Sequence record: OL825705.1
DNA length: 64,000 nt
From: Escherichia phage vB_EcoM_DE7
Reading direction: 5' to 3' (one strand)
This document shows positions 1-64,000 of this stretch, one piece after another; positions within the stretch are counted from its first letter, which is position 1; every line of letters starts with the position of its first letter. The notes beneath the pieces are model-generated. The model saw only the letters and a list, made by a program, of their open reading frames with translations, ran no database searches and had not been told where the DNA came from. The position numbers were made by a program, and so were the translations under genes.

Positions 1-10
1 GAACACAATA

Positions 11-388
11 ATGGCATATGAAGGTTTTACTAAGCTAGGTAAAAGAGAACCTCTGAATGATATCATTCTTTGGGAACAGATTACCCCAACAGGTCACTCT
101 CGTAAAGAGTACACTCCAGTTGCTTCAACAGAATACCGTGTAGGTGAAGTTCTGAAAGCAGATGGTACTAAAGTTGCAGCAGGGGAAGAAACTCAGGCTG
201 ATTCTGTATGTATCGTTAATTTTTATGCAGACCTGCAACTGTCTTACCACGGTCAGTTGAAAGTTGTTGGTATTTACCGCGACGCAGAACTGAAAGACAT
301 GCTTACTCTTGAGTCTGGTGTTAATGCTGAGAACGTCAAGAAAGCTCTGGCTGCTAAAGGTATTGATTTCGTACCAACTGGCCTGTAA
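11..388 (+). CDS. putative head decoration protein
   Basis: 125-aa ORF immediately upstream of the capsid-sized ORF on the same strand; call from size and position only. Confidence 0.3.
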   Translation: MAYEGFTKLGKREPLNDIILWEQITPTGHSRKEYTPVASTEYRVGEVLKADGTKVAAGEETQADSVCIVNFYADLQLSYHGQLKVVGIYRDAELKDMLTLESGVNAENVKKALAAKGIDFVPTGL

Positions 389-421
389 TAACAATAATAA
401 GACATTCTGGAGAATTTTACA

Positions 422-1525
422 ATGTTGACTAATTCTGAAAAAAGCAGATTTTTCCTTGCTGACCTGACTGGTGAAGTCCAGTCTATCCCAAATACTTATG
501 GGTATATTTCCAACTTAGGTCTGTTCCGTTCAGCACCAATCACCCAAACTACTTTCCTTATGGACTTGACTGATTGGGATGTTAGCTTGCTTGATGCAGT
601 AGACCGTGATAGCCGTAAAGCAGAGACTAGCGCACCTGAGCGTGTTCGTCAAATCAGCTTCCCAATGATGTACTTCAAAGAAGTTGAAAGCATCACTCCT
701 GATGAAATTCAGGGTGTACGTCAGCCAGGCACTGCAAACGAGCTTACTACTGAAGCTGTAGTACGTGCTAAGAAGCTGATGAAGATTCGTACCAAGTTTG
801 ATATTACTCGTGAGTTCCTGTTTATGCAAGCTCTGAAGGGTAAAGTTGTCGATGCTCGTGGTACTCTGTACGCTGACCTGTACAAGCAGTTCGATGTTGA
901 GAAGAAGACTGTTTACTTCGACCTTGACAACCCTAATGCTGATATCGACGCTTCTATTGAAGAACTGCGTATGCACATGGAAGACGAAGCGAAGACTGGC
1001 ACTGTAATCAACGGTGAAGAAATTCACGTAGTTGTTGACCGTGTGTTCTTCAGCAAGCTGACTAAACATCCTAAGATTCGTGACGCTTATCTTGCACAGC
1101 AGACTCCGCTGGCTTGGCAACAGATTACTGGTTCTCTGAGAACTGGTGGTACTGACGGCGTTCAGGCTCACATGAACACTTTCTACTACGGTGGTGTTAA
1201 GTTTGTCCAGTACAACGGTAAGTTCAAAGACAAGCGTGGTAAGGTTCACACTCTGGTGAGCATTGATGGTGCAGCAGCAACTGTTGGTGTTGGTCATGCC
1301 TTCCCTAACGTTTCTATGCTGGGTGAAGCAAACAACATCTTCGAAGTGGCTTATGGTCCATGTCCTAAGATGGGTTACGCAAATACACTTGGTCAGGAAC
1401 TGTACGTATTCGAATACGAAAAAGACCGTGACGAAGGTATTGACTTCGAAGCTCACTCTTACATGCTGCCATACTGTACTCGTCCTCAGTTGCTGGTAGA
1501 TGTTCGTGCTGACGCCAAAGACTAA
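422..1525 (+). CDS. major capsid protein
   Basis: 367-aa ORF at the head of the co-oriented structural operon, followed by neck-sized ORFs; positional and size evidence. Confidence 0.55.
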   Translation: MLTNSEKSRFFLADLTGEVQSIPNTYGYISNLGLFRSAPITQTTFLMDLTDWDVSLLDAVDRDSRKAETSAPERVRQISFPMMYFKEVESITPDEIQGVRQPGTANELTTEAVVRAKKLMKIRTKFDITREFLFMQALKGKVVDARGTLYADLYKQFDVEKKTVYFDLDNPNADIDASIEELRMHMEDEAKTGTVINGEEIHVVVDRVFFSKLTKHPKIRDAYLAQQTPLAWQQITGSLRTGGTDGVQAHMNTFYYGGVKFVQYNGKFKDKRGKVHTLVSIDGAAATVGVGHAFPNVSMLGEANNIFEVAYGPCPKMGYANTLGQELYVFEYEKDRDEGIDFEAHSYMLPYCTRPQLLVDVRADAKD

Positions 1526-1546
1526 TATTCTTAAGGAGGGTTATGA

Positions 1547-1996
1547 ATGTGTTATACAGGCGACCCAGCCAATAACCCTCTTGATAGAGTAAGAATCCTC
1601 TGCACAGACACCAATAATGATGAAATTCTTATTGAGCAGTCTGTGCTAGAGTGGTTCTATCTAGAATCTGGAAAGGATGAAAAGAAAGCAGCCATCAAAG
1701 CTCTTAAATATTTACTCTTTCAAGTAGCCAAGATGGGAGATGAGAAGGTTGGTGGTGTTTATTTACGTAACTCTTCCAGATTCAAATCTCTGAAAGCTGT
1801 TTATGATGACCTTGTTAAAAGCTCTGTTTCAGGACTGCCCTATGCAGGTGGTATTAACCAGTGCGACATTGACATGCGTCGTCAGAATCCTTGCTCTGTC
1901 AAGAAATACACAGAATATGGTGATGCTGCCAGATACGAAGGCAGAGATTACTGCAACCGTGTTAATGGCGTATTTATTATCGAGCGAGATGAATAA
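1547..1996 (+). CDS. head-tail connector/neck protein (hypothetical)
   Basis: 149-aa ORF between capsid and sheath genes, SD GGAGGG upstream. Confidence 0.25.
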   Translation: MCYTGDPANNPLDRVRILCTDTNNDEILIEQSVLEWFYLESGKDEKKAAIKALKYLLFQVAKMGDEKVGGVYLRNSSRFKSLKAVYDDLVKSSVSGLPYAGGINQCDIDMRRQNPCSVKKYTEYGDAARYEGRDYCNRVNGVFIIERDE

Positions 1997-2478
1997 TGGT
2001 TAAAAGGGTTATTCACCCCGCTAGAGCAAAATTAGTCGGGGCTATGAAGAACTTGCAAACGGCTAATGCTCAAGTTGGGTATTTTCAAGAACAAGGTCAA
2101 CATAGCTCTGGTTTTTCTTATCCTGCTTTAATGTATTTACAAGAAGTTATTGGGGTTCCTTCAGCTTCTGGTAAAGTATATCGTAGGTTGTTTGAAATCA
2201 CTATGATGCTAAACAGACAGACCTTGTTAGAGCAGACTAAGAAGAATCTATATAAGCAACTTAGCAGTCTCAACACAGACCCTTCAAATACCTTAGAAGC
2301 ATTTGCAAAGAATGCTCAAAAGGCAATTAAAAGAGGTTTTGGTAATTCTGCTATCCTCCCTCCTAACGCACCTTCCACAGTCAAGAAAAAAGGCTTTAAT
2401 GCACCTCTTGTTGAGACAGGTGACTTAAGGGAGAACCTTGCTTATAAAATTTCTACTAAGAAGGGTATTAAAAAATGA
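1996..2478 (+). CDS. head completion/neck protein (hypothetical)
   Basis: 160-aa ORF, start overlaps preceding stop; position in neck module. Confidence 0.25.
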   Translation: MVKRVIHPARAKLVGAMKNLQTANAQVGYFQEQGQHSSGFSYPALMYLQEVIGVPSASGKVYRRLFEITMMLNRQTLLEQTKKNLYKQLSSLNTDPSNTLEAFAKNAQKAIKRGFGNSAILPPNAPSTVKKKGFNAPLVETGDLRENLAYKISTKKGIKK

Positions 2479-2876
2479 GACTCTTAAATAGACACAGCTT
2501 TGTAGTAAAGCGTAAAGTCTCTGAAGACGGTTATTATAATGATGATGGTGATTGGGTAGCTTCACAAAATATTGTAGAGGTTAACTGTAAAGGTAATATC
2601 CAGCCATATATCAAAGGTTCTGTAAAGAATGGTACACAGATTGCTTTACCGGAAGGTATTAGACTTACCGATACAAGAATCCTGTATACTACATATAAAC
2701 TTAGAACTTCAGATGATGTAGAGTGGAATGAGTCTGACATTGTTATGATTGATGGTCATGAGTATGAAGTATTTATGACTATGGATTGGTCACAGCAATT
2801 AGCCCATACGTCCCATTATGAATATATCATTATTAGAAGGGATAAAATGAATGCAGTTAGAAACAGCAGAACTTGA
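2475..2876 (+). CDS. neck/tail completion protein (hypothetical)
   Basis: 133-aa ORF, ATGA overlap with upstream gene. Confidence 0.25.
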   Translation: MRLLNRHSFVVKRKVSEDGYYNDDGDWVASQNIVEVNCKGNIQPYIKGSVKNGTQIALPEGIRLTDTRILYTTYKLRTSDDVEWNESDIVMIDGHEYEVFMTMDWSQQLAHTSHYEYIIIRRDKMNAVRNSRT

Positions 2877-3450
2877 AAAAGGTCTAGTTAGAACCTTAGT
2901 GGATGTTATTGGTCACAGACTAGCTCGTGATAAGAATAATAGACCAAACGTAATTAGAGCTTACCCTTCTGATAACTCAAATGACAAAGGTTTAAAACCT
3001 GACCAGCCATTTATTACCGTATATTGTCAAGATGCTGCAACACCTTATGGTTGGGTTCTTGATAAGTTTGTTGAGGATGATGTAGTTTGCTACAGAATTG
3101 CTTTTCAGATTCCAGTGTTAATTATGGTGAATGGTAAAGGTGCTCACAGTATTATGCTTGAGCTTAAACAACGATTAGAGATGAGTTCAGTCAGAGATTT
3201 AATCCTTGAAGAAACAGGAGCTACAGTACTAGACACTGGAGCAATCCCTAATGATTATACTTATCTCAATACAGATTTCGAAAATTCTGCACCTCTTGTT
3301 GTAACTCTTGTAAAAAACTCAGTCCTGAAAGATGAGCGTGGAAGTATTATTGAGCGTGTCATTGTTGATGGTGAGTTAGTTTATGAAGAAGGACAAGAGC
3401 CACCAGAATATATTATCCATCTAGATGTAGACTCCAAAGGGGTAAAATAA
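2851..3450 (+). CDS. tail completion/sheath terminator-like protein (hypothetical)
   Basis: 199-aa ORF immediately upstream of sheath-sized ORF. Confidence 0.25.
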   Translation: MQLETAELEKGLVRTLVDVIGHRLARDKNNRPNVIRAYPSDNSNDKGLKPDQPFITVYCQDAATPYGWVLDKFVEDDVVCYRIAFQIPVLIMVNGKGAHSIMLELKQRLEMSSVRDLILEETGATVLDTGAIPNDYTYLNTDFENSAPLVVTLVKNSVLKDERGSIIERVIVDGELVYEEGQEPPEYIIHLDVDSKGVK

Positions 3451-4803
3451 ATGTGGAATCCAATTGTTAATGTAGATATTACATTGAACACCGCAGGAAC
3501 TACAAGAGAAGGTTTTGGTTTACCACTATTCTTAGCTTCAACAGATAACTTTGAAGAAAGAGTACGTGGCTACACTTCCTTAACTGAAGTTGCTGAAGAT
3601 TTCGATGAGAATACTGCTGCATATAAGGCTGCTAAACAACTTTGGAGTCAGACTCCTAAAGTAACTCAGCTTTATATTGGTAGACGTGCTATGCAGTACA
3701 CTGTATCAATTCCTGATGCCGTTACCGAAAGTACAGACTACTCGATTACTGTAGCTGCTGGCGGTGGAATTTCTCAACCATACCAGTATACAGCGCAAGA
3801 CTCAGACACTGCTGAAGTAGTGTTGCAACAGTTTAAAACACAGATTGAAGCTGACCCAACAATCAAAGATAAGGTTTCTGTGAACGTAACTGGTAGTGGT
3901 GCTTCTACCACAATGGTTATTACCAAAGCTGGTGATAATGACTTTGTGAAGGTAACAACTACAGCACAGACTGTATATATCGCAAGTACAACTGCTGATA
4001 CAGCATCAACTGCTCTGGCAGCTATTGAAGCTTATTCTACTGACTGGTATTTCATCGCAGCAGAAGACAGAACTCAACAGTTTGTCTTAGCAATGGCTTC
4101 TGAGATTCAGGCTCGTAAGAAAATCTTCTTCACTGCTAACTCTGATGTAGCAGCACTGCAAGGTACAGAATTAAACAGTGCAAATGATGTTCCAGCACAG
4201 CTTGCTAAGAACATGTACACCCGTACAGTTTGCTTGTGGCATCACACAGCAGCAGAAGACTATCCAGAGATGGCATACATTGCTTATGGTGCTCCATATG
4301 ATGCAGGGTCAATTGCTTGGGGTAATGCTCAGTTAACTGGTGTAGCTGCTTCTCTGCAGCCATCTAATCACAGACCTTTGACAAGTATTCAGAAGTCAGC
4401 TTTAGATGCACGTCACTGTAACTTTATTGACCTTGATGGTGGTGTTCCAGTGGTTCGTAGAGGGATTACTTCTGGTGGGGAATGGGTTGATATCATCCGT
4501 GGTGTTGACTGGTTAGAATCAGACCTGAAAACTTCTCTGAGAGACTTGCTAATTAACCAGAAGGGTGGTAAGATTACTTATGATGATACTGGTATTACCC
4601 GTATTCGTCAAGTCATTGAAACCTCTCTGCAAAGAGCAGTCAACAGAAACTTCCTGTCATCTTACACAGTTAATGTTCCTAAAGCCTCTCAAGTTGCTTT
4701 AGCAGACAAGAAAGCTCGTATCCTGAAAGATGTTACCTTCGCAGGTGTCTTAGCAGGTGCTATCTTGGATGTTGACTTGAAAGGTACAGTGGCTTACGAA
4801 TAA
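3451..4803 (+). CDS. tail sheath protein
   Basis: 450-aa ORF followed by a 148-aa tube-sized ORF, chaperone pair and tape measure: canonical contractile-tail gene order. Confidence 0.5.
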   Translation: MWNPIVNVDITLNTAGTTREGFGLPLFLASTDNFEERVRGYTSLTEVAEDFDENTAAYKAAKQLWSQTPKVTQLYIGRRAMQYTVSIPDAVTESTDYSITVAAGGGISQPYQYTAQDSDTAEVVLQQFKTQIEADPTIKDKVSVNVTGSGASTTMVITKAGDNDFVKVTTTAQTVYIASTTADTASTALAAIEAYSTDWYFIAAEDRTQQFVLAMASEIQARKKIFFTANSDVAALQGTELNSANDVPAQLAKNMYTRTVCLWHHTAAEDYPEMAYIAYGAPYDAGSIAWGNAQLTGVAASLQPSNHRPLTSIQKSALDARHCNFIDLDGGVPVVRRGITSGGEWVDIIRGVDWLESDLKTSLRDLLINQKGGKITYDDTGITRIRQVIETSLQRAVNRNFLSSYTVNVPKASQVALADKKARILKDVTFAGVLAGAILDVDLKGTVAYE

Positions 4804-4818
4804 TAGAGGTAAATTGGA

Positions 4819-5265
4819 ATGGCTATGTATCAGCAATATTCCCCTAAAGACGTTGTATGTAGCTGGAATGGTATTGCCATTGAAGGCTTTGCTCCAGACT
4901 CATTCTTACGTCTACAGAGAACATCACCACTTATCACACCAGTTGTTGGTGCAGGTGGTCAAGTTGCTCTGACAAGAAATGCAGACAAGACAGGTACTAT
5001 TGAGATTGAGCTAATGCAGACTTCTCTCTCTAATCAGATGCTTTCTGCAATTCAAGCTAAACAAGACAATATGGAACTTGAAGAAGATATCTCTTCTAAC
5101 TTCGTAATCTACGACCCATCAGGCTCTGTTCTGGCAACTGGTATTAACGCTTGGTTGCAGGAATTACCACAGATTGAACTTGGTCGTGACCAGAACTCTA
5201 AAACTTGGATTTTTGGTTGTGAGAAGCTAGACTACACTTCTACAATTCCAGCGTCAAGTGTTTAA
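4819..5265 (+). CDS. tail tube protein
   Basis: 148-aa ORF between sheath and chaperone genes; strong terminator after it. Confidence 0.5.
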   Translation: MAMYQQYSPKDVVCSWNGIAIEGFAPDSFLRLQRTSPLITPVVGAGGQVALTRNADKTGTIEIELMQTSLSNQMLSAIQAKQDNMELEEDISSNFVIYDPSGSVLATGINAWLQELPQIELGRDQNSKTWIFGCEKLDYTSTIPASSV

Positions 5266-5276
5266 TATATCCTATA

Positions 5277-5309
5277 AGGGGGAGACTTTAAAAGGTCTTC
5301 CCCTTTTTT
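5277..5309 (+). terminator. rho-independent terminator
   Basis: GGGGGAGAC/GTCTTCCCC stem followed by TTTTTT directly after tail tube gene. Confidence 0.6.
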
Positions 5310-5338
5310 GTTTCTTTTAAAAGTATTAAGGAATCACA

Positions 5339-5737
5339 ATGAAAACAGAATCTAGAGTAATTAATGGCAAGAAAGTAAATATCATTCTGCTTGGGGCAAG
5401 AGATGGTATTAAGATGTCTATGAAGTTGGGTAAAATTGTTGTTCCAACTTTTGCACAGATGCTATCAAGTCTGACTGATAAAGATAAGAAAGAAGCTCCA
5501 ATGGTTCCATTTAAAGAACTTGTTGAAGCTTGTTTTGACAGAATTGAAGAAATTAACCTTGAAGAAATGGCTACCCTATTATTTCAAGGGGCAACTGTTG
5601 ATGACTTCCCACTTAATATTGATACATACTTCCAAGCAAACTATGGTGAATTTATTGATTACTTAGCATTTGCGCTGGAGGCAAATTTCGGAAGTTTTTT
5701 CGAAGCAAGCATTTTCAAAAGCCTAACTTCTCAGTAA
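5339..5737 (+). CDS. tail assembly chaperone (G-like)
   Basis: 132-aa ORF directly upstream of tape measure; contains slippery T TTT TTC near its 3' end. Confidence 0.5.
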   Translation: MKTESRVINGKKVNIILLGARDGIKMSMKLGKIVVPTFAQMLSSLTDKDKKEAPMVPFKELVEACFDRIEEINLEEMATLLFQGATVDDFPLNIDTYFQANYGEFIDYLAFALEANFGSFFEASIFKSLTSQ

Positions 5738-5739
5738 AC

Positions 5740-5978
5740 ATGGGTAACACTCTACAGACACCACTAACTGATGCTGCTGTAGAGGCAACCTATGAAGAAG
5801 CAGACGAGATGAAATTTGTGCTTGCTATTTATGGTATGGAAGGGTGTAAAGAAACACTTGACCAACTCTTTGCTATGACATTCTCTGATTTATTATCATT
5901 GAGACAATTCCTTGAAATTCAGAGGTCGTATAAAGAGGAAATTGCTTACAACGAACTTAGAAGAGCAGGAAAAATGTA

Positions 5979-5979
<1 letters not shown>
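5740..5979 (+). CDS. tail assembly chaperone -1 frameshift extension (GT-like, probably expressed as fusion with 5339..5737)
   Basis: ORF in -1 frame relative to upstream chaperone; -1 frame open from 5659; heptamer T TTT TTC at 5695-5701. Confidence 0.4.
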
Positions 5980-14013
<8,034 letters not shown>

Positions 14014-14015
14014 TA

Positions 14016-15203
14016 ATGGCAGTAGGTGAAATTCAAATTAGTGCCTTGCCTCAAGCAGCCTTACCAATTGACCTTAGTGATATCTTCCATCTTAAGCAGG
14101 GTATTGAGGATAAGAGGTGTACTCTTGAGCAATTACTTGCTCCACACTCAAGCCTAAAAAATAACCCTCATGGTGTTACTAAAACACAAATTGGTTTAGA
14201 TAATGTTATTAATGCTCTTCAGTTAGTCGCTGCAAATAACTTATCAGATATTGTTAATGTAGCTGAGGCAAGAGCAAATCTACAGATTATGTCTTCAGAA
14301 GAGGTTAATAACCTTGTTCAGCAACATATCAAGGACAAGAGTAACCCACACAATACAACTAAGGCACAGGTTGGTTTAAGTAATGTTCAGAACTGGACAA
14401 CATCTAACCTGTATAATGAAGATGCAGATAAGTATGCTACAGCAAGAGCAGTAAATAATTTGTACAAGGCTGTTCAGGCTTCTTATCCAGTAGGTACTAT
14501 CCATCTTTCTATGAACTCTGCAAACCCTTCTACATACTTAATTTGTGGAGGTACTTGGGAGTTGGTTTCAAAAGGTAGGGCATTGGTTGGCTATGACTCT
14601 GATACAAGGCCAGCAGGTTCTGTATTTGGTGCTTCGACTGTCACTTTGTCAGTTAATAACATGCCTCAACACTCCCACTCTGTATCTCTTGGTGGTGGTG
14701 GTCACACTCATAATGCAACTGTTTCAATCTCAGCTTTTGATTATGGAACTAAGACTACCAACTCTTTTGACTATGGAACAAAGACCACTAACACAACTGG
14801 TAACCACAATCACGTTGGTAGTGGGTCAACAAGTGCTGCTGGTGCTCACAACCACAGATTGACTTATGAAGCAGGTGGTGGTCTGTCGGAAAGACCTGCA
14901 ATGGTTTGGTCTACAAGGAATGACCAATCGTGGTACTCATCAGATGCTGTCTGCGAAGTCGCTGGCTCGCACACCCACTCTTTTAGCGTTACCACTAATA
15001 CAACTGGTAACCATAATCATACGGTGGGTATTGGTGCTCATAGTCATACAGTTGGTATTGGTTCACATACGCACAACGGTACTGTGACAGTTTCTTCTTC
15101 TGAGCATACACATAGCGGAAACACTAATAGTGTTGGTGGTGGGCAAGCTTTCAACATTGAGCAGCCATCCTTCGTACTGTATGTATGGCAGAGAACAGCT
15201 TAA
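14016..15203 (+). CDS. tail fibre protein with His-box (HxH) repeats
   Basis: 395 aa; C-terminal SHTHS, GNHNHT, AHSHT, SHTHN, EHTHS repeats and C-terminus similar to next gene (…YVWQRTA vs …MAWVRTA). Confidence 0.55.
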   Translation: MAVGEIQISALPQAALPIDLSDIFHLKQGIEDKRCTLEQLLAPHSSLKNNPHGVTKTQIGLDNVINALQLVAANNLSDIVNVAEARANLQIMSSEEVNNLVQQHIKDKSNPHNTTKAQVGLSNVQNWTTSNLYNEDADKYATARAVNNLYKAVQASYPVGTIHLSMNSANPSTYLICGGTWELVSKGRALVGYDSDTRPAGSVFGASTVTLSVNNMPQHSHSVSLGGGGHTHNATVSISAFDYGTKTTNSFDYGTKTTNTTGNHNHVGSGSTSAAGAHNHRLTYEAGGGLSERPAMVWSTRNDQSWYSSDAVCEVAGSHTHSFSVTTNTTGNHNHTVGIGAHSHTVGIGSHTHNGTVTVSSSEHTHSGNTNSVGGGQAFNIEQPSFVLYVWQRTA

Positions 15204-15212
15204 TTTCTTTAC

Positions 15213-15233
15213 AGGGGCTTTATAGCCCCTTTT
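15213..15233 (+). terminator. rho-independent terminator
   Basis: AGGGGCT/AGCCCCT hairpin followed by TTTT after first fibre gene. Confidence 0.5.
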
Positions 15234-15249
15234 AAGAGGAAAATTTATA

Positions 15250-17625
15250 ATGGCAGATTACAAGTTGAGTGAATTAAACTCAATCGACACAATCCGTTCA
15301 GACGACCTTCTTCATGTCAGAGTTAAAAAGAGACCTGAAATGCTGGGTGATGAAGACCGTCGAATGACCTATCAAGACTTCTTAGCGTCTTTTAAACTTG
15401 AAAGATTTGTTCAGATTGCTGGTAGTAATATGACAGGTGACTTAGGGATTGTTAAGCTACTTTATGGCGGTAAGGCAGTATTTGACCCAACAGACTCTTC
15501 TGAGATTAGTATTGGGGATGTTTTAAAGACTTTTAAAATTAACGCAAATGGTCTTAAACTAACTATTGCAGATGCTTCAAGGTCGGCAACTGTTTACCAT
15601 ACTCTGAATAAACCAAGTCCTAATGAGCTTGGGATGAGAACTAATGAACAGAATGATGCAAGGTATGCAAGGCTAAGCGTTGGTAATACATTTAAAGCTA
15701 AACAGATTATCACAGTAGATGGTGAAGCATTAGCACTTAAAAATACTTCTGATATGCCATCTTTATATATTAGAGGTAAAGATTCAGGAGATAGATTAAA
15801 GTGGTACGTTGGATTTAACACAGAAAATAAACTTGGTTTATCTAATAGTGTTACTGGTACAACACTACTATTAGATGATACCGGTATTAACTCAAATAAA
15901 AATCTAAATATCACTGGTCAGGTTAAACCCTCTGATTGGTCTAACTTAGATGCTAGATATTTTACTCAGACAGTAGCTAATCAGAGATTTGCACAGTTAG
16001 CTGGGAATAACACTTTTAGTGGCACTAATACGTTTAAAAAAGATGTTATCTTTAACTCAGATGTTCCGGTTGTTCTTAAGAACTTAACAGCTAATAAACC
16101 ATTGTATATTCAGGGTAAGGATTACCAGAATACTAGTTTGTGGTTTGTTGGTAAGGGTGGAACTGGTACTGAGATTAAATTTTATAACTATGCGACTGAT
16201 ACAGTTTTAGAGTTGTCTGAGACGGCTAGATTTAATAAAACTTTGAAGGTTACTGGACAGGTTCAACCGTCTGATTGGGCTAACATTGACTCTAGATACA
16301 TTCCAGCAGCAACTTTAAGTACTCTTGCAAAAATTAATGCTAAGAATACTTTTTCTCAAGGTCAGATTATTAAGGTTGACGGAGAGGGTATTAGACTTCA
16401 GGGGGTAAATGATACTGGTGGTTTGTTCTTGCGAGGTTATACTTCTGATGGTACTAAGAAGTGGTTTATGGGTACTAATGCTTCAGGTAACTTCACTATC
16501 AGGGAGATGGTGCTAGGCACTGAACTGTCTCTTAGGGAGAACTATATCCAGTTTAATAAGAATGTAACAATTAATGGGCAGGTTCAACCATCCGACTGGG
16601 CTAACCTAGATGCTAGATACTATACAGGTTCAGCAGCAAATGCCAGATATATGTATGCGGAAAGAACTGGTGAAGGTGCTGATGAGGGTGCTATTGCTTG
16701 GAATGCTAAGACAGGAGTATATAATGTCAAGACGGGAGCCGCATCATCAAATCTTGTACTTCAGTTCTATCAGGGGTCGGGGTCTATCCCATCTACGCCA
16801 TCTGCGCAGCTAAGATTTAAATGGGCGAATGGTGGTATGTGGTATAGGACATCAAGAGATGGTAATGGCTTTGAGAAAGGTTGGTCTATGGTGTACACAA
16901 CTGCACAGAAGCCAACCCCTTCAGATATTGGTGCATATACTAAAGCAGAAACTGACCAGAAAATTGCAACAGCAATTAGTGACTCTACAGACCTGAATAA
17001 AATCTATCCAGTAGGTATTGTAACGTGGTTTAACAGTAATGTTAACCCTAATACAGCACTCCCTGGTCTAACTTGGACGTACCTGAATAATGGTGTTGGC
17101 AGAACTATTAGAATTGCAGCAGCAAATGGTTCAGATGTTGCTACAACTGGTGGTTCAGATTCTGTAACGTTATCTGTTGGTAACTTACCTTCACACACAC
17201 ACAGTTTCTCTGCTACCACTTCATCATTTGATTATGGTACGAAGGGCACTAATAGTACTGGTGGACATACTCACTCTGTAAGTGGTACAACAAGTGCTGC
17301 TGGTAACCATGCTCACCACTTAGGTCTACTATTGGTTAATGGCGGTGATGCTCAGTACGGATATACCACTATTGGTAACAGCAAGACAAGAACTCTTGAC
17401 TGGCTTGATAGAAGAGATAACAAGTTCCCTAACACTAACACAACTGGTAACCATACACACACATGGTCTGGTACTACAAGCGGTGCTGGTAACCATTCCC
17501 ACTCTGTAGGCATTGGTGCTCACAGCCACACAGTTAGTGGTAACACTGGTAGTACAGGTTCTGGTTCAGCATTTAGTGTTACTAACCAGTTCTATAAGTT
17601 AATGGCTTGGGTAAGAACTGCTTAA
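15250..17625 (+). CDS. long tail fibre protein
   Basis: 791 aa; three internal ~110-aa tandem repeats each ending GQVxPSDWxNxDxRY; C-terminal HxH boxes shared with 14016..15203. Confidence 0.6.
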
Positions 17626-17632
17626 TCCCTTG

Positions 17633-17697
17633 TTGACTGATTGTTAAGATGGTGTTAATATTCTTTATGGGTATTCTCACCATCTTGGCTGATGAGG
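17633..17697 (+). promoter_or_regulatory. sigma70-like promoter (TTGACT-17-TAATAT) with overlapping 9-bp inverted repeat
   Basis: TTGACT 17633-38, TAATAT 17656-61; AAGATGGTG (17646-54) and CACCATCTT (17678-86) flank the -10. Confidence 0.4.
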
Positions 17698-17704
17698 TGA
17701 TTAA

Positions 17705-17902
17705 ATGCCTACAATCCTAGCAATTCTTCTAAAAAATCTAGGTAGCTTCTTCTGGAAACTCATTTTATCCCTTCTAAGTGAATACATGATTGAGAAAGTG
17801 TTCTTTAGGCTTGCAAGATACCTTGCGAGTAAAACAGACACACCTATTGATGATGAGTTCGTAGATAACTTAGAAAAAGCTTTTAAGGGGGAGAATAAAT
17901 GA
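17705..17902 (+). CDS. small membrane protein (possible lysis/holin-like)
   Basis: 65 aa with hydrophobic N-terminal segment, SD GAGGTGA. Confidence 0.3.
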   Translation: MPTILAILLKNLGSFFWKLILSLLSEYMIEKVFFRLARYLASKTDTPIDDEFVDNLEKAFKGENK

Positions 17903-18270
17903 AGTGGCTAGAGGAGGCTTTTAAAAATAATATTGGTGCAATTGTAGTTGGTATTCTTAGTGTTATTGGGATGTATACCACCATGCAAGTTTCGGAAGGT
18001 AAACAAGAAGTGTCTATCACAACAAAATTACAGCAGTTAGATAATTATTCCAAAAGTAATTATTCAGCTATTCGTGATTTACAGTCTGATATGAGGCTGC
18101 TTCAGCTAGGGATGGAGAACCAGAAAGTCCAGTTAGAGAATGTTAAGGGTGAGAACGCAAAACTTACTAAAACCCTTGATAAATTCTCTGACAGTGTGAA
18201 CAATCTGGCTCAATCAGTATCAGCCCTCCAAGCTATTACTGAAAAGAACACAAAGAATACTGAAAAGTAA
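17899..18270 (+). CDS. membrane-anchored coiled-coil protein
   Basis: 123 aa; N-terminal TM (IGAIVVGILSVIGMY) then heptad-rich region. Confidence 0.3.
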   Translation: MKWLEEAFKNNIGAIVVGILSVIGMYTTMQVSEGKQEVSITTKLQQLDNYSKSNYSAIRDLQSDMRLLQLGMENQKVQLENVKGENAKLTKTLDKFSDSVNNLAQSVSALQAITEKNTKNTEK

Positions 18271-18275
18271 AATTT

Positions 18276-18304
18276 AAGGCTCCTTTTTACGGGAGCCTTT
18301 TTTG
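18276..18304. terminator. bidirectional rho-independent terminator between convergent operons
   Basis: GGCTCC/GGAGCC hairpin with T-run on + strand; sits between + gene ending 18270 and - gene ending 18307. Confidence 0.6.
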
Positions 18305-18306
18305 TT

Positions 18307-19206
18307 TTACTTACCTACTGACAAAGGTGCTTCAATCTTTCCTGCATGTTGGTAATTGTTAATACCACCAATAAAGTCACTTGCAGTGAGATGTTTTAAG
18401 TCACTTAAAGTGTTAAGTGGGATACCAATCTCAAAAGTTGGTGCATGGAACTCTTCATTGTTCATCAGTTCATAAACCTGCTTCATATGATTCTGATAAA
18501 TCTGAGTATCCCCAAAGACACCTATCAAGTACCGTGGAGTGTATCCAGTCATCTTACAAAGAACTTCCAGAATAAAACCATAAGATGCAATATTAAACGG
18601 AAGTCCTAAAAAGGTGTCTACTGAACGCTGATACCATTGTAAGTCAACTTCACCCTCGTTAGTAATATAAATCTGAAACAGAACATGACAAGGTGCTAGA
18701 GCCATTGAGTTTGCTGCAATATCTGCTGCATTCCAAGCATTAACAAGCATGTAACGGTCTGTGATATCACCTTTCATCTTCGTTACTAAGGCCTCTAGTT
18801 GGTCTACAACACAACCGTTATGACCTTCAAAGTTTCTCCACTGAACCCCATAAATTCTTCCACCTGCATCTTCTAACCAATCTTGTTCAGAAGAGTAATT
18901 AGAGCTTAACCAGCGTTTAAAATCATCTGACCAGATTGTCCAACGTTCTCCGTCATTTTCATCCCAAGTACGGTAACGGAGTTCACCAAGCTTATTCTCA
19001 CCGTTCAGGAACCATAAAGCTTCCCCAATAACTTGCCGTGTAAACACCTGTTTAGATGTTAAGAGAGGGAAACCAGTTCGCATATCAAAACGAAACTGAG
19101 GTGGAGCAAATGCAGAGATAACATCTCCAGTTCGTGTAGTACGCAGTTCACCGACGGATAAAACATGGTTCAGGATATTTTTGTAACTTGAATCTGCTTG
19201 TGACAT
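18307..19206 (-). CDS. thyA: thymidylate synthase
   Basis: ThyA signatures in translation: FPLLTSK, ALWFLNG, active-site LAPCHVLFQIY, QRSVDTFLGLPFNIASYG. Confidence 0.9.
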   Translation of the reverse strand: MSQADSSYKNILNHVLSVGELRTTRTGDVISAFAPPQFRFDMRTGFPLLTSKQVFTRQVIGEALWFLNGENKLGELRYRTWDENDGERWTIWSDDFKRWLSSNYSSEQDWLEDAGGRIYGVQWRNFEGHNGCVVDQLEALVTKMKGDITDRYMLVNAWNAADIAANSMALAPCHVLFQIYITNEGEVDLQWYQRSVDTFLGLPFNIASYGFILEVLCKMTGYTPRYLIGVFGDTQIYQNHMKQVYELMNNEEFHAPTFEIGIPLNTLSDLKHLTASDFIGGINNYQHAGKIEAPLSVGK

Positions 19207-19207
19207 A

Positions 19208-19753
19208 TTAAAAGTGTCCTTTTACTTGTGGAACATAAATTTCAAAAGTTGCTTTACCATCCTCTGATGGTTTTGACTGTACCTTTGTAAATACATGGTT
19301 ATCATACAGCTTCTCAAAGAAGTTTTCAAAAGGTAAATACACAGTGGCCTCTTCAGTAACTTTATGGAAAACTGTATGGAACACTACACCAGCATACGGT
19401 AAAGCATTGACAAGGACACCTGCACCACCAATTACAAAGACATCTTCATCAATAGAGCTATCAAGATACTTCAAAAATGCTCCAAATGACTCTTTACTGG
19501 CTTTAGCATACATTACATCATCTTTGCCAAAGTCTATGCCTAAGTATGGTACAGAATTTGTTAAGATGAGGTTTGCACGTTCTGGTAAAGGTTTACTACC
19601 CAGAGTCTTAAAAGTCTCATTCCCCATCACTACTAAGTTATTTTTAGTGAGTCTCTTAAACTCTTGCATGTCCTGTTTATGTCGAGGCCACGGCATACCA
19701 GTTGGAGTACCAAACTCACCATTTTCACCACTTGCAAAGATTAATTTAATCAT
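19208..19753 (-). CDS. frd: dihydrofolate reductase
   Basis: N-terminal IFASGENGEFGTPTGMPW and VVMGNETFKTLG motifs typical of DHFR; adjacent to thyA. Confidence 0.85.
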   Translation of the reverse strand: MIKLIFASGENGEFGTPTGMPWPRHKQDMQEFKRLTKNNLVVMGNETFKTLGSKPLPERANLILTNSVPYLGIDFGKDDVMYAKASKESFGAFLKYLDSSIDEDVFVIGGAGVLVNALPYAGVVFHTVFHKVTEEATVYLPFENFFEKLYDNHVFTKVQSKPSEDGKATFEIYVPQVKGHF

Positions 19754-20010
19754 TTTGTAAACCCTTTCTTAATGAACCAGTTGATAACAGTCTTCACAGC
19801 TTTATTGCTATGGTAGATTAAGTGTGGTGTAGGTTGGTATGAACCATAAGCCCAGAAAGCAATGATTTCACTACACCCTGTACACCTTGTGCTCTCTTCA
19901 GCAATATGACCGTTGACTATTTCACTCACCTCACCTTGCAAGTCTGTACACCCACAATGTGGACAACGTATAGGTGCTCCATCAGACTCATAGCAGTGTT
20001 CAATTTTCAT
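19750..20010 (-). CDS. small zinc-ribbon protein (hypothetical)
   Basis: 86 aa with CPHCGC ... CTGC cysteine pairs. Confidence 0.4.
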   Translation of the reverse strand: MKIEHCYESDGAPIRCPHCGCTDLQGEVSEIVNGHIAEESTRCTGCSEIIAFWAYGSYQPTPHLIYHSNKAVKTVINWFIKKGFTK

Positions 20011-20532
20011 CTATTTAACCTCAAAAACTGGCTCAAGAACCAATATAAAGTCTACACAGTCATCTTCTTCATCCAGAATACCATCAAAGTTCTTAGGAAC
20101 GAAGTCGAAGAGGCTCATAACAAAACAGTCAGAAGTAACCCTTATAGTGCCTCCCATATTCTCTACAGTCAACACTGTACGGCTTTCTTTTACCTCTCGC
20201 AGAAGATTGCTCACAAAGTCATCTAAGAAGTACTTCATCAGTGACTTAAAGCCTTTAGGGTAATCTGTACCAGAGTATGTTTCAATCTGAGGTACAAGCT
20301 TAACATTTATACTAGTCTTTGTTAAGAATGTGCTAGAGAACATGCTATCAGGTAGCTTACAAACAGTCTTTCCAGTACCTTCATGTTCAATCTCAACAAA
20401 ACCAGCTTCATCACCACACGTGACTATTTTAAAAGATGCTTCATTCTCATACTGTGAAGCCATAAACTTTTTAAGCATCACTTTAAGGAAGTCTGCATGA
20501 GCATCTTGTAAGTAGATATCAATCATAGTCAA
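20011..20532 (-). CDS. hypothetical protein
   Basis: 173-aa ORF in co-oriented tightly packed block. Confidence 0.4.
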   Translation of the reverse strand: MTMIDIYLQDAHADFLKVMLKKFMASQYENEASFKIVTCGDEAGFVEIEHEGTGKTVCKLPDSMFSSTFLTKTSINVKLVPQIETYSGTDYPKGFKSLMKYFLDDFVSNLLREVKESRTVLTVENMGGTIRVTSDCFVMSLFDFVPKNFDGILDEEDDCVDFILVLEPVFEVK

Positions 20533-20539
20533 TCACCTA

Positions 20540-20899
20540 TTATGGGAACAGACACTTGATGTCATCATTTTTGAAAACAAAACTTGTGTAATTGTGACCG
20601 TCAACATCCAGCCAAACAGCCTGAACATCTACACCATCAAGATTGTGGTAAAGCTCTTTGATGAAGTGGTCTTTTACAATCTGACTACTAGTGGTTTCCA
20701 GCTTAATGTTTGAGATTGCTGAACCTACAGCCATATAGCCCATGACACGTTTCTTTTCAGTATGCTTAATCTTACCATCTTTGTAAGCCATAATGAGATT
20801 GGAAAGAATCTTCACACCATAATACTTTTCAAGGTGAGTAGGTACACCATAAAAGCCTAATGCAAAGTTTTCAGAGTGGATAATGTTTTCACGTTTCAT
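20540..20899 (-). CDS. hypothetical protein
   Basis: 119-aa ORF, co-oriented block. Confidence 0.4.
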   Translation of the reverse strand: MKRENIIHSENFALGFYGVPTHLEKYYGVKILSNLIMAYKDGKIKHTEKKRVMGYMAVGSAISNIKLETTSSQIVKDHFIKELYHNLDGVDVQAVWLDVDGHNYTSFVFKNDDIKCLFP

Positions 20900-20900
20900 A

Positions 20901-21230
20901 TTAATCTGCCAGCCTTAAATTAAAATTAACACCAAATTTTTCGCATACTTCCAACATATACTCAAGGGAGACATTACCAGTGAGGTGGATTATGTTGGAT
21001 ACACGAGCCTGAGAGATACCACAAATTTTAGCAACTTGCTCTTGAGAAAGACCTCTGGATTTAATCTCTCTCTTAAAACGATGTGCAACGAAATCTCTCA
21101 TTTCGTCTACATCCATTGGACAAATATAACTTTCCATTTCAGCCTCTCTGTCAGCCTCCCAATCATCTTGTGGAGCATAAGGGTCAAAAACCTCATTCAT
21201 CTTTCTTCTTCCGTTTTCGTGAAGTGTCAA
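20901..21230 (-). CDS. HTH (XRE-like) DNA-binding protein
   Basis: C-terminal helix-turn-helix-like segment LSQEQVAKICGISQARVSNI. Confidence 0.5.
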   Translation of the reverse strand: MTLHENGRRKMNEVFDPYAPQDDWEADREAEMESYICPMDVDEMRDFVAHRFKREIKSRGLSQEQVAKICGISQARVSNIIHLTGNVSLEYMLEVCEKFGVNFNLRLAD

Positions 21231-21405
21231 TCAATGAATCTATGTTTGTAGCCCTAACCTTTTCACGTTCATCGTTAAGATAATCATCAAGAGCCTTTTC
21301 AATCTGTGAATCATCTTGACAGATAACTGTAAAGACTGTAAAGCCATCTGTATCATCAATTATCTTACCATAACCGCTTCTGGGATGTAACTTTTTAAGA
21401 GCCAT
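21193..21405 (-). CDS. hypothetical protein
   Basis: 70-aa ORF with basic C-terminus. Confidence 0.3.
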   Translation of the reverse strand: MALKKLHPRSGYGKIIDDTDGFTVFTVICQDDSQIEKALDDYLNDEREKVRATNIDSLIDTSRKRKKKDE

Positions 21406-21406
21406 A

Positions 21407-21790
21407 TCAAATACCTGTGCAGCTTCTGTTTTCTAAGAAATACTCAACACCATACATAGCTTTTTGCATCAAATCTTCTTTAAACTGGATACGATGATTA
21501 AGCATAGCCTGTACATCAATATCATCATGGTGTTTCTCTTTAATATTTGCAGATTGCAGGAAATACTCTGCAAGAACACGATACTGATAGTCAGTTACCT
21601 TATCAGTCATCTCTGTTAAAGACTCTTCAGAGATTGGTTTAAGCAACTCACCATTAGATAGCGCAACACCTTTTACAATCTGGCAAGTATCTTCTGGAAC
21701 ACCTGATAAGTCCACATTTGGGAGTTCTGTTGCATTGACTGGTAAATTCATTGCCATAACCATTGCAGCAGCTAATAAAATCTTTTTCAT
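21407..21790 (-). CDS. secreted/periplasmic protein (signal peptide)
   Basis: N-terminus MKKILLAAAMVMAMNLPVNA resembles a Sec signal peptide. Confidence 0.45.
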   Translation of the reverse strand: MKKILLAAAMVMAMNLPVNATELPNVDLSGVPEDTCQIVKGVALSNGELLKPISEESLTEMTDKVTDYQYRVLAEYFLQSANIKEKHHDDIDVQAMLNHRIQFKEDLMQKAMYGVEYFLENRSCTGI

Positions 21791-21896
21791 AATGACCTCA
21801 AAGTTATATTAAATTTTATATTACATTGAGTATAAAAAATAAGCTATAACACCTGACTTGTCAACAGATTTTATAGCTTACTTGGCAGATTTTTTA

Positions 21897-21975
21897 TAAG
21901 GCTACTGCCATCCTTCCATACCAAACCACACCAAACCCTGCCAAACCAGAGCCTACTAGACCATACCGAACCAAA
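21897..21975. repeat. CCAAACC direct repeat cluster (GGTTTGG on coding strand)
   Basis: CCAAACC x3 plus CGAACCAAAC within ~70 bp in the intergenic region upstream of the 21790 gene. Confidence 0.4.
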
Positions 21976-22079
21976 CATCACTTAAGAACCTTTTAAAAGT
22001 GTTTTTAAGTGATGCTGGTGAGTACCCGTTGGTTTATGCTGCTCAGTATACTCACCAAATTTTCTATGTCAACAACTTT

Positions 22080-23216
22080 TTATTCGTAGTCTCGAATAAC
22101 TAACCCAACAGGGAACTGTAAAGAACCTTTACGAGTCATCTTCTGGAACTGAACCGTTAAAGGCTTCCCGATAAACTCTTCAGGATGCTCAGCAAGATAC
22201 TGTTTCTTCTCATGAGTAGTCTTCCATGAGACATCTACAAAGACGTTAGGGAGAGTCTCTACAACGAACTTGCCATGACCACGTTTATCGGTCTTGACAC
22301 CAGTCACTTTAAACTCTTCAGTGTGCATCTTCTTGTGCTTAATCAAGAAGTATGAACGGTGACAACACTCATAGAAGGAGTCTTCAGAGATTGAACGGTA
22401 CATTGCACCTTCAAACTTAGCTTCAACCCACTTATCATGGGCTTCATCAAACTCTTCCCAAGAGTTAACACGACGAGACTTAACAGGGACAACTTTACAG
22501 CCATCTCTGAAATCATTCAATGGTGAAGTCTCAATAATATCTCTACGCTCAGGCCACGTCATAGTGCTGTCACAGATATCGTACCAGTAGAACTGGAGTA
22601 GATGTCGGTCTGGATTGTCAGCATTCTTAATCATAGACACAATATCTTCTAAGTCCCAACCATGAGCATAAATCTCACCATCAAAGTCTTCGACTTGTGG
22701 ATGCAATTTAAGCAACAAAAGCAAATCTGGGATTAGTTCTGCTGGGACGTTGTAAACAGTATTCTCACGAGAATAAGCCGTGAAACTAACTGAATCAGCG
22801 TCTCTTGAAATTCTACAACGAACACCATCAAGTTTTGGTTGAGCATCAGCAGGGAACCTCAAATACTTTGCGTGACTAACCTTTGCAGCATCATGAGCAA
22901 GCTGTACACCTACCTTCTCAGTGTTCTGTGCAGACTCTTTTGTGTAAGCATAGCCTTTACGGTCAACCTGCTTTTTATACTTAGCAGAAACTTCAAAGAG
23001 AGCTTGCTGTTCAGCGTTACGCTCATTCTTTTTACCGATGTTTTTAGGTTCTGCTGTATACTCTTCAAACATCATCTTGCCATTTTCTTTACCATAGGTT
23101 GTGATAACTTTGTCACCTACAGCAACGCATGACCAGACGTTAAAAGAGCCGTCTTTATTTTGTTTGTATAGAATTGTCATTTTTAACCTCTGAGTGATAC
23201 CAAGTGTTGCAAGCAT
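22080..23216 (-). CDS. ATP-dependent DNA ligase
   Basis: Adenylation motif I KLDGVR in a 378-aa protein. Confidence 0.85.
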   Translation of the reverse strand: MLATLGITQRLKMTILYKQNKDGSFNVWSCVAVGDKVITTYGKENGKMMFEEYTAEPKNIGKKNERNAEQQALFEVSAKYKKQVDRKGYAYTKESAQNTEKVGVQLAHDAAKVSHAKYLRFPADAQPKLDGVRCRISRDADSVSFTAYSRENTVYNVPAELIPDLLLLLKLHPQVEDFDGEIYAHGWDLEDIVSMIKNADNPDRHLLQFYWYDICDSTMTWPERRDIIETSPLNDFRDGCKVVPVKSRRVNSWEEFDEAHDKWVEAKFEGAMYRSISEDSFYECCHRSYFLIKHKKMHTEEFKVTGVKTDKRGHGKFVVETLPNVFVDVSWKTTHEKKQYLAEHPEEFIGKPLTVQFQKMTRKGSLQFPVGLVIRDYE

Positions 23217-23373
23217 TACATGCGTAAAGCTCTAAGTCATTTTTATCTGGTTTATGGAAACAGTTTGACCCGCAACGACACCTGAATAGCTTACCATCAA
23301 CACGAAGAATGAATGTTTCAAGCTCACCATCTTCTGTAAGAACTGCGTTCTTAAATTTATCTTCTACAGTCAT
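23155..23373 (-). CDS. zinc-binding small protein (hypothetical)
   Basis: 72 aa with CRCGSNC ... CNACN. Confidence 0.35.
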   Translation of the reverse strand: MTVEDKFKNAVLTEDGELETFILRVDGKLFRCRCGSNCFHKPDKNDLELYACNACNTWYHSEVKNDNSIQTK

Positions 23374-23576
23374 TTTCTCTTACCACCAATCTCTACGTCG
23401 ATAACCTGAACATCACTAGCAACATCAAACTTGTGAATGATGCTTTCCACAGTGTAAGTCCAACCCTCGATTCTAACCAACTCACCTTCTCGTGGGACGA
23501 TTGGGTTACGTTGAGCTACGGTTGTAGTGGAGTGAATAACATCATAACAGTAGATATAGTTTACTAGGACTTCCAT
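23370..23576 (-). CDS. hypothetical protein
   Basis: 68-aa ORF coupled to downstream gene. Confidence 0.35.
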   Translation of the reverse strand: MEVLVNYIYCYDVIHSTTTVAQRNPIVPREGELVRIEGWTYTVESIIHKFDVASDVQVIDVEIGGKRK

Positions 23577-23585
23577 ACCTTTTCC

Positions 23586-23738
23586 TTAAAATGATAAGTC
23601 AACACTGATACGTTCACCCTTAAGGACTCCTGTGCGGTCTCTTGCAATCTTACCGTCAACAATAAGGATATGCGCAGACTTTAAAGATTCACTATTAAAA
23701 CCTTTTACGAACTTACTAGGCATCACCACAATAAGCAT
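23586..23738 (-). CDS. small ORF (hypothetical, about 50 aa) not in the ORF track
   Basis: Hand-translated from the reverse complement; preceded in frame by a 17-codon ORF with AGGAGG SD (start 23804) ending in TAG. Confidence 0.2.
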   Translation of the reverse strand: MLIVVMPSKFVKGFNSESLKSAHILIVDGKIARDRTGVLKGERISVDLSF

Positions 23739-23855
23739 CTCTTGAATCAACTATGGAGTATAGCAATTGTCGTGAAGTTGCTGAATAACGTCTGCAAGTG
23801 TCATATAACCTCCTATATAAGATATTGTATAAGGTACTCTTCCATGAGCACCTTG

Positions 23856-24371
23856 TCAAGATAGTTTTGCAAACTCTCCGTGGAGTTTCACAGCAGCTTC
23901 ACAGTAAGCTTTATGGGCTTCTTCTTCTGTTGTGTACGTCCCGATATGTATAGTCTTACCATTATGGTTAATCTGGGCTTTCCACTTACCAGACTTACTT
24001 CTACTTGTACCTTTTAAGTTTTTTGATGTTCTAGGTTGCCTCCTATTAGACATGTTCTGTTCTTTTGTGGCCTCTCTAAGATTGTCCCAAGCATTATTCA
24101 AACCGTTCCCGTCTTTGTGGTCAATATGATTGTCAGGCCACTTACCTGTCATCCAGAACCAAGCAATTCGGTGATTGCCTGTCCTGTATCCTAAAATCTG
24201 GGTTTGCATATACACACCAGACCTTGTGCGCTTGATTGTACCAGCCTGTCTTCCAATCACCACCCTACTGCTATGTGGAGGTCTGCCAATCCAAGTCAAG
24301 ACCCCTGTTTCGGGGTCGTAGTCTAACCAAGATTTTAACTGTTCATGTGTGAATCCACAATCTCTCATCAA
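23856..24371 (-). CDS. HNH homing endonuclease with AP2-like DNA-binding domain
   Basis: HNH motif IDHKDGNGLNNAWDNLREATKEQN plus C-terminal AP2-like segment SGKWKAQINHNGKTIHIGTYTTEEEAHKAY. Confidence 0.75.
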   Translation of the reverse strand: MMRDCGFTHEQLKSWLDYDPETGVLTWIGRPPHSSRVVIGRQAGTIKRTRSGVYMQTQILGYRTGNHRIAWFWMTGKWPDNHIDHKDGNGLNNAWDNLREATKEQNMSNRRQPRTSKNLKGTSRSKSGKWKAQINHNGKTIHIGTYTTEEEAHKAYCEAAVKLHGEFAKLS

Positions 24372-24927
24372 TGTACCTCATACCACGATTTACCAACCTT
24401 TGCTGTACCAGTTACAAGTGTTTCTTTCCTCAAACCTAAGTTTTTTGAAGCTTGTCCATACATCCAGTCAGCAATTGCTTTCATATCATGTGTCATACCC
24501 TCTGGACATTCCCAACTATTTTCATCGTGATATGCCAGAAGTAACCTTGCTCCGATAGCTGGTTTTCGAGCATTCAGTTTTGTCAGACCATCTTCACAGG
24601 CTTTTCTTGCTGCTAGGTTGATGGCCTCATTCTGAATCTGTGCTTCCGAACTCATCAGGAGGTAGTTCAGTAGTTTATGTGGAGATTTGCACCATATCCA
24701 TGCTCCAGCGACCCTGATATAACCACCTTTAGCAATTGAAGAATTCTTCCCAAAAACCTCTTCCAGAGCCTTTTTAGACGCCTTAAAATCGGCTTCTAAG
24801 CTATCAAGTAACTTCTTAATCTTTGGCAGACGCATATAGTAGGTCTGCTTAGTCAATGCACCTTCCTCTGTAGAAGCTGCCTTAATGGTTTTGGCAAACT
24901 TCTCATCACCTGCACCGAACAATACAT
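24368..24927 (-). CDS. DNA polymerase (family A), exon 2
   Basis: Begins with motif B remainder LFGAGDEK and ends ...KSWYEVH like the Pol I C-terminus; no ATG, joined to exon 1 by splicing (junction +/- 3 nt). Confidence 0.7.
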
Positions 24928-25732
24928 CTGGTCAATACACTCGCAAGGTGTACCAGTTCTCTTATGAACTTCTCCGCATTTCTACGGAGTGTCGGACTAT
25001 ATCACGTAGTAGTTATACTACCGTTGCACTTGGGAATGGTCATTAGCTTACCACCCTACTCTACTCAGTTCATACATTAAGTATGCTTTTCGATAGTCTC
25101 TGAACGTTTCTCTGTTAGGAATCTCTATAGTTATATCATTTGCTTAGATAGTCAATTGCTCTTTGCATGTTATCAACACTATCTGCAAGCAACCCCAAAG
25201 CTCTGTTGCAATTGTGGCATAACATACCTCTTACCTTTCCGGTTTTATGGTCATGGTCAACAACAAGTTTAGCCTTGTGTCGTGAGCCATTCATGATAAA
25301 ACCTTCACCGCCACAAATTTGACATTTGTAATCACAGTCACGGAGTAGGGCTTCAACCTCTTCTCTTTCCAATCCATATGTTCTTAGGTAGTAATTCTTA
25401 ACTCTACCTTTCTCACCGCAATGTGACGAACAATAAACTTGCCTTGCTGTTCTCGGCATGAACACATTCTCACAACTAGGACATTTCTTAGTAAGAACCC
25501 TGTGTTCCGCCCTTCTGTCAAATTTTAACACACAACTTCTGCACCGTTTTTGATTGTATTGGTACGGTTTAAACTCCGTGCCACACTCAGTGCATAATCT
25601 CTCTTCGTAACCTGCCATTGTCTCTCTCCTTTGTTTTAGGAGTCCTAACAGAGACTTCGCTGCTGATTACCATATCTTTACAGACTTAGGCTTCCAGCAA
25701 TTCACAACGTTTTACATGCGCCACTGACGCAT
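24928..25732 (-). other. group I intron in DNA polymerase gene, carrying an endonuclease ORF
   Basis: Interrupts motif B; stop codon just inside; AGACUA ... GAUAUAGUCCGAC P7-like elements shared with the nrdD intron; hairpin with U-G at proposed 5' splice site; G before exon 2. Confidence 0.6.
25136..25618 (-). CDS. intron-encoded Endo VII-type HNH endonuclease
   Basis: VVDHDHKTGKVRGMLCHNCNRALG motif and zinc-binding cysteines; own SD AAAGGAGAGAGA. Confidence 0.7.
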   Translation of the reverse strand: MAGYEERLCTECGTEFKPYQYNQKRCRSCVLKFDRRAEHRVLTKKCPSCENVFMPRTARQVYCSSHCGEKGRVKNYYLRTYGLEREEVEALLRDCDYKCQICGGEGFIMNGSRHKAKLVVDHDHKTGKVRGMLCHNCNRALGLLADSVDNMQRAIDYLSK

Positions 25733-27902
25733 AAATGCCATTTTTGCTCTTCTTACGACCTTTTGTAATCTCGTGAAGAAGTTCCTCATCCTGTGTCTCC
25801 CTGCAACGAACAATATCCTCTTCTTTGTTAAGACCAAAGTAAATACTGTTCAGTGTATGCGCATCAGTCCCTGTGTAGACTTCATAGAGGTCATTTTCAG
25901 CATCATAACGCAGATACTTGTCAGTTTCTGGGTTAAGATACTTGTCAAGATGTTTACAGTAGTATCTACCATCATCTTGCTTAGTGAACTCTACTGACTC
26001 TTTACCCTCAGTTACCGCTTTAGTGAAGTCTTCATCACCCATAAAGTTACAAAGAAGAACTAGCTGGGCTGAGTTCTGGTCAACAGAAACAATGTTAGTC
26101 CCCTCTTCACAAATCCACACCTCCCTCATAGGTGCTCCATAGACAGCAGCGCCAGACGGTACGTTTACAATACCATATTGAGTCATACGTCCAGTTGAAG
26201 TACCAAATACCATTGCACCAGCACTAAGGCGACCATCAGGACGAATCTGGTTCAACCAACCTTTTTCATCATCCTTTGAGTTCTCAATAGTTCTGCGTCG
26301 GTGCATCAAAGTATAGTATTTAGCAATCTTCTGTCCAAGCTCACCTTCAATCGTATCATAAGATGATTCAGTAAGTTTTGGTGAAGTACGGATTAAACAA
26401 GGTTCAAGTAAATCTGTGTACTTCTTCACAGACCAGTTATGTTCAATGTACTGGACACCTTCATGTTCAACATAACTCAAACCACACCGTTCCACCATCT
26501 CATCCCACTTAGGATGCTTTGTAATCATCTTTTTGTTGTCTTTGAAACGACAAACTTTGACAGGACGACCATCTGAGTCTTTCTTATAGTTCCAGTCATC
26601 TGGAATCCAACCAACTGATTTCAAGTAGTCTTTAACAACCGCTACCTGAGTCATACGAGAAACTTCGAACTCAATTGGTGTATATGGTGCATCAATCAAA
26701 CCTGTGTAGCGACTTGACTCAAGCTCAAAGTGGTTAACAACATGACTGTTATAGTACTTCACAGTTTTTACTGTTTTTACTGGCTTCCAGTCTTTGCATT
26801 TCTTACCAATCTTTGCATTCAACTCATTGCAAATTGCACGAGCATCCTTCATTGCTACAAAACCTTCCTTGTACTCTTCACCAGTTACAGAGTTGGTTGG
26901 TGTATAGCAATTCCGTTTTTCAATGTTAAAAATCTTTGTAGTTGGCTTACCAAATGGCTTGATTTCATATGTCTGCATTTCACCGTTACGTACCTGCTGA
27001 CGATACTTTGTCTTAGGGTACTTGGTAATTCTCTTCAGTCCATCTGCATGACCAAATGCTTCAACATACTCATTCCAAGCTTTTGCAAACTCTTCTCCAG
27101 TGACTTTACCTTTGGTTTTAATAGTCGGAGGTAGATGTGGTTCAACCTCTGAAGCAAGCTCATTAGTCAACTTGTCAAGTTCCTTTACATGAAACTCCAT
27201 AAGTTCTTTATCAGCTTTCCAACCATTGATAGCCTGTTGACTCATCCAGAAAGATGTTTCTTTAGCTCGCATATAGGTTTCATAGGTGTCTACGCCACAC
27301 TTCTTTAACTTCAGATATTCATTATCCAGTGCACGTTTAGTTTTGGCGTTAATACGGATATCCTCTACAACACGAGTGAAGATTTCTGCATTCCACACAC
27401 CCCAATGTTCAATCTCTGGTTTACGTACACCAACACGAGCACCCCATGCAGCCAAGCCATGAGCACCTTTGTAGCCCTTTGGAGTTGGTCTATCCATCCA
27501 CTGAACACGAGACTGGATAAGAGAATCCTGAAAGAAATTACTCCACGGCTTACACTTTGGATTATCAAAGTTCCACAAATCAGGTGCAATGTGATTGAAA
27601 ACCCACCAGTCATATCCCAGACCATTATGGATGCAAAGTCGTTTTGCCTTTAACGCAAACTCAACACCTTCACGCAAACCACCCTTGATGTACTTGGTAT
27701 ACTTGTGACCGAGGATAGGTTCATCTGTAAAGACCCATACAGGTGGCTCTTCATCGTCAGACTTATAGTCTGCGAAAGCCATTACGTGCACTTTAGTGAA
27801 CTCAAGGAGTAAACCATCAGTTTCTGTATCACCAACTAAATGTAAGTTTTTAAAATCTACGTTTTCCATTTCTACTCCCTCTAAATCATTAACCTCATAC
27901 AT
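25733..27902 (-). CDS. DNA polymerase (family A), exon 1 (exonuclease and N-terminal polymerase domains)
   Basis: Pol I-type region DAHTLNSIYFGL ... RKKSKNGIY (motif B start); track ORF 25686..27902 runs 15 codons into the intron before a stop. Confidence 0.8.
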
Positions 27903-28125
27903 TACTGCAAAAAATTATAAAAAGCAAGTTGACAATGTACTTGACAAGGTGTTAATCTTTGCGAAGTGGGTTTTTACTTAAAAGGTTACTTAACAGTTTA
28001 ACTATACAGATACTTTAAAACTCTTAAAAGATTATTTAATAGCTTTTAAAAAGCTTTAAAGTATAACGTATAGAATACGTTAAGATAAAAGATTAAAACT
28101 TAATAGTTACTTAAAAGAGGCTTAC
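27903..28125. promoter_or_regulatory. divergent AT-rich control region between polymerase operon (-) and + strand operon
   Basis: Tandem TTGACA hexamers (TTGACAATGTACTTGACA) and AT-rich spacers; separates divergently transcribed blocks. Confidence 0.4.
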
Positions 28126-28548
28126 ATGCAGAAAATGTTTGTTCACCCAGACATAGCTGACTTTGTTAGAGCTTTGCAGAAGTTGGAAGAACTTGACATT
28201 GCTGCTCAACGGGAATATGCTCACCATCACAGGAGAATGGTTGATATACAACATGAAATAGAGTTGTCTGAAAACTATGAAGATGACTTAAAATGCTCTG
28301 TATTTGAGCATATGAAAGATGTTGCTACAGCGAGACGTAAAGCTAAAGACACAGTTGCTTTACTAGATTCTCTTAAAAAGAAGTTGCAAAGTGGTACAGA
28401 CCTGTGTAATCTAGCGTCACTGATTAATGATGTTGAAACTTCTTGGGATAGACATTACTATCCACGTTCTGAAAAGACACTTGACTTTTCTTCATCCGAA
28501 AACTTAAAATGCTCTAGAAAGAAACTTAACCAACTGAGAGAGAAATAA
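28126..28548 (+). CDS. hypothetical protein
   Basis: 140-aa ORF with SD AAAGAGG. Confidence 0.4.
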   Translation: MQKMFVHPDIADFVRALQKLEELDIAAQREYAHHHRRMVDIQHEIELSENYEDDLKCSVFEHMKDVATARRKAKDTVALLDSLKKKLQSGTDLCNLASLINDVETSWDRHYYPRSEKTLDFSSSENLKCSRKKLNQLREK

Positions 28549-28549
28549 T

Positions 28550-29362
28550 ATGAACACTACTGTAGACCAGATGCTTAAAGAAAAAGGTGTTGACGAAGCA
28601 TTCTTAATCAATGCCGTAGAAAGCATGGCTATGATTCTTCGTGGAAACAACTATACAGAACAGTTTATGCCTGCAAGCTATAACTTGCCTAAAGACAAGT
28701 CTGATAACGGTGCTTTTGCAGAACAGGTTAATATGATGCTGTGTGACAAAAAGCTTGCCTTAGCATCTATTGTTGTAGGTGTTGATGCTCTTGCAGAGTT
28801 CATTTTTTATGAGATGCAGAAAAATGACTATATTGCCATGACACCTGAAGAAAAAGACTCGCTACTACTCTTAGATAATAATGAGCTAGTTGACCTGTTA
28901 ATTTCGTCAACGAGTGCTGTTATGGCTGCTCTTGAGAAGCGAATGGAAGAGAAGCTTTCACGGTATGAAAAACTTGATTGGGGTGTAGAAGAGTTAAACC
29001 CACGAATCAAAGAGATTATCCAGCAAACTAAAGACTCTTTAGCAGAAGCTGTGAAAGATGATTCTGTAGCTGATGTAGAACCACTACAGGTTAAGGTTGC
29101 TCTGATGATTCCTGCTATCTCTACGATGATGAATATCGTTGCACTAATCCAACTTTCACAGATGATGGGTACAAGCATTGAGTTCATTGAGAGCATGACT
29201 GGTGGTGTGAGTATGCAAGCCATCAATGATGTTTTGGTAAGCATCGGTGCTTCAATCATTGAAGAGAAGCTTCGCATTAACTTCGGTGATGATTTTGTTA
29301 AGCAAATTTCAGCTATGGCTGAAAAAGAACACTCACAGATTACCAGTGACCAACTGCACTAA
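28550..29362 (+). CDS. hypothetical protein
   Basis: 270-aa ORF tightly coupled to upstream gene. Confidence 0.4.
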   Translation: MNTTVDQMLKEKGVDEAFLINAVESMAMILRGNNYTEQFMPASYNLPKDKSDNGAFAEQVNMMLCDKKLALASIVVGVDALAEFIFYEMQKNDYIAMTPEEKDSLLLLDNNELVDLLISSTSAVMAALEKRMEEKLSRYEKLDWGVEELNPRIKEIIQQTKDSLAEAVKDDSVADVEPLQVKVALMIPAISTMMNIVALIQLSQMMGTSIEFIESMTGGVSMQAINDVLVSIGASIIEEKLRINFGDDFVKQISAMAEKEHSQITSDQLH

Positions 29363-29423
29363 ATCTTTATAAATCTTACAAGCCTCCTTAGTTGGGGGCT
29401 TTTTAGTAATTAAGGGAGACAAA

Positions 29424-30167
29424 ATGAGTGATATTATCGCATTTACTGGAAAGGCACGTTCTGGAAAAGATACCTCATGCTCTATTGTTAAGAATATCCT
29501 AGAAGATGAGTATGGCTACAATGTTGCAGTAATGGCCTATGCAGACAACCTTAAGCTATCTGCATCAAAGATATTTGACTTGACATGGAATGACCTGTAC
29601 GGCGAAACTAAAGAGACTCCACAGGTTTTTGATTTATCATACTCTGAACTTATGTTTAAAGTTACAGAAGCTATGGAGTTTACCTTCAAAGGTGAACGTT
29701 ATCATACGGACTTTAAACTTATGTCAGAGTTAACCGGACGATTAATCATGGAGCTTAAGAAGGTTGCTAAACCGACTCTATTAACACGTCTGGGATTTAG
29801 TAAAAAGTATAAATTCTCATCAAGACAGATTCAACAGATTTGGGGTACTGAAGTTATCCGTAAAGTTATGGGTGACAAATTCTGGGCTAAAGACCTCGAA
29901 AAACGAATGGCAAATTTCTTTGACGTTTGCTCACTTAGAAATCAAGATGGTGTTGTTTTAATCAGTGACTTAAGGTTTGACTCTGAAGCTGAGTGGTTGA
30001 GCAGATTTGCACACCAAATTATTGAAGTAAAAAGAGACAATGTGGATAAGGTTTCATCACATGTTTCAGAAAATGGGATTTCTACCAAATATGCGCGTGA
30101 CATTATCCATAATAATGGTACTCTTGCAGACCTTGAAAGCAAGTTAAGAGCTATCCTGAAAATTTAA
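29424..30167 (+). CDS. deoxynucleoside monophosphate kinase (P-loop)
   Basis: N-terminal IIAFTGKARSGKDTS resembles the T4 gene 1 dNMP kinase P-loop as recalled; size 247 aa. Confidence 0.6.
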   Translation: MSDIIAFTGKARSGKDTSCSIVKNILEDEYGYNVAVMAYADNLKLSASKIFDLTWNDLYGETKETPQVFDLSYSELMFKVTEAMEFTFKGERYHTDFKLMSELTGRLIMELKKVAKPTLLTRLGFSKKYKFSSRQIQQIWGTEVIRKVMGDKFWAKDLEKRMANFFDVCSLRNQDGVVLISDLRFDSEAEWLSRFAHQIIEVKRDNVDKVSSHVSENGISTKYARDIIHNNGTLADLESKLRAILKI

Positions 30168-30175
30168 AAGAGAGA

Positions 30176-30376
30176 ATGAAGATGAGAGTAAAAGATAATT
30201 TCAAAGTTATTGACCATCGTTTAGTGGAACTCTCATCTCTTTCCAATGAGGTAATGATTGAACGTCTTAAGAGAGTTGAATCACGAAGGAAAGAGATTGC
30301 AGATGAAATTCATGAACTGGACAAGATTGAAAACGGGTTGAAGGCAGAACTACAACGAAGAGGTGCTAATGTCTAA
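30176..30376 (+). CDS. hypothetical coiled-coil protein
   Basis: 66-aa ORF overlapping primase start. Confidence 0.3.
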   Translation: MKMRVKDNFKVIDHRLVELSSLSNEVMIERLKRVESRRKEIADEIHELDKIENGLKAELQRRGANV

Positions 30377-32354
30377 AGGTCGTAAATTGAAAGAGGCTGG
30401 TCAGTTTATTGGTCATTGTGCATGTCCACGTTGTGGTTCATCAGATGCTGGTTCAATCTACCACCATGACGATGATTCTTATTCGATGACTTGTTTTAGC
30501 TGTAACAAAGGTTTCCCAGAGTGGGATTTTGATAAAGGACAAATCGTGAGCACTTATTCTACTGGTTCAGATAATAAAAACCGTACTTTCCGTGGAATGG
30601 GTTTAGATGATGTAAAAGAAAACCTAGAAGCGATGGACTTGAAAGACAGGAAGATTCCTGCAAAAGTTCTTGAACGCTTAGGTATCAAGGTTGACATTGA
30701 TAGTGATGGTGAAATTGATGCACATTTCTATCCAACTTACAAACGTAATGAAGATGGCAAGTTAGAACATGTTGGCTACCGTGTTCGTCACCGTTACCCA
30801 GAAGACCATCCAAAAGAACACCTACGTGGTAAGCTAAAAGACTTTTCAGGTGGTGTTGGAGATATTAAAGGTGAACTGGCAATGTTCGGTTCATGGATTG
30901 CTCCAGAAGGTGGAAACCGACTGTTCATCTGGGAAGGTGAGATGGAATGTGCGACAGCTATCTACATGACTTCTTTGGCGATTAAAGATAAGTCTCGTCG
31001 TAAGAATTACTGTCACGTATCTGTTCCATCAGGTGCAAACATCAAGTCTATCAAAGACAACTATCAGTACATCACATCATTTGATGAGATTTACTTGTGC
31101 TTTGATAACGATGAAGCAGGTGCTAAAGCTACCAAAGAGGCTGCTGGTATCCTACCTATTGAGAAGGTTCGTTTATTCCAGTATCCAGAAGGTGTAAAAG
31201 ACCTTAATGAATGGTGGACAAAGTTCTATAAAGAGAAAGACACAGTTCTGGAAGGATTTAAGCAGCGTATCTACAATGCACCTCGTTACTGCCCTGCTGG
31301 TATCAAGAACTTTGCAGACGGTTTTGAGGCAATGAAGAATCGTGGTCAGATTCCATTGATTCCTTTCCCAGAGTCTTTCGGGGATTTGAACAGGCTGACT
31401 TATGGTGGTTATGGTTTAGGTGAGATTACAACTATTGCAGCACCATCTTCAGTAGGTAAGTCAGCTTACACTCGTGAGATGATTTATTCAGCTTGGAAAG
31501 AAACTGATTATAATATCGGTGTAATTCCTGTAGAAGATACTTACGAAGAGTTGATGGAGATGCTCTGTGCAATCCACCTGAGTAAACAGATTTCTGAGAT
31601 TCCTTATGATGAACGGGATTGGGATGAACTAAAAGGAGCACACGCAGAGCTTTCTAAAGGTCGTCGTATCCATATCGTCGACCATCAAGGGGCAATTGAC
31701 CAAGATAACCTGCTAGAGTTTGTTGACTATCTTGTTAACAGCTTAGACTGTAAGATTATCATTCTTGACCCTATTACGTTGGCTCTGTCACGTTCTGATA
31801 CGGATGAAGAGGAAGTTTTGTCTGAGCTATTGCGTCGTTGCAAACGCTACCAGTATGCGCAGGTAAACGTGTGTCACGTTCGTAAGAGTGCAGGTGGTCA
31901 GAAAGCCAACTCTGAAGGTGGAGATATCTCTGAAGAGGATATTAAGGGTTCTGGTGCATACTTCCAGATTTCCATGAACAACATTCTGTTAATGCGTAAC
32001 AAGGTTGACCCAGACCCTGTTAAGAAAAACTTGACAAAAATCAAGTTAACTAAGTGTCGTCGTCATGGTAAGTCAACAGGTATTGCTGGTCATACTTGGT
32101 ACAATCCAGATACAGGACGTCTTATCAAAGCTTCTGGATGTGGTGTTGATATTGATGGTGCAGCAGAAAATATTCGTCAACAGTTTGGTATTGGTGAAGC
32201 TGAAGACCATTACGATGACTCTTTACCTCATTATGAGGATGAAGTGTTTGACCGTGAGACTGGTGAAGTCTATACTGAAGAACAGCGTCAAAGCTCAACG
32301 ATTCCACCTGTATTAAGTGAGGATGCAGATGACTGCCCGTTTGAAACTGAGTGA
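30363..32354 (+). CDS. bifunctional DNA primase-helicase (T7 gp4-like)
   Basis: N-terminal zinc ribbon CPRCGSS ... CFSCN, central primase region, DnaB-type Walker A APSSVGKSAY and Walker B IIILD. Confidence 0.85.
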   Translation: MLMSKGRKLKEAGQFIGHCACPRCGSSDAGSIYHHDDDSYSMTCFSCNKGFPEWDFDKGQIVSTYSTGSDNKNRTFRGMGLDDVKENLEAMDLKDRKIPAKVLERLGIKVDIDSDGEIDAHFYPTYKRNEDGKLEHVGYRVRHRYPEDHPKEHLRGKLKDFSGGVGDIKGELAMFGSWIAPEGGNRLFIWEGEMECATAIYMTSLAIKDKSRRKNYCHVSVPSGANIKSIKDNYQYITSFDEIYLCFDNDEAGAKATKEAAGILPIEKVRLFQYPEGVKDLNEWWTKFYKEKDTVLEGFKQRIYNAPRYCPAGIKNFADGFEAMKNRGQIPLIPFPESFGDLNRLTYGGYGLGEITTIAAPSSVGKSAYTREMIYSAWKETDYNIGVIPVEDTYEELMEMLCAIHLSKQISEIPYDERDWDELKGAHAELSKGRRIHIVDHQGAIDQDNLLEFVDYLVNSLDCKIIILDPITLALSRSDTDEEEVLSELLRRCKRYQYAQVNVCHVRKSAGGQKANSEGGDISEEDIKGSGAYFQISMNNILLMRNKVDPDPVKKNLTKIKLTKCRRHGKSTGIAGHTWYNPDTGRLIKASGCGVDIDGAAENIRQQFGIGEAEDHYDDSLPHYEDEVFDRETGEVYTEEQRQSSTIPPVLSEDADDCPFETE

Positions 32355-32610
32355 TAGTTATAAAAGAGAGGGGTTCATACCCTTCTTTGAAGAAAAAAGT
32401 TTAAATAAATTTCAGGAAGAGTGTTTGACAAAGATTGATAGGTTCTATAGAATGCTTCTCATGAAATGCGATGGGGAGGTTGCTATAAAAGAAGATTCCT
32501 ACCAAAGCACGATTACAGTCATCATTACACTGCCTCAGCATAATATTAGTTGGCTGTTTATAATTAAAGAAAATGTGTTTGAATATCAAGTATATCGGAG
32601 AATATCATGA
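32317..32610 (+). CDS. hypothetical protein (weak)
   Basis: 97-aa ORF overlapping primase-helicase 3' end; coding status uncertain. Confidence 0.2.
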   Translation: MRMQMTARLKLSDSYKREGFIPFFEEKSLNKFQEECLTKIDRFYRMLLMKCDGEVAIKEDSYQSTITVIITLPQHNISWLFIIKENVFEYQVYRRIS

Positions 32611-32762
32611 AACACTCTAAAGCATTTGAAAAAGTTTTTGGGATTCCTTAAAAGCCACTGCTGGCAAACCAGCAAAATACTATGAAGAGAAGCGTGTAAG
32701 AACTGGAAAAACTGCACGCAAAGCCGCTTCTAAAGATAAGCACAACTTCCAGTAATTAATGT

Positions 32763-32827
32763 TTGACAATAGAGTATCAACAAATTAGAATTGGTACTCT
32801 TCATAAATTGAGATAGAGGTTTAAATA
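32763..32827 (+). promoter_or_regulatory. sigma70-like promoter TTGACA-17-TAGAAT and RBS for SSB gene
   Basis: TTGACA 32763-68, TAGAAT 32786-91, SD GAGG before ATG 32828. Confidence 0.5.
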
Positions 32828-33685
32828 ATGTCTAAAGTTGTTAAAATGAAAGCTCCGGTAGAGAAGTACAACGGTACTGAACGTCAAACTCTGCGTTACC
32901 TTCTGAAAGATGTTTGGTTTTATTACCTGAACACTTCACCACGTCCGGGAAAAGGTAAATCCATTGATAAGAAATTCCCAGGAAAAGACTGCAACTATAG
33001 TGTTTCAATTCTGGCAGAAGATGGTAACAAGCTGTTTAAAGAGTTCACTAAGTCTAAGAAAAACCCAGAAGGTTGGGATAAAGTTACTACTGAAGCAGTT
33101 GATGCAGATGACTTTGAAGAGAAGTTTGGTTGCAAACCACCATTTGAAGCAGACACTTACTACATCTTGAAAGTAAGTCGTGCAGCAGCTTATAAGGATG
33201 GTGCTGTGTGGACAGCTAAACAGTCATTCCCTGTAATGCTGATTGAAGAAGTAAATGGTAAGCGTGTAGCTGTTAAACAGCCGATGAAGAAAATCAAAGC
33301 TCAAGCATCTGACAAACATGAAGATGACAAGAACTATGATGTAATTCATCCAGATATCGCAGTCGGTAACGGTTCTTTTGGTAGTGTGATTCTTTCTACT
33401 CACTTCTACACTTTTGAGAACAATGTTCTGACAAAACCTATTCAGGAACAGTTTATCATTGATACCCTTGTACCTTACACTGGTGGTAACGGTGCTAACG
33501 GTGAACCTGAACTGGATGAAGACGAACTTGCTATGCTTGGTCTTGATGGTGTTGAAGATAACGGTGAAATCAATGAAGAAGACGCAAAAGACCACAAACC
33601 TTCTAATGATTCTGATGATGGTGACGATGAAGACTTGCCAGACCCAGATGACGAAGAAGATGAAGACTTCGATACAGAAGACTAA
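32828..33685 (+). CDS. single-stranded DNA-binding protein with acidic C-terminal tail
   Basis: 285 aa; C-terminal DDGDDEDLPDPDDEEDEDFDTED tail like T7 gp2.5-type SSBs; sits between primase-helicase and FEN. Confidence 0.5.
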   Translation: MSKVVKMKAPVEKYNGTERQTLRYLLKDVWFYYLNTSPRPGKGKSIDKKFPGKDCNYSVSILAEDGNKLFKEFTKSKKNPEGWDKVTTEAVDADDFEEKFGCKPPFEADTYYILKVSRAAAYKDGAVWTAKQSFPVMLIEEVNGKRVAVKQPMKKIKAQASDKHEDDKNYDVIHPDIAVGNGSFGSVILSTHFYTFENNVLTKPIQEQFIIDTLVPYTGGNGANGEPELDEDELAMLGLDGVEDNGEINEEDAKDHKPSNDSDDGDDEDLPDPDDEEDEDFDTED

Positions 33686-33699
33686 TCTCTAAAAGTTAC

Positions 33700-33732
33700 T
33701 TTAAAGCCCTGTACTTAGTATGGGGCTTTTTC
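33700..33732 (+). terminator. rho-independent terminator
   Basis: AAGCCC ... GGGCTT hairpin followed by TTTTT after SSB gene. Confidence 0.5.
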
Positions 33733-33747
33733 ATATGGAGAGTCACA

Positions 33748-34788
33748 ATGGAGAAGTATACACTAACAAAACTTCCCGATTCAGTTACACATGTCTTTAT
33801 TGACTCTGACAGTATTGCCTATAAAGGTGCTTGTGTAGTTGAGAAAGCAAAATATAAGTATGTCAATAAACTCACAGCAGAAGAATCTGAACCATTTGAT
33901 AATGCAAAAGATGCTGCAAGATGGTTAGCAGACCAGAGAATCTTTGTAGAAGAGCTTGGCCTAGCATTTGATGAAGATGAATGGGAAAGACAGACTTGGA
34001 AAGAAGCTAAGAGTGAAAAAGAAGCTATCATGGCTACTCAGCAGGTTCTTCAGGAATGGCTTAAGGTTGTTGGTAAAGAAAGAACTTGGGTAGGTTACTT
34101 GACAGAGAAGGGTGTACATAAACATAAAGACATTAAAGGTCTTGAACACCAATATCAAGGTAACCGTAAAGATGCTGTCACACCAACACACTTAGTTGCT
34201 TGTCGTGAATATCTTTTATCCAGACCAGAGTTCAAATTGATTCTTGATGGATTTGAAGCTGACTCTATCGTTATTGCTAAAGCTGAAAAGATGGGAAAAA
34301 AGGCTGCCTTAATGAGTATTGATAAAGACCTTCGCCAAGCTGAAGGTACTTACTGCATTGATATGACCTATGAAAAATCACCTTTAATTTTCATTGCTGA
34401 TAACAACGTTGGTGAAATTTGGGATTGTCCAATAAAATCGACACCAAAAGCTAAGAAGACAGTTGGTGTAGGTTTTAAATTTCTTTGTTATCAAGCTGTG
34501 GCTGGTGATAATGCGGATAATTACTTTGGTTTAAAGGGTGTTGGCAAAGCTGCTGTGATGAAGGCTCTTGAGGGGAAAACAACTTACAAAGAGTGTCTTG
34601 ATGCAATTTACGAGCTATATGCTAAGAAAGACTCCTATACTTATGTATCATGGGATGGTCAAACAATTACCAGAACACCTTTAGAATTAATGCAGCAACA
34701 CTTTTTCTTAGCTTATCAGGAAAGAAATAAGAAAGATGATTTTACTTTTAAGAAATATAATTGGGAGCCATGTATGAATGAAGATTAA
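33748..34788 (+). CDS. 5'-3' exonuclease / flap endonuclease (FEN family)
   Basis: H3TH-like motif GDNADNYFGLKGVGKAAVMKAL and N-terminal acidic catalytic region (VFIDSDS). Confidence 0.8.
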   Translation: MEKYTLTKLPDSVTHVFIDSDSIAYKGACVVEKAKYKYVNKLTAEESEPFDNAKDAARWLADQRIFVEELGLAFDEDEWERQTWKEAKSEKEAIMATQQVLQEWLKVVGKERTWVGYLTEKGVHKHKDIKGLEHQYQGNRKDAVTPTHLVACREYLLSRPEFKLILDGFEADSIVIAKAEKMGKKAALMSIDKDLRQAEGTYCIDMTYEKSPLIFIADNNVGEIWDCPIKSTPKAKKTVGVGFKFLCYQAVAGDNADNYFGLKGVGKAAVMKALEGKTTYKECLDAIYELYAKKDSYTYVSWDGQTITRTPLELMQQHFFLAYQERNKKDDFTFKKYNWEPCMNED

Positions 34789-35275
34789 AGGATTTGGCAA
34801 TTGCCCTACCTATGGTCATTGGGTATCTTTATGTGGGGAAGTTGACCCCACTAAACATTTTGGATTTGTCTATTTAGTACACTGTAAGAAGACTGGACAA
34901 TATTATATAGGAAAAAAACAGTTTAACAGTGTTACCAAAAGAAAAGTTGCTGGGAAGACTCGGAAGAAGATAGTCACTAAGGAAAGTGATTGGATGACTT
35001 ATGAGACTTCTTCTGAGTATATTAAAAAAGATATTGAGAGCTTTGGAAAAGAATTTTTTGACTTTTACATTATCCAAACCTACTACACGAAAGGTGGTCT
35101 AGTTTATGGTGAAGCAAACCTTCAACATAAATTCGATGTAATGACAAAAAGGATTGACTCTAAGCTCAGACTCTTCTACAATGCCAATATTGCAGCAATT
35201 AAGTTTATCACTAAAGAAACTTATGAAGATGCTGAAAAAAGAATCCATAAGGTAATGAAAGCGAATTGTGCTTGA
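34778..35275 (+). CDS. GIY-YIG homing endonuclease
   Basis: N-terminal GFVYLVHCKKTGQYYIGKK GIY-(10)-YIG motif. Confidence 0.7.
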   Translation: MKIKGFGNCPTYGHWVSLCGEVDPTKHFGFVYLVHCKKTGQYYIGKKQFNSVTKRKVAGKTRKKIVTKESDWMTYETSSEYIKKDIESFGKEFFDFYIIQTYYTKGGLVYGEANLQHKFDVMTKRIDSKLRLFYNANIAAIKFITKETYEDAEKRIHKVMKANCA

Positions 35276-35281
35276 TAACTA

Positions 35282-35545
35282 TTGAGAGAGAATAAAATGT
35301 TTAACAAAAGTAAAGCTGTGAGTTATGTAGCAAAGGTTGACAGCAAGATTGAAGAACTTGAGCGCATTCTTGCAAATGCCAGAGAGTCAGTAATTAAAGA
35401 AGTTGAAGCTGTTGAATCTCAAATGCAGCACCTAATGCTCAAACGTCAAGAGTTACGTGAGCATCTGGAATATATTGAAACACGAGAGCTAAAGGTTAAC
35501 AGATATTTTAAGGAGTCCGAATGTTTAACTCAAGAGAATCAGTAA
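35282..35545 (+). CDS. hypothetical coiled-coil protein
   Basis: 87-aa ORF with SD GAGAGAGA. Confidence 0.35.
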   Translation: MRENKMFNKSKAVSYVAKVDSKIEELERILANARESVIKEVEAVESQMQHLMLKRQELREHLEYIETRELKVNRYFKESECLTQENQ

Positions 35546-36276
35546 AAAACTGGAATCTTCGTTGCGGAAACACCCAAAAGCAACCTTACAGTGGTGAGTA
35601 TTGGGAATCTTTGAAATCCCAGTCTCTGTGTATGCTTGAAGAAGCAAAAGAGCTTGTAAAAGCAATTGAAGAGAAAGACCCCATTGAGACATTGGATGCT
35701 CAGGCAGATTTGCAATATGTTCTTGACGGTTTGATTTACCTGTCACAACATGACCATAACGGTGCTATGAAAGCTGTTTGCCATAATAATGACCTGAAGT
35801 ACACAGACGACTATGAAGAAGCTTTAAAACGTCTTGCAGATATTGAGAAGCGTACTGGTCAAGAGTGTATCATCAGAATGTCAGTAGTTGATGGTAAAGA
35901 ATGGTATGCGATTGTCCGTGCAGCCGATGGGAAGATTATGAAGCAATCAAATCTCCCTAAAGTACAGCTTGGTGAATACATTGTAGAGCTTGAAAGCCAA
36001 GAACTTTTTGTGGTAGTATCTGAGACATGCGTTATCTGCAAAGGTATTGTAGGTAGCTTAAAGGATTTGGGTGTAGATGGTTTTGTAGAAGTTAATCCAA
36101 TTACCTCTAAAGCAGATAAAGATTTCTGTAAAGAGAATGGACTATGGATTGCAGATATTGTTTACTACGATGGTGAGCAGTTCCATGTAACCTCATACCC
36201 GAAACTGAATTATGATGCTAATAACCTGAAGTGCTGGTTAAAAGGGGTTGGTTATAATGGATTCACAGAACATTAA
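35521..36276 (+). CDS. hypothetical protein (possible MazG-like N-terminal domain)
   Basis: 251 aa; EEAKELVKAIEE ... DLQYVLDGL loosely resembles NTP pyrophosphohydrolase helices; weak. Confidence 0.3.
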   Translation: MFNSRESVKNWNLRCGNTQKQPYSGEYWESLKSQSLCMLEEAKELVKAIEEKDPIETLDAQADLQYVLDGLIYLSQHDHNGAMKAVCHNNDLKYTDDYEEALKRLADIEKRTGQECIIRMSVVDGKEWYAIVRAADGKIMKQSNLPKVQLGEYIVELESQELFVVVSETCVICKGIVGSLKDLGVDGFVEVNPITSKADKDFCKENGLWIADIVYYDGEQFHVTSYPKLNYDANNLKCWLKGVGYNGFTEH

Positions 36277-36580
36277 TAAAGAAGGTGTGGCTCAGAAGAG
36301 CCACTTTTCAAACTACAATATCTCTATGACGGTATTTATGAATGACCCGTTACTTGAGAAGTATGGTGAGACTCCAGATACACTTCTGGATAATGAACAA
36401 GTTTTAAAAGCAGTCCTGTACAAATATGGGATTGATATCGAGAAAGAGTATTCCTTTGAAATCTGCCTACACAGAAATACTTTTGGGAAAGTTGTGATGG
36501 CTCCACTCTTCATGGGTGTAGAAAGAACTGACTATGGTTGGTTATATCTAAAAAGAAACTTGGAGAAATACCGTGTCTAA
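36248..36580 (+). CDS. hypothetical protein
   Basis: 110-aa ORF. Confidence 0.3.
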   Translation: MVIMDSQNINKEGVAQKSHFSNYNISMTVFMNDPLLEKYGETPDTLLDNEQVLKAVLYKYGIDIEKEYSFEICLHRNTFGKVVMAPLFMGVERTDYGWLYLKRNLEKYRV

Positions 36581-36911
36581 AGCAAAAAAGTTATCTTATG
36601 ATGACATTGTCTCAGGTGCTAAGTTAGGTGTGGACAGTATCTGGCAAGACGTTAAGCACGGAGACACAGTTATGTACTGTGATGACCGAAGAGGAAGAAG
36701 TGCAATCTTGTTTGGAAGAATTGTTTGCAAGATACGAGGTAATTACGTTGTTGCAGACATGGATGTGAACGTTACACAAAAACTTGAAACAATTATGGAT
36801 GCTAGTGCACCATTATGGTTCTCCCTGAATTGTATGCACACTTCTTCAGTCACAAAAGTAAGTGATAAGTTTTACGATATGTGGCAGAATGAGCAAATTT
36901 TCAAGATTTAA
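36573..36911 (+). CDS. hypothetical protein
   Basis: 112-aa ORF followed by strong terminator. Confidence 0.35.
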   Translation: MSKAKKLSYDDIVSGAKLGVDSIWQDVKHGDTVMYCDDRRGRSAILFGRIVCKIRGNYVVADMDVNVTQKLETIMDASAPLWFSLNCMHTSSVTKVSDKFYDMWQNEQIFKI

Positions 36912-36917
36912 ACTAGG

Positions 36918-36940
36918 GAGCCTCTTCGGAGGCTCTTTTC
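36918..36940 (+). terminator. rho-independent terminator
   Basis: GAGCCTC-TTCG-GAGGCTC hairpin followed by TTTT. Confidence 0.65.
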
Positions 36941-36957
36941 ATCTGTAGGATTCAAAA

Positions 36958-39192
36958 ATGATTAAGACAATTAAAAAATCAAACGGTACAGTAGTAAACT
37001 TTGACCCAGAAAGACTGAATAAGTGGGCATCATGGGCAGACAAGCGTGGAATTATCTGGTCAGAAGTCACTATGGAAGCTATGAAACGTGTCTATGAGGG
37101 TTGCACTACAAAAGAGATGCACCAAGCCATGATTGATGTTTGTGTTGATAAGCAAACTCAAGAGTACTCAGACATGGCTGGGCGGCTACTTCTGGGGATT
37201 ATCTACAAAGAAGCCTTTGGAGGCTTTACTAAGGTTCCTACGCTGGTTACCTTCGTTAAAAATATGGAGAGAGCAGGACTTTGGGAGAAGATGGACTATT
37301 CTCAGGAAGAGCTTGAATATCTGCAAGGGTACATTGTGCACTCAAAAGATATCTCTTACGGTTATGCAGTCCTGAAACAGTTCAGAGACAAGTATGGTAT
37401 CCGTGATATTAAAACGGGAAGACTTTTTGAGTCACCACAATTTATGTTTATAGGTATGGCTATGAAAGCCTTTGAGAAGCAACCAAAGCACCGTAGACTG
37501 CAAGATGTTATCAAGCTGTACACTTACCTATCTGACCTGAAGATTAATGCCCCTACGCCTTATCTGAATGGTTTAAGAGCTACTAAATCAGGTTATGCGT
37601 CATGCTGTTTGATTAAGGCAAATGATACTGCTGAGTCTCTAGGTATTGCCGCAAAGGTTGCCTATGACATGACCACAAAGCAAGCCGGTATTGGGATGCT
37701 GATGGAGACTCGCACTATTGGTGATGGTATCCGTCAAAACACTATTGAGCACATGGGTAAACTACCTTATTACAAGCTTGTACGTTCATCTGTAGAGGCA
37801 AACAAACAGAAGAGCCGTGGTGGTTCAGCTAACAACTTCTACACCGCTCTAGACCCGCAGATTGAAGATTTACTGCGTTTGAAGCACCCTACAACGGTTC
37901 CTTCGAAACGTATTAACGAGATGGACTACTCATTTGGTACAAATGATTATTTCTGGCAGTGTGTTCAATATGATACAGACTGGTTGCTATTCTCTTACAA
38001 GGATGCACCAAAACTCTATGACATGTTCTACACAGCATCTGCTGATGAGTTTGCTATGGCAGTTGGTCATGCAGTACATTCAGGTGTTAAGCACAGACGG
38101 GTGAAGGCTCGTGAAATTGCTAAACTGTTTATCCAGCAGCGTTATGCAACAGGTCGTGTGTATCCATTCTTCACGAATAATGCAAACACACATACACCAT
38201 TTAAAGAACCTTTGAAGATGTCAAATCTTTGTATGGAAATTGTGTTGCCAGTGTACGGCTTTGAGAAAGAGACAGACCTTTACAGAGATGATGCTGTGAA
38301 AGAGGATGGTGAGGTAGCTCTTTGCTTCCTAGCTAGTTTGGTTGCAGGGAGAATTTCAGAAGATGAATACGCTGACGTTGCTTATTATGCTCTTGCAATG
38401 GTTGACTCCGTTATTGACCTTATGGATTATCCGTATCCGTCGATGCGCAACCATGTTCAGAAGCGTCGTTCTGTTGGGATTGGCCTTACAAATGTGGCTC
38501 ATTACCTTGCGAAGAACTACGTGAACTACTCTTCACGAGCAGGTAAGACAAAACTTCATGAGCTTGCTGAAATGCACTCTTACTACTTACACGAAGCTTC
38601 TTTAAGACTTGCTAAAGAACGTGGTGTACCTGAGTATATGCAGTTCACTAAGTATCCTGAAGGTTGGGTTCCTCCGAAAACAGCTAACAGTAAGATTGAT
38701 GAGAAGCATGATGCAAAACTTCGTTATGATTGGGATGACTTAGCACAGCGTATTAAAGAAAATGGTGGAATCCGTAACTCTGTATTAGAAGCTTACATGC
38801 CTAATGAGAGTTCTTCACTGGCAACTAATACGACAAACGGCTTGTACCCAATTCGTGACTTTATTTTAACTAAAAAGTCTGCAACTGGTAACGTACTGTT
38901 TATTGTTCCAGACTACGAAGAGTTGAAGTATGTCTATGAAATTGCTTGGGATATTGACACCTTTGACCTGATTGATTGTTATGCAATTGTTCAAAAGTTC
39001 ACTGGTCAAGCTATCTCTTCAGATTTCTATGTTGACTATGCAAAGTCTAAGAAGGTATCATTGTCTCAAGCTTTGAAGTACATGATTTATGCCAACTCAG
39101 TAGGTATGAAAACCATGTACTACCTTAACAGTCGCATTGGTGTAGGTAAATCTGCACTGCAAGATGCTTATTGCGAGGGTTGTGGTGTTTAG
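36958..39192 (+). CDS. nrdA: ribonucleotide reductase class Ia large subunit
   Basis: N-terminal ATP-cone-like region, active-site NLCMEIVLP motif, C-terminal CEGCG cysteine pair. Confidence 0.9.
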   Translation: MIKTIKKSNGTVVNFDPERLNKWASWADKRGIIWSEVTMEAMKRVYEGCTTKEMHQAMIDVCVDKQTQEYSDMAGRLLLGIIYKEAFGGFTKVPTLVTFVKNMERAGLWEKMDYSQEELEYLQGYIVHSKDISYGYAVLKQFRDKYGIRDIKTGRLFESPQFMFIGMAMKAFEKQPKHRRLQDVIKLYTYLSDLKINAPTPYLNGLRATKSGYASCCLIKANDTAESLGIAAKVAYDMTTKQAGIGMLMETRTIGDGIRQNTIEHMGKLPYYKLVRSSVEANKQKSRGGSANNFYTALDPQIEDLLRLKHPTTVPSKRINEMDYSFGTNDYFWQCVQYDTDWLLFSYKDAPKLYDMFYTASADEFAMAVGHAVHSGVKHRRVKAREIAKLFIQQRYATGRVYPFFTNNANTHTPFKEPLKMSNLCMEIVLPVYGFEKETDLYRDDAVKEDGEVALCFLASLVAGRISEDEYADVAYYALAMVDSVIDLMDYPYPSMRNHVQKRRSVGIGLTNVAHYLAKNYVNYSSRAGKTKLHELAEMHSYYLHEASLRLAKERGVPEYMQFTKYPEGWVPPKTANSKIDEKHDAKLRYDWDDLAQRIKENGGIRNSVLEAYMPNESSSLATNTTNGLYPIRDFILTKKSATGNVLFIVPDYEELKYVYEIAWDIDTFDLIDCYAIVQKFTGQAISSDFYVDYAKSKKVSLSQALKYMIYANSVGMKTMYYLNSRIGVGKSALQDAYCEGCGV

Positions 39193-39247
39193 TTTTAATA
39201 ACTATGAGGGTCGTAAAAGACCCTCTAAAATTAACTTTGGAGAAACT

Positions 39248-39454
39248 ATGAAAGACTTAATAGAAAAACATGAGCGGCCAATATACTTGCTCTACAAACC
39301 CCGCAAAACATTGTACTATGTGAGCAGCACAGGCATCATGATAAAGCAGAATGATGACTTATGGGTCACTGGTGTCTCTTACATCTCTACAGCAGATGGT
39401 AAAATCTATGCAAGACCTTATGACATGTTTAACAAAGAAATTGGGAAGTTTTAG
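39248..39454 (+). CDS. small hypothetical protein between nrdA and nrdB
   Basis: 68-aa ORF from ATG 39248 with SD GGAG; track ORF 39164 start is probably an upstream extension. Confidence 0.3.
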   Translation: MKDLIEKHERPIYLLYKPRKTLYYVSSTGIMIKQNDDLWVTGVSYISTADGKIYARPYDMFNKEIGKF

Positions 39455-39500
39455 ACAGAAAACAAGCCTTAGAGATGATAAAGAAAGGAGAAATCACACT

Positions 39501-40574
39501 ATGATTAACCAACACCCAATCTTTTTAGGTGGTGAGAGAAAGACGTTTGACTCACTTAATAAACACTACCCAAAAATCTTTGAACTATATAAACAACAAA
39601 AAGCACAAGACTGGTCAGAAGATGAGTTCCCTTTTGAACAATCACGTCTTGATTTTGAGAGTGTACCAGCATCAATGTCAGGTGTAATGCTTGAGATTCT
39701 TAAGTGGCAGTGGGAAGCAGATACCCAAGTTGCTAAGAGTTTAGCGTTTGCCTTTGCGCCATTCATCTCTGATGACATTTATGCAACTGCAATTATGAAG
39801 CAGTCTGAGATTGAAAACCTACATGCTCTTACTTATTCGGAGATTGTAAGGCAATGTATTAAAAACCCTGAAACAATCTTAGATGAGATTAACCAGAACA
39901 TTGCTGTACAAGACCGATTAAAAACTGTGAATCGTGTTCTTGAAGAATTACTGGATGAAGGCATAAACTATCGTCTGAGTTATGTCCGTGACTCGCTTCT
40001 GGACAAAGACCCTTTACACTTCCATAAAGTGATTCTAAAAGGTCTATTTGCAGTGACTGCGCTTGAAGGCATTTCTTTTATGGCATCCTTTGCATGTACT
40101 TTTGCACTTGATGCTCAAGATAAATTTCAAGGTATTGCTCAAGCTGTCCAGAAAATTATGCTTGATGAAATCCTTCACACTAAAATTGATATTGAAGTTT
40201 TAAAAGAAACTTTAAGAGATGATGAGTGGCAAAAAGCTTTCCAACAAATTCTTCCAGAGATTAAAGTAATCTTAGATGAAGTAGTTGAAAGTGAAGAGAA
40301 ATGGTCGTATTATATCTTCTCCGAAGGACGTGCTGTAGTTGGGTTAAATACAAAGCTTCTTCATGAGTGGGTTTACTATAATGCTGCCCCACTGTATGAT
40401 ATGTTTGGCATTCCCAGAGATTTTGTAGCTCCTAAAGAACCACCTTTGAAGTATATGATTAAGAAGATGGAAATTGATAAAGAGCAGAATGCTAATCAGG
40501 AGCAACAGAACGGTGCGTATCTATTGAATACTGTTGTAGATGATTTGAATAGTGGATTTTTAGAGGTTCCTTAA
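39501..40574 (+). CDS. nrdB: ribonucleotide reductase class Ia small subunit
   Basis: Ferritin-like R2 protein; start set at ATG 39501 (SD AAAGGAG) rather than the track start 39351. Confidence 0.85.
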   Translation: MINQHPIFLGGERKTFDSLNKHYPKIFELYKQQKAQDWSEDEFPFEQSRLDFESVPASMSGVMLEILKWQWEADTQVAKSLAFAFAPFISDDIYATAIMKQSEIENLHALTYSEIVRQCIKNPETILDEINQNIAVQDRLKTVNRVLEELLDEGINYRLSYVRDSLLDKDPLHFHKVILKGLFAVTALEGISFMASFACTFALDAQDKFQGIAQAVQKIMLDEILHTKIDIEVLKETLRDDEWQKAFQQILPEIKVILDEVVESEEKWSYYIFSEGRAVVGLNTKLLHEWVYYNAAPLYDMFGIPRDFVAPKEPPLKYMIKKMEIDKEQNANQEQQNGAYLLNTVVDDLNSGFLEVP

Positions 40575-40816
40575 TGACTTATGTAATTTACTCCAAAACT
40601 GGATGCCCTCAGTGTGAGACTGCAAAGAATTTTGCAAAAGCTCGTGGTATTGACCATGTTGTGAGAATGTTAGGGCAGGATTATGAACTGCCAGACCTGA
40701 TGGATATTGCACAGATGCCAGTTCGTCAGATGCCATTCATCATGAAAACTGATGGTCAAAACCTAGAGCCTGTTGGAACGCTACAGAATTTTATGGCAGA
40801 GGTGAATAATGCTTAA
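40574..40816 (+). CDS. glutaredoxin/thioredoxin-like redoxin (probable RNR electron donor)
   Basis: 80 aa with N-terminal CPQC redox motif (YSKTGCPQCETAK); coupled to nrdB. Confidence 0.6.
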   Translation: MTYVIYSKTGCPQCETAKNFAKARGIDHVVRMLGQDYELPDLMDIAQMPVRQMPFIMKTDGQNLEPVGTLQNFMAEVNNA

Positions 40817-41015
40817 ACGCCTTTGGGAAGGTTTGGTTGTTGATGCACCAGCTATTGTGATTGGTATGCTTGTTGTTAACCTATTTACTGATTTTGAACA
40901 AGGTTCATTGTTTGGAGCCATGTTACTATGGGTTATCTTTGAAATATTAGAAATACAGCTAGGCATCACTGAAAAACTAAGAGAACTCTTTTCAAAGTTT
41001 TCTAAAAAGATTTAA
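40809..41015 (+). CDS. small membrane protein
   Basis: 68 aa, two hydrophobic segments. Confidence 0.3.
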   Translation: MLKRLWEGLVVDAPAIVIGMLVVNLFTDFEQGSLFGAMLLWVIFEILEIQLGITEKLRELFSKFSKKI

Positions 41016-41025
41016 AATGAAAGGG

Positions 41026-41046
41026 TCTCTTCGGAGACCTTTTTAG
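41026..41046 (+). terminator. rho-independent terminator
   Basis: GGTCTC-TTCG-GAGACC hairpin followed by TTTTT. Confidence 0.65.
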
Positions 41047-41063
41047 CATGTAAAGGGGCAATA

Positions 41064-42260
41064 ATGAACAAAGTACAGATTATTAAAAAGAATGGCTCAC
41101 TTGAAGAACCGGATATCAAAAAAGTTTTAACAGCAGTAACTAAGTCAGCTAACAGGGTTGGTTATAAAGAACTCCCACCAGATGTTATCCAAGCTCTTGA
41201 GTCAGCATTTATGAGGATTCTGGTAAAATCCACTAAGCAGAATAACTTGCTCATCTCGGTAAATGATATCCACAGTATCGTTGAAGGTGCTTTGGCAGAA
41301 GTCAATCACGAGATTTATGAGTCTTACTCAACATATAGAAATTACCGTAAAGAGGTTGCTCAAAATTGGGATGAACTTTACCAAAAGACCAGAGACACGC
41401 TCTTCTTAGGTGACCGTGAAAATGCTAACTTTGACAGTAGTTTAATTTCTACAAAAGGTTCAATTATTCGTGGTTATCTGACTAAAGAAATCTTTAAACA
41501 GTACCATTTAACACCAGAGGAACTTGAAGCCATTGAAAAAGGGTTTATCTACATCCATGACTTAAGAGACCTAATTTTTGGTGGTATTAACTGTTGCCTG
41601 TTCGACATTGGTAAAGTACTGAAAGGTGGCTTTGAAATGTCTGGCATCGAATACTGTGAACCTAAGTCTGTGCTGTCAGCCTTACAGGTTATTGGTGATG
41701 TAGTTCTTTCAGCAACTGCACAGCAATTTGGTGGCTTTACTTTAGCAGAGATTGATAAGGTGCTTGTACCGTATGCTAAGAAGTCTCTACGCTATCATGC
41801 TGAGAAAGCAGCATCTTATGGTATCCCTAAAGAACATTACCATAATTATGTCATGGAGCAGCTACAGATTGAATTAACTCAAGGTTTCCAGTCACTAGAG
41901 ATGAAGCTAAATACTGTACCTTGCAGCCGTGGTGATTTTGCATTCACAACTTTAACATTTGGTTTACTTGACTCAGATATGTCTAATGAAGACAACCGAC
42001 TACAATACATGATTGCAAACACCATTCTTGATGTTCGTATGAATGGACAAGGTAAGAGCAAGAAACCTGTTGTATTTCCTAAACTGGTTTATATCTATGA
42101 CCAGAAGAGACACGATGAGAATATCTGTCAAGGTCAACTGTACAGTAAAGCTATTGAGTGTTGCTCTAAAGCAATGTATCCAGATTTCTTAAGCGTCTCT
42201 GGTCATGGTGCTGTAGCAGAGGCTTTTGAGCGTTCTGGTAAGGTTATTTCACCGATGGGT
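41064..42260 (+). CDS. nrdD: anaerobic ribonucleotide reductase, exon 1
   Basis: N-terminal ATP-cone-like region; reading frame ends ...ISPMG then stop inside the intron. Confidence 0.85.
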
Positions 42261-42576
42261 TAACAAGCTCTATAGCTCATCTAAAACGTGCCTAAACAGG
42301 GAAACTCTACAGGTGTAGACAATCCTGTGCTAAATGATGTACGATGTAAGAAACTATATAACATAGAAGTATTACATGCCAAATAACCTCGAATATGAGT
42401 TTGAGTACATTTAAATGCCGAACGACTAACCGTGATGAATGTAGCGGTGTAGGGTCAAGCGACTCGAAATGGCACGCTACTTAGAAATAAGTAGAAGATA
42501 TAGTCTGGACTTACTGGCGACAGTAAGCAGCTTGAATAAAGCGGGGTAAGCGTAGCGAACTTACCTGAACAACAAG
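42261..42576 (+). other. group I intron (no ORF) in nrdD
   Basis: GUAGACAAUCCUGUGCUAAAU, GACUAACCG and AGAUAUAGUCUGGAC segments resemble the T4 td-type intron core as recalled; exon ends in U, intron ends in G; exons join in frame across PMG|CRAFL. Confidence 0.8.
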
Positions 42577-43524
42577 TGTAGAGCATTTTTATCACCATAT
42601 CATAACGAAGATGGTGAAGAATTTTATGTAGGTCGTGCTAACATTGGTGCTGTATCTTTGAACTTGCCAATGATTTACCAGTATTCTAAAGAGAATGGTT
42701 TAGATTTCTGGAAAGAGCTTGATAAGTACCTAGAGATGATTCGCAGTTTTCACAAGAAACGCTATGAAATGATTGCTAATATGCCAGCAAGTTCTAACCC
42801 TCTTGCATTCACACAAGGTGGTCTGTACAAAGGGACTAAGAAACCTACTGACAAGGTTGGTTGGGATATCGTGAAGTCCTTCACAGCCTCTTTTGGGGTT
42901 ACTGCACTTGATGAATTATCTGTTCTTGCTGAAGGTAAACGACTTCATGAAGTTGGAAGCTATAGTTTTGCATACGATGTTCTGGCATACATTAACATGA
43001 AAACTGAAGAGTTTAAGAACGAAGATGGCTTCTTGTATGCGGTATATGGCACTCCAGCAGAATCACTTTGTGGAACTCAGTTAAAACAGTTCAGAGATAT
43101 GTTTGGCGTTATTAAAGGTGTCTCTGACAAGGAATACTTTACAAACAGTTTCCATATGAATGTTGCAGCAAACATCTCACCATTTGAGAAGCAGGACTTA
43201 GAAGAACCATTCTTCCATATCTGTAGAGGTGGTAGAATCCAGTATGTAAGGGTAGCTAACCCAGAAAACTTACCAGCACTTAAAAGTTGTATTACAAGAG
43301 GCATGTTGAAAGGCTTTTATCAGGGGCTTAACTTTGACTTAGCAATCTGTGAACATTGTGGTAACAGACCAAAGGCTGATGTCGAAGAATGTGAAGTTTG
43401 CCATTCACATGATATCTCTGTGATTAACAGGGTGTGCGGGTACTTGTCATTCACAAAAATTAAAGGTCAGTCTCGAATGAATGACGCTAAGATGGCAGAA
43501 ATTAAGGATAGAGTCTCTATGTAA
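42577..43524 (+). CDS. nrdD: anaerobic ribonucleotide reductase, exon 2
   Basis: Starts CRAFLSPY; C-terminal Zn site CEHCGN ... CEVCHSHD and glycyl-radical motif RVCGYLS. Confidence 0.85.
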   Translation, partial: CRAFLSPYHNEDGEEFYVGRANIGAVSLNLPMIYQYSKENGLDFWKELDKYLEMIRSFHKKRYEMIANMPASSNPLAFTQGGLYKGTKKPTDKVGWDIVKSFTASFGVTALDELSVLAEGKRLHEVGSYSFAYDVLAYINMKTEEFKNEDGFLYAVYGTPAESLCGTQLKQFRDMFGVIKGVSDKEYFTNSFHMNVAANISPFEKQDLEEPFFHICRGGRIQYVRVANPENLPALKSCITRGMLKGFYQGLNFDLAICEHCGNRPKADVEECEVCHSHDISVINRVCGYLSFTKIKGQSRMNDAKMAEIKDRVSM

Positions 43525-43533
43525 AACTTGACA

Positions 43534-43575
43534 AGGTGGTGTAGGTCTTGATAGGCTTACATCACCTTTTTTATT
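43534..43575 (+). terminator. rho-independent terminator
   Basis: AGGTGGTGTA ... TACATCACCT hairpin followed by TTTTTT after nrdD. Confidence 0.55.
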
Positions 43576-43678
43576 GGATGTTAGACATGGCGGAGAGTAT
43601 TATTGGGCTGTTCATAGGTTCTGTCTTACTAGGGTTCTTTTTAGGACTTTCTTATTGTGAGTTGAGAGATAAGTTAAA

Positions 43679-43879
43679 ATGTTTAAAATATCAAAAACGT
43701 TGATATACATACTTCACATTCTAATCTTCTTCTTTGGGGTTAGTGTTATGGTATGGGGTTTTTCAGACCCACAATGGAGTTTATCATATCATGGACAAAT
43801 GGATTTATGGTCATGCTTCAAACCATTTTTAGGGTTAGCTATAGCATTCAGTGCATTGCCAACTAAGGTGAAATTATGA
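43679..43879 (+). CDS. small membrane protein
   Basis: 66 aa, two hydrophobic helices. Confidence 0.3.
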   Translation: MFKISKTLIYILHILIFFFGVSVMVWGFSDPQWSLSYHGQMDLWSCFKPFLGLAIAFSALPTKVKL

Positions 43880-44271
43880 TTAAGTTGAACAAAAAACAGC
43901 TAGAGTGGATTAAAGATTACGCCGAAGAGTGTGGCTCTTGCGAAAAGAATCACGTAAAATACTCAACATTCCATACAGTCTTCACATTGTACATCAGCGA
44001 CAATGTTCTAAGTGATTCCGTGGAAGACGGTGTAGCGTTACCTAATGAGTTACTTGATAAACTAGCTGTAGTCACTGGAACTTGGTCTGAAGAAGACGGT
44101 CATGAATTATCTGATGATGTTGTCTTCTACACTCTTGAAAACATCATGAATCCAGAGTACATTATGCTAATGACTTGTGCACAAGACTGTGTGCCATTAC
44201 AAAACTTCATTAAAGAACACTGTGAAGAATTTATTACTAAACAGGTTCCTTGTCAGGTAGTGTTTGAATAA
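43876..44271 (+). CDS. hypothetical acidic protein
   Basis: 131-aa ORF. Confidence 0.35.
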   Translation: MIKLNKKQLEWIKDYAEECGSCEKNHVKYSTFHTVFTLYISDNVLSDSVEDGVALPNELLDKLAVVTGTWSEEDGHELSDDVVFYTLENIMNPEYIMLMTCAQDCVPLQNFIKEHCEEFITKQVPCQVVFE

Positions 44272-44306
44272 GTAAAACAATTAAATAATATTGGTGAGGT
44301 AACTAG

Positions 44307-44792
44307 ATGAATTACATGGAGATTCGACCATTTGACACAGCTAATGGTGAAGGGGTTCGTGTAAGCCTCTTCGTAGCTGGCTGTAAACATCACTGTGAAG
44401 GCTGCTTTAACAGGGAGTCTTGGAAGTTTAATGCTGGTAAAGAGTTTACTTATGCAATCCTCTACGGCATCATTAAGTTAATGGATGATAATGCTATCAG
44501 TGGGCTGTCAATACTTGGTGGAGAACCTCTTGATGACAGAAACATTCAGGAAGTCACCAACATATGTAAACGTATTAAAACTGTTTACCCAGAAAAGTCT
44601 ATCTGGCTCTGGACAGGTTTTCAGTTACACGAAAAAATTCATCTAGATGTGATGAAATATGTTGACGTGGTGATTGATGGTAAGTATGATTCGTCTAAAC
44701 CAACAGTTAAACCATATCGTGGTTCTGATAACCAAAACCTCTGGAGAAAAGAGTATGGATGGCAAGGCGATTGTCAATGGCGAGCAGAGTAA
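44307..44792 (+). CDS. nrdG: anaerobic ribonucleotide reductase activating protein (radical SAM)
   Basis: CxxxCxxC cluster VAGCKHHCEGCFN near N-terminus; 161 aa; adjacent to nrdD. Confidence 0.8.
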   Translation: MNYMEIRPFDTANGEGVRVSLFVAGCKHHCEGCFNRESWKFNAGKEFTYAILYGIIKLMDDNAISGLSILGGEPLDDRNIQEVTNICKRIKTVYPEKSIWLWTGFQLHEKIHLDVMKYVDVVIDGKYDSSKPTVKPYRGSDNQNLWRKEYGWQGDCQWRAE

Positions 44793-44829
44793 ATCTCATC
44801 GTAAAATTGGCTACGGGAAAGGTGAGATA

Positions 44830-45132
44830 ATGATTATCTCTTTTAATAGTGCTTTATTAGGCACTTATAAGGTCAAGACCGAACTCCTTGATGAGTGGAA
44901 AAAGTATACAAACTCACTGTTCGGTAATGTTGGAATGGAAGCTTTAGCAGAGATTGAGAAGGCGGGAACATTCGAAGTTGTTGGTAAAGGCCACTTTACA
45001 ATGTTCTACAGAACAAACCTAAACGTTGGTGACAGTATTGTTGGTGTCACTGAAGAAGAACTTAAAACATTTTGTGAAAAGATTGAGAGAGATACGAAAT
45101 GGGAATCTGGAACAGTTTTAAATCAAAAATAA
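44830..45132 (+). CDS. hypothetical protein
   Basis: Track ORF 44674..45132 trimmed to internal ATG 44830 with SD GGGAAAGGTGAG; start uncertain. Confidence 0.3.
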   Translation: MIISFNSALLGTYKVKTELLDEWKKYTNSLFGNVGMEALAEIEKAGTFEVVGKGHFTMFYRTNLNVGDSIVGVTEEELKTFCEKIERDTKWESGTVLNQK

Positions 45133-45356
45133 AAGCAGCACTGGCATCACTAGGTATGCTCACTGGTGTTGACGTTACTCATCTCATGCAGAACTTCAAG
45201 ATGGATGAGAAGCTGGCTAATGAGATTATGAAAAGCATCTATGTAGGTCGTGGAAAAGGTGGTAAAAAACAAGCACATCGACCAACTGGTGCAGCAGCAA
45301 TTAAACGTGCAGCTAAAAAAGCTCGTAACCGTAAACGTAACAAGAAGGCTAAATAA
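45099..45356 (+). CDS. hypothetical protein with basic C-terminus
   Basis: 85 aa, C-terminal KRAAKKARNRKRNKKAK. Confidence 0.3.
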   Translation: MGIWNSFKSKIKAALASLGMLTGVDVTHLMQNFKMDEKLANEIMKSIYVGRGKGGKKQAHRPTGAAAIKRAAKKARNRKRNKKAK

Positions 45357-45358
45357 TC

Positions 45359-45679
45359 ATGAGCAAAGTTTATAACACTCGTAAATTACAGATTTTCGTA
45401 CTGTGCCAGTTTATGGCTAAAGAGTATAACTGCTACTATTGTGGTACAGGGTTCATTAGTGATAATGACGGCTCATATCTACCATTCAAAGAGGCTGTAA
45501 AACTCTTCAATGAAGAGAAAAGCTCTAAGAAAGATATTGAAAAGGTTAAGCTAACCTACAGCAAGAAAGATAAGAAGATTATCTGCCTAGATAACTTTGT
45601 AAAAGTTACTGGAGAAGCAAAAGAGTTTATGGATGAGAGTGAAATCTCATTCACAAGCATCTTGAAAGTAGCTCAGTAA
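45359..45679 (+). CDS. hypothetical protein
   Basis: 106-aa ORF followed by terminator. Confidence 0.35.
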   Translation: MSKVYNTRKLQIFVLCQFMAKEYNCYYCGTGFISDNDGSYLPFKEAVKLFNEEKSSKKDIEKVKLTYSKKDKKIICLDNFVKVTGEAKEFMDESEISFTSILKVAQ

Positions 45680-45730
45680 ACAGATACTATAAGGGAATTG
45701 TAAAGGTTCCCTTTTTATTTTGGAGATAAT

Positions 45731-46246
45731 ATGTATCTGTCAAATCTGAAACGTTCGGCTGCAATGTCAGTTCTAAGACTCAGCTTTGAGGAACGTCAAG
45801 AGTTCATTGACTCCCACCAATACGACCCTTCTAACTCAAATCACATGATTCTCTGGAATCGTGATAACTTCCGTGAAAGAGCACTTGTCCGTTATTACCC
45901 ACACTACACAATAGATAACCTGTATGAATGGTGTGTCGTGAAGAACACTATTGCAACACTGAACAATCTTTGCAGGTATACAGGTAAGCAAACATTCACA
46001 CTAGGCCACCATAAACCTGTTACAAAAGGTGGTGAGCATCACTGTGCGAACTGGTTTATCCAAACTAAAGCTGATAACCAGAAGCAAGGAGATAATCTTC
46101 TAAGCACTCCTAAGATGACCTATGAAGAGCAAGAGAAATATATCAAAAATAATATGCCAGATGTGCTTGACAACAACTATACAGATTTGGCAATATCTCT
46201 CCTGTTGAAGTTCGAGACAGTTTATAGGGCAACTTACAATGGCTAA
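45731..46246 (+). CDS. hypothetical protein (possible HNH-like motif)
   Basis: 171 aa; LGHHKPVTKGGEHHCANW loosely resembles an HNH core. Confidence 0.3.
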   Translation: MYLSNLKRSAAMSVLRLSFEERQEFIDSHQYDPSNSNHMILWNRDNFRERALVRYYPHYTIDNLYEWCVVKNTIATLNNLCRYTGKQTFTLGHHKPVTKGGEHHCANWFIQTKADNQKQGDNLLSTPKMTYEEQEKYIKNNMPDVLDNNYTDLAISLLLKFETVYRATYNG

Positions 46247-46517
46247 AGAGAAGTGGGAGATTTTACCACTAGTTAGTGAGTGCGGCAATGGTTGTGAAAT
46301 GTACATGATACGTGGTCATGTTCCAGAACCAATTGCACTTGAGATGATAAACAATTTTACAGATGGTTCTTACAAAGACTTAGGAGAACCAACTGTCAAG
46401 CAACAATGGGTTAAACCTGTACCAGACAGCACAGGTAACTGTAGTGTACTTTATCACGTTGTAGACCCTGCAAAATGCAAATCTGCAATGGCAGTAACAA
46501 ACGTAACTTTTGATTGA
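46239..46517 (+). CDS. hypothetical protein
   Basis: 92-aa ORF. Confidence 0.3.
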   Translation: MAKEKWEILPLVSECGNGCEMYMIRGHVPEPIALEMINNFTDGSYKDLGEPTVKQQWVKPVPDSTGNCSVLYHVVDPAKCKSAMAVTNVTFD

Positions 46518-47410
46518 GAGAGAAAACTATGAAAACATCTATCCGTGTTACAGTTCATTCACCAACTAAAGGAACTCATGAAGAAGAGTTTAACATCATC
46601 CAATTCCCTTCTGGTGAGATTGGTGGAAACTTTTCACCAGAGTTTGTTGATTTTACTGCTTATGCAGCATCATCTATCAACAATGTGGTTATGATTGTAA
46701 AAGGTTATGATAAAGATACATTGTTTGCTGTGGCACTTGCTAAAGAGGCGGTGGACAACTTAGTACCTCATAAGTTTGCTATGAAGACCATTATCTTTTA
46801 CTATTTGCCAAATGCACGTTATGACCGTCACATGTTTAAAGGTGATGCAGCAGCTTTGAAAGTGTTTGCACAACAGGTTAATGCAATGGGTTTTGATGCA
46901 GTCTGTGCAGTTGACCCTCACAGCTATGTACCAGAGAACCTATTTAACTGCTTCCAGAGTATTCCTCAAAAGGAAATTGCAGTCCACTATGCAAATGACC
47001 CACTGGTTGATTACTTAGTAGCCCCAGATGCAGGTGCTGCTAAGAAGATTGCAGAGACTGCTAAAGAGGTGGATAAACCATACATCACAATGTCTAAAGT
47101 GCGTAACCTCAAGACTGGTGAGATTACCGGTATGCGAATCCTTGATGATATTGATTTGACCGATAAAACCGTTATGATTCTCGACGATATCTGTGATGGT
47201 GGTCGGACCTTCATAGAAGCAGCTAAACATCTTCGTGAAGCAGGTGCAAAACGTGTGGAGCTTTATGTAACTCATGGCATTTTCTCTAAAGGTGTTGAAA
47301 ACCTTCTTGACAATGGCATTGACCACATCTACACTACAAACTCTTTAGGGGAAGCTAAAGACCGTGGCTTAGCACATTATGGTCAAGTTACTGTAGCAAA
47401 CCTTGATTAA
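46514..47410 (+). CDS. ribose-phosphate pyrophosphokinase (PRPP synthetase) family protein
   Basis: PRS-like motifs YLPNARYDR, VDPHS, APDAGAAKK and PRPP-binding loop VMILDDICDGGRT. Confidence 0.7.
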   Translation: MREKTMKTSIRVTVHSPTKGTHEEEFNIIQFPSGEIGGNFSPEFVDFTAYAASSINNVVMIVKGYDKDTLFAVALAKEAVDNLVPHKFAMKTIIFYYLPNARYDRHMFKGDAAALKVFAQQVNAMGFDAVCAVDPHSYVPENLFNCFQSIPQKEIAVHYANDPLVDYLVAPDAGAAKKIAETAKEVDKPYITMSKVRNLKTGEITGMRILDDIDLTDKTVMILDDICDGGRTFIEAAKHLREAGAKRVELYVTHGIFSKGVENLLDNGIDHIYTTNSLGEAKDRGLAHYGQVTVANLD

Positions 47411-47417
47411 AACTTTA

Positions 47418-47442
47418 TAGGGGCTTAAAAGCCCCATTTTGA
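47418..47442 (+). terminator. rho-independent terminator
   Basis: GGGGCTT/AAGCCCC hairpin followed by ATTTT. Confidence 0.45.
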
Positions 47443-49238
47443 GAGAGATTAAAAAGATGACTAAATCACTTTATGCAGTACCAGCAGGTTTAAACGCAGA
47501 TGCTTACAAGGCATCACATATATATCAGTATCCAGATGCTACACAGTATCTTATGTTGAACCTGACACCACGTAGTGACAAATGGTTTAACAGTCCTTTA
47601 GCCATTGACGGTGTAGTTGCTTTTGGTATTCAACGTTTTGTTAAAGATTACCTGATAGACCACTGGAACGCCACCTTTTTTGAACGTGACAAAAAAGAAG
47701 CAATTGACGAAGTCTTAGAAGTCATGAACGGTGTTCTGGGTAAAGATGCTATTGGTCGAGAACACTGGGAAGCACTACATGACTTAGGTTATCTACCAGT
47801 TGAAGTGTACGCTGTAGAAGAAGGCACAGTTGTACCTATGCGTGTACCAATGATTGTCTTCCAGAACACTGTTTCAGGTTTCCATTGGGTAGCTGGGTAT
47901 CTGGAAGATGCTTTCTCTGCTGAGATTTGGAAGGCTTGCACCATTGCAACTATTGCATTGCACTACAAACGTATCTGTAAGAAGTGGGCTGACCTTACTT
48001 GTGACAATGACTTACATTTGCCTTATCAGTGCCATGACTTTGCCATGCGTGGTATGTCTGGCTTTACTGATGACGCATTTAACGCTGTAGGCCACTTAAC
48101 CAGCTTTAAAGGAACTGACAGCTTCCCTGCTGTGTATACAGCTAAACGCATCTATGGACAGTCCTACCCAATCTCTGATATTGGTAGTTCTGTGCCAGCT
48201 ACTGAACACTCTGTAATGTGTGCAAACATTGCTTGGGAAGGTGGTAATGAGTTGATTGAAGAAGAAAGACGCTTTAAAGGTGAGTTACAAACCTTCCGTC
48301 GTTTCTTAACAGAAACTTACCCAACTGGTATTGCAAGTGTTGTTTCAGACACTTATAATTTCTGGAGAACTGTATCAGAAATCTTACCAGCACTTCGTAA
48401 AGAGATTATGGAACGTGACGGCAAACTGGTAATTCGTCCTGACTCTGGCGACCCTGTACATATTGTCACAGGTTATAAAGCAATCCACTTAGAGTGTGCT
48501 AAAAAAGCTTATTACGAACACCTAAGCAAGCTGGAAGCCAGCGACACAAAGTTGAATGCTGTTCTGAACATGAATCTTGAAGACATTCACTATATTATGG
48601 CTGGGTGGTTACGTACAGAAGGCTATGAAATGGTGGTTGACAGAGAAGACTTTGAAGTAGCTGATACAGTGCTTCTGAAAGATGCCTACATCAACGGCTC
48701 TGCAAACGTTGTAACACGTCCTGTAGCAGAGATTGATGGGGCTATTAAGACCCTGTATAACATCTTCGGAGGGACTATCAACTCTAAAGGTTTTAAAGTA
48801 CTGGATGAACACATTGGCCTTATCTATGGTGACTCTATCACGCTGGAACGTGCAAACGAAATCCTGAAGCGTCTGTATGAAATGGGTTTTGCAAGCTCTA
48901 ACGTAGTGTTTGGTGTAGGTTCTTACACTTACCAGTACATGACTCGTGACACCTTTGCATTTGCTGTCAAAGCAACTCTTGCAAGCATTGGTGGCAAAGA
49001 GATTATGCTTGCAAAAGACCCTAAAACAGATAGCGGTGTTAAGAAGTCTGCTTTTGGTGGTGTAGCACCTGTGTGGGATGGCGATAAGCTGAAAGCTGTA
49101 GATGGCTATGGATTCCAGAGCTTTGCAGATGTGCTTGAACATCCAGCTTGTGCTTTACGTTTAGTCTTTAGTGACTCTGAGCAGTTCGGTTACACAACTC
49201 TTGGTGATATTCGAAATAATATTGACAAGCAACTCTAA
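47439..49238 (+). CDS. nicotinamide phosphoribosyltransferase family protein (Nampt/NadV-like)
   Basis: N-terminal DAYKASHIYQYPD matches the Nampt substrate-binding signature (DSYKVTHYKQYPP in human NAMPT, from memory); 599 aa. Confidence 0.8.
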   Translation: MREIKKMTKSLYAVPAGLNADAYKASHIYQYPDATQYLMLNLTPRSDKWFNSPLAIDGVVAFGIQRFVKDYLIDHWNATFFERDKKEAIDEVLEVMNGVLGKDAIGREHWEALHDLGYLPVEVYAVEEGTVVPMRVPMIVFQNTVSGFHWVAGYLEDAFSAEIWKACTIATIALHYKRICKKWADLTCDNDLHLPYQCHDFAMRGMSGFTDDAFNAVGHLTSFKGTDSFPAVYTAKRIYGQSYPISDIGSSVPATEHSVMCANIAWEGGNELIEEERRFKGELQTFRRFLTETYPTGIASVVSDTYNFWRTVSEILPALRKEIMERDGKLVIRPDSGDPVHIVTGYKAIHLECAKKAYYEHLSKLEASDTKLNAVLNMNLEDIHYIMAGWLRTEGYEMVVDREDFEVADTVLLKDAYINGSANVVTRPVAEIDGAIKTLYNIFGGTINSKGFKVLDEHIGLIYGDSITLERANEILKRLYEMGFASSNVVFGVGSYTYQYMTRDTFAFAVKATLASIGGKEIMLAKDPKTDSGVKKSAFGGVAPVWDGDKLKAVDGYGFQSFADVLEHPACALRLVFSDSEQFGYTTLGDIRNNIDKQL

Positions 49239-49244
49239 AAGTAT

Positions 49245-49628
49245 ATGATAAGAGGCTCCTACGGGAGCCTTTTTAATCTTCTGGAGAAGATTATGAAAAT
49301 CAAAGAAATGAATATCAATATTGTCTTAGAAGAACGTTGGGAGAACATCAAGAAGCCTGAAAATGGTCATAAGTTCCTCAACAAAATCTTAGTAGCAGCT
49401 AAAGAAGAACTGACTGGCAAGGTTGCAGCAGCAATCACAATAAAGGTGTGTGTAAAAGGTCTTCCAGACAATCACCAATTTGCACTTGACGAGTTTAAAG
49501 AGAGCTTCTACAATCCAAACAAACAGATGCTTGAAAGTAACTTTGCAGTATCTACAAGTATCGTCCATGACAGAAGCTTTATCCTTTACAAGAATATGAG
49601 AGGTGAGTCATGCAAGCATATTGGATAG
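49245..49628 (+). CDS. hypothetical protein
   Basis: 127-aa ORF after terminator hairpin GGCTCC-TACG-GGAGCC. Confidence 0.35.
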   Translation: MIRGSYGSLFNLLEKIMKIKEMNINIVLEERWENIKKPENGHKFLNKILVAAKEELTGKVAAAITIKVCVKGLPDNHQFALDEFKESFYNPNKQMLESNFAVSTSIVHDRSFILYKNMRGESCKHIG

Positions 49629-49786
49629 AAATTTTCCTGTCACTTGGTAGTGTAGCAGTATTTGTTTACCTTCTTTGCAAGTACTATGCAGAACACAAAA
49701 AATGTGACTTCTGTAATGGAGAAGGTTATACAAGAGCAGGTTGTTGCCCTATGTGTGGCGGTTCTGGTAAAATGTTTAATAAGTAA
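49610..49786 (+). CDS. small membrane peptide with two CxxCxGxG zinc-finger motifs (not in ORF track)
   Basis: 58 codons: hydrophobic segment then CDFCNGEGY and CPMCGGSGK. Confidence 0.3.
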   Translation: MQAYWIEIFLSLGSVAVFVYLLCKYYAEHKKCDFCNGEGYTRAGCCPMCGGSGKMFNK

Positions 49787-49814
49787 TTCAACAGTAAATT
49801 AAGAGGAAAGTATT

Positions 49815-52181
49815 ATGCGCATGGTAAACGACCACGCAGAAGTGATTAAGAGTTCAACTTCTTTAGAGACGTCTCAAGCACAGATTACAATGACACCCGA
49901 AATGTTCAGCCTTTTGAGTTCTGGTGTATATACATTTAAAGAGCGAGCAGTAATTCGTGAACTGTCATGTAACGCAGTAGATGCTCAGAAAGAAGCTGGA
50001 AAAGAGAACATCCCGTTCCATGTGCATTTACCTACTCGTTTTGAGCCTTACTTTGAAGTTCGTGATTTTGGAACTGGATTGACTCATGATAAAGTTATGA
50101 GTTTGTATCTAAATTACGGGGCTTCTACGAAGAATGACTCTAATGACTACATTGGTGCAATGGGTATCGGCTCAAAATCCCCATTTGCAATTGCTCAGTC
50201 ATTCACAGTATCTAGCTATGTTGATGGTGTTGTCAATAAGTACTCTGTTTATCTTGAGAATGGTATCCCTCAAGTAACTAAGCTGACCACCAACCCAACA
50301 AAAGAGCCTAATGGTTTAGCTGTACGTGTAGCAGTTGCTGACCATCGTATTTCAAAGTTCTTTGAAGAGGCTGGTAATGTATACTCATACTTTGCTGTAA
50401 AACCAGAAAGTAATATCGAGTATGACGATGTGTTAGCAGACATGAATGTCATTGCCCGTGAAGAAGGTGTTTATGATGCCATGATTCACAAACAAAGCTG
50501 GCGTTCTAGTGGCAACAGGACAGAGTTTAATGTGGTGATGGGTAACATTGCCTACCCAGTTAACATGGAAGCATTACTTGGTGATGATTTCTTCAAAGTC
50601 TTGCCAGAGTTTTTCCGTAGGAGCGTAGACCTTGTAAACATCTACATGCCTATTGGTTCAGTTGCTATTGCAGCTTCTCGTGAAGCATTGCAGATGAATG
50701 ACACGACAAAAAATGTTATCATCGAGGCTACTAAAAAGATAACTGAAGCAATTACAAAGGATGTTATCAAGAAAGTTAATAGTCAACCTACACTCATGGA
50801 TGCTGCACAGGCTTATGCTGAGTTACGCTTGAACTCACGAGAGATGTTTAATGCTGTGTGTCCAAAGCTAGAGTGGGGAGGCGTTAAGCTTGATTCTCTG
50901 GAAGAAGAATTACTAAACATTCGTCGTGGAATTATCTACGCAGAAGACGGCTCAGTTATCTATGAACGTGATGGTAAAGGTAATATTAAGGTTGATAGGA
51001 ACGGAAACAACATTCCTAAAGTAGATTATCTTTATGACCCAGTTGCTTATGTCAAGTTTAACTCTTTAGAGAGTAAGATTCGTGCAACAGCGCTTTCCTA
51101 CACTCAAGAGGCAAGTATGTTCAATATCTTTGGTGCAATGCGTAAAAGTCAAATTGAACAGTTTTTGTTTGTTATAAATGACCGTCGAAATAAAAACGGT
51201 ACTGAGAAGACTGTAGGACGCAACCAAATCTTGCGTGGTGCATGTCGAGACTATGCCAGTGAATCAAGTCTGTTTCACAGATACAATGGTATTGTCTTTG
51301 TATTCTCTAATGAGAAAGAGCTAGACGACTTAATCAATCTGCACAAACTTGATAAAAGCTTGTTAAAGATTGTGAAGATGTCTGATAAGGAACACCATTA
51401 TCAGCGTAAAGAAGCTGTAAGAGGCGTTGTAAAACTTTGGAAAGCTGTTCCAGCAGAAGGTGTAGCTTCCTATAAAGAGGTTTCAGAGGACTTTGATACA
51501 ATTGAAGAACCTCAGCTTTATATCAAGGCTGTTGGTGACACAGTTGATGGCGAATGTTTTTGCTCATCTCCAGAAGATGTAGCTAAGTCAGTTGCTAATG
51601 TTACAGGGAAGACAGTCTATGTTTTCCGAAAAGCGAATTGGAAAAAGATACCAGAAGACTGGATTGAAGTAGATGAGAAACTCTTGAACGACAGCTTAAC
51701 TGATGTTCATTGGATTAATCATAACAGGTATATGACACGTATCTATATGAATGGTGTCCTTGACCTCACAAGCAGTTGGATTATTGCCAGAAACTTTACG
51801 TTCAATAACAGGAAGATTTCTCGTGGCTATTGTTATTCACGGGATACAAACAAAACTATCTTCTTAGAAGGTAATGAAGATGCTGTAGAGGCAATCTTCG
51901 GTAAAATCCAATACGTTGCTGCACCGTTTGCATACACTTACACTGTTAGCAGGTTGCAAACTTTGAAAGAATGCCTTGACAACGATACAAAGCTGTACAA
52001 GAAAATCAAGAAAGCTGGTGACCGTATGGTCATTAAGGTGACAAACTATCTTTCAAAAAGAAAACAAGAAAACTTCTTGCTTTCTCATTTAGATTGGAAT
52101 AAAGTGTCACCCATCGAAGTGAGTAAGTTCTTAGGCTTTGATGTGAAGTGTGTTCCAGAAGGGACTACAATTTACGATTAA
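49815..52181 (+). CDS. rIIA: rIIA-like protein (N-terminal GHKL-type ATPase fold)
   Basis: 788 aa; Bergerat-fold-like motifs ELSCNAVDAQ, DFGTGLTHDKV, GAMGIGSKSPF; followed by rIIB-sized ORF. Confidence 0.5.
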   Translation: MRMVNDHAEVIKSSTSLETSQAQITMTPEMFSLLSSGVYTFKERAVIRELSCNAVDAQKEAGKENIPFHVHLPTRFEPYFEVRDFGTGLTHDKVMSLYLNYGASTKNDSNDYIGAMGIGSKSPFAIAQSFTVSSYVDGVVNKYSVYLENGIPQVTKLTTNPTKEPNGLAVRVAVADHRISKFFEEAGNVYSYFAVKPESNIEYDDVLADMNVIAREEGVYDAMIHKQSWRSSGNRTEFNVVMGNIAYPVNMEALLGDDFFKVLPEFFRRSVDLVNIYMPIGSVAIAASREALQMNDTTKNVIIEATKKITEAITKDVIKKVNSQPTLMDAAQAYAELRLNSREMFNAVCPKLEWGGVKLDSLEEELLNIRRGIIYAEDGSVIYERDGKGNIKVDRNGNNIPKVDYLYDPVAYVKFNSLESKIRATALSYTQEASMFNIFGAMRKSQIEQFLFVINDRRNKNGTEKTVGRNQILRGACRDYASESSLFHRYNGIVFVFSNEKELDDLINLHKLDKSLLKIVKMSDKEHHYQRKEAVRGVVKLWKAVPAEGVASYKEVSEDFDTIEEPQLYIKAVGDTVDGECFCSSPEDVAKSVANVTGKTVYVFRKANWKKIPEDWIEVDEKLLNDSLTDVHWINHNRYMTRIYMNGVLDLTSSWIIARNFTFNNRKISRGYCYSRDTNKTIFLEGNEDAVEAIFGKIQYVAAPFAYTYTVSRLQTLKECLDNDTKLYKKIKKAGDRMVIKVTNYLSKRKQENFLLSHLDWNKVSPIEVSKFLGFDVKCVPEGTTIYD

Positions 52182-52260
52182 AGTGTTTGACAAGGGGCTT
52201 TGAAGCCCCTTAGAATAGCCTTACAAAATGATTTATTAACTAACAAGAGAGAGTAATAAG

Positions 52261-53370
52261 ATGACTACTAAAACTAAAGCACAGATTGACGCAGAAATTT
52301 ACAAACTGGTTAAAGAAGGCAAGCTGACTAAAACAGCTATTGCACAGAAGTTCAACACTTCAACCCGTTCAGTTGGTCGTGCTGTAGAGCGTCATGAAGC
52401 AACCTTAAAGGGTAAGAAAAAGGCAGCTTCGACACCAGCTAAGAAGACTTTGAAGCAAGTTGCTAAGTCAGTTAAAAAGAAAGCTGGAAAACCAGTTGAA
52501 AAGGTTGTTAAAGACACTGTACAGAAAGTTCCAGTAAATAAACTGCACGAAGCTATGCAGAAAGATGACAAGATTGAGTACATGATTACTGGTGACTCTG
52601 TAATTATGACTTACGGTTCAGAATCTGAAATTGTTGAGTCTACTCATCCGAACTATCAAGAAATTGTAGTTCATGTTGTGAAAGGTGAGTTCAAGAAAGC
52701 ATTTGAACTGATGAACATTCGTAAGTCTATCGAAAACTTCACTCAGGGTGCTATCACAATCAAAGGTGACAAGTTATTCTACGGTGCTGTTGAGATGCGT
52801 TCTACTCTGGTTGACCGTATTCTTCACATGATGAAGACTGGTGATAAAGGTTTTGAACGACTTGTAATGTTCTTCGAAAAACTGATGGAAAACCCATCTA
52901 AAGATTCTGTAGAACAACTTTGGGGATTCGTATCTCACCTTGATGTTGAAATTGATGAAGAAGGTTACATCATTGGTTGGAAGAAAGTCTCTACTCGTGA
53001 AGGCAAGTTGGTTGACTCCCACACCTACAAAGTACCTAATGATTTGGGTAACATTGTAGAAATGCCACGTTGGATGGTTGACAACAACCGTAACGTAACT
53101 TGCTCTCAGGGTCTTCATGTTGGTGCTTGGGATTATGTTCGTTGCTTCTCAGGTGATACAATCCTGAAGGTTCGTGTCCATCCACGAGATGTTGTATCTG
53201 TTCCGACTGATTACAACGATATGAAGATGCGTTCATCCCGTTATGAAGTTGCAGCAATCGTTGATAATCAACGTAAAGTGTTGAAAGCATGGGACGGTAA
53301 GACTGAAGCTTTGCATGTCATCGTTGGCACTGCTGGTGAACTCATCTCCCAACGTAAACGTGAAATCTAA
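52261..53370 (+). CDS. rIIB: rIIB-like protein
   Basis: 369-aa ORF immediately downstream of the rIIA-like gene; positional inference. Confidence 0.4.
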   Translation: MTTKTKAQIDAEIYKLVKEGKLTKTAIAQKFNTSTRSVGRAVERHEATLKGKKKAASTPAKKTLKQVAKSVKKKAGKPVEKVVKDTVQKVPVNKLHEAMQKDDKIEYMITGDSVIMTYGSESEIVESTHPNYQEIVVHVVKGEFKKAFELMNIRKSIENFTQGAITIKGDKLFYGAVEMRSTLVDRILHMMKTGDKGFERLVMFFEKLMENPSKDSVEQLWGFVSHLDVEIDEEGYIIGWKKVSTREGKLVDSHTYKVPNDLGNIVEMPRWMVDNNRNVTCSQGLHVGAWDYVRCFSGDTILKVRVHPRDVVSVPTDYNDMKMRSSRYEVAAIVDNQRKVLKAWDGKTEALHVIVGTAGELISQRKREI

Positions 53371-53387
53371 TAAGTAATTTCTTAAAA

Positions 53388-53409
53388 GGCTGCTTCGGCG
53401 GCCTTTTTT
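53388..53409 (+). terminator. rho-independent terminator
   Basis: GGCTGC-TTCG-GCGGCC hairpin followed by TTTTTT. Confidence 0.65.
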
Positions 53410-53470
53410 ATTTGTATTTTGTGCAGAGTGCTGTATAATTGTTGTCACGATAAACTAAACAGGAGAACCA

Positions 53471-54019
53471 ATGAAGAAGTTGATTCTAGGTTTGTGCTTA
53501 ATGTTTACAGCACACTTATCTTATGCAGTTGACTGCCCAGAGCTATCAATTAGCCAAAAAGTTAACATGTTAAAAGCTTACCAGTATGGTGAGAATAATA
53601 TGGGGAAGGGCTGGGGTATTACTCTAGCAGCTATAGCCTTACAAGAGTCAGAGTTAGGTCTGAAGGTAGAGAATAAAAAGACCCATGACTATGGTATTTT
53701 CCAGAATCACTTGAAGACTGTTGTAAAGCGTAACAAAATCAGTCCTAATGTGGCTAAAAAGAAACTCTTAAAAGACTTTGACTATGCTGCAAAGGAAACA
53801 CACAAAGAGCTTGAGTTTTGGACTAAGGTACATGGTCAACCAAAGTCAAAGAAGACTTTACAAAAAGTTTTAGCGTCATATAATGCTGGGTATTCGTACA
53901 AAATCCCTAAAGCTAAGAAATACTCTCAAGATGTTTACAACAATATGAAAGTCATCGCTCAATGTGAATTTGCAACAAACATTTCTAAGGTAAACCATGA
54001 AAAAATTAAGAAAGTCTGA
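53471..54019 (+). CDS. secreted lytic transglycosylase-like protein (possible endolysin)
   Basis: Signal-peptide-like N-terminus MKKLILGLCLMFTAHLSYA; SLT-like AIALQESELG ... YGIFQ. Confidence 0.4.
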   Translation: MKKLILGLCLMFTAHLSYAVDCPELSISQKVNMLKAYQYGENNMGKGWGITLAAIALQESELGLKVENKKTHDYGIFQNHLKTVVKRNKISPNVAKKKLLKDFDYAAKETHKELEFWTKVHGQPKSKKTLQKVLASYNAGYSYKIPKAKKYSQDVYNNMKVIAQCEFATNISKVNHEKIKKV

Positions 54020-54692
54020 TGAAGTACTGTGTCATGCTTATGACTTACATCCTCATGAGTTAGGCCTTGATTCCTGTGTATGGACCCCAGAACAGTGCAG
54101 AGATTTTGAAGATACTGCAAGAGAGGTTGTATGCTCACTTGAAGAGTTCCACACATCAGAATCAATTGTGAACGTTGTGGACAAAGAGACTGGACAATCT
54201 ATAGGTGTAAGACGTGACAGTTTAGTCATAGTCAATAAAGACCTTGTAGAAAAAGGTAACCTCATCTTAGCAGATATTGATGGTGTTCTTACAAATTTTA
54301 ATCACGAAGATTACTCAACGGAATTGATTGATGGGTCATTTTCACAGTACACTAATTTGCTTGACTCTGTAAGAGCAAAACCAACGTATGTTTTCAATAT
54401 TATTGATGCAATTGCTAACCATGCTGCCATTGGACTCTTGACAGCGAGGGGTGAATCTCAGAGAATACCTACTGAGATGTTTTTAAGGCATTACATAGAG
54501 CATGATTACATGCTTTTTATGCGTGGTTTTGGAACTAACTCGATAAATGCAGAAAGTTTGAAAGTGAGGATGATTCAGTCTTGCATTATTCCTTACTTTA
54601 ATATAGTATGCTTTATAGAAGATACAGAGAAGAATGTTCAGAAGGTAAACAGAATCCTTCCACACATCAAAACCATGTTAGTTAAACATTGA
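53997..54692 (+). CDS. HAD-superfamily phosphatase-like protein
   Basis: HAD motif I ILADIDGVLTN and downstream FIEDTEKN. Confidence 0.5.
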   Translation: MKKLRKSDEVLCHAYDLHPHELGLDSCVWTPEQCRDFEDTAREVVCSLEEFHTSESIVNVVDKETGQSIGVRRDSLVIVNKDLVEKGNLILADIDGVLTNFNHEDYSTELIDGSFSQYTNLLDSVRAKPTYVFNIIDAIANHAAIGLLTARGESQRIPTEMFLRHYIEHDYMLFMRGFGTNSINAESLKVRMIQSCIIPYFNIVCFIEDTEKNVQKVNRILPHIKTMLVKH

Positions 54693-54703
54693 GAGAAAAA
54701 CTT

Positions 54704-55168
54704 ATGAACAATATCATTACGGTAGCACTGGACGTCACAGCAAACAAATCTGAAGTAGTTCGTAACATTATCAAGAACAACTTTGAGGGTAAAATCTTCC
54801 GTGCTGTCAACGTAAAAGCAGATGGTAACATTCGAGAGTATCGTGCCCTTTTGAATGTTAAGAAACACGTAAAAGGCGCTGGTTCAACGACTGCACACAA
54901 AGAAAACCTGATGACTATCTATGATATGGGTATGGCTTCAGAGTTAGGTGCTGAAGGTATCGTTAAAGAAGGTGCTCCGTATCGCTCTTTCAATCTGGAA
55001 ACTGCTCTTATGCTTTCCTTTACAAGTGGTTCTAAAACAACTACTTATCTCTTTACTGATGCTGCAACGGTATCTGCTATCAAGGATAGCACCGTCAAAG
55101 CTGGGGTAGCTGCTGCTGCAAAAGCTTCTTCGATGGCTGCAAATGTCCTTGCTAAAGTCCTCGGTTAA
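54704..55168 (+). CDS. hypothetical protein
   Basis: Track ORF 54689 trimmed to ATG 54704; 154 aa. Confidence 0.35.
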   Translation: MNNIITVALDVTANKSEVVRNIIKNNFEGKIFRAVNVKADGNIREYRALLNVKKHVKGAGSTTAHKENLMTIYDMGMASELGAEGIVKEGAPYRSFNLETALMLSFTSGSKTTTYLFTDAATVSAIKDSTVKAGVAAAAKASSMAANVLAKVLG

Positions 55169-55180
55169 GGTTAAGATACA

Positions 55181-55205
55181 GGCTCCTTCGGGAGCCTTTT
55201 TCATT
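55181..55205 (+). terminator. rho-independent terminator
   Basis: GGCTCC-TTCG-GGAGCC hairpin followed by TTTTT. Confidence 0.6.
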
Positions 55206-55220
55206 TCAGGAGATTGTTAA

Positions 55221-55568
55221 ATGACATTTAAAGAGTTCTGTCAAGCTACTTTCATAATTGTTTTCTTAGTTGGAGCAGGTGTCTGGGGAGGATACTCTTA
55301 CAGAGACTATCAAGTTGTTGAATCTGAGCTAAACAATGAGAAACTAATCAGTGTTGCTAAAGATGCTTATCAGGAAGGTTTAGCCACACTCAGCACCAAT
55401 TACAAAAATGATTTGAAAGATGTGCTTGCTAAGAATAAGCATACAAAAGAGGTACTAACGTATGAAAAGACTAAGCCAGAGTTTTATAATGTTTGTGTTA
55501 CTGATAATTATGTCAGGGTGTTCAACGAACAAAGTGAACAGTACATTCAAAAACTCCCAAGTAAGTGA
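55221..55568 (+). CDS. i-spanin (Rz-like)
   Basis: N-terminal TM (FIIVFLVGAGVWGGY) followed by charged coiled-coil; overlaps a lipoprotein ORF in another frame. Confidence 0.55.
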   Translation: MTFKEFCQATFIIVFLVGAGVWGGYSYRDYQVVESELNNEKLISVAKDAYQEGLATLSTNYKNDLKDVLAKNKHTKEVLTYEKTKPEFYNVCVTDNYVRVFNEQSEQYIQKLPSK

Positions 55569-55731
55569 GAGTGACAAGTACACTCAAGAAGAGTCAAGAT
55601 TCACTGTCAAAGGCAACACTGGTAGTGATGTGGCAGCAGCCCTTGAGTTTTATCGTGATGGTTTTTACCAGTGCACAATCAAAGCTAATAATCTTATTGA
55701 TATGATTTTATTAGGAAACAAACATCAATGA
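55462..55731 (+). CDS. o-spanin (Rz1-like outer-membrane lipoprotein)
   Basis: Signal peptide with lipobox-like IMSGC; gene starts inside the 3' part of the i-spanin gene in a different frame. Confidence 0.55.
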   Translation: MKRLSQSFIMFVLLIIMSGCSTNKVNSTFKNSQVSESDKYTQEESRFTVKGNTGSDVAAALEFYRDGFYQCTIKANNLIDMILLGNKHQ

Positions 55732-55997
55732 AAGAGAATGAAGACACTTTCTATGTGGAAGGGTACTTACTGTTACCACGACCAAAAGAAACTTATATGC
55801 GGGTTGATTTCTCACCAACAATTATGGATAACGTAATGTGTCATATCTTTATGCAAGGTGTCACAGCACAGCTTAAGCATGTTGGTAAAGAGTGCAAAAT
55901 AAAGGTTGACACTCATCCAGAAATCAAAGAGAATCACTACACATGGTTCTTACCAGACTCTAAAGAAATCTTAGCAGTTCTAAAAACGAGGAAGTAA
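55728..55997 (+). CDS. hypothetical protein
   Basis: 89-aa ORF. Confidence 0.3.
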   Translation: MKENEDTFYVEGYLLLPRPKETYMRVDFSPTIMDNVMCHIFMQGVTAQLKHVGKECKIKVDTHPEIKENHYTWFLPDSKEILAVLKTRK

Positions 55998-55999
55998 CT

Positions 56000-56323
56000 A
56001 TGCAGATTAATGGAAGAGATTTTGTAGCAGTTTACTACGAGAAAGATAAAGAAGTTGGCGTAGCACAAGTATCTTATGGTAATGGTAAGTGGTTGTATGG
56101 GACAATCGCAGTAGTCGGGGCAAGAAGTGATACAAAAACTTTTAAAGATTGTGTTGACCTTCTTGAAGAATCCATCCACAATCATTGGTGTCTGATATGG
56201 ATGACTGACAACGAAGTGATAGAACGCTTCAAAAAGATTGGTATCAACATTGATAGCATTGAGCATGTTGATTTGTATGAGCTAACTGAGAAGGTAAACT
56301 ATGAAAGCTCTAGAGGTAGTTGA
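56000..56323 (+). CDS. hypothetical protein
   Basis: 107-aa ORF. Confidence 0.3.
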   Translation: MQINGRDFVAVYYEKDKEVGVAQVSYGNGKWLYGTIAVVGARSDTKTFKDCVDLLEESIHNHWCLIWMTDNEVIERFKKIGINIDSIEHVDLYELTEKVNYESSRGS

Positions 56324-56528
56324 CAAAGACACTGGAGAAGTCATATCTGCATGTGTTTTCATAAGCGATGACACAGTGATACCATTTTACAACCTTGATG
56401 GTTTTAGTTTTACAGGGATAACTCCAGAAGAATACTTTGAAGACCTCACCTTTGCCAGAATCTCTATAGATACATTCTATAAATGTTTCTATGATGAAGG
56501 TAAAGAGTTACGAGAAACTGAACTATAA
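56301..56528 (+). CDS. hypothetical protein
   Basis: 75-aa ORF. Confidence 0.3.
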   Translation: MKALEVVDKDTGEVISACVFISDDTVIPFYNLDGFSFTGITPEEYFEDLTFARISIDTFYKCFYDEGKELRETEL

Positions 56529-56539
56529 GGCGTATATTT

Positions 56540-56740
56540 ATGGCTGACTTCTGCAAAGATTGTGCTATCGAAATGTTCGGACGTGATACAGGAGACTTAA
56601 AAGGTCTTATCACTGAAGATGACTTTAAAGCTGGCTATGCAATGCCAGTAATCTGTGAAGGTTGTGGATGTATCTGGGTAGACCACGAAGGACAACGTGT
56701 AAAACCTTCAGAAGATAAAGAATCTTGGGAGAGATGCTAA
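56540..56740 (+). CDS. small zinc-binding protein (hypothetical)
   Basis: 66 aa with CKDC ... CEGCGC. Confidence 0.3.
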   Translation: MADFCKDCAIEMFGRDTGDLKGLITEDDFKAGYAMPVICEGCGCIWVDHEGQRVKPSEDKESWERC

Positions 56741-57526
56741 ATGGGTATTGTAAAAATAATCAATGGGGATATCTTCTCCGCATTTGATAAAGGTAAGTTT
56801 GATATCATTGGTCACGGTTGCAACTGTATGAACTTAATGGGTGCAGGTATCGCTGACAAGATTTCTAAACTTTACCCAAAAGCATATGAGACTGATACAG
56901 AAGTTTATCTGTATGCAGGTGGTATAGGCCACAAACCCTGTGAAAATTTACTAGGCAATTTCTCTGTAGCACGTTTAGAACAAGGCCGTATAGCTAACCT
57001 TTACACTCAGCTTAAGACTGGTAAAGATGCCCGATACAGTGCTTTAGAGTCATCTTTGAAACAGCTTAACAGATACTGTGGAGTCAATCAGTTGAAGAAA
57101 GTTGGGTTACCTATGATTGGTGCAGGTATCGGTGGACTAGACTCTCAAGCCGTCACAGTCATCATTAATCAGGTGATGAAGAGCGTAGATGTTTACCTGT
57201 ATGTCTACGAGACAGAGATGTACAACGAGTTACACTCAGGTTGGAAGAACTACTGCGAACCGGAATACTTTGCAGGTGTAGTAACGTTCACAGACAATAC
57301 AGTTACCCTCTTCAGACGAAGAAAGGGTAAGGTACATCAAAGTAACCCTCCGGTTGAAAAGATGTCCCTAAGTAACGCTCTAGTTACCCACCTGTCGAAG
57401 AGCAATCACAGAATTGCCGTAACATTTGGCAGTGATGCAGATACATATATCTATGCAAGAACTGATGAGGATGTTGAGGAAATTTTCTCATCATCAGAAG
57501 TTACCTTCTTAGACGCAAAGAACTAA
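56741..57526 (+). CDS. macrodomain protein (TARG1/OARD1-type ADP-ribose hydrolase-like) with C-terminal extension
   Basis: NGDIFSAF ... DIIGHGCNCMNLMGAGIA matches the GDLF ... HC.S ... MGAGIA pattern of OARD1-type macrodomains (from memory). Confidence 0.5.
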   Translation: MGIVKIINGDIFSAFDKGKFDIIGHGCNCMNLMGAGIADKISKLYPKAYETDTEVYLYAGGIGHKPCENLLGNFSVARLEQGRIANLYTQLKTGKDARYSALESSLKQLNRYCGVNQLKKVGLPMIGAGIGGLDSQAVTVIINQVMKSVDVYLYVYETEMYNELHSGWKNYCEPEYFAGVVTFTDNTVTLFRRRKGKVHQSNPPVEKMSLSNALVTHLSKSNHRIAVTFGSDADTYIYARTDEDVEEIFSSSEVTFLDAKN

Positions 57527-57595
57527 GAAACTCTGTAGAATATTCACAATAGACTAAGCCTTTCTTATCTGGTAAATTTTTCAGGTAAGGAGGGC

Positions 57596-57790
57596 TTTTT
57601 CATTTCAGGATTGTGCAGGTAGATTTCTGGACAGAAATCTGTAGAGAGGATTTTGAACTCCAAAGAGAAAATTCATTTTCAAACTGTGCAGGTAATCTCC
57701 AAAGAGCTTTTTCATTTTCAAAACGTGCAGAGAAAAATCAGGTCGGGCAAGAAAAATCATTTTCGAATTGTGCAGGTAGGTGGGTGCAGG
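57596..57790. repeat. iteron-like direct repeat array (4-5 copies of CATTTTCAAAnTGTGCAGGTA)
   Basis: Copies at ~57601, ~57673, ~57714, ~57759 plus a GTGCAGGTGGGG extension; spacing 41-72 bp; non-coding. Confidence 0.6.
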
Positions 57791-57954
57791 TGGGGATGTC
57801 GCCATTTCTCACAAGGCTACCACATCTAGAAATAAAAGTCAACAGAAAAATTTGTAGCGGCTTGAAAAATAATTCTTGATTGTAGTTCTGTTTTGTGGTA
57901 GTCGCGTGCGCCCGTTTCATTACATTTTTGCCAAAAATATTTTTAAAATTTTTA

Positions 57955-58048
57955 TTGACTCCTCGAACGGGTTTTTATAGTATTTGCATCAACGGGGAGG
58001 GAATGACCTTCCCCACTAAGTAAAACCCTTAAACTAGGAGATTCAAAA
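57955..58048 (+). promoter_or_regulatory. type-1 leader cassette: promoter (TTGACT-17-TAGTAT) + conserved hairpin leader + RBS
   Basis: Core ATCAACGGGGAGGGAATGACCTTCCCCACTAAGTAAAACCCTTAAACTAGGAGATTCAAAA ends at ATG 58049. Confidence 0.6.
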
Positions 58049-58240
58049 ATGGCATCAAGAAAAATCAAAGTTGGCGACGAGGTTAACGTAAAACATGAAT
58101 ACTCTTACAAAATGTTAACTATTCGCTCTTACAAGGTTTATCAGGTGGAAGCTATCCACGAAGATGGAACATTTTCACTAAAAGGATATAGCGAACGTTT
58201 CCCTGCTGAATTGTTCGAAAAATGGAGTACTAAAAAATGA
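58049..58240 (+). CDS. small hypothetical protein (63 aa)
   Basis: ORF begins directly after a type-1 leader. Confidence 0.45.
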   Translation: MASRKIKVGDEVNVKHEYSYKMLTIRSYKVYQVEAIHEDGTFSLKGYSERFPAELFEKWSTKK

Positions 58241-58443
58241 TTTACAGCCGTGAATTGATGGTTACAACTAACGTTAACACAAATGTAAAACGTTTTTATA
58301 TGCAAATCTGCGGCGCATGGCGTAGAATATCAGAATCTGACTATTGCAACTATGTAGAAACGGCTATTGATTCTAATTGCTATCTTACAAAGAATACAAA
58401 GCGACATATAAAACAGACAGCAGTTTATTACTACGATATATAA
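58237..58443 (+). CDS. small hypothetical protein (68 aa)
   Basis: ATGA-coupled to the upstream gene. Confidence 0.35.
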   Translation: MIYSRELMVTTNVNTNVKRFYMQICGAWRRISESDYCNYVETAIDSNCYLTKNTKRHIKQTAVYYYDI

Positions 58444-58532
58444 AAGTACTTTACAAGGGGCTTAAAAGCTGATATCTTAAGCCCCAGATAAAAAGCTTTA
58501 TCACATTAACCTTAAACTAGGAGATTCAAAAG
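58441..58532 (+). promoter_or_regulatory. type-2 leader cassette (divergent copy): stem-loop + conserved RBS
   Basis: Starts at upstream stop codon; GGGGCTTAA ... TTAAGCCCC hairpin, then CCTTAAACTAGGAGATTCAAAAG before ATG 58533. Confidence 0.5.
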
Positions 58533-58913
58533 ATGGCTTATCGTGCACCTAAATTCATCAATAAAGACAACTTCCGCAACGCACTGGAAAAATCACTTGA
58601 TGAGAATTTTACAGGTCAGATTATCGTTGTTCACGCATTCAATTTTAAGTATGATGTAAACGGGAATAGAATCAACCATTACACAGCAACCATGTTAGAT
58701 GGTACGCTATCAAGTGAAAAAGCTGTACTGAATGCACTTGCAGGACGTGGTAAAAACCTGATAAGATGCGATAAGAGACGTTATCAGGGTGGCGCATATG
58801 GTTATGATGATGCTGTTTATCATCTTGAAAATATGGGCTATTCAGTGGAAAAAGCTGGAGTATCTCAAATAATCGGCAGTGATGGATATGTGACAATTTT
58901 CAAAATTAACTAA
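58533..58913 (+). CDS. small hypothetical protein (126 aa)
   Basis: ORF begins directly after a type-2 leader. Confidence 0.45.
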   Translation: MAYRAPKFINKDNFRNALEKSLDENFTGQIIVVHAFNFKYDVNGNRINHYTATMLDGTLSSEKAVLNALAGRGKNLIRCDKRRYQGGAYGYDDAVYHLENMGYSVEKAGVSQIIGSDGYVTIFKIN

Positions 58914-59001
58914 TAAAGTACTTTACAAGGGGCTTATAGTTCGATAAAGTAAGCCCCAGATAAAGAGATTTACCACTAAATCCTAAATTGGAGATTCAAA
59001 A
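58912..59001 (+). promoter_or_regulatory. type-2 leader cassette: stem-loop + conserved RBS
   Basis: AGTACTTTACAAGGGGCTTATAGTTCGATAAAGTAAGCCCCAGATAAAGAGATTTACCACTAAATCCTAAATTGGAGATTCAAAA ends at ATG 59002. Confidence 0.55.
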
Positions 59002-59406
59002 ATGGCTATCAATAAACGCGAATTATCAATTTTAAAAGCACGTTTGACCGTTAACCGGATTAATGTTATTACGTCATCAGCACCAGACGAAACACTGCAA
59101 AACATTATTGGGAAGATTCAAAGTGTTATCTTAGACGTTGAAAACGTGAAAAACTCACTGACTGACGTTGCAGCAGGTATCACGCTAGACGGTGCACAAT
59201 ATGAAATGGCTGACATGTTAGGCAAATCTAAGGTAATGAATAGGGAGCTTGATTTGAAAATGTTTCGGTTTGCTGTTAAAGTGTGGCTATCTGTCGAGTA
59301 TGACGCTAACTTTGCAATCGCTGACTTTTTCGCCACTTGGTTACAACGTAATTTGACAAATCATGATTTTCGTGATATCTGTGATGCAATTTATGCAGAA
59401 ATCTAA
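59002..59406 (+). CDS. small hypothetical protein (134 aa)
   Basis: ORF begins directly after a type-2 leader. Confidence 0.45.
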   Translation: MAINKRELSILKARLTVNRINVITSSAPDETLQNIIGKIQSVILDVENVKNSLTDVAAGITLDGAQYEMADMLGKSKVMNRELDLKMFRFAVKVWLSVEYDANFAIADFFATWLQRNLTNHDFRDICDAIYAEI

Positions 59407-59415
59407 AAATTTTTA

Positions 59416-59510
59416 TTGACACTGATTTTTAGATATATTAAATTATACATCAACGGGGAGGGAATGACCTTCCCCACTAAGTAAAACCCTTAAACTAGGA
59501 GATTCAAAAA
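59416..59510 (+). promoter_or_regulatory. type-1 leader cassette: promoter (TTGACA-17-TAAATT) + hairpin leader + RBS
   Basis: TTGACA 59416-21, TAAATT 59439-44, conserved core 59449-59510, ATG 59511. Confidence 0.6.
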
Positions 59511-59714
59511 ATGGCTATTATCAACGGTTTAAACATTGAAACTACTCACATCAAAGATATTAAGGTCGGTGATATAGTCCTTTTTCACGGCGTAGAAAAA
59601 ACCGTCACCGCAAAGGATATCAAAGAGGACTCATTCATGGGCCGGTCTCTCTTCGGTGATTCGTATTGCTTAGGTTACCGTGCAGTTTTAAAAGTTGTCA
59701 AAAATAATAAATAA
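59511..59714 (+). CDS. small hypothetical protein (67 aa)
   Basis: ORF begins directly after a type-1 leader. Confidence 0.45.
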   Translation: MAIINGLNIETTHIKDIKVGDIVLFHGVEKTVTAKDIKEDSFMGRSLFGDSYCLGYRAVLKVVKNNK

Positions 59715-59799
59715 AGTACTTTACAGGGGGCTTATAGTTCGATAAAGTAAGCCCCAGATAAAGAGATTTACCACTAAATCCTAAATTGGAGATTCTAAA
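59712..59799 (+). promoter_or_regulatory. type-2 leader cassette: stem-loop + conserved RBS
   Basis: Near-identical to copies at 58912 and 61762; ends at ATG 59800. Confidence 0.55.
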
Positions 59800-60342
59800 A
59801 TGAAATGCTTTCATGGTACTACTCAAGAAAACTTCACCAACCTGATTAATAACGGTGATAAGCCATCAGGTGCATGGAATTGTTCGGATATGGATGGAAA
59901 TTTTTACGTTTATCCAGAAAATAAAATCTATGGCGACGATGCGGAAGAGATAATCTCTGAAGGTATCCAACAGGCTCTGGGCAATGCCGCTATTACCGCA
60001 GCTTTTCAGATGAAAACCCAAAACATTGTTATCTTGGAACTTGATATTCCAGAAGATGAGTTAAACGATGATTACTCATGTGATAATATGTCTGGCGTGG
60101 CAAGTTTTACAGGATATTTTGATATAAGCTGGATTAAAAAAGTTTACACCACTGAATTTAATGCTATGTTTTCACCATTTTGTCTACCTTCACTGGATAA
60201 CCCGAATTTAAACTATATTGATGAGTCTCTGGAACTCCTCGCTAAAAGCGTTCAACAGTCCGACAGTATTCAGGTTTTTTGTGACATCATGGACACACTG
60301 ACGGGAAACATCATAGAAAGAGATTTAAAGGGCTTTTTATAA
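59800..60342 (+). CDS. hypothetical protein (180 aa)
   Basis: ORF begins directly after a type-2 leader. Confidence 0.45.
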   Translation: MKCFHGTTQENFTNLINNGDKPSGAWNCSDMDGNFYVYPENKIYGDDAEEIISEGIQQALGNAAITAAFQMKTQNIVILELDIPEDELNDDYSCDNMSGVASFTGYFDISWIKKVYTTEFNAMFSPFCLPSLDNPNLNYIDESLELLAKSVQQSDSIQVFCDIMDTLTGNIIERDLKGFL

Positions 60343-60374
60343 TAACCTATACAATCACCTTATAAACACTGATT

Positions 60375-60395
60375 AGCCCCTTCTAGGGGCTTTTA
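60375..60395 (+). terminator. rho-independent terminator-like hairpin
   Basis: AGCCCC-TTCTA-GGGGCT followed by TTTT, then SD AGGAGG for next gene. Confidence 0.45.
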
Positions 60396-60408
60396 GGAGG
60401 TTTTAATC

Positions 60409-60642
60409 ATGCTTACAACCGTTTACCTCATCCTTTCTATTTGTAACGGTCATTCATGCGATTTTAAAGGGCTTGAGGAGTTTACAGGGAGTAAAGAAAA
60501 TGCTATTCAGGTTTGCCAGATAGCAAGGCAAGACTATCCCGCCAGTGATGATATTCAATGTTACTTTAAGACAGAAGACAGCGACGGCGTTTATTTTGAC
60601 AGCGTTGATGGTCAATATGAAATTATCATTGATAAAGACTAG
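60409..60642 (+). CDS. small hypothetical protein (77 aa)
   Basis: ORF with strong SD AGGAGG. Confidence 0.4.
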   Translation: MLTTVYLILSICNGHSCDFKGLEEFTGSKENAIQVCQIARQDYPASDDIQCYFKTEDSDGVYFDSVDGQYEIIIDKD

Positions 60643-60662
60643 ACAAGCCGGATAAAAGCCGG

Positions 60663-60730
60663 TAAATTACTAATCAACGGGGAGGGAATGACCTCCCCAC
60701 TAAACAAAGTCCTAAACTGGAGTTTTCACA
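60663..60730 (+). promoter_or_regulatory. type-1 leader cassette (variant copy)
   Basis: TAAATT then ATCAACGGGGAGGGAATGACCTCCCCACTAAACAAAGTCCTAAACTGGAG, ending at ATG 60731. Confidence 0.5.
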
Positions 60731-60877
60731 ATGTCAAATGCAGTTGAAACGGTTTTTAACAATCCGGTATTTTCAGAGATGATTTTCTCGTTTATTATGA
60801 TGTTACTTGTTAAAACCATGAAAAAGGCCGAAAAATTACACTCAAAGAAAAAAGCTATTGCAAACCGTTTTAAGTAA
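60731..60877 (+). CDS. small hydrophobic peptide (48 aa, not in ORF track)
   Basis: Hand-translated ORF starting at the ATG positioned by the type-1 leader. Confidence 0.3.
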   Translation: MSNAVETVFNNPVFSEMIFSFIMMLLVKTMKKAEKLHSKKKAIANRFK

Positions 60878-60925
60878 AGCTATAGTATCAATCAAGCCCA
60901 CTTCCTAAACTGGAGATTCAAAAAA

Positions 60926-61267
60926 ATGGCTTATGTAACTGTAATTACTGATAAAGCTGGGTCATCTTGGTCAACTCAAGTAAGCGATAAGATAACACCT
61001 ATGCAGTGCCTAAAATACTTTGAGCAATGGAATAAAGGCGAGGATGTAAGCCCCTTCCAAGTAATGCAGATTATCCATACAGACGACGAAGGGGTTAAAA
61101 CGGTTTTAAATAGTGAGTACTATGCAACCCGATTTGAAACGAGATGTAAAACGATGAAACTTCTACGTGAATCTGGTTATTCTCATATTGCCGCGCTAAT
61201 CTGGGATGACTTGCTAAAAAATCAGCGTATCAGCTACGTAAAACCTGAAAAAATATTCATCAGCTAA
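60926..61267 (+). CDS. small hypothetical protein (113 aa)
   Basis: Preceded by degenerate leader ...CCTAAACTGGAGATTCAAAAAA. Confidence 0.4.
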   Translation: MAYVTVITDKAGSSWSTQVSDKITPMQCLKYFEQWNKGEDVSPFQVMQIIHTDDEGVKTVLNSEYYATRFETRCKTMKLLRESGYSHIAALIWDDLLKNQRISYVKPEKIFIS

Positions 61268-61397
61268 TCAATAACTTACAAAAAACTTTCAAAAAAGTGT
61301 TGACAATACCCCTTGACATTGGTAATGTTGTTCGAGGGGGTTTATCTTAAAGGGATTCACTTAAAAGATTTCTTTAAAGATAAACTTAAAAAATTGC

Positions 61398-61491
61398 TTG
61401 CAAAGGCAAATCAAATCAAGTAAATTACTAATCAACGGGGAGGGAATGGCCTTCCCCACTAAATAAAACCCTTAAACTAGGAGATTCTAAA
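61398..61491 (+). promoter_or_regulatory. type-1 leader cassette: promoter (TTGCAA-17-TAAATT) + hairpin leader + RBS
   Basis: Conserved core 61432-61491 ending at ATG 61492. Confidence 0.6.
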
Positions 61492-61764
61492 ATGTATACT
61501 ACTAACAACGGTCGCACCTTAAACGTAACACTGCGCCACTATGTAAACGGTGTAATGCACTTCGAAGATTTACAAGCTGAACAACATATTCTGAATTGGC
61601 AACTTGCAGGATTCCAAAAAACTGCTACCGGATACGGGAAAAAGATTCCAACTAGTTGGAAAGTATACTATGAAGGACGTTTGCGCAGAATTTATCAGGA
61701 TGTTTACAGCAATAGCGCAACAAGTTACATCATAGTAAAAGGTAAAAAATTACACTTAGTGTAA
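61492..61764 (+). CDS. small hypothetical protein (90 aa)
   Basis: ORF begins directly after a type-1 leader. Confidence 0.45.
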   Translation: MYTTNNGRTLNVTLRHYVNGVMHFEDLQAEQHILNWQLAGFQKTATGYGKKIPTSWKVYYEGRLRRIYQDVYSNSATSYIIVKGKKLHLV

Positions 61765-61849
61765 AGTACTTTACAGGGGGCTTATAGTTCGATAAAGTAA
61801 GCCCCAGATAAAGAGATTTACCACTAAATCCTAAATTGGAGATTCAAAA
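61762..61849 (+). promoter_or_regulatory. type-2 leader cassette: stem-loop + conserved RBS
   Basis: Near-identical to copies at 58912 and 59712; ends at ATG 61850. Confidence 0.55.
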
Positions 61850-62128
61850 ATGGCTATTATCAAAAACGTTGTAATTCCTGCAAAAACTCGCGATGACGCT
61901 CGCATCATGGCTAAAAAATTATGTGGAAAAGTGGTTGACAACGGAAAACAAGCTGCTGTAAGGTGGGGCGTGAAAGCTGATAAGCAACTAACCTTAAAAC
62001 GCAGTTCAAACAACCTTTTTAAAGGTGTAAAATCACTCGGTAAAGTGAACGTTTTTACCAAAAAAGGCTATAAAATGCACTTATCATTGATTGGAAGCAT
62101 TAAAAGATTCGGTGATGAATATCTTTAA
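61850..62128 (+). CDS. small basic hypothetical protein (92 aa)
   Basis: ORF begins directly after a type-2 leader. Confidence 0.45.
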   Translation: MAIIKNVVIPAKTRDDARIMAKKLCGKVVDNGKQAAVRWGVKADKQLTLKRSSNNLFKGVKSLGKVNVFTKKGYKMHLSLIGSIKRFGDEYL

Positions 62129-62151
62129 AAATTAAATTAAGAGGAAACATC

Positions 62152-62484
62152 ATGCTAATGATGGGAACCACTGCAATCATCGCCATTATAGCCCTTTATA
62201 AGGCTTACAGCGCCTACAATCTGGCAAGTAAGGCAATCACGCAACAGGTTAATAATAGCCTTGTAATGAGCTTTCTCGAGCGTTTAAGCGATGAGCAATT
62301 GAAACGGCTAGAAATGAGTTTCAGATTCAAAGCGAAAACCTATCAGATAAGTGGCATCTTAAAAGATGATTTTCAGTTGGTTGATGATTATAACTCACTG
62401 ATAAATGCTTTAAATATCAGTGACTTAAAAGACTATTACGCTGTAATTGTTCAAGAAATGAGCAAACGAAAAAATTCCTCTTGA
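62152..62484 (+). CDS. small hypothetical protein with N-terminal hydrophobic segment (110 aa)
   Basis: ORF with SD AAGAGGAAA. Confidence 0.4.
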   Translation: MLMMGTTAIIAIIALYKAYSAYNLASKAITQQVNNSLVMSFLERLSDEQLKRLEMSFRFKAKTYQISGILKDDFQLVDDYNSLINALNISDLKDYYAVIVQEMSKRKNSS

Positions 62485-62574
62485 TTTTGGTTTTAAAAGC
62501 AAGTAAATTACTAATCAACGGGGAGGGAATGGCCTTCCCCACTAAATAAAACCCTTAAACTAGGAGATTCTAAA
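62481..62574 (+). promoter_or_regulatory. type-1 leader cassette: promoter (TTGATT-17-TAAATT) + hairpin leader + RBS
   Basis: Conserved core 62514-62574 ending at ATG 62575. Confidence 0.6.
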
Positions 62575-63105
62575 ATGAACAAGTTCAAAGCTATCAACTT
62601 CATCCGCTCAAATAGTGTTATGTCAAAACCTGTTAAAGACACTTACGAATTCCGTTGTAATGGTGTACACTTTGCAACCATCACCAAATCAGAAAACGGG
62701 GCTTATTACATCCATCGCCGTAATGTTGCAACTGTTGTAGTCTCTCATTTTATGCAAGCGGTCGCGGAACTTCTCCCGATGTTTTTGGGTCTTTACTTGG
62801 ATGAGTGTAAAAACGTTCACAATCACGTTAAAAACCTTTTAAACGGTTATAAAATGGCTTACGAGCGTTCTCTCAAGTACTTAAACAAGTTTTATAAAGC
62901 CCCTGTAAACACTGTTTCAATGGCTTACAGTGTAAGCGGTGAGCTGGTTAGTCTCTTCGAAGTGGAAGAAATTGAACTATATAACTCACGTCCTAGCGGT
63001 TACGCTAAAACCATCGGCGAAGGCTTAACGTTCAATATCAAGAATTTAGAAAAAACTTTAAAAGATATTGAAAAAGATATTGACGAAACAATCAAAAATC
63101 TGTAA
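62575..63105 (+). CDS. hypothetical protein (176 aa)
   Basis: ORF begins directly after a type-1 leader. Confidence 0.45.
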   Translation: MNKFKAINFIRSNSVMSKPVKDTYEFRCNGVHFATITKSENGAYYIHRRNVATVVVSHFMQAVAELLPMFLGLYLDECKNVHNHVKNLLNGYKMAYERSLKYLNKFYKAPVNTVSMAYSVSGELVSLFEVEEIELYNSRPSGYAKTIGEGLTFNIKNLEKTLKDIEKDIDETIKNL

Positions 63106-63173
63106 ATTGCCAATCAACGGGGAGGGAATGACCTTCCCCACTAAGTAAAGTCCTTAAACTAGGAGATTCTAAA
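63080..63173 (+). promoter_or_regulatory. type-1 leader cassette: promoter (TTGACG-17-TAAATT) + hairpin leader + RBS
   Basis: -35 lies inside the 3' end of the upstream gene; conserved core 63113-63173 ending at ATG 63174. Confidence 0.6.
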
Positions 63174-63422
63174 ATGGCAACTATCCGCGCAATTGTAAAT
63201 TCTTATGGCTGCTACACTCTGGATGTTAAATTTGATATTGGTGGAACTGATGAATGCTTTTCATTAGTGAAGACGGTTATCAAGCAAGTTATCCCAGATT
63301 ATAACCCTACTGATGACTTCTGGAAAGATGCCGTGAAAGAGGCGTTAAACGATGAATACCATTACCATTACTGGGGTGATTTGATTGTATCCCTGTACTA
63401 CGATAAAAAAGGCACTAACTAA
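63174..63422 (+). CDS. small hypothetical protein (82 aa)
   Basis: ORF begins directly after a type-1 leader. Confidence 0.45.
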   Translation: MATIRAIVNSYGCYTLDVKFDIGGTDECFSLVKTVIKQVIPDYNPTDDFWKDAVKEALNDEYHYHYWGDLIVSLYYDKKGTN

Positions 63423-63473
63423 TCAACGCAACGGGGCTAAAATAGCCCCAGATACCTTTAAAGCCCCTTTATA

Positions 63474-63646
63474 CTGATTCGATAGTGATTCAGGTAATGA
63501 ATTACCTTCATAGAATCTATCTCATAGGGGCTTTTTTACGTCCTATCAAATCCCTTTCCTTTCCCTTTCCAGAATCTATCCCACTGATTCGATAGTGATT
63601 CAGGTAATGAATTACCTTCATAGAATCTATCTCATACCTTAAAAAG
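63474..63646. repeat. two copies of a ~53-bp element with internal palindrome, separated by a TCCCTTTCC tract
   Basis: CTGATTCGATAGTGATTCAGGTAATGAATTACCTTCATAGAATCTATCTCATA at ~63474-63526 and ~63584-63646; first copy sits between AAAGCCCC and GGGGCTTTTTT. Confidence 0.6.
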
Positions 63647-63727
63647 CAATAACTCTATATCTTACTCTATAGCCTTTTATTAAATCAACTTAAAGATAAG
63701 CCCATAAACCGAAGGAAAGGGCAACAC

Positions 63728-64000
63728 GTTTAAACGCTCTATAAAGCCCTATAACGGCCTTATTAACCTGACTTAAGGGATTGCATTAACTCACGTTTAA
63801 ACGCTCTATAAAGCCCTATAACGGCCTTATTAACCTAACTTAAGGGATTACATTAACTCACCATTAAAAACGCTCTATAAAGCCCTATAACGGCCTTATT
63901 AACCTAACTTAAGGGATTACATTAACTCACCATTAAAAACGCTCTATAAAGCCCTATAACGGCCTTATTAACCTAACTTAAGGGATTACATTAACTCACC
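63728..64000. repeat. tandem direct repeats, 67-69 bp unit, at least 4 copies, running to the window edge
   Basis: Unit AAACGCTCTATAAAGCCCTATAACGGCCTTATTAACCTRACTTAAGGGATTRCATTAACTCAC starting ~63732, 63799, 63868, 63937. Confidence 0.7.

Follow-up and report, generated by a model that had tools for sequence, protein, structure and literature searches.

A putative subterminal spacer of a Felix O1-type Escherichia phage, with hairpin-module insertions and an amplified 69-bp unit

The gene-free DNA at the right end of the 64,000-nt stretch of Escherichia phage vB_EcoM_DE7 analysed here (OL825705.1; hereafter, the window) appears to be a subterminal spacer in the right arm of a Felix O1-type genome. 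It would lie between the last rightward gene and a terminal repeat (DTR) of ~0.6 kb, adjoining the physical genome ends without containing them. We consider it likely that the whole region is jointly explained by such a spacer, by insertions of a hairpin module in terminator T2 and at a second site, and by a conserved unit that has been amplified in this genome alone. The anatomy of the region, its synteny, its place with respect to the relatives' DTR, the polymorphism of the inserted element and the single unit in the relatives examined were all seen directly.

Results

Position of the region relative to the terminal repeat

Over 20 kb, the window shows 93-95% nucleotide identity to Felixounavirus genomes (Felix O1-like myoviruses), and the gene order of its right part is conserved in these relatives. 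The homologue of its last small gene is annotated in UAB_Phi87 as similar to FelixO1p049, and from 63422 to the window end the ORF list contains no ORF of at least 40 aa. About 1.7 kb of gene-free DNA comes after the small rightward genes in relatives, and the genes beyond it form a block on the opposite strand, so that two transcription units converge here. In Felix O1 the corresponding place is the gene 23/24 boundary, where terminator t23 (gcccctatttaaaggggctttttt) is located (Table 2 of PMC3185647). The last small genes, the T1 and T2 hairpins, the conserved blocks and the 69-bp unit (Table 1) follow each other in the same order as in relatives.

Table 1. Features at the right end of the window (positions are those of the whole 64,000-nt stretch)
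Feature	Position	Strand	Remarks
PeSL-like cassettes	57990-58019, 59451-59480, 61433-61462, 62516-62545, 63115-63144	+	each with ~60 nt either side
Last small rightward gene	63174-63422	+	82 aa; homologue of the 249-bp CDS preceding the gene-free region in relatives
T1 stem-loop GGGGCTAAAATAGCCCC	63433-63449	+	without U-tract; conserved in relatives
T2 intrinsic terminator, stem AAAGCCCCT/AGGGGCTTT and T-run	63460-63537	+	corresponds to Felix O1 t23; 54-nt element in loop
T2 left arm AAAGCCCCT	63460-63468
T2 right arm AGGGGCTTT and T-run	63526-63537
Long-form nested palindrome, copy 1 (site A, T2 loop)	63473-63526	+	repeat search, alignment
TCCCTTTCC pyrimidine tract	63551-63570	+	between the two element copies
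Part of tract complementary to AAGGAAAGGG	63552-63561
Long-form nested palindrome, copy 2 (site B)	63583-63636	+	repeat search, alignment
Conserved non-coding block AAAGCAATAACTCTATA..TACTCTATAG...AAGCCCATAA	63643-63711	+	near-invariant across three genera (alignment)
AAGGAAAGGG, complement of the tract	63712-63721
Tandem array of the 67/69-bp subterminal unit	63732-64000	+	period 69, 3.9 copies, 97% matches, TRF score 496

The records of D4 and Ro111lw both begin and end within this spacer and carry exact DTRs of 581 and 613 bp, respectively. Both were analysed with PhageTerm (PMC6454146, PMC11737134), and a DTR of 613 bp has been reported for Ro111lw (PMC6454146). The DTR boundaries of these two phages are identical, with ...ACGTAAATGCTA/GCCCCCTTAAC... 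at the first and ...GTTAAGGGCTACC/AAGCAG... at the second (the slash marks the boundary; the latter continues AAGCAGATA), and the record of ZX4221 terminates at the same base. The same motifs are found in Felixounavirus, Mooglevirus and Suspvirus loci, both sequences being invariant across the three genera. In UAB_Phi87 they delimit 614 bp, and the DTR of this phage as measured by Bal31 digestion and run-off sequencing is 608 bp (PMC4837284). Based on the boundary motifs, the DTR is 567-638 bp long in the 32 loci surveyed, and the distance from the start of the 69-bp unit to the start of the DTR is 239-266 bp in 12 aligned relatives and 227-295 bp in all 32 loci. In relatives with mapped or exact DTRs, the right genome end lies ~570-640 bp beyond the left end.

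Neither DTR boundary motif occurs in the window, which stops at 64000 inside the array. By synteny, the DTR of this genome would start ~180-200 bp past 64000 if the fourth unit is the last one. Its left genome end, GCCCCCTTAACATTTTC, is predicted ~240-265 bp after the start of the last unit, and the predicted DTR would be ~570-640 bp long and end with GTTAAGGGCTACC. The first-pass annotation had named a genome terminus among several possibilities, and this stands in so far as the region lies beside the physical ends; the ends themselves fall outside it, the left end being found at the above 239-266 bp past the unit start in relatives with mapped or exact DTRs.

Conserved blocks and motif zones upstream of the DTR

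The first ~45 nt of the 69-bp unit (AAACGCTCTATAAAGCYCTATAACRGCCTTATYAACCTAACTTAAG) hardly vary across Felixounavirus, Mooglevirus and Suspvirus, and the same holds for a few adjacent blocks. Short oriented motifs are dense between T2 and the DTR, with TTAAAAG at 15.3/kb and TATAAAG at 7.7/kb compared with 0.6 and 0.2/kb in the coding DNA of the window, and the DTR contains TGTTA[AG] at 32/kb compared with a background of 0.9/kb; all of these are strand-specific. In the DTR of HK3 (locus L002, 5112-5703) and its homologues, TGTTAAG/TTGTTAG-type motifs lie on one strand with ~10-11-bp phasing. Beside the DTR start, the alignment shows an 11-bp motif (ACGTAAAAGnn/AGTTTAAAAGTT) whose copy number varies between phages, and just upstream of the unit there is a small palindromic indel, TTGGTATTGTTACCAA, seen only in ZX4221 (L001, ~5158-5181) and REP8 (L005, reverse strand). 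The spacer seems to accumulate small palindromes and short repeats.

A TCCCTTTCC tract had been noted in the first-pass annotation between the element and the tandem repeats, and it is indeed present, between the two copies of the element. Ten of its nucleotides are complementary (10/10) to AAGGAAAGGG, located 150 nt downstream, and the tract and its complement bracket element copy 2 and a conserved block. A conserved long-range stem formed by this pair was considered and rejected, the pairing being present in HK3 and Ro111lw, weak in UAB_Phi87 and missing in the Moogle and EP1 lineages.

Phages T7 and T3 possess pac elements and short-repeat arrays beside their terminal repeats. By analogy with these phages, and from the position at the junction and the conservation described above, we infer that the conserved unit and the motif zones may serve as cis sites for concatemer cutting and DTR regeneration, the unit being one of several strongly conserved blocks in an oriented T(T/A)TAAAG-type motif zone that would lie just upstream of the DTR. 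It is also conceivable that the array and the palindromes together make up a pac-like packaging recognition site, where terminase or an accessory protein binds the unit and/or the hairpins and cuts at the adjacent DTR boundary. Such a site would be 180-450 bp upstream of the conserved left DTR boundary, within a zone of oriented short repeats, and few non-coding blocks are as conserved across the three genera as the unit. However, relatives carry one unit, which leaves the multiplicity unexplained, and the 54-nt element is missing from many viable relatives including the DTR-mapped D4, Ro111lw and UAB_Phi87 (sites A and B). The 69-bp unit is both placed beside the concatemer junction and conserved among relatives, whereas the 54-nt element does not combine these properties, and we regard a pac-like role for array and palindromes together as doubtful.

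Terminator hairpins T1 and T2

The rightward transcription unit would end at the T1 stem-loop and at T2, the counterpart of Felix O1 t23. T1 lines up with the stem-loop of the promoter/stem-loop cassettes found between genes. T2 has a GC-rich stem directly abutting a U-tract (AAAGCCCCT...AGGGGCTTTTTT), and element copy 1 is lodged between the two halves of this terminator-like stem, as the first-pass annotation had claimed and as both the coordinates and the predicted fold confirm. With copy 1 in place, T2 folds as one extended hairpin (dG -28.0 kcal/mol, z -4.4), and folding T2 together with the upstream hairpin gives a dG of -41.1 kcal/mol (z -6.1). The loop of T2 in the window holds the 54-nt element and is thus outside the range of 3-8 nt for short terminator loops, and the terminator scan makes no call here because the loop exceeds its limit.

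In HK3, T2 is a plain hairpin (CAGCCCCTTTCCAATAGGGGCTTTTTT) and is called a terminator by the scan. Across relatives, the T2 loop is a plain 7-nt loop (HK3 and Felix O1 t23), the 23-nt short form or the long form of the element, with predicted dG values of -12.5, -21.7 and -28.0 kcal/mol, respectively, and the GC stem and U-tract are kept. Judging from these predicted folds, termination at T2 is probably retained with the element inserted.

Structure and distribution of the hairpin module

The element, ACTGATTCGATAGTGATTCAGGTAATGAATTACCTTCATAGAATCTATCTCATA, had been described as a ~53-bp sequence present twice; it is 54 nt long, its two copies in the window are 100% identical, and it contains the inner palindrome AGGTAAT-GA-ATTACCT as noted before. 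None of 100 shuffled controls gave any match to the 54-nt repeat. The element is a nested derivative of a shorter module of ~25 nt, in which a perfect 8-bp stem (ATAGATTC/GAATCTAT) closes a GATA loop and is followed by a CTCATA tail. The long form (51-54 nt) corresponds to this short form with an additional inner 28 nt, TGATTCAGGTAATGAATTACCTTCATAG, bounded by ATAG...ATAG. The ends of the module, GATTCGATAG and CTATCTCATA, match as inverted repeats at 7 of 10 positions when read directly from the sequences.

The state of each site was scored from a 12-phage alignment from T1 to the DTR, a search for the short form and a survey of 32 loci. Across Ounavirinae, sites A, B and C are each empty, short (~23-25 nt) or long in a patchy manner, and site E has the short form only. 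At site A, in the T2 loop, the long form is found in the window and EP1, and the short form in ZX4221, pinkbiff, Shy, L017 and L024. Site B, located after the TCCCTTTCC tract, carries the long form in the window, Shy, NBEco004, Moogle and SflM_004 and the short form in REP8, EP1, L032 and L034, and is empty in HK3, pinkbiff, D4, Ro111lw and UAB_Phi87. At site C, ~130 bp after the unit and in inverted orientation, the REP8 group has the long form, and UAB_Phi87-like loci have a short state that is a divergent inverted copy, scored from the 12-phage alignment. Site E is the loop of the left-arm terminator past the DTR (AGCCCCTTAAAATG...GGGGCTTTTTATTGAG), where the short form occurs in Moogle, SflM_004, EP1 and three IMG/VR contigs, and the long form in none. 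The short module at site E was seen in L007, L009, L018, L022 and L023, and in Moogle (L006), where the stretch 4066-4106 bears no annotation other than 'terminator'. In its AGCCCC/GGGGCT stem, the left-arm terminator matches T2. No element copy is present at the scorable sites of D4, Ro111lw and Felix O1-like loci, and therefore the element is dispensable.

The long form was found in 14 of ~280 related phage records (~5%) and the short form in 81 records (~30% of relatives). All records with either form are Felix O1-type, except for one marginal match to a marine virus which is probably due to chance, and two long copies in one genome were seen only in the genome of the window. The long form is absent from 5,426 E. 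coli genomes searched by BLAST, from GTDB species genomes and from metagenome contigs; within IMG/VR, it is found in Moogle only. Literature searches with the sequence of the element, and on palindromic elements of Felixounavirus, found nothing relevant, and both the hairpin module and its nested long form appear to be undescribed so far.

Filled and empty sites of the module in phage and chromosomal DNA

The short module also occurs outside the phage group, in chromosomal, probably prophage, DNA of E. coli beside a tape-measure gene (L019-L021 and L040) and in an E. albertii contig (L016, NZ_BBMY01000186.1, 462-484). The E. coli homologue of the latter locus (L041, YD786), whose homologous region adjoins methyltransferase and HNH endonuclease genes, provides a clean pair of filled and empty sites, ttgacta-ATAGATTCGATAGAGTCTATCTCAT-aggtcaa in L016 versus ttgactg/aggtcaa in L041, and the insertion in L016 sits in the loop of a TTGAC/GTCAA hairpin. 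A second site is also polymorphic, the module being present in L021 and L040 and absent in L019 and L020. The two module sites of E. coli flank the terminator upstream of the tape-measure gene. Among the 5,426 E. coli genomes, the L021 context is found in 458 and the L016 context in 238. The scans placed the module in enterobacterial phage, probably-prophage and similar chromosomal DNA and nowhere else. Of the seven distinct module sites, three are loops of pre-existing hairpins, and neither the filled/empty pairs nor sites A-E show a consistent target-site duplication of fixed length.

The suggestion made earlier that a small mobile insertion resides in the terminator stem is supported by the plain, short and long alleles of T2 and by the recurrence of the module at several unrelated sites, where conserved flanks enclose it in some alleles and not in others. 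Judged by its distribution, the module behaves as a small copy-and-paste hairpin element; no strand bias was found. Such an element would be tiny and non-autonomous, and hairpin loops and spacer DNA may either attract it or simply tolerate it. In this genome, the long form would have been copied in twice, once in the T2 loop and once 110 bp downstream, and would be a tolerated passenger that lengthens the terminator stem-loop. It is possible, and we put it forward tentatively, that the module and its nested derivative represent an ultra-small mobile hairpin family common to virulent Felix O1-type phages and probable-prophage regions of E. coli and E. albertii. Perhaps they are inserted by an HUH/Y1-type single-strand or a template-switch process, without target duplication and with a preference for terminator and hairpin loops, in which case the family would remodel phage 3' ends as well as DNA adjoining the packaging junction.

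The main rival to a copy-and-paste element is that the 25/54-nt hairpin is a functional module, such as a terminator enhancer, an mRNA 3'-end stabiliser or a protein-binding site, which is spread by homologous recombination and kept by selection. Recombinational spread would yield a similar patchy pattern, and it would fit with a functional module that it lies in the loops of both terminators flanking the terminal region (sites A and E) with identical orientation relative to transcription, that the element roughly doubles the predicted hairpin stability, and that the module adjoins a terminator in the E. coli chromosomal, probably prophage, region. However, a module kept by selection would hardly be expected in only ~30% (short form) or 5% (long form) of relatives, outside terminators and inverted (sites B and C), as precise 25-nt filled and empty alleles within otherwise conserved flanks, or as degenerate remnants such as that at site B of HK3 and the second copy in L040. 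A selected functional module is, in our judgement, an unlikely explanation.

Tandem amplification of the 69-bp unit

The first-pass annotation had reported at least four near-identical tandem repeats of 67-69 bp running to the window end, and this was confirmed, with start-to-start spacings of 67, 69 and 69. Since copy 4 is cut by the window end, the four copies seen are a lower bound. Copies 2-4 are identical to each other, and copy 1 differs from them by 3 substitutions and a junction shorter by 2 nt.

By comparison, the unit is single-copy in 32 of 32 surveyed loci and in 17 of 17 IMG/VR contigs. A two-unit query matched 249 phage records, the best 60 of the 249 all spanning just 78-98 bp, and a query spanning the junction matched 211 records, the best 12 of the 211 including no single-piece match. 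The generic two-unit pattern is absent from IMG/VR and all fetched loci, and the window-specific junction from IMG/VR and JGI metagenomes. The repeat copy number does differ between phages, with four seen here versus one in the relatives examined. Considering this single unit in relatives and the identity of copies 2-4, the amplification is private to this genome and recent.

In the alignment, the ~70 nt past the unit in HK3 and UAB_Phi87 are an old degenerate second copy, which shares TTAAA.C.CT.TATAAAGC...GCCTTA...TAAGGG with the unit. The junctions in the window read CTCACGTTT/AAACGC and then CTCACCATTAA/AAACGC, and likely reflect unequal recombination or slippage between the similar starts of the unit and of the degenerate copy. 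Amplification probably took place between TTTAAACGCTCTATAAAGC at the 5' end of the unit and CTTAAAAGCCCTTTATAAAGC at the similar start of the old degenerate neighbour copy, and the extra copies may be neutral or may compensate for genome length. As RNA, the unit folds no better than shuffles on either strand, which makes a structured RNA unlikely. Rfam 15 gave no credible match in window 62000-64000 or in the HK3 and Shy spacers, and a sigma-70 promoter scan showed neither an excess nor any hit within the unit.

The array might be an assembly artefact of a genome with one true copy, considering that more than one copy is seen in no other genome and that the array, of at least 269 bp, exceeds the length of typical short reads. 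However, the 3 substitutions in copy 1 and its junction of 67 instead of 69 bp are typical of real successive duplications and not of collapse or expansion by an assembler, so that an artefact seems very improbable. It seems likewise very improbable that the repeats are iterons of a replication origin or an operator array for an early regulator: there are at least four near-identical direct repeats in a gene-free region, and other short oriented repeats occur nearby in relatives (TGTTAAG, ~11-bp phasing), but each relative examined has one unit and hence no conserved iteron array, the units are 67-69 bp rather than 17-22 bp, the composition profile of HK3 shows no marked AT-rich dip (GC 0.31-0.40 throughout), no initiator gene lies alongside, the flanking genes being small ORFs that end at terminators, and transcription units converge on the region from both sides and end in terminators. 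The origin and the regulator-binding array proposed in the first-pass annotation are thus not borne out: the single unit of the relatives examined argues for a private amplification and not for a conserved iteron set, and the 54-nt element is absent from many viable relatives.

Discussion

Phages T7 and T3 have ends in which a short DTR is flanked by short-repeat arrays and pac elements, with a hairpin-forming inverted repeat near the concatemer junction. Relatives of the window resemble them in having exact, non-permuted DTRs of a few hundred bp, and the group shares with them oriented A-rich short repeats beside and inside the terminal repeat (here T(T/A)TAAAG and TGTTAAG) and palindromes just upstream of the junction. 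Unlike T7 and T3, Felix O1-type phages are unrelated myoviruses with no phage RNA polymerase and no sequence similarity to them, and the cis sites proposed here are candidates.

Among Felix O1-like phages with short DTRs, UAB_Phi87 (608 bp), Ro111lw (613 bp) and Felix O1 share with the window the same gene order, t23 and the blocks upstream of the DTR (PMC4837284, PMC6454146, PMC3185647), and 'short terminal repeats' have been reported for Felix O1 (PMC3185647). The spacer itself is not described in these three papers. In contrast to these phages, the genome of the window alone has at least four tandem units and two long-form elements.

Like REP/BIME, ERIC and Correia elements and the MITEs common to viruses and hosts (PMC11602168), the module is non-coding and palindromic, and occurs at multiple sites with filled and empty alleles. 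It also resembles small bacterial repeats and MITEs in being intergenic, near terminators and common to phages and host chromosomes. Unlike MITEs and REP elements, it is far smaller (25 nt, or 51-54 nt in the long form), AT-rich and present at 0-3 copies per genome, and unlike MITEs it has neither a consistent target-site duplication nor a known partner transposase. The PeSL cassettes of T4-type phages (PMC2839356, PMC4122927) are likewise near-identical stem-loop modules tied to indels in the intergenic DNA of virulent myoviruses. In contrast to these cassettes, the 25/54-nt hairpin lacks a promoter part, is not a flank of gene cassettes and goes into the loops of hairpins already present. 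Five near-identical intergenic PeSL-like cassettes (PMC2839356, PMC4122927) are themselves present between the small early genes of the window, each built of a sigma-70-like promoter (TTGACx-N17-TAAATT/TATAGT), a stem-loop (GGGGAGGGAATG(A/G)CCTTCCCC), a TAGGAGA RBS and an ATG.

The DTR ends of the Felix O1 group and the terminator annotated in Felix O1 are already known, and tandem amplification in spacer DNA is ordinary. The candidate mobile element of small size is the modestly interesting new part, and current understanding is not overturned by it. For annotation, the region should be treated as a spacer that lies, by synteny, just inside the right terminal repeat and not as a genome end, and the conserved boundary motifs let the DTR be located in any relative from its sequence. 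The blocks conserved across three genera are obvious candidates for the cis sites of DTR packaging in a phage group used in therapy, and the natural four-copy variant offers a ready-made test case for such sites. If the module is truly mobile, its 25 nt would make it an unusually small mobile element, and it would also be a marker of exchange between virulent phages and probable prophages of E. coli.
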